This document shows, one piece after another, positions 1 to 11,513 of a stretch of DNA of 11,513 nt. Positions within the stretch are counted from its first letter, which is position 1, and each line of letters opens with the position of its first letter. The translations under genes and the position numbers were made by a program. Source of the DNA: Okeania sp. SIO2B9 (GTDB lineage Bacteria; Cyanobacteriota; Cyanobacteriia; Cyanobacteriales; Microcoleaceae); NCBI RefSeq assembly GCF_010672505.1, contig NZ_JAAHGK010000067.1, forward strand, positions 1 to 11,513, read 5' to 3'. The notes under the pieces are model-generated. The model made no database searches. It saw only the letters and a program-made list of their open reading frames with translations, and was not told where the DNA came from.

Positions 1-90
1 TGGATAGTTGGGATAAATGGTAATCCTTTAGCAGGTGTAATGGGGTGGTTTTTTTTAGGAGCGATCGCTTTGTTTATTCAGCGAAAGTGA
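1..90 (+). CDS. 3' end of a gene running into the window (C-terminal 29 codons, hydrophobic); partial
   Basis: Frame 1 is open from base 1 to TGA at 88-90 and reads WIVGINGNPLAGVMGWFFLGAIALFIQRK*. The hydrophobic tail looks like the end of a membrane protein. There is no start in the window. Confidence 0.2.
   Translation, partial: WIVGINGNPLAGVMGWFFLGAIALFIQRK
61..68. repeat. HIP1 octamer GCGATCGC (one of at least 8 copies)
   Basis: Exact GCGATCGC occurs here and at about 1543, 5936, 6339, 7921, 8861 and 9487. Its over-representation is a hallmark of many cyanobacterial genomes. Confidence 0.7.
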
Positions 91-150
91 ATTGGTATAA
101 CCTAAGAGGTAGTTATATCATGTCTGGATAATAGACATCTCCAGAAAAGA

Positions 151-177
151 GGGAGTAGGCAGTAGGCAGTAGGGAGG
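151..177. repeat. STRR-like heptanucleotide tandem array (GGGAGTA GGCAGTA GGCAGTA GGGAGG)
   Basis: Direct read: four consecutive 7-mers of the form GGSAGTA. It is preceded by the motif AATAGACATCTCCAGAAAAGAG, which recurs at 8612-8641. Confidence 0.8.
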
Positions 178-181
178 TTGC

Positions 182-379
182 ATGCAACGTCCCTACAGAG
201 AAATAATTGATAATTTCTGTGTGATAATTGATTTTATTTTTGATTTTTACCAGATGTCTAATAGCATTCTGATTCAATATCAAGATGAATTAGCTATTGG
301 AGACCAAGCTATTACTGCTAAGGAATGGAAGCAGTTAGTTAATGCTAAAAGTACTTTGGTGAAGTTTCGGGGGCAGTAA
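182..379 (+). CDS. Hypothetical small protein (65 aa)
   Basis: ATG is preceded by GGGAGG about 5 nt upstream, which is Shine-Dalgarno-like. I recognise no family. The ORF is convergent with the P450 gene and could be spurious. Confidence 0.25.
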   Translation: MQRPYREIIDNFCVIIDFIFDFYQMSNSILIQYQDELAIGDQAITAKEWKQLVNAKSTLVKFRGQ

Positions 380-438
380 TCTTTACAGAACAAGTTTTTT
401 GGGGAATTTTTAATTTATAAAATGACAAGTATAATATT

Positions 439-1812
439 TTAGATAGTTGCAAGGGAAGGAGATTTTTTTTGTGACTGTATACGTTTACCTTTCATCACCA
501 TTTTCACTCCACCCCTAGGACCTAAAATTATTCCTCGACGTTGGGGTTTCACAGGTTGATTTTCTGCTAATTCCATCTCTATATTAGATAATAGAGTTGC
601 CAATACTAAACGCATCTCGAAATTTGCTAGTGCCATTCCCAAACAGCGACGACTGCCACCTCCAAAGGGCAAATATTGATAGGTCGAAAACTGCCTCTCT
701 AAAAATCGCTCTGGCTTGAACTTTTTCGGTTCTGGGTACAAATCTTCTCGTTGGTGAGTCAAATAAATAGAACCCGAAATCATTGTACCTGTTTCCAAGT
801 GATAACCCTGCAACTCAACAGGTTGTTTTGTCCGACGAAGAAGTGTCGCAAATGCCACCGGATATATTCGTAGGGTTTCCTGACAAACTGCTGTCAAATA
901 GGGTAAACGGAAAATTGTCATGGGGTCCGCATCTGTTTCCATAGTTTCCAACTCTTCCATTAATTTCTGATATACTTGTGGTTGTTTGTGAATCCAATAA
1001 AGTGCCCAAGCAAGAGCATTTGCAGTAGTGTCGTGACCTGCAAATAACAATGTGATCAACTCATCCCGAATTTCTTGGTCTGTCATACCTTGACCTTCTT
1101 CATCTCGTGCTAATAACATTAAGGTAAGGATATCAGTACGATTCAGATCTAGTTGAGAGCGACGAGTGGCAATTTCTGTATATAGGAGTTCATTAAGTTG
1201 TTGTTGTTGACGTCGATACTTACCCCAAGGACTCCAAGGGCCTAAATCCTTTTGCAACCAGGGAAAAAATAATAAACTAGCTCGGAGTGGAGAGGCTGTA
1301 AATTCGATAAAATCTACTAACATTAACCTAATTTGTGATAACCGGGGGCTATCATATAGACCAAAAACAGCTTGGAGTATCACCTGGGTCGTAATTTCTT
1401 GCATAAGTTTAAGAGCAATAAATGGTTGACTCACTTTTAAATTGCTAGCTGTTTCTTTCGTGATGTTACAGATTAACTCACCATAGCTCCGCATTCTGTC
1501 GCCATGAAAAGGAGGCATTAATAATTTGCGTTCTCGGCGGTGGCGATCGCCTTCTAAGCCAAATATAGAGTACTCCCCAAGCATTGATTGTATAACTTTA
1601 CTAGCAGGAGTTTCATACTCATTATTATCCTTTGTCAATACCTCCTGCAAAGCTTGCGGACTGCTGACGAAGACAACTTCACCTACAGAAGTCATCATAG
1701 TAAAAATATCTCCATACTTCTTGGCATAAGATTCAAGAGTACTGAGTGGAGCGAGAACCAATTGCAGTCTCTGAAAAAGCGGTGGTGTTTTTGGTCCTTT
1801 GATTAATTTCAT
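439..1812 (-). CDS. Cytochrome P450 monooxygenase
   Basis: 457 aa. It has the heme-thiolate loop FGGGSRRCLG, I-helix AGHDTT, K-helix ETLR and the PERF motif (FKPERF). Start ATG is at 1812 and stop TAA at 439-441. Confidence 0.9.
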   Translation of the reverse strand: MKLIKGPKTPPLFQRLQLVLAPLSTLESYAKKYGDIFTMMTSVGEVVFVSSPQALQEVLTKDNNEYETPASKVIQSMLGEYSIFGLEGDRHRRERKLLMPPFHGDRMRSYGELICNITKETASNLKVSQPFIALKLMQEITTQVILQAVFGLYDSPRLSQIRLMLVDFIEFTASPLRASLLFFPWLQKDLGPWSPWGKYRRQQQQLNELLYTEIATRRSQLDLNRTDILTLMLLARDEEGQGMTDQEIRDELITLLFAGHDTTANALAWALYWIHKQPQVYQKLMEELETMETDADPMTIFRLPYLTAVCQETLRIYPVAFATLLRRTKQPVELQGYHLETGTMISGSIYLTHQREDLYPEPKKFKPERFLERQFSTYQYLPFGGGSRRCLGMALANFEMRLVLATLLSNIEMELAENQPVKPQRRGIILGPRGGVKMVMKGKRIQSQKKSPSLATI

Positions 1813-1930
1813 ATAGTTACTTGTGAATTTTTGGACTGTTTAATATTAGAAGTTAACAATAGCATTTTATCAGTTTTTTTGTCTCAAATTCAATGCCCTA
1901 GTGTTAGACAAATTTTTATGTTGGCGACTG

Positions 1931-1956
1931 CCGTTTGCGTAGCATTCTGTAGGAAA
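1931..1956. repeat. Left arm of a ~26-bp inverted repeat (CYGTTTGCGYAGCATTCYGTAGGAAA); partner at 3526-3551
   Basis: 1931-1956 ccgtttgcgtagcattctgtaggaaa. The reverse complement of 3526-3551 is ctgtttgcgcagcattccgtaggaaa, giving 23/26 identity. Confidence 0.6.
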
Positions 1957-2133
1957 ATAATTAATAATTAATTATTACTTATCTTTGGCCAAGTTCTTTA
2001 CATTGAAAAAGTTTGATCGACCAAGAGAAGAAAAAATTTTCATTATTAGTCAATCCTCTTCTTTTCAAGTAGAGGTAATTATTAATTATAGCAATTCCCA
2101 AGAAGCGTGAGGTACGCGCATTCGTTGGTTCTA

Positions 2134-2168
2134 GGGAATAGGGAACAGGGAATAGGGAATAGGAGACA
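2134..2168. repeat. STRR-like heptamer tandem array (GGGAATA/GGGAACA x5)
   Basis: Direct read: gggaata gggaaca gggaata gggaata ggagaca. Confidence 0.8.
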
Positions 2169-2438
2169 AATCAAGATAGGTGTACTTCATTAGGTTGAGA
2201 AAAGCTATATTAATTATTAATTGTTGAAAGATACCCTCTAGTAATTATTGCTCTGCTGATTAAATCTCAAAGCATTGATATATAAAGATATTAGCCTTTT
2301 TTAGCTGGAAATACCTGGTTTTGATCCCTTCACGCTCATGCATGGAGCGCATTTTGGGGTGACTATGGCAGAAAAATCACTCTTGCTATAATGAACAACC
2401 ACCTTCTCTATAACTCCCTCGTTCCTCCTGACTCTTAA

Positions 2439-2466
2439 CTACTCCCTACTCCCTACTCCCTACCTC
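2439..2466. repeat. STRR-like heptamer tandem array (CTACTCC x4)
   Basis: Direct read: ctactcc ctactcc ctactcc ctacctc. It is the reverse complement of the GGGAGTA-type unit seen at 151-177. Confidence 0.8.
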
Positions 2467-2535
2467 AACAAAAAGACTTTCCATAAGCAAACCCTAATTA
2501 GTATTAGAAGCTAGAGAGTTGAAGCGTCATAAAAT

Positions 2536-3480
2536 TCAGATATCTTGTCTATTTCTGGCATCTAAAAATTTTAATTGTTGATACAACATCCCAATTTTAT
2601 CTAGCTGAATACCTGCTGCACCTGCCATTCGTAAAGGGTTGCCAATAATACTTTCTATTTCTAAAGGTTGTCGTCGCTCATAATCAATTTTCATGCTAGT
2701 TAAATAAGGGTTTAACTTGTAAGTATGGTCTAACATATTTTGAATATAACTATTTGGAATTTCGCACTTACAACTTTTTGCACCCTCCAATACTTCTTGC
2801 ATTATTTCTGTGATTAAGTTTCTAGTATTAGTATCTCCCATCATTTCATCAGTTCGAGCATCTAGAATTACTGACAAGCTGTTATAAGGAATATTCCAAA
2901 CTAATTTTTTCCATCTTTCTTGGAATAAATCTTCACTCAAATTAACTTGTATTCCAGCACTTTCAAAATCTTGGGAAATTTCACGCATTTTATTAGTAAT
3001 ACCAGCAGGTTGATAATTTGTGGTATATTTTCCGATTCTAATCAAACCATAATCTACATGGCGAATATGACCATAACCTATTTTATTAGAAGCAATATTA
3101 GATACTCCTCCAATTACTCTTTCCTCACCAACAATTTTGGCTATTTCAGGTTCTGCACCCAATCCATTTTGTAAGAGTAAGACAACGTTATTTTCTTGGC
3201 ACAAAGGTGGGAGTAATTCTGGTAATAAATAGTTTTGCGTTGTTTTTAATGCTACGAGAATTACATCACATTTTGGCATTTTATTAGTATTGTTATAGGC
3301 GTTAATTTGAGGGAGGGTAAAGTCGCCATTTTTGGATTCTATGATTAAGCCATTTTTGAGAACGTGCTGATAATCACTACGCAGTAAAAAATGAACTTCT
3401 AATCCTGCTTTTTGTAGTTTTGCACCGTAAAAACCTCCTAGTGCGCCACTGCCAATAATCGCGTAAGTATTTTTTGACAT
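2536..3480 (-). CDS. panE: 2-dehydropantoate 2-reductase (ketopantoate reductase, PanE/ApbA family)
   Basis: 314 aa. N-terminal Rossmann motif is AIIGSGALGGFYGAKL. The length, the central LLQNGLG motif and a C-terminal helical domain are typical of the KPR family. Stop is TGA. Confidence 0.75.
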   Translation of the reverse strand: MSKNTYAIIGSGALGGFYGAKLQKAGLEVHFLLRSDYQHVLKNGLIIESKNGDFTLPQINAYNNTNKMPKCDVILVALKTTQNYLLPELLPPLCQENNVVLLLQNGLGAEPEIAKIVGEERVIGGVSNIASNKIGYGHIRHVDYGLIRIGKYTTNYQPAGITNKMREISQDFESAGIQVNLSEDLFQERWKKLVWNIPYNSLSVILDARTDEMMGDTNTRNLITEIMQEVLEGAKSCKCEIPNSYIQNMLDHTYKLNPYLTSMKIDYERRQPLEIESIIGNPLRMAGAAGIQLDKIGMLYQQLKFLDARNRQDI

Positions 3481-3525
3481 TTTATTGAACTTAAATTCGA
3501 CTCTGTTTCTATTTTATTGTAAGCA

Positions 3526-3551
3526 TTTCCTACGGAATGCTGCGCAAACAG
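3526..3551. repeat. Right arm of the inverted repeat paired with 1931-1956
   Basis: See 1931-1956. The two arms bracket panE plus two heptamer arrays, about 1.6 kb apart. Confidence 0.6.
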
Positions 3552-4151
3552 CTATTAGCTGTCAGCTCTCAACAACAAGACTCTCTCATATAGGACAGTG
3601 TTTAAATTAATATAGACTTTAAGGGCAAGGGAGCTAACTTTTGCAGTAAGACAATTAATAAAGCTTTTATGGTAAACTAAAAGCAATAGCTAATAGTTAT
3701 GACTGACCGTTGAATGCTTCAATAAAAGTTTTATTTAAACTCTATTATTAAGGGCGAAGTCTTAATTTTTTTTACTTCATATACTTGCATTTTGCTGTAT
3801 TAAACTCAACTCTATCATTATTTTATCTGTTCAAATTTTTCAACTTTAATTTTGCTACATGAATAGTCTTTCCATTATCCAGTTTAAAATTTTTCCTAAA
3901 GCAAATCCTCCTGCCAATGCTAAGAAAATATAATACAGTAGATTCCACTTTAATCAGATACACCCGTCGCTGGCAAGATGCCCGCACTAGAAACATTTAA
4001 TTGTTAATCTCTGTACTTCTTATGGGAGGAATCTGCTGTAATTTATATTTATAACTCCAGCTTAAGTTTCTAGAATGTTCTAAATAAAGAAAGATAGAAA
4101 AAAATAGCAGGCAAAAACAGTACTAAAACTAAAGTTATAGTGTTTATAAAA

Positions 4152-4240
4152 GTTATAGCAGTCGAAGGAAAGGTTAGGAGAAATAAAAAACTTAAAACTC
4201 AGACAAAGGAATATTTTTCCTTCTTCCCTCTTCCTTCTGC
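4152..4240. repeat. Copy A of a ~90-nt dispersed structured element (purine/pyrimidine-rich arms that can pair)
   Basis: TATAGCAGTCGAAGGAAAGGTTAGGAG...CAGACAAAGGAATATTTTTCCTTCTTCCCTCTTCCTTCTGC aligns at about 70% identity with 5390-5480. The 5' GAAGGAAAGG arm is complementary to the 3' CCTTCTTCC arm. It lies 28 nt 3' of the thioesterase gene (minus strand). Confidence 0.55.
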
Positions 4241-4267
4241 TATATACCAATTCCTAAAAATAATGCT

Positions 4268-4708
4268 CTACTTATATTCATTGTTAATTTTTGAATAACT
4301 AGGAAAACTCAATAACCATTTCCTCATTTCATCAGATAATTTTTGCCTACTTCTACTTTGAGGATGAATACAAACGTGCTTCGTAATAGCTCTTGCCCCC
4401 CACTTATCCTCTGTTTCTTTTAAAAAGACTTGATAGGAAATTTCAAACTCATCGTCTCTCCAACTTTTAGGAATTAATTCAATAGTTAACTCATCCCCAC
4501 AAAACATCGGGCGACGAAAATCAACATTAGCATGAATAATTGGAATAGCTATTTCTTGATTACTAAAAAAAACTTTCAGATTAATACCAAATTCTACTAA
4601 AGATGCTTCATAAGCTTCATGGCACATTGCTAAAACATTAGCAAAATAAACTACTCCAGCAGCATCGGTATCTTGAAAATGAACTATTCTTGTATAGTAA
4701 AAAGACAT
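4268..4708 (-). CDS. Hotdog-fold acyl-CoA thioesterase (4HBT family; resembles cyanobacterial 1,4-dihydroxy-2-naphthoyl-CoA hydrolase of phylloquinone synthesis)
   Basis: 146 aa. The N-terminus RIVHFQDTDAAGVVYFANVL carries the catalytic Asp in a DTDAAG context, which is typical of 4HBT-type thioesterases. Size fits the family. Confidence 0.65.
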   Translation of the reverse strand: MSFYYTRIVHFQDTDAAGVVYFANVLAMCHEAYEASLVEFGINLKVFFSNQEIAIPIIHANVDFRRPMFCGDELTIELIPKSWRDDEFEISYQVFLKETEDKWGARAITKHVCIHPQSRSRQKLSDEMRKWLLSFPSYSKINNEYK

Positions 4709-4938
4709 TTATAGATATAGGTTTAATAATAATACCATTTCTCTATGAATTTGCGCTGAATAAAAGATGATAATTATCAGAATAATAAGGTCAGGGCAAA
4801 AATTATTAAGTGCATCGTTACAAAGAAATGATATTAGATTGAATAAAGTTTTAGGTAATAGGTATTAGGTTCAATTGAAGATTAAACTTTAACCAGTTAT
4901 AGAAACCGTAAAGACAGTCATATTTTCTACACTTATAA

Positions 4939-5380
4939 CCTGACACCTACCAGGAAGGGTAGGGAGGATAAATCATATATTTAGGAATTAGGCATTTTTG
5001 AGTTCTAAACACTACATATCTGTAACGTTATAGTTTTTCTCATTATATATAGTCTGTTTACCTAAATTCGGAACTATAACGTTATAGTTTTTCTCGTTAT
5101 ATATAGTTTGTTGACCTAAATACTGATCGCCTGACAACTGCCACTCAAGGAAGGTAGGGACAATAAATCATATATTTAGGACTTAAGTATTTTTGAGTTC
5201 TAGAGACTACATATCTGTAACGTTATAGTTTTTGCTCGTGATATATAGTCTGTTGACCTAAATACTGATCGCCTGACAACTGCCACTCAAGGAAGGTAGG
5301 GACAATAAATCATATATTTAGGAATTAGGGATTTTTGAGTTCTAGAGACTACATATCTGCAACGTTATAGTTTTTGCTCA
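4939..5380 (+). repeat. Tandem array of ~143-bp units (3 full plus 1 partial), each with a TATATT box and a CTGTAACGTTATAG hairpin followed by T5; candidate tandem sRNA genes
   Basis: Units are 4939-5072, partial 5073-5129, 5130-5271 and 5272-5380. Units 2 and 3 are more than 90% identical. Hairpin plus T-run occur at 5020-5038, 5074-5092, 5215-5233 and 5357-5375. TATATT occurs at 4976, 5171 and 5313, about 40 nt upstream of each hairpin. Confidence 0.6.
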
Positions 5381-5389
5381 CCATATACA

Positions 5390-5480
5390 TAATAGTAGTC
5401 GAAGCAAAGGGCACGGACATATCAAAAGCTGAAAACTAAGACAATGCAAATTTTTTTGTCCTTCGCTCCTTCCTTCTTCC
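5390..5480. repeat. Copy B of the ~90-nt dispersed structured element
   Basis: AATAGTAGTCGAAGCAAAGGGCACGGAC...AAGACAATGCAAATTTTTTTGTCCTTCGCTCCTTCCTTCTTCC. It sits directly after the tandem array and about 80 nt 3' of the TerB-like gene (minus strand). Confidence 0.55.
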
Positions 5481-5561
5481 TTTTCTGAACAATGAACAAT
5501 CACTACAATAAAATTGAGTATTGTTCATTGAACATTCATCAGGACTAATTTTGTAATTAAA

Positions 5562-6008
5562 TTAACCCTTATTTTTAATCATTATTACATCAATAATCTT
5601 AGTCGCTACTGCTTCGGAAATTTCCAAAGCATTATATAACTCATTCAAAAGTTGTTCCTCCTCTTCAGCAAGGTCTCCATCTACTAAAACCAAGTCTGTA
5701 CTAACAGCAAAAACTGTTTCCCTTAACTCCTTTGGAAGTTTAGCAACTGCAGCATCAAACAAAGGCTTAATTTCTTGATTTTTAATCATATCGAGAAGAC
5801 GGTCTTGCATTTCTGTTTTACGTTCTTTTGGATAATCACTAAACAGTTGCATACGAGAGAAAATATTATTAATACCTTGAGATTCACTCTTAGTAATAAC
5901 ACCATCAGCAGCAACAGCAATTAAAGCGATCGCTGCAAAAGCTTCTGCCGGTTCTAATTGAATATCAGTAGCTTGTATTGTTGTTGTTCCTTGATCGAAA
6001 AGACCCAT
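5562..6008 (-). CDS. TerB-like (tellurite-resistance TerB family) domain protein
   Basis: 148 aa. It has a two-lobed acidic helical pattern, AFAAIALIAVAADGVITKSESQ ... VFAVSTDLVLVDGDLAEEEEQLL, matching the TerB fold. Compare E. coli TerB ...AVCARIAVASDGVSSEEKQ... / ...AVAKSDGNFDDDEK.... Confidence 0.6.
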   Translation of the reverse strand: MGLFDQGTTTIQATDIQLEPAEAFAAIALIAVAADGVITKSESQGINNIFSRMQLFSDYPKERKTEMQDRLLDMIKNQEIKPLFDAAVAKLPKELRETVFAVSTDLVLVDGDLAEEEEQLLNELYNALEISEAVATKIIDVIMIKNKG

Positions 6009-6122
6009 TTTAGTACCTCATTAATGATTTTTTTACCATCTCTATTTTGGAAAAATATTAGGTGTTATTAAATAAGTTTTAGATTGAATCTACAACCTAA
6101 AATTTACCACCTACTACCTTCT

Positions 6123-7478
6123 TCAATACTTCTCAAAAACTGTTAAATTAGCTTTGAGAAAATCAATAAATTGTCGTGCCGTTCGCCCAGAGCGACCATT
6201 ATATTTCGTAGCCCATTGTAAAGCTTGATAGTCTAAATCTTCAGGATTTAGATTAATTTTTGCCTGTTTTGCCAGATGTCTAACAATTGTTAAATAAGTA
6301 TCCTGGTTAGCAGGTTCAAAAGTTAAAGTTAAGCCAAAGCGATCGCTAAAAGAAAGCTTTTCTTGAACTGTATCCCAATTATGAACCTCATCACTATCTT
6401 TTGGGCGAGGGCGATCGTTAAAAAATTCTCTAATTAAATGCCTTCTATTTGATGTAGCATAGACTACCACATTTGTTGGTCTAGCAGTTAAATTACCCTC
6501 TAAAACAACTTTAAGAGCTTTAAAAGTATCATCATCTTCTTCAAAGGAAAGGTCATCGACAAAGATAATAAATTTTTGTGGAATATCGCGTAATTTTTCT
6601 ACAATTAATGGTAAATCTTTTAGGTTTGATTTAGCCACTTCGACTAAACGAAGATTGCGTTGACTATACTCATTTAATAAGGCTTTTATTAAAGAGGATT
6701 TGCCAGAACCGCGACTACCATAAAGTAATATATTAAGGGCTGAATATCCTGCTAGGAGAAATTCTGTATTTTTGATTAAGGCATCTTTTTGAAATTCATA
6801 TCCGACCAATTCTTTTAATTCAACTGGGTCAGGGTAAGTAATAGTAAGTAGTTGACCGTTACGCCATTCAAAGGCAATTGATTCAGCAAATAAACCAGTG
6901 CCATTATGATGATAATGAGTGGCTAAGGTCTCAATGGCATCTGCCCAATTTTCTAATTTTTTTAACTCGTCGTAGATAGCTTCTTTTTGTTGTGATTGTA
7001 TTTCCCACGCAATAGGGGGATTCTCTAATTTAGCTATTGTTTTTACCCACTGACTAATTGTTTTACCACTGCACTGATAAAGATTTTGTAAAATTTGTAA
7101 ATCATGTTTTGCAGCTGCAATTAAATTTGGAGATAGGCTGGTAATATTTATTTTTTGAACTTGTTGACTAAAGGGATTATCATCTTGAATAATCTGAGCA
7201 ATTAGATATTCTTGCCAGGAAATATTTTGACTAGCAATATTTATAAACCAGTTACCATAAGCTTGAAGGCATTCTATAGCAACTCCATCATTTTTAGACA
7301 AAGATTCTAATAATTGGATAAAAGCTTCACCCACTGTTTTTTTTAGAACAGACTGATATAACAATAGAGATGCTATTTGCTGTTGTAAGTTTTGAATTTT
7401 GGCTAACACTTGGGAACCTAAACAAGACATAATTAATGATATGATTGCCTTATTAAATAAAGGATCAGCACTTAGCAC
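6123..7478 (-). CDS. AAA+ ATPase of the DUF815 family
   Basis: 451 aa. Walker A is LLYGSRGSGKSS and Walker B is FIIFVDDLSFEEDD, followed by VVYATSNRRHL, the characteristic DUF815 signature. Stop is TGA. Confidence 0.75.
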   Translation of the reverse strand: MLSADPLFNKAIISLIMSCLGSQVLAKIQNLQQQIASLLLYQSVLKKTVGEAFIQLLESLSKNDGVAIECLQAYGNWFINIASQNISWQEYLIAQIIQDDNPFSQQVQKINITSLSPNLIAAAKHDLQILQNLYQCSGKTISQWVKTIAKLENPPIAWEIQSQQKEAIYDELKKLENWADAIETLATHYHHNGTGLFAESIAFEWRNGQLLTITYPDPVELKELVGYEFQKDALIKNTEFLLAGYSALNILLYGSRGSGKSSLIKALLNEYSQRNLRLVEVAKSNLKDLPLIVEKLRDIPQKFIIFVDDLSFEEDDDTFKALKVVLEGNLTARPTNVVVYATSNRRHLIREFFNDRPRPKDSDEVHNWDTVQEKLSFSDRFGLTLTFEPANQDTYLTIVRHLAKQAKINLNPEDLDYQALQWATKYNGRSGRTARQFIDFLKANLTVFEKY

Positions 7479-7893
7479 TCAGCAATTAGTAGGAGCATTT
7501 TTTTTAGGTTTATAAGGGGATTTCAACTCCTACTAAACTATCTGAAACAATATTTGTTAGAGATTTTAACCCAAACTCAAAAAACTTTATAATAGCTGAT
7601 AGCTTACCACTGGATACTTACCTATTTCTTTGGCGTAATGTAAATCTATGTAATTCTATAATAAATTTTACTCTTTGTAGTTATAAACCACTATTTTTTT
7701 ACATTTACTTAAGATGCAATTTAAGATCGAGAAATATTTCAAAAAATGTTATTGAATAGTTGAAAATTTCATTTTTAATCATAGTTTAATAATTATTGAA
7801 TCTTGATTAAGCAATATTAAGTTTTGATAAATTGGCTAGCTATTGCCACAAATAAGCTGTATAAGTTAGTTTTAGTTTTAGGAGTTAATAATA

Positions 7894-8232
7894 ATGACTA
7901 TAAATATCGCCATAATAGCAGCGATCGCCTATGGTATATTAGCCATTGTTGGGGGCATTATTGGATATACGAAAGTAGGCAGCAAAATATCTTTAATATC
8001 TGGTAGTATCAGTGGTTTACTACTAATTGTTAGTGGAATTATTCAACTAATGGGCATGAATTGGGGTCTAATATTTTCTACCCTCATTACAACTATTCTA
8101 GTAATTACATTCATTATTCGTTTAGCAAAAACTCGTAAAATGATGCCTGCGGGATTAATGATTTTAACTGGAGTTGCTGCTGTAGCAGTTATGGTTTATG
8201 AAATTACCATAAACAATTCAGCCACAATTTAA
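7894..8232 (+). CDS. TMEM14-family small membrane protein (4 TM helices)
   Basis: 112 aa. It has the YGILAIVGGIIGYTKVGSKISLISG motif typical of the TMEM14/UPF0136 family. TAGGAG Shine-Dalgarno lies 9 nt upstream of ATG. Confidence 0.6.
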   Translation: MTINIAIIAAIAYGILAIVGGIIGYTKVGSKISLISGSISGLLLIVSGIIQLMGMNWGLIFSTLITTILVITFIIRLAKTRKMMPAGLMILTGVAAVAVMVYEITINNSATI

Positions 8233-8492
8233 AAAGAAACGTAAGTATTTAGCCGTCAGCTTTCAGCTCCATTAGAACTAATGACTATAGCCTTTAAAGC
8301 AGAAGTTACCATTGACAGATTTTATCTAATTAAAAATATGAATTAAAAGTTTCCCTAGTAACTTCTAAAGTCTTAAAAAATGCTTACTTCATTTATTAAT
8401 CAAGATGAGAGCTGACCACTAATCACTGTTTGTGGAGCATTCAGGCACGGAAATCCTTATACCAATTTCATAAACTTGAGCTACTTAGGTTT

Positions 8493-8527
8493 GGAGTAGT
8501 CAGTAGTCAGTAGTCAGTAGTCAGGAG
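8493..8527. repeat. STRR-like heptamer tandem array (AGTAGTC x4-5)
   Basis: Direct read: ggagtag tcagtag tcagtag tcagtag tcaggag. Confidence 0.8.
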
Positions 8528-8552
8528 GTAAGGTGAGTAGCCTTACTTTTTG
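8527..8552 (+). terminator. Rho-independent terminator-like hairpin
   Basis: Stem GTAAGG (8528-8533), loop TGAGTAG, stem CCTTAC (8541-8546), then TTTTT (8547-8551). It lies in the convergent gap between the TMEM14 gene and the MVP pseudogene. Confidence 0.5.
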
Positions 8553-8684
8553 AATTTGGTATTACAAAGAAACAAAGAATATGGAAGAGATAAAAAAGTA
8601 GAAACTTGCTCAATAGACATATAGATATCTCCAGAAAAGAGATAACAGGTAACAGGAAGAAATAATAGAAATCATCAATTATTT

Positions 8685-8736
8685 CTCCCTACTCCCCTAC
8701 TCCCCTACTCCCTGCTCCCTACTCCCTACTCCCTAA
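8685..8736. repeat. STRR-like 7/8-mer tandem array (CTCCCT ACTCCCCT ACTCCCCT ACTCCCT GCTCCCT ACTCCCT ACTCCCT)
   Basis: Direct read. It overlaps the last codons and the stop of the MVP-like reading frame. Confidence 0.8.
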
Positions 8737-10481
8737 ATTGGGATTAATCAACCCATTAGCCGTACCAAAAAGATTAATTGGACTCTTACCATCAGTAATT
8801 AAAACACTCTGAAGACCAAGCCCCTACAACAACCTCGCCTGCATTTATGGGCCAGCTTGAGCGATCGCCCGAATTGTCTCAGCCCCCAAAGCCTCCACTT
8901 TTTGCTGAAACTCAGTAGCAGTAATTTCAGCCATTTGCCTTGCCTTCTCAATCTCTAAATTATTCAGTGTCTGCTGATGGGCTAACTCAGTCTCCTGACG
9001 CGCCCTCAACTGAGCCATCTCAGCCTCATGGCGAATCCGTGCTGCTTCTACTTCCTGCTGCGCCAAATTCACCGCCAACTGGCCTTGAAAAGGAGATAAC
9101 ATATAAGCTTGAGGTCCATTGACTAATTTTAGTTCCCCACTTTGAACATCCCGTACATATATACCTTCATTTTTGTCTAGGGGAATAGCCTGAAGTTTTT
9201 CTAATACTTCTAATTCCACTGGGGGAATATAATCTCTTGGCCCAGTAATCATCCATAAATCTCCTGGTTGCCGAGTAATAACGTTTGCTCCTGTTCCCTC
9301 GGTGAAAGTTTCCTCAACTCTGATTAGGAGTGCTTCTTGTTCACCAAGAATATAGACCTTTTTAATTCCTGTTTCTAAATCTTCTCCTGGGTGCAAAAAG
9401 AAAGATGTTCTGCCCTGACGCACTTCTTTCATACCCCACTGCGGTTTACCATCTGCATCTATGGGATTAGTTACTATGCACCATTCGCGATCGCTTAAAG
9501 TAGTGATTTTGACTTCTCCCACTACTTCTTCATAAACGTCGGGAATATGAATTTCAGCATCTGCAAAAGTAACTAACTATTCATATCCCGCTTTGCGTTG
9601 CTGACCAAAAATATCAGTAAAAGTCCGTTTTGCTTTTAGATGTAGTGCTTGACGTTCGGTTAATACATAGGCATCAATAGTATCGACAATTTCTTCATCT
9701 ACTCCAGGCAAATAAGCACCTTCTTCCCTGACCAACCATTATTCCCCAGTTCTACGTCTGTTACCTTGACGATCTATACAATTTTGTCGTGCCAGCAGTC
9801 GTAAGGCTTGGTTAGGTTTAATTATTTTAGCTATAACTGTGACTACCACTTCAACTTCTACCCTGGGAGTGTAAGTTCCTGGCCCCTCAAATAACCATTC
9901 ATCCCCTGTCGTACGAGTGACAGTTTGAGACTCTCCTGCAACGATAACTGTATCAGTAAAATCTCGTATTGCTTTGAGACGTAGAGTTTGGTTTGTGTCA
10001 ATTACTTGTAGTTGAGTTACATCTTCTTCGAGTATTTCTCCTGGATATAGTGGGAAAGGGTCTTGAGCAAAGCGAATTTCCAGATCGCCATATTTGAGTC
10101 TAATTTAACCATACTCATCGGCCACAAGTTGATCTGAACTATAGCAATGTGCGCTGGCATATTTACACATTATTTTTTGTACACCTTTTCTAAAATGCAC
10201 TTTGAACTGGGCCTTGTAAATACCTGAGCGCTCATTGCTATATTTCTTAGTACAGGGTTAGCTGCTACACAATAATGGCGAGGTGGAACTACAATTGTCA
10301 GTTGTGGTTGTCAGACTAACCTTTCTGCATCTCCAAGGGTAATGGTTTGAGGGCCTATTTCTAGTCTGATAACACCAGTGTTATTGTCAAGAACATGAAT
10401 ATACTGTTGTGGCTTCAGGAGAATTATACCATTGTTCTCTATTGTAATTGGATATTCTGTGGTACTTTTTATTTTACTCAT
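8719..10481 (-). pseudogene. Major vault protein (MVP) homolog, disrupted by a MITE insertion and multiple in-frame stop codons
   Basis: Translation of the minus strand from ATG 10481 gives MSKIKSTTEYPITIENNGIILLKPQQYIHVLDNN... (human MVP ...PPYHYIHVLDQN...). Further on it reads ...[21 protein letters not shown]..., ...[22 protein letters not shown]..., ...SFFLHPGEDLETGIKKVYILGEQEALLIR..., ...QAIPLDKNEGIYVRDVQSGELKLV... and a cap-helix C-terminus ...[49 protein letters not shown]. All of these align residue-for-residue with vertebrate MVP. In-frame stops are TGA 10311-10313, TAA 10105-10107 (at the Q of GQVRL), TAA 9739-9741 (E of TGEEWLV), TAG 9577-9579 (W of GEEWLVT), TAA 8845-8847 (E of AGPEMQ) and TAG 8824-8826 (Q of LLQSL). 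A frame shift is caused by the 101-bp insertion at 10141-10241. The ORF-track entry 8845..9522 is only the largest intact fragment. Confidence 0.85.
10142..10240. mobile_element. 99-bp MITE-like insertion with ~15-bp terminal inverted repeats (TAGCAATGWGCGCT) and an apparent TA target-site duplication
   Basis: The left end is tagcaatgtgcgct. The reverse complement of the right end is tagcaatgagcgct, so 13/14 positions match. It is flanked by ta (10140-10141) and ta (10241-10242). The core is AT-rich and non-coding. Removing 101 bp (element plus one TA) rejoins ...HYCVAANPVLRN|SSDQLVADEYGQIRL... This is colinear with human ...[27 protein letters not shown]... with no gap and no frameshift. Confidence 0.6.
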
Positions 10482-10544
10482 AGTTTAATAGTTTTGTAAC
10501 TAGAAATCTTAAGTTATTCATTATCCATTATTAATTATCTCTTA

Positions 10545-11513
10545 CTATCGTCGCCAAATTTTAATAGTTCTGTCTTTACTACCACTAGCAATACTATTAC
10601 CATCAGGACTAAAAGTAACTGTATAAATCTCATCTTTATGCCCGGTCAAAGTACTAACTAATTCTCCTGTTTCTAAATCCCATATCTTAATATTATTATC
10701 CTTACTGCCACTAGCAATATATCGACCATCTTCGCTAATATCAACAGATACAACTTCAGCAGTATGACCAAGAATAGTTTTGATTAATTCTCCTGTTTTT
10801 AAGCTCCAAATTTTAATAGTATTATCGTAACTCCCACTCACTATTTTTTCCCCATCTGGACTAATATCAACAGACCTAATTACTCCTTCATGTCCAGTCA
10901 ATGTATTAATTAATTCTCCAGTATATAAATCTTCAATTTTTATAGTTTGATCTGCACTACCACTAACCAATATTCTGACGTCAGGACTAATAGCAATAGA
11001 ATAAACTACATCTGAGTGATCGGGGAAATTAAAAATTAAGAAACCTGTTTCTAAATCCCAAACTTTAACTGTTTTATCTCCACTAGCACTAGCAATTGTT
11101 TGATTATCAGAACTCATAGCAACTGACCAAACAGGTGCCCAATGTTCAAATACTCGAAATAATTCTCCTGTTTCCAAATTCCAGATCATTACTCTCCAAT
11201 CATAAGTACCTACCACTAATTTAGTACCATTATTATTCAAAGCAACTGACCAAATTGGAGAATCATCTGCAGCTAATGTGTTGATAATTTTTCCTGTAGG
11301 AACTTCTAAAATTTTTACCGTTGTGTCTCTACTTCCAGTAACTAAAGTTTTGCCATTAGAACTAAATGCAAGAGTACCTATAGAAGAATTAAACCTAGAC
11401 AAATCTTCAACTTGATAATTCTGCCAATTTAGACCTTGTTGACAATTTTGTAAAAGAGATTGAGCTTCAGCAAAAATGCTAGATTTTTCACTAATTAAAG
11501 TTCCTTGATTGAT
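10545..11513 (-). CDS. WD40-repeat protein (5' end beyond the window; at least 7 WD repeats present)
   Basis: Repeated GH...SV.FSPDG..IASGS.D.TIKIWDL units with WD/W-dipeptide ends. The frame stays open from 11402 to the window edge at 11513, so the 'M' at 11402 in the ORF track is an internal TTG. Stop is TAG at 10545-10547. Confidence 0.85.
   Translation of the reverse strand: MNQGTLISEKSSIFAEAQSLLQNCQQGLNWQNYQVEDLSRFNSSIGTLAFSSNGKTLVTGSRDTTVKILEVPTGKIINTLAADDSPIWSVALNNNGTKLVVGTYDWRVMIWNLETGELFRVFEHWAPVWSVAMSSDNQTIASASGDKTVKVWDLETGFLIFNFPDHSDVVYSIAISPDVRILVSGSADQTIKIEDLYTGELINTLTGHEGVIRSVDISPDGEKIVSGSYDNTIKIWSLKTGELIKTILGHTAEVVSVDISEDGRYIASGSKDNNIKIWDLETGELVSTLTGHKDEIYTVTFSPDGNSIASGSKDRTIKIWRR

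Follow-up and report, generated by a model that had tools for sequence, protein, structure and literature searches.

A probable unitary pseudogene of the major vault protein in the marine cyanobacterium Okeania hirsuta

The eukaryotic major vault protein (MVP; rat and human, PDB 4V60, 7PKZ and 4HL8) builds the 78-mer vault shell, and its shoulder and cap-helix have been implicated in lateral packing and oligomerisation of this shell. MVP homologues are also common in filamentous cyanobacteria and have been in the literature since 2013, when they were reported in Lyngbya, Oscillatoria and Microcoleus together with the proposal that the gene was transferred from a eukaryote and then spread among cyanobacteria (Daly et al. 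2013, PMC3762200). Transfer from cyanobacteria to eukaryotes has been proposed as well (Sokolskyi 2019, bioRxiv 10.1101/872010), gliding motility being described in the same work as a common trait of MVP-bearing bacteria, and phage MVP homologues were added by a 2023 preprint (10.1101/2023.11.10.566534). Our literature search returned no experimental study of a bacterial vault and none on any cyanobacterial MVP, in keeping with the view, expressed in an earlier note on the present DNA, that the family is functionally uncharacterised in bacteria. That note also read the high conservation as a sign of inter-domain transfer; nothing at the locus bears on transfer, and the hypothesis is already in the literature (PMC3762200; 10.1101/872010).

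With a cut-off of E<=1e-10, a homologue search gave 2230 proteins, and a collection with one genome per species yielded 63 MVP loci, so that calling bacterial MVP homologues rare was an overstatement. The best 120 of the 2230 homologues are intact (860-932 aa) and carry all five MVP Pfam domains; almost all source-named entries among these 120 are cyanobacterial, and no second O. hirsuta MVP is named among them. The cyanobacterial proteins are called "colicin uptake protein" by NCBI and "major vault protein" by JGI.

We report that the minus strand of positions 8719-10481 very probably represents a unitary pseudogene, i.e. a non-functional relic, still in its original position, of the Okeania gene orthologous to cyanobacterial MVP. 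It belongs to the same family and lineage as the MVPs of Moorena producens/Lyngbya majuscula (F4Y3B4), Allocoleopsis franciscana (K9WB38) and Oscillatoria acuminata (K9TKX8), with which it shares the order of the N-terminal repeats, the C-terminal cap-ring motif and 72-88% identity over the retained codons. The cyanobacterial MVPs are intact ORFs of 860-930 aa that include Vault_3 and MVP_shoulder, whereas the remnant lacks 316 codons and carries six stops and a miniature inverted-repeat element (MITE). Compared with eukaryotic MVP, there is clear homology over residues 5-410 and 735-850, while the remnant has no counterpart of residues ~411-734 and is untranslatable. The locus is thus an ordinary dead copy in a gene family already known from cyanobacteria.

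Genomic position and intact orthologues

The window, i.e. the whole stretch of DNA analysed (11,513 nt), derives from Okeania hirsuta, a marine, filamentous cyanobacterium, and its assignment to a cyanobacterial host in the earlier note was correct. The features that define the locus are:

8719..10481, minus strand: probable MVP pseudogene, from the ancestral ATG at 10481 to the ancestral stop at 8721-8719
10545..11513, minus strand: 3' part of a Ser/Thr-kinase-WD40 gene, upstream syntenic marker (792 aa in L001, contig RCBZ01000114.1)
7894..8232, plus strand: Tmemb_14 gene, downstream syntenic marker
6123-7478: DUF815 gene, beyond Tmemb_14
5562-6008: TerB gene, beyond DUF815
4268-4708: 4HBT gene, beyond TerB

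In Okeania sp. SIO3I5 the order kinase-WD40, MVP (926 aa, intact), Tmemb_14 (opposite strand), DUF815, TerB and 4HBT is the order seen in the window. The window copy, at the same genomic position as the intact gene, is therefore its positional orthologue; it was very probably inherited vertically and inactivated at its original site. The nearest homologues are P0001 (from the metagenome-assembled genome, MAG, GCA_029976225.1) with 88% and P0002 (Okeania sp. SIO3I5) with 85% identity over aligned columns; overall, the closest relatives are cyanobacterial with 72-88% identity, compared with about 46-54% to rat MVP.

Base composition might instead point to a recent import, whether eukaryotic or from a distant bacterium, or to a contaminant, that was never a working Okeania gene: the GC content of the remnant is 0.415 compared with 0.337 for its surroundings, and its GC3 is 0.24-0.36 compared with 0.16-0.25 for most neighbouring genes. 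However, the intact SIO3I5 gene has the same offset (0.438 versus 0.31 for its neighbours), so that the offset belongs to the gene in this clade, and the adjoining P450 gene is similarly GC-rich (0.405); GC content was accordingly set aside as a transfer signal that is not decisive. Moreover, the synteny is kept across Okeania and Dapis and partly in three MAGs, MVP copies occupy this position in other Okeania and Dapis genomes, contrary to what an import would lead one to expect, the nearest relatives are cyanobacterial, and the flanking host genes are contiguous with the locus on contigs of 50-260 kb. We consider an import or a contaminant extremely unlikely.

When the window neighbours were compared by tblastn with the 63 MVP loci, only local synteny was found, in the Okeania/Dapis clade and in the three MAGs (L063, L035 and L039), which are more distant and in which it is partial. 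Clustering of the flanking ORFs of the 63 loci gave heterogeneous large signal-transduction proteins as the commonest neighbour (19 of 63), a cluster that single-linkage grouping on promiscuous domains has probably created artificially. Since synteny across the 63 loci is only local, the genomic context suggests no function for MVP. Within the window no RNA feature was predicted by Rfam (gathering thresholds) or ARAGORN, and the Rfam scan thus provided no vault RNA candidate.

Homology to MVP and disabling lesions

The ORF list and the three-frame translation show an MVP-like reading on the minus strand that is broken, with no long ORF and with fragments of 56, 52, 225 and 50 aa in two frames; the remnant corresponds to ~550 codons, compared with roughly 870-926 in intact orthologues. 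For the Pfam and PDB searches the pieces were joined and the stops masked, giving a conceptual protein of 551 residues. It matched Vault (E 9.9e-61, four stretches), Vault_2 (1.2e-33) and Vault_4 (4.2e-08), the last being truncated to profile positions 1-30 of 63, i.e. the first half only, and there was no Pfam match to Vault_3 or MVP_shoulder in these 551 residues. Using phmmer against PDB, the conceptual protein matched rat MVP (7pkz_A) with E 6.8e-158. The alignment consists of two blocks, where residues 17-428 correspond to MVP 5-410 (53.5% identity over 404 aligned residues) and residues 429-544 to MVP 735-850 (45.7% over 116 residues), close to the roughly 45-50% identity to vertebrate MVP that had been given in the note. 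The Pfam and MVP searches that it had proposed as a check therefore gave significant matches, and the MVP similarity of 8719-10481 is genuine and not a low-complexity effect. The similarity does not run along the entire length of MVP as had been claimed, since residues ~411-734 (~325 residues) have no counterpart in the alignment to rat MVP. By comparison, the intact orthologue P0002 has MVP_shoulder at residues 597-714 (E 9.8e-54) and Vault_3 (E 6.2e-33), and aligns to rat MVP as far as residue ~849.

The lesions were mapped base by base against the two intact genes, P0001 and P0002, with the following result (L070 is a closely related copy in GCA_010692685.1, see below):

10311..10313, minus strand: nonsense change TTA (Leu57) to TGA, not in L070, a late lesion
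10140..10242: MITE with duplicated TA (element 10142-10240, 99 bp, termini TAGCAATGAGCGCT.../...AGCGCACATTGCTA)
10105..10107, minus strand: nonsense change CAA (Gln) to TAA, common to L070
9739..9741, minus strand: nonsense change GAA (Glu) to TAA, common to L070
9577..9579, minus strand: nonsense change TGG (Trp) to TAG, common to L070
9375..9376, minus strand: junction of a 165-nt (55-codon) absence relative to the intact Okeania genes P0001/P0002
9089..9090, minus strand: junction of a clean, in-frame 948-nt deletion (316 codons, nt 1457-2404 of the SIO3I5 gene)
8845..8847, minus strand: nonsense change GAA (Glu) to TAA, not in L070, a late lesion
8824..8826, minus strand: nonsense change GAG (Glu) to TAG, common to L070
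8845..9522, minus strand: longest residual ORF, 225 aa, GTG start, spanning the 948-nt deletion junction

The 948-nt deletion, about a third of the gene, takes out the latter half of Vault_4 together with Vault_3, the entire MVP_shoulder and the N-terminal portion of the cap-helix, so that part of R8, R9 and over half of the cap-helix are gone. The 165-nt segment of P0001/P0002 is a partial internal duplication of ...KEVRQG(R/K)TSFF...; this difference may be either a gain in these two genes or a loss in the window copy, as other cyanobacterial MVPs also lack the segment.

A complete MVP has nine N-terminal repeats, a shoulder, a cap-helix and a cap-ring in a single uninterrupted ORF of ~850-930 codons. 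In the remnant, homology to the repeat domains Vault, Vault_2 and Vault_4 is significant, R9 (Vault_3) is missing and the alignment to rat MVP ends at residue 410; the shoulder domain (MVP_shoulder, PF11978) is absent, located within the 948-nt deletion; of the cap-helix and cap-ring only the equivalent of rat MVP 735-850 is left, with two stop codons; and the longest ORF has 225 aa, the reading being interrupted by six in-frame stops and one frameshifting insertion. The note had thus recognised strong MVP similarity on the minus strand, and in this it was right, but no MVP is encoded there; its reading is partly supported, the family call being right and the statement that a protein is encoded being wrong. 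Likewise, two of the conserved blocks it quoted (42 and 13 letters) are present, while the terminal block was misquoted: given as "...AQAGPEMQARLLQGLGL", it actually reads AQAGP*MQARLL*GLGL, the two stop codons having silently been rendered as E and Q.

We also considered that the gene might be intact and functional, with the stops and the change of frame explained by errors in sequencing, by programmed recoding or by an alternative genetic code. The remaining codons are indeed strongly conserved (53.5% identity to rat MVP, 85-88% to the intact Okeania proteins). However, the six premature in-frame stops are of all three kinds (one TGA, three TAA and two TAG), and since no single reassignment restores the frame, an alternative code or read-through was rejected; the adjoining genes are long standard-code ORFs. 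Identical lesions are found across several independent assemblies, the MITE insertion of 101 nt shifts the frame, and the DNA for 316 codons, the entire shoulder domain among them, is no longer there. The DNA alignment itself thus refutes an intact MVP gene, and we give this explanation practically no chance.

The rat structure described by Tanaka and colleagues in 2009 reportedly places the shoulder at residues 520-646 and the cap-helix at 647-802, and we take residues ~411-734 of rat MVP to comprise part of R8, R9, the shoulder and part of the cap-helix. Given these losses in the shoulder and cap-helix, shell formation would not be expected even of a read-through product. The remnant presumably makes no vault shell protein, and is probably neither expressed nor functional. 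The ancestral Okeania protein, for its part, was most plausibly a shell-forming MVP of full length, resembling its intact relatives, because the intact P0002 is homologous end-to-end to the rat shell protein.

Order of decay and independent losses

The same pseudogene is present in several assemblies. Over 1821 nt, the copies in GCA_010672745.1 and GCA_010672625.1 are 100% identical to it, and GCA_003838225.1 has the identical 225-aa ORF and the MITE, its contig L001 being 99.8% identical to window positions 5469-11513 with three indels; in total, the 225-aa ORF was found on six contigs. The L070 copy is 99.3% identical to that of the window. For these reasons the lesions cannot be attributed to assembly error. 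L070 has the 948-nt deletion and four of the stops, but neither the 101-nt insert nor the two stops TGA (10312) and TAA (8847); the decay was therefore stepwise, in that the MITE and these two stops followed the deletion and the other four stops in the O. hirsuta lineage, and the L070 copy appears to represent an earlier stage.

The substitutions that separate the window from L070 number 12, with 2 synonymous, 8 missense and 2 nonsense changes (10 of 12 non-synonymous). Taking omega 0.25 as the approximate long-term value of the family, the 2/12 synonymous split has P=0.0087, compared with P=0.45 under omega 1, these values being based on only 12 substitutions. The changes since the window/L070 split hence look neutral in this small sample (n=12). 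Paired with the intact genes, the remnant gives a dN/dS of 0.15-0.20 (dS ~0.4), compared with 0.27 for the two intact genes. Since the value is not raised, most of the divergence accrued under selection and the gene died recently relative to dS ~0.4; the low values fit a young pseudogene, and lend no independent support to it. As a test of relaxation, pairwise dN/dS is uninformative for such a young pseudogene and was dropped in favour of the window/L070 comparison.

These data also bear on whether the longest residual ORF (8845-9522) might be expressed as a truncated "mini-MVP" with a new function. The ORF fuses the R6-R8 equivalents (rat MVP ~265-410) to a piece of the cap-helix across the in-frame 948-nt deletion; three assemblies carry it with 100% conservation, and RefSeq lists it as a protein ("hypothetical protein [Okeania]", WP_240038893.1). 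However, its end varies among close strains through a new internal stop (225 aa, compared with the 232-aa variant in L070), and most of the changes that the remnant has accumulated since these strains diverged are non-synonymous. Moreover, the start is an internal GTG that lies 55 nt beyond an in-frame stop, one deletion in three would be in-frame by chance alone, and the 100% identity reflects very close strains rather than constraint. A new function for the truncated product is in our view very unlikely, and a unitary pseudogene remains the preferred reading. With respect to annotation, the fragments are listed as separate hypothetical proteins (e.g. WP_240038893.1), where one pseudogene flag would be apt.

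Comparison with the other members of the clade suggests the following scenario. The Okeania/Dapis ancestor would have had an intact MVP gene of ~900 codons between the Ser/Thr-kinase-WD40 gene and the Tmemb_14 gene. In the O. hirsuta lineage a first stage would have brought the 948-nt deletion and four nonsense mutations, with no order implied among these five, and a later stage one more TGA, one more TAA and the frameshifting MITE insertion, after which the remnant would have entered the neutral evolution in which it now appears to be.

The earlier note had proposed a check for intact copies in close relatives; one relative has such a copy, while several carry the same dead copy and two carry independently broken ones. 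MVP is intact in Okeania sp. SIO3I5 and in the MAG GCA_029976225.1. In Dapis sp. BLCC M229 (L066) the synteny is the same and the MVP copy is broken by different lesions, i.e. the start codon is changed from ATG to ATC, 1438 nt are deleted out of frame (gene nt 665-2102) and 4 nt are inserted; within its retained parts none of the stops of the window is present, and neither is the MITE. In Okeania sp. SIO2F4 (L065) codon 9 is a stop and a single nucleotide is deleted at nt 400, and beyond codon ~369 the MVP gene passes into mobile DNA that codes for a reverse-transcriptase fragment and a TnpB/Cas12f-like TNB domain; L065 and several other loci derive from MAGs, where single small lesions need caution. 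A group II intron RNA was considered for L065 and rejected, as there was no Rfam match. Since the O. hirsuta group, SIO2F4 and Dapis carry different lesions, loss of MVP is recurrent in the clade, with at least three independent inactivations.

We lean slightly towards the view that MVP is dispensable and repeatedly lost in the marine Okeania/Dapis clade, and that these natural knock-outs beside intact sisters could be used to find the function of bacterial vaults. If so, pairs of dead and intact strains would open routes via co-lost genes, cryo-ET for vault-like particles and phenotypic differences. The nested lesion series across the Okeania strains dates the decay, and the independent decay in neighbouring lineages indicates that MVP is expendable there, which constrains ideas on the function of bacterial MVP. 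The locus itself matters little; its value is modest and comparative, in that it points to intact/dead strain pairs for experiments. It also corrects a likely over-reading, as the "vault protein in a cyanobacterium" is here a dead gene of a family already reported.

The inserted element and the terminal repeat

Miniature inverted-repeat elements that duplicate TA are small and non-autonomous and are usually mobilised by IS630/Tc1-mariner-type transposases. The insertion in the remnant amounts to a net 101 nt (99 bp and the TA duplication), and the alignment places the gap at 10143-10243. The filled site reads AAGAAA-TA-[TAGCAATGAGCGCT...AGCGCACATTGCTA]-TA-GTTCAG, and the empty site AAGAAA-TA-GTTCAG (or an equivalent) is found in L070, Dapis and the intact genes. 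The inverted arms are ~30 nt long and 81% complementary. A pattern scan of metagenome contigs gave 13 further copies, 99-103 bp long and distributed over 10 distinct sites; all have the same termini and are flanked by TA. Among the fetched MVP loci no second copy was found outside the 10142-10240 site.

Because of the inverted repeats, the TA duplication, the empty site in a relative and the dispersed copies, the 99-bp insert is a real mobile element, a MITE with TA target duplication. It is small and non-coding and resembles other TA-duplicating MITEs in its inverted termini, TA duplication, empty sister-strain site, absence of coding capacity and at least 10 other dispersed copies. Elsewhere in the window, an inverted repeat at 2073-2404 has superficially MITE-like ends (TATAGCAA...TTGCTATA); it was rejected as a further copy, being a different element from the 99-bp MITE.

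Finally, the 3' end of the remnant lies in a tandem repeat:

8685..8735: heptanucleotide tandem repeat (CTCCCTA)n, which makes up the final codons (...GSRE*) as well as the 3' flank

The intact P0001 gene ends in the same (CTCCCTA)n tail as the remnant in the window.

Independently broken MVP copies in related cyanobacteria

The MVP gene is also broken in two further genomes:

Dapis sp. BLCC M229 (L066), 9993-11335: MVP pseudogene in the syntenic position, as in the window
Okeania sp. SIO2F4 (L065), 237-2557: third independently broken MVP copy

The lesions in the Dapis copy are unlike those of the window: its start codon has changed from ATG to ATC, 1438 nt have been deleted and 4 nt inserted. 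In the SIO2F4 copy codon 9 is a stop codon, one nucleotide is deleted at gene nt 400, and past codon ~369 the gene is adjoined by mobile DNA. This mobile DNA carries an ORF with an RVT_1 reverse-transcriptase match (E 9.9e-31), which runs on into an ORF with a Cas12f1-like TNB (TnpB-type) domain (E 2.4e-22); no group II intron RNA was found at this locus using Rfam.

Neighbouring genes, homologues and an insertion in intact proteins

Downstream of the MVP remnant the window carries a gene pair:

5562-7478, minus strand: DUF815 AAA-type ATPase of 451 aa, with a small 148-aa protein of the TerB family

These two genes constitute a conserved adjacent pair, which is located downstream of MVP also in Okeania sp. 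SIO3I5, Dapis and two more distant MAGs (L063 and L035). MVP homologues with 62-76% identity to the Okeania-type protein are present in five other MAGs (L046, L061, L042, L062 and L064) labelled, as binned, Candidatus Parabeggiatoa, Thiomargarita, Anaerolineae/Anaerolineales and Thermoflexales, i.e. going by label, other large or filamentous bacteria.

The intact proteins of MAG GCA_029976225.1 (P0001) and SIO3I5 (P0002) share one feature:

Residues ~346-400 of P0001 and P0002 (nt 11006-11170 of the SIO3I5 locus, L003): 55-residue insertion

The insertion is a partial duplication of the preceding ...KEVRQG(R/K)TSFF... motif, and it is missing from the window remnant and from other cyanobacterial MVPs.

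Base composition and substitutions in MVP

The GC content of the dead window copy (8719-10481) is 0.415 vs 0.337 for the neighbouring genes, and that of the intact SIO3I5 gene (L003, 10001-12781) is 0.438 vs ~0.31. GC climbs to 0.53 toward the 3' coiled-coil region. The raised GC may be due to amino-acid composition or to a transfer between cyanobacteria further in the past.

When the pseudogene copy of GCA_010692685.1 (L070; 99.3% identical) and the outgroups are taken as reference, four of the ~9 changes in the window lineage are C to T inside the hexamer GTCACC, which could reflect motif-directed deamination or chance. The double substitution GTC ACC to GTT ATC was seen twice, at 10368-10373 and 9943-9948.

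Indels and repeats in and around the window

Three window segments (145-444, 1998-2486 and 4743-5468) are missing or replaced in the O. hirsuta contig (L001), which is elsewhere 99.5-100% identical, and this points to fast indel and repeat turnover between strains. In the third segment, a 142-bp unit is repeated in tandem at 5077-5379, with 2.1 copies and 95% matches. Many short heptanucleotide tandem repeats are intergenic (150-173, 2132-2163, 2439-2463, 8495-8524 and 8685-8735), with units such as AGTAGTC (4.3 copies) and CTCCCTA (7 copies), and one of these repeats provides the end of the coding sequence (GSRE*) both in the MVP remnant and in intact P0001.

Follow-up and report, generated by a model that had tools for sequence, protein, structure and literature searches.

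Major vault protein (MVP) homologs have been known in Cyanobacteria since 2013 (Daly et al. 2013, PMC3762200; Sokolskyi 2019, bioRxiv 10.1101/872010). A protein search returned intact cyanobacterial homologs of 860-930 amino acids (aa), named either 'colicin uptake protein' or 'major vault protein', and the shoulder domain is present in all 120 of the 120 intact homologs listed. The closest intact relative of the sequence studied here among the matches listed is a protein of 924 aa (P0001, encoded in locus L047), which matches the solved rat and human MVP structures with an E-value of about 1e-285.

The window analyzed here is a stretch of 11,513 nucleotides from Okeania sp. SIO2B9 (contig NZ_JAAHGK010000067.1, positions 1 to 11,513 of the forward strand). 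It is AT-rich, with heptamer repeats, and an Rfam scan over its whole length gave zero matches. An initial annotation made from the sequence alone had recognized an MVP homolog on the minus strand, an assignment borne out by Pfam vault domains and by the match of P0001 to the solved structures (Table 1). When an inserted mobile element (MITE, see below) is taken out, translation follows the MVP frame unbroken from the start codon to the ancestral stop, and the conceptual translation contains four Vault repeats (E 1e-60), Vault_2 (E 2e-34) and a partial Vault_4 repeat ending at profile position 30 of 63, with no Pfam match to the MVP shoulder (SPFH-like, PF11978). In the part that can be aligned, this conceptual protein and P0001 share 88% identity, so that the description of the sequence around the stops as 'strikingly well conserved' was a fair one; the best full-length protein matches stand at 76-78% identity by BLAST and at 88% by alignment. 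The locus thus resembles MVP and its cyanobacterial homologs in the Vault/Vault_2/Vault_4 architecture, the GDEWLF and GEEWLV motifs and the C-terminal end of the cap helix, and differs from them in carrying six stops and a frame-shifting MITE and in lacking residues 486-802, including the shoulder. Where members of the family have an uninterrupted frame of about 860-930 codons, the frame in the window is interrupted by six stops, shifted by an insertion of 101 nt and shortened by the loss of 316-317 codons. The region is very probably a non-functional pseudogene remnant of a cyanobacterial MVP gene that went through ordinary stepwise decay.

Table 1. Features of the MVP locus, in coordinates of the whole window; L051 is the homologous locus of sister assembly GCA_010692685.1.
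Feature	Position	Strand	Details
MVP pseudogene	8719..10481	-	ATG at 10481-10479 to ancestral stop TAG at 8721-8719; delimited by translation, Pfam, homolog alignment and neighbor genes
Stop TGA	10311..10313	-	from TTA (Leu); most upstream stop; late, L051 keeps TTA
MITE of the IS630 family, 99 nt	10142..10240	-	ends TAGCAATG...CATTGCTA; TA duplication at 10241-10242 and 10140-10141
Stop TAA	10105..10107	-	from CAA (Gln); common to L051
Stop TAA	9739..9741	-	from GAA (Glu in the GEEWLV motif); common to L051
Stop TAG	9577..9579	-	from TGG (Trp in the GDEWLV motif); common to L051
Length difference, 165 nt (55 codons)	9381..9382	-	extra in P0001, Okeania SIO3I5 and SIO2F4; bounded by GAAACAG direct repeats
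Deletion junction, 948-951 nt, in frame	9087..9088	-	TT microhomology; from alignment to intact orthologs; common to L051
Stop TAA	8845..8847	-	from GAA (Glu in AGPEMQ); late, L051 keeps GAA
Stop TAG	8824..8826	-	from GAG (Glu); common to L051

An intact counterpart of the gene occupies the same neighborhood in Okeania sp. SIO3I5 (L001), where a 926-aa MVP stands in the order kinase-WD40, MVP, TMEM14, DUF815 ATPase, TerB and thioesterase, collinear with the window. Both this gene and the one encoding P0001 have sense codons at all six stop positions and carry neither the MITE nor the deletion, and the other, differently disrupted loci of the clade (L041, L042/L044 and L052) are likewise free of all six stops, of the MITE and of the deletion. 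An intact paralog in the same genome was considered as a possible donor for gene conversion, and the protein search gave no close intact copy of the Okeania hirsuta-like type.

All six in-frame stops reported on the minus strand in the initial annotation were found, and each of them is a single-base change from the sense codon of intact orthologs. The accompanying statement, that every stop lies one nucleotide away from a conserved Gln, Glu or Trp codon, holds for the distance at six of six positions and for the residue at five of six, the exception being 10311-10313, where the conserved residue is Leu. At 8824-8826 a more distant cyanobacterial homolog (P0050) has Gln. A missense change from Asp to Tyr (GAT to TAT at 9585) adjoins the stop at 9577-9579 and is confined to the window lineage. 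A motif-targeted process behind two changes from GTCACC to GTTATC was rejected as a general explanation, as other GGTGAC sites in the neighbor genes are unaltered.

The initial annotation had also described the region as free of other indels, which is contradicted by the 101-nt insertion and by the deletion of 948-951 nt; conservation between stops is not the same as absence of indels. The deletion corresponds to 316-317 codons (317 being P0001 residues 486-802) and takes away the MVP shoulder together with Vault_3, half of Vault_4 and the beginning of the cap-helix coiled coil. The further length difference of 165 nt was not counted as a lesion, the window having the shorter form found in most cyanobacteria; the extra sequence was probably inserted in certain other lineages of Okeania. 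Both large indels keep the reading frame, a point that speaks against ordinary decay.

The 101-nt insertion is made up of a 99-nt element and a 2-nt duplication, and changes the frame between 10250 and 10130. The element has imperfect terminal inverted repeats of about 28-32 nt and is a real multi-copy mobile element, identified as a MITE of the IS630 family because longer relatives of 1.4-1.5 kb whose ends match its own (L082, 1506 nt; L071, 1416 nt) encode an HTH_Tnp_IS630 domain (E 2e-10) and a DDE_3 transposase (E 5e-40). In marine metagenome contigs, 75 stretches with the repeat were found, including at least 34 copies of nearly full length, inserted at different sites and almost always between TA dinucleotides (about 30 other copies have TA flanks like those in the window); within the window and the Okeania loci examined for it there were no further copies, the others being in metagenome contigs only. 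The insertion site is empty in L051, L001, L041 and L042, and L051 reads AAGAAA-TA-GTT there, with a single TA. Inverted repeats, TA duplication, dispersed copies and longer transposase-encoding relatives are all features of MITEs derived from IS630/Tc1-mariner elements, although the Okeania element was matched to no named MITE family.

The reality and the order of the lesions can be read from sister assemblies. Three independently deposited assemblies from different projects (GCA_003838225.1, GCA_010672745.1 and GCA_010672625.1; loci L046/L050, L048 and L049) match the window at 100% identity from 8690 to 10500 (1811 nt), every lesion included. Their differences from it lie in other parts of the locus, in variable stretches between genes and, for GCA_003838225.1, also in a 7-nt indel in the P450 gene. 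L051 (GCA_010692685.1) is 99.3% identical to the window, with 12 differences over 1665 aligned sites; it has the deletion and the stops at 10105, 9739, 9577 and 8824, reads TTA at 10311-10313 and GAA at 8845-8847, and is without the MITE. Because GAA is kept at the latter position, the annotated fragment of L051 has 232 aa, as against 225 aa in the window. As L051 represents an intermediate state, with the deletion and four stops in place and the remaining lesions absent, decay was stepwise: the last lesions to arise were the MITE and the stops at 10311 (TGA) and 8845 (TAA), and the inactivation of MVP is older than the split between the window and L051. The initial annotation had spoken of a very recently inactivated gene. 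Inactivated it is, and recent only in relative terms, in that the event precedes the L051 split and occupies a small part of the branch. A search for further intermediate alleles with the 225-aa fragment as query returned only the two known allele types and the differently broken L052.

The lesions, their polarity and their two-stage order are thus directly visible in the alignments, as is the neutral pattern of change since the split, and the following course of events would account for them. The ancestor would have been an intact MVP gene of about 870-925 codons lying between the kinase-WD40 and TMEM14 genes, as it still does in Okeania sp. SIO3I5. In a first stage, before the L051 split, the in-frame deletion of about 950 nt would have removed the shoulder, and the stops at 10105, 9739, 9577 and 8824 would have been acquired. 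A second stage, after the split, would have brought the stops at 10311 and 8845, the Asp to Tyr change and the insertion of the 99-nt IS630-type MITE into a TA site. The stops themselves would reflect mutation biased from GC to AT and from GC to TA in a frame where GAA, GAG, CAA and TGG codons abound and from which selection no longer purged them. What is inferred is the lack of expression of the gene and the cause of its loss, whether relaxed selection or selected loss.

Rates of change add to the picture. The window and L051 are set apart by 2 synonymous, 8 missense and 2 nonsense changes, for an NG86 dN/dS of about 1.2 (on small numbers), and the locus looks to have evolved neutrally since the two split; between more distant lineages, intact genes included, dN/dS is 0.14-0.3. 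Derived changes on the window lineage amount to about 38 synonymous, 32 missense and 6 nonsense, and a three-point estimate gives the window branch a dS of 0.29 and a dN of 0.040, with a ratio of 0.14, next to 0.18 and 0.32 for intact lineages. Since the ratio on the window branch does not exceed those of intact lineages, the gene was under constraint for the greater part of that branch, and its dead phase was short.

Whether six stops are more than such a history predicts depends on how the missense changes are apportioned. Random mutation of this ORF gives a nonsense share of 4.4-6.3% (8.9% with GC>TA changes only). If all missense changes on the branch are counted as post-death, the probability of at least six stops is 0.06-0.3. 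Pre-death missense/synonymous ratios of 0.3-0.6, a more realistic assumption on the earlier constraint with values at or below the lower of the intact-gene ratios (0.6 and 1.8), lead to about 0.7-2.4 expected stops and P about 0.0001-0.04, and the same ratios combined with two mutation spectra estimated from the window lineage give P = 0.0004-0.02 for at least six. A clean significance test was dropped, its outcome being too sensitive to the assumed pre-death constraint. The 2-6-fold excess over the missense-based expectation is therefore suggestive, not statistically robust, as it varies with the constraint that is assumed and as the stops were the reason for choosing the locus. The remark in the initial annotation that so many stops with so little other decay are unusual gains some quantitative support from this excess, which lacks robustness, and had been made with the MITE and the large deletion overlooked. 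The excess is best taken as a mild, unexplained surplus from which no special mechanism should be deduced.

The gene has been disrupted in other ways elsewhere in the Okeania/Dapis clade. In Dapis sp. BLCC M229 (L041), MVP has lost its start codon (ATG to ATC) and carries a 1.44-kb out-of-frame deletion and a 1-nt frameshift. In Okeania sp. SIO2F4 (L042/L044) and in a JGI contig (L052), codon 9 is TAA and an IS605-type TnpB element replaces residues 335-640; the SIO2F4 copy (L042) carries a group II intron reverse-transcriptase fragment as well. Like the window, these loci contain a non-functional MVP gene at the corresponding position; unlike it, they have different, independent lesions and none of its six stops. 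With three independent inactivations of MVP in the clade, the gene is evidently dispensable there. SIO2F4 and L052 have their lesions in common but belong to separate halves of the gene tree, with a dN/dS of 0.14 between them, a pattern that suggests recombination among Okeania lineages. Close relatives in this clade carry MVP copies that are intact, freshly broken or broken in other ways, which offers a natural experiment on the role of vaults in filamentous cyanobacteria; strains that have the gene could, for instance, be compared with strains that lack it.

Several other readings of the stops have to be set against stepwise decay. That they are base-calling or consensus errors in an intact gene was one of the two possibilities raised in the initial annotation; G>T changes can arise from oxidative damage in library preparation, and three of the six stops belong to this class. 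The lesions are nonetheless not a sequencing or assembly artefact, to a degree that leaves hardly any room for doubt, because the three other assemblies are identical throughout; moreover, L051 differs at exactly two stops and the MITE, as real polymorphism would, and the deletion and the MITE are structural changes, the latter with a clean target-site duplication. Programmed recoding, whether by read-through, suppression or reassignment, would still yield a functional MVP, and a frame that is continuous apart from the MITE, with well-conserved sequence between the stops, would suit it. It can be dismissed with near certainty, because none of the six stops is common to orthologs outside the immediate lineage, two being polymorphic even within it, and because all three stop types are present and all terminate neighbor genes: seven of these end in TAA (3), TGA (2) and TAG (2), which bears out the same argument in the initial annotation. 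The frame shift from the 101-nt MITE and the loss of the shoulder domain would defeat read-through in any case, and evolution since the L051 split has been neutral. It had further been proposed that the same stops in sister strains would speak for something programmed; they do occur in sister strains, but by descent, and none is found in distant orthologs, so that stop sharing among sister strains reflects common ancestry and not programming. It is very improbable, too, that surviving ORFs are expressed and useful, for example the one of 225 aa, in which three vault repeats are fused to the cap-helix end. Gene calls for the 225-aa and 56-aa ORFs, identical in several assemblies, and the dN/dS of 0.14 between the disrupted SIO2F4 and L052 copies could be cited for such residual function. 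The limits of the ORFs, however, are set by accidental stops (225 aa in the window, 232 aa in L051), the changes after the split are mostly missense or nonsense, and recombination with intact alleles accounts equally well for the low SIO2F4/L052 ratio.

A different question is whether the loss itself was favored. Loss of MVP, or the shutting off of a harmful shoulder-less form of it, may have been advantageous, with several loss-of-function alleles rising in frequency and being brought together by recombination, or with successive upstream stops each favored; the outcome would be more stops than under neutral decay. Several observations lean this way: nonsense changes stand 2-6-fold above the missense-based expectation, the deletion is in frame and a truncated protein was hence possible, the most upstream stop is among the latest, inactivation took place three times independently in the Okeania/Dapis clade, and the presence of the TnpB-disrupted allele in two tree-distant lineages hints at dead alleles moving by recombination. 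Against it, the excess disappears statistically if all branch missense is post-death (P up to 0.3), the locus was chosen for its stops, which introduces ascertainment bias, and the late stop at 8845 lies downstream of four older ones, where it is without effect. Selected silencing of the locus is on balance unlikely. The same doubt attaches to the wider proposal that loss of the vault protein was selected for across the Okeania/Dapis clade, the shoulder-less MVP being harmful, stops favored and dead alleles spread between species by homologous recombination; if true, it would account for the stop excess, the three independent inactivations and the TnpB allele in two distant lineages together.

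Taken as ordinary stepwise decay, the Okeania MVP remnant is like other bacterial pseudogenes in having an intact ortholog at the same position in a relative, stepwise lineage-specific lesions, neutral evolution afterwards and fragments annotated as 'hypothetical'; it is unlike them in having more nonsense changes than missense decay predicts and in that its two large length differences are each divisible by three. The order of the lesions, the repeated loss in the clade and the modest surplus of stops lend some added interest to what is otherwise an object of an ordinary kind. Its traces in the databases are short RefSeq entries under the name 'MULTISPECIES: hypothetical protein [Okeania]', the 225-aa (8845-9522) and 56-aa ORFs being annotated as genes, with the same sequence in several assemblies. 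The Okeania 'hypothetical proteins' WP_240038893.1 and WP_192901094.1 are fragments of this dead MVP gene and are due a pseudogene flag.

The gene neighbourhood around major vault protein (MVP) is preserved at intact and dead MVP loci alike, as seen in the window, in Okeania sp. SIO3I5 (L001, intact MVP), in Dapis sp. BLCC M229 (L041) and in a JGI contig (L052, JGI 3300019849). Upstream of MVP, all Okeania and Dapis loci examined encode a Ser/Thr kinase-WD40 protein (window 10545-11513), and on the other side lies TMEM14, followed by a DUF815 AAA ATPase and a TerB-domain protein (window 5562-8232). The WD40 part of the kinase-WD40 protein gave generic matches only, among them weak ones to TEP1 propellers. 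The window and the Okeania assembly GCA_003838225.1 show 10 differences over 5469-11513; 8 of these fall inside approximately 70 nt (11319-11387) within one WD40 repeat of this gene, a cluster that looks like gene conversion among WD40 repeats.

At the same locus, an MVP pseudogene has arisen independently in Dapis, with no internal stops in its aligned parts. In Okeania sp. SIO2F4 (L042/L044) and L052, the disrupted MVP copies have in common a TAA at codon 9 as well as one junction, the right one, of an IS605 TnpB insertion. In the gene tree, however, the two copies are placed with different relatives, and their pairwise dN/dS is 0.14; this is surprising if both are long dead, and the pattern hints at either the spread of a dead MVP allele by recombination or repair from intact alleles.

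Within the window MVP pseudogene, the change GTCACC to GTTATC occurred twice, at 10369-10371 and 9944-9946 (minus strand, 425 nt between them), each time as two C>T substitutions one base apart, and both postdate the split from the closely related Okeania lineage L051 (GCA_010692685.1). A general motif-targeted process can be ruled out, since further GGTGAC/GTCACC sites in the genes next to MVP are unaltered. Across the whole locus (window 3352-11513), much of the single-base divergence of L051 from the window consists of C/A or G/T differences. Polarisation of this comparison with outgroups covered the MVP region, where all three L051-derived changes are C/A or G/T. This pattern reflects either a real GC>TA-biased spectrum of the clade or oxidative-damage errors in the L051 metagenome-assembled genome, and it bears on the assumed neutral spectrum.

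Repeats and length variation are found elsewhere in the window (see table). GCA_003838225.1, 99.8% identical otherwise, lacks the window's 726-nt segment between the thioesterase and TerB genes, and this spacer measures approximately 125, 853 or 1107 nt depending on the Okeania assembly; it is therefore a variable repeat region. Short tandem heptamer arrays such as CTCCCTA x7 and AGTAGTC x4, which are typical of filamentous cyanobacteria, also occur in the window, and one of them (8685-8735) contains the ancestral stop and final codons of MVP (..GSRE*), an ending shared by P0001, the closest intact MVP protein.

Coordinates of variable segments, repeats and Dapis MVP lesions
Feature	Location	Details
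Intergenic segment	window 4743-5468	726 nt; thioesterase-TerB spacer
Tandem repeat	window 5077-5379	~2 copies of a 142-nt unit, 95% matches; inside 4743-5468
Segment with heptamer repeats	window 145-444	300 nt; missing from GCA_003838225.1
Segment with heptamer repeats	window 1998-2486	489 nt; missing from GCA_003838225.1
Heptamer arrays	window 8685-8735, 8495-8524, 150-173, 2132-2163, 2439-2463	
Dapis MVP start codon changed to ATC	within L041 10001-11319	
Dapis MVP out-of-frame deletion	within L041 10001-11319	residues 222-701 missing
Dapis MVP additional frameshift	within L041 10001-11319	1 nt

Finally, the P450 gene of the window (439-1812) is intact and encodes 457 aa, while in GCA_003838225.1 it is called in two pieces (389 and 83 aa), and the P450 stretch of that assembly carries a 7-nt indel relative to the window.

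Follow-up and report, generated by a model that had tools for sequence, protein, structure and literature searches.

We identified, with high confidence, a miniature inverted-repeat element (MITE) derived from an IS630-family insertion sequence (IS), inserted with duplication of its TA target in repeat 2 of a vault-protein (MVP) gene that had already been inactivated. The window analyzed here is a stretch of 11,513 nucleotides from Okeania sp. SIO2B9 (Microcoleaceae), a member of a genus of marine filamentous cyanobacteria. The element had been noticed in a first-pass annotation made from the letters of the window, and several of the claims made there are taken up below, each with the result that bears on it.

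The element has the anatomy given in the first-pass annotation, namely 99 bp with inverted termini and a TA on both sides, inside an MVP-like gene. With its TA flanks it occupies 10140–10242 (Table 1), so that the range reported earlier, 10137–10244, overshoots them by a few bases. On the plus strand, the layout is ..GATCTGAAC TA, TAGCAATGTGCGCT..(99 bp)..AGCGCTCATTGCTA, TA TTTCTTAG.., where 13 of 14 positions of the outer termini TAGCAATGTGCGCT and AGCGCTCATTGCTA are complementary. Counting the flanks, the inverted repeat reaches 32 nt at 81%. Chance alone would yield the terminus pattern 0.1 times in the window, and it is present at the element's two ends only. A terminus scan and a profile search agree with the earlier statement that the window holds no second copy. 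The 99 bp contain no ORF of 50 aa or more, and a scan for promoter- or terminator-like sites inside the element returned none. The element has no match in Rfam, and Rfam and tRNA scans of the whole window were empty. Because of its inverted repeats, the element folds into a long hairpin (−17.6 kcal/mol as DNA, z −4.2; −35 kcal/mol as RNA, z −5.4).

Table 1. Features of the insertion, of the interrupted vault gene and of the partner IS copies. Positions are those of the window unless a metagenome locus is named.
Feature	Position	Strand	Basis or remark
MVP pseudogene, host of the MITE	8721–10481, ATG at 10481	−	Pfam Vault, Vault_2, Vault_4
TGA (ancestral TTA, Leu)	10311–10313	−	MITE-bearing lineage only; SIO2G4 (L069) has T at 10312
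MITE, 99-bp subfamily	10142–10240	+	nhmmer against family profile: 104 bits, E 1.4e-30
TA, left target copy	10140–10141		Sequence; single TA at the SIO2G4 (L069) empty site
TA, right target copy	10241–10242		Sequence; TA on both sides in 94 of 99 copies
Left terminal inverted repeat TAGCAATGTGCGCTGGCATATTTACA	10142–10167	+	26/26 nt identical to end A of the L109 and L093 IS630-family elements
Right terminal inverted repeat, inward reading TAGCAATGAGCGCTCAGGTATTTACA	10215–10240	−	21/26 nt identical to the IS end
TAA (ancestral CAA, Gln)	10105–10107	−	Common to SIO2G4 (L069)
TAA (ancestral GAA, Glu)	9739–9741	−	Common to SIO2G4 (L069)
TAG (ancestral TGG, Trp)	9577–9579	−	Common to SIO2G4 (L069)
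948-bp in-frame deletion junction	9089–9090	−	Alignment with intact genes; same junction in SIO2G4 (L069) and SIO1F9 (L066)
TAA (ancestral GAA, Glu)	8845–8847	−	MITE-bearing lineage only; SIO2G4 (L069) has G at 8847
TAG (ancestral GAG, Glu)	8824–8826	−	Common to SIO2G4 (L069)
IS copy L109, 1506 bp	369–1874 of L109		Metagenome; TA at each side
IS copy L093, 1416 bp	4–1419 of L093		Metagenome; TA at each side

Close relatives of the host carry both filled and empty versions of this site. The element is present in Okeania sp. SIO1F9 (L066; 98.7% identical to the window over 11.1 kb) and in O. hirsuta GCA_003838225.1 (L067; 99.84% identical over the MVP half), and both equal the window base for base across 8650–10500. 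The site is empty in Okeania sp. SIO2G4 (L069), whose flanks are 99.06% and 99.73% identical to those of the window. The SIO2G4 locus is shorter than the window by 101 bp, to the base, and has a single TA (..AAGAAA-TA-GTTCAG..; in longer form, ..CTAAGAAA TA GTTCAGATC..), which is the empty site GAACTATTTC that had been predicted for related strains. The more distant, intact orthologues of Okeania sp. SIO3I5 (L065) and of a JARPNX MAG (L064) are empty as well. Presence and absence of the element between strains that are ~99% identical points, if indirectly, to recent mobility.

Judged by its sequence, the interrupted gene is an MVP orthologue that has become a pseudogene. At the protein level, it shares 88% and 85% identity with intact Okeania-clade orthologues of 924 and 926 aa, respectively, and its locus is syntenic in Okeania, including SIO3I5 (kinase-WD40, MVP, Tmemb_14, DUF815 ATPase, TerB, thioesterase). 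Removal of 10142–10242 (101 bp) rejoins the minus-strand frame (NPVLRN|SSDQLVADEYG), as the first-pass annotation had found with human MVP, and cyanobacterial orthologues are equal in length here. Its further claim that excision restores the frame holds at the junction but not for the gene, since the rejoined frame retains six in-frame stops and a 948-bp deletion. One of these stops had been overlooked, the residue after ADEYG having been given as Q where the sequence has TAA (window position 10107). The deletion takes out the shoulder domain together with the first part of the cap helix. The gene still has its repeat domains, and no single ORF of the window gene combines repeats, shoulder and cap helix. 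The MITE aside, the gene contains no frameshifting indel.

The first-pass annotation implied that a functional MVP gene was first disabled by the MITE, with the stops and the deletion arising later. Read from upstream, the insertion does shift the frame, and a stop is met 23 codons into the element. However, SIO2G4, with its clean single-TA site and no MITE, shows the deletion and four of the six stops already; the MITE and the two remaining stops are absent from it, and these two extra stops are derived in the MITE-bearing strains. To save the scenario, SIO2G4 would have to have undergone a footprint-free excision together with two stop reversions, and we consider the scenario very improbable. 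As a MITE-free strain shares four stops and the deletion, we conclude that the MITE landed in an already dead gene. Across the four strains, the most parsimonious order would be the deletion and four stops, then the split of the lineages, and then the MITE and two stops in the lineage of SIO2B9, SIO1F9, and O. hirsuta. The insertion is a neutral event in a decaying gene and not the cause of its inactivation, because four nonsense mutations and the 948-bp deletion had inactivated MVP beforehand.

Counting copies had been suggested as a check, and the count revealed a multi-copy family. In a scan of one genome per species that required both termini at a distance of 57–87 nt, exact-terminus copies were found at 63 loci in 13 genomes, with about 1–13 per genome. 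They were most numerous in O. hirsuta PAB10Feb10-1 (13 loci, the MVP site not being among these exact-terminus matches), Okeania sp. SIO3B5 (11), Dapis sp. M229 (10), and Okeania sp. KiyG1 (5), followed by SIO2B3, SIO1I7, and Cyanobacteria bacterium P01_H01_bin.35 (4 each), SIO2F4 and a Trichodesmium MAG (3 each), and the other genomes (1–2 each). The flanks of the 63 copies are unrelated to one another, both orientations occur, and lengths range from 98 to 104 bp. Sixty copies are 89–100% identical to the consensus, the lower score of the remaining three being due only to a wrong orientation in the alignment. Two subfamilies, of 100 bp and 99 bp, can be distinguished, with termini conserved in all aligned copies; the window copy belongs to the latter and is 91% identical to the overall consensus. 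Metagenome contigs hold 34 further copies, and across genomes and metagenomes there are at least 99 distinct full-length copies, with TA on both sides in 94 of 99.

The Nostocales setting proposed for the element was not borne out. Its host belongs to the Microcoleaceae, and so do all matches for which a family or genus is given (Okeania, Dapis, Trichodesmium); four of the loci lie in a MAG labeled just “Cyanobacteria bacterium.” No match to the element was obtained in PLSDB, covering all plasmids including those of Nostocales, with distant blastn settings, and viral contigs gave zero terminus matches.

An IS630-like parent, which the first-pass annotation had proposed to look for, was found among metagenome contigs. 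A scan for the 26-nt terminus yielded 108 stretches, two of which (L109 and L093) have inverted termini 1.4–1.5 kb apart. At this length they exceed most IS630-family elements, which measure ~1.1–1.2 kb. Both are bounded by TAGCAATG[T/A]GCGCTGGCATATTTACATACTAC, their own two ends being alike at 31 of 32 positions, and both share their terminal repeats with the MITE. Pfam assigns HTH_Tnp_IS630 and DDE_3 to their ORFs, the DDE-domain ORF of L109 reaches 127.9 bits with NCBIfam transpos_IS630, above the cut-off of 100, and direct reading of the partner transposase places 35 residues between the second catalytic D and the E. The left end of the MITE corresponds, by terminus comparison, to the end of the IS that lies upstream of its transposase gene, and the right MITE repeat has A at position 9, as does the right end of the IS. 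This T/A difference between the ends at position 9 is the same in IS and MITE and, together with the 26/26 and 21/26 end matches, fits a derivation of the MITE from the two ends of the IS.

Both IS copies have decayed through frameshifts, a stop, and a 51-bp insertion. A search with the reconstructed transposase retrieved P0145, a 291-aa “IS630 family transposase [unclassified Okeania]” of 87% identity, which has an uninterrupted frame and occurs in other Okeania MAGs; it is annotated “partial,” and its gene abuts a contig end. In the Okeania MAG contig L178, an IS-type terminus directly adjoins the P0145 gene, and the same right terminus recurs ~400 bp downstream of related DDE_3 genes from ocean metagenomes. 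For SIO2B9 itself, the analysis covered the 11.5-kb contig and showed no IS630 copy or transposase. Within the 63 genome loci, no full-length parent IS was detected, either as paired termini 700–2600 bp apart or by clustering of repeated ORFs. Extra termini in these genome loci were considered as a parent IS and proved to belong to a second MITE family and to a composite. Among the proteins of the retrieved loci, a TnpB-like ORF recurred most often (nine loci) and was unrelated.

The TnpB-like ORFs could suggest a different origin for the element, as another palindromic repeat (REP- or PATE-type) mobilized by an IS200/IS605 TnpA or TnpB system, and the long hairpin would suit such a repeat. 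Against this origin stand the TA duplication and the existence here of an IS630 element with the same ends; IS200/IS605-type elements are not known to have terminal inverted repeats or to duplicate their target. Moreover, TnpB is not placed as a partner in the two loci checked, lying ~2.4 kb off in L041, whereas in L035 the element itself interrupts a TnpB-like gene. We regard an IS200/IS605 origin as very improbable.

A native, lineage-specific loop of 33 aa, or an intron- or intein-like insertion in the MVP gene, has a negligible probability: its position within the coding region fits, and nothing more. Added residues at the insertion point are found in none of the six aligned MVP homologues (two of the Okeania clade and four of other cyanobacteria), 101 bp is not divisible by three, the same sequence stands at ~100 unrelated sites, and no Rfam intron matches. 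The first-pass annotation had itself raised the native loop as an alternative, and orthologues without the extra loop rule it out. That the window is a short MAG contig could point to an assembly or chimera artefact, but the identical filled site in three separate deposits (SIO2B9, SIO1F9, and O. hirsuta GCA_003838225.1) excludes it for practical purposes.

The element is short, non-coding, and multi-copy, has inverted repeats and a TA duplication, and shares its termini with an IS; on these features of sequence, it is an IS630-derived MITE. The IS630/Tc1-mariner-type assignment of the first-pass annotation stands, in agreement with the frequency of TA-flanked copies and with the 101-bp difference at the empty site of SIO2G4. 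We infer, by analogy with ISY100, that the MITE was probably mobilized in trans by an IS630 transposase. The transposase would bind the terminal repeats via its N-terminal helix-turn-helix domain, excise the element by double-strand cuts, and join the 3′ ends of the element to staggered positions at a TA, which host repair would then duplicate. In ISY100, the transposase is sufficient to bind the terminal repeats with its N-terminal HTH, to excise the element, and to insert it at TA, which is duplicated, and ISY100 constructs with just 30 bp of each end transpose no less well than the full-length element (PMC2170065). Because ISY100 needs its terminal repeats only, a 99-bp element with 26-nt repeats would possess all known cis requirements.

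The partner IS resembles ISY100 (ISTcSa) of Synechocystis PCC 6803, and the IS630 family, in its HTH and DDE_3 transposase with D-35-E, in terminal inverted repeats of ~26–32 nt, and in its TA flanks, the ISY100 repeats being likened by their description (PMC2170065). Unlike ISY100, the window element lacks a transposase gene and measures 99 bp. Cyanobacterial MITEs are a familiar phenomenon, some of them with empty and filled sites and some within genes (PMC3184786, PMC10969869), and the present insertion is an ordinary, well-documented kind of mobile-element event. Nezha, a MITE of Anabaena and Nostoc (Nostocales), measures ~130–170 bp and has repeats in common with ISNpu3 (Zhou et al. 2008, as summarized in PMC3184786). 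Going by that summary, the Okeania family is like Nezha in being a cyanobacterial MITE with IS-shared terminal repeats, flanking direct repeats, a stable hairpin, and empty and filled sites in close relatives. By the same description, the two differ in length, 98–104 bp for the window family and 99 bp for the window copy, and in host range, copies of the window family having turned up only in Okeania, Dapis, Trichodesmium, and relatives, with no PLSDB match. The relationship to Nezha raised in the first-pass annotation is not supported by this comparison of length and hosts. The MITEs in mcy of Baltic Anabaena (Fewer et al. 2011, as cited in PMC3184786 and PMC10969869) likewise lie within a protein-coding gene and are polymorphic in natural strains. 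In those accounts, the MITE is the inactivating lesion in mcy, whereas the Okeania vault gene was already a pseudogene.

No account of these repeats came up when the literature was searched for the terminal sequences, nor was any paper found that links MITEs to this cyanobacterial group. Correia elements of Neisseria are also MITEs, ~100–155 bp long, with ~26-bp terminal repeats, a TA duplication, and a hairpin when transcribed. We know of no autonomous parent for Correia elements, whereas an IS630-family parent was identified for the Okeania MITE; their hosts are unrelated. Our results add a MITE family and its IS630-family parent to the marine filamentous cyanobacteria (Okeania, Dapis, Trichodesmium), and the presence/absence polymorphism could be used as a strain marker. 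The general understanding of MITEs is unchanged, and the dead vault gene is functionally unaffected by the insertion.

Cyanobacterial MVP homologues have already been described (PMC3762200; bioRxiv 10.1101/872010). In SIO2C9, SIO2C2, and SIO2B3 the MVP gene is almost wholly deleted, and near-total deletion in these three further lineages indicates that the gene is being lost across much of the genus. The decay or loss of a bacterial MVP in most Okeania lineages may interest researchers working on the origin and function of vaults. In the lineage of the window, the MVP gene has accumulated 60 synonymous, 32 missense, and 6 nonsense changes (pN/pS 0.18). Nonsense changes make up 16% of the non-synonymous ones, vs. 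6–8.5% expected under four mutation spectra (binomial P 0.03–0.10, lower if some missense changes precede inactivation). Of the six nonsense changes, five replace G/C by A/T. Mutation bias combined with chance may account for this pattern, or else selection acting against a truncated product. We think it unlikely that the decay is non-chance, with selection in Okeania silencing a truncated, assembly-competent vault protein, and that, separately, the MITE/IS630 pair is still transposing in natural Okeania. If true, the decay pattern, with its six nonsense codons, one large in-frame deletion, and no frameshifting indel besides the MITE, would indicate, together with the independent, near-complete loss of MVP in sister lineages, that vaults carry an active cost in bacteria.

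The bacterial vault gene is undergoing repeated, ongoing loss within Okeania. The MVP (major vault protein) gene is intact in two lineages, that of SIO3I5 (L065) and that of the JARPNX MAG (L064), and has been almost wholly deleted in SIO2C9 (L068), SIO2C2 (L188) and SIO2B3 (L189), where the remnant amounts to the last ~250 bp or less. In the window, the MVP pseudogene carries no frameshifting indel besides the 99-bp IS630-type miniature inverted-repeat element (MITE). Of the non-synonymous changes in this lineage, nonsense mutations make up roughly two to three times the expected share (P 0.03–0.10), and its pN/pS is 0.18.

Features of the window (positions without a prefix) and of other loci (L-prefixed; L066, SIO1F9; L109, a metagenome locus with a full, degenerate IS630-family element; L001–L062, genome loci holding MITE-family copies)
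Feature	Location	Strand	Remarks
MVP pseudogene	8721-10481	minus	six in-frame stops, one 948-bp in-frame deletion
Ser/Thr-kinase–WD40 gene	10545-11513	minus	conserved in Okeania as the gene next upstream of MVP
Ser/Thr-kinase–WD40 gene, further loci	L065:4473-6854; L066:3089-5464		
54-aa MVP insertion	L064:5253-5414; L065:9017-9178		approximate; columns 347-401 of alignment A1
Segment missing from L067	145-444		
Segment swapped in L067	1998-2486		~100 bp in its place
Segment missing from L067	4743-5468		726 bp; present in SIO1F9
142-bp tandem repeat	5077-5379		2.1 copies, 95% matches
Heptamer tandem repeats (TAGGGAA, CTACTCC, AGTAGTC, CTCCCTA)	2132-2163; 2439-2463; 8495-8524; 8685-8735		intergenic
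TnpB/IS605-OrfB-like ORFs	L041, L025, L062, L018, L013, L037 and others		
~112-bp MITE family copies	L001:7707; L016:3561; L030:6725; L036:1535; L040:832; L044:1344; L051:695		
276-bp composite	L035:4283-4558		Okeania sp. SIO1I7; IS-type terminus, 176 bp, full 100-bp MITE
51-bp palindromic mini-insertion	L109, about 1255-1305		between transposase HTH and DDE parts

Both intact MVPs of the Okeania clade contain a 54-aa insertion, a partial duplicate of the adjacent ..GxKEVRQGxTSFF.. motif, that is found neither in the other cyanobacterial MVPs of the alignment nor in the window pseudogene. The propeller of the kinase–WD40 gene adjoining MVP also matches Pfam TEP1 beta-propeller models, recalling TEP1, the eukaryotic vault partner.

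Outside three differing segments, the window is >99.5% identical to O. hirsuta (L067, GCA_003838225.1). The 726-bp segment, which encloses the 142-bp tandem repeat, is possibly a further repeat, either mobile or expanding. Short tandemly repeated heptamers are known from filamentous cyanobacteria, and the arrays in the window are similar to these; one, just past the MVP stop codon, differs in length among strains.

Among the proteins encoded in the loci fetched from Okeania and Dapis, TnpB/IS605-OrfB-like ORFs (~400 aa) recurred most often, in 9 loci; within these loci they show no linkage to the MITE copies. In L035, a TnpB/IS605-OrfB-like gene is broken by the 276-bp composite, which is flanked by TA.

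A second MITE family of ~112 bp shares the 26-nt left terminus of the 99-bp element's family; its interior is different and its right end is a variant (..GCGCACAGCGCTA|TA). The L044 copy holds a further nested small element, ending in GGACTTACGCA. Among the metagenome loci whose IS630-family elements share this terminus, L109 carries a 51-bp palindromic mini-insertion (GCGAGTGCCT..AGGCACTCAAGAC) at a poly-A run of the transposase gene, and the frameshift in the L093 transposase gene falls at the same A-run.
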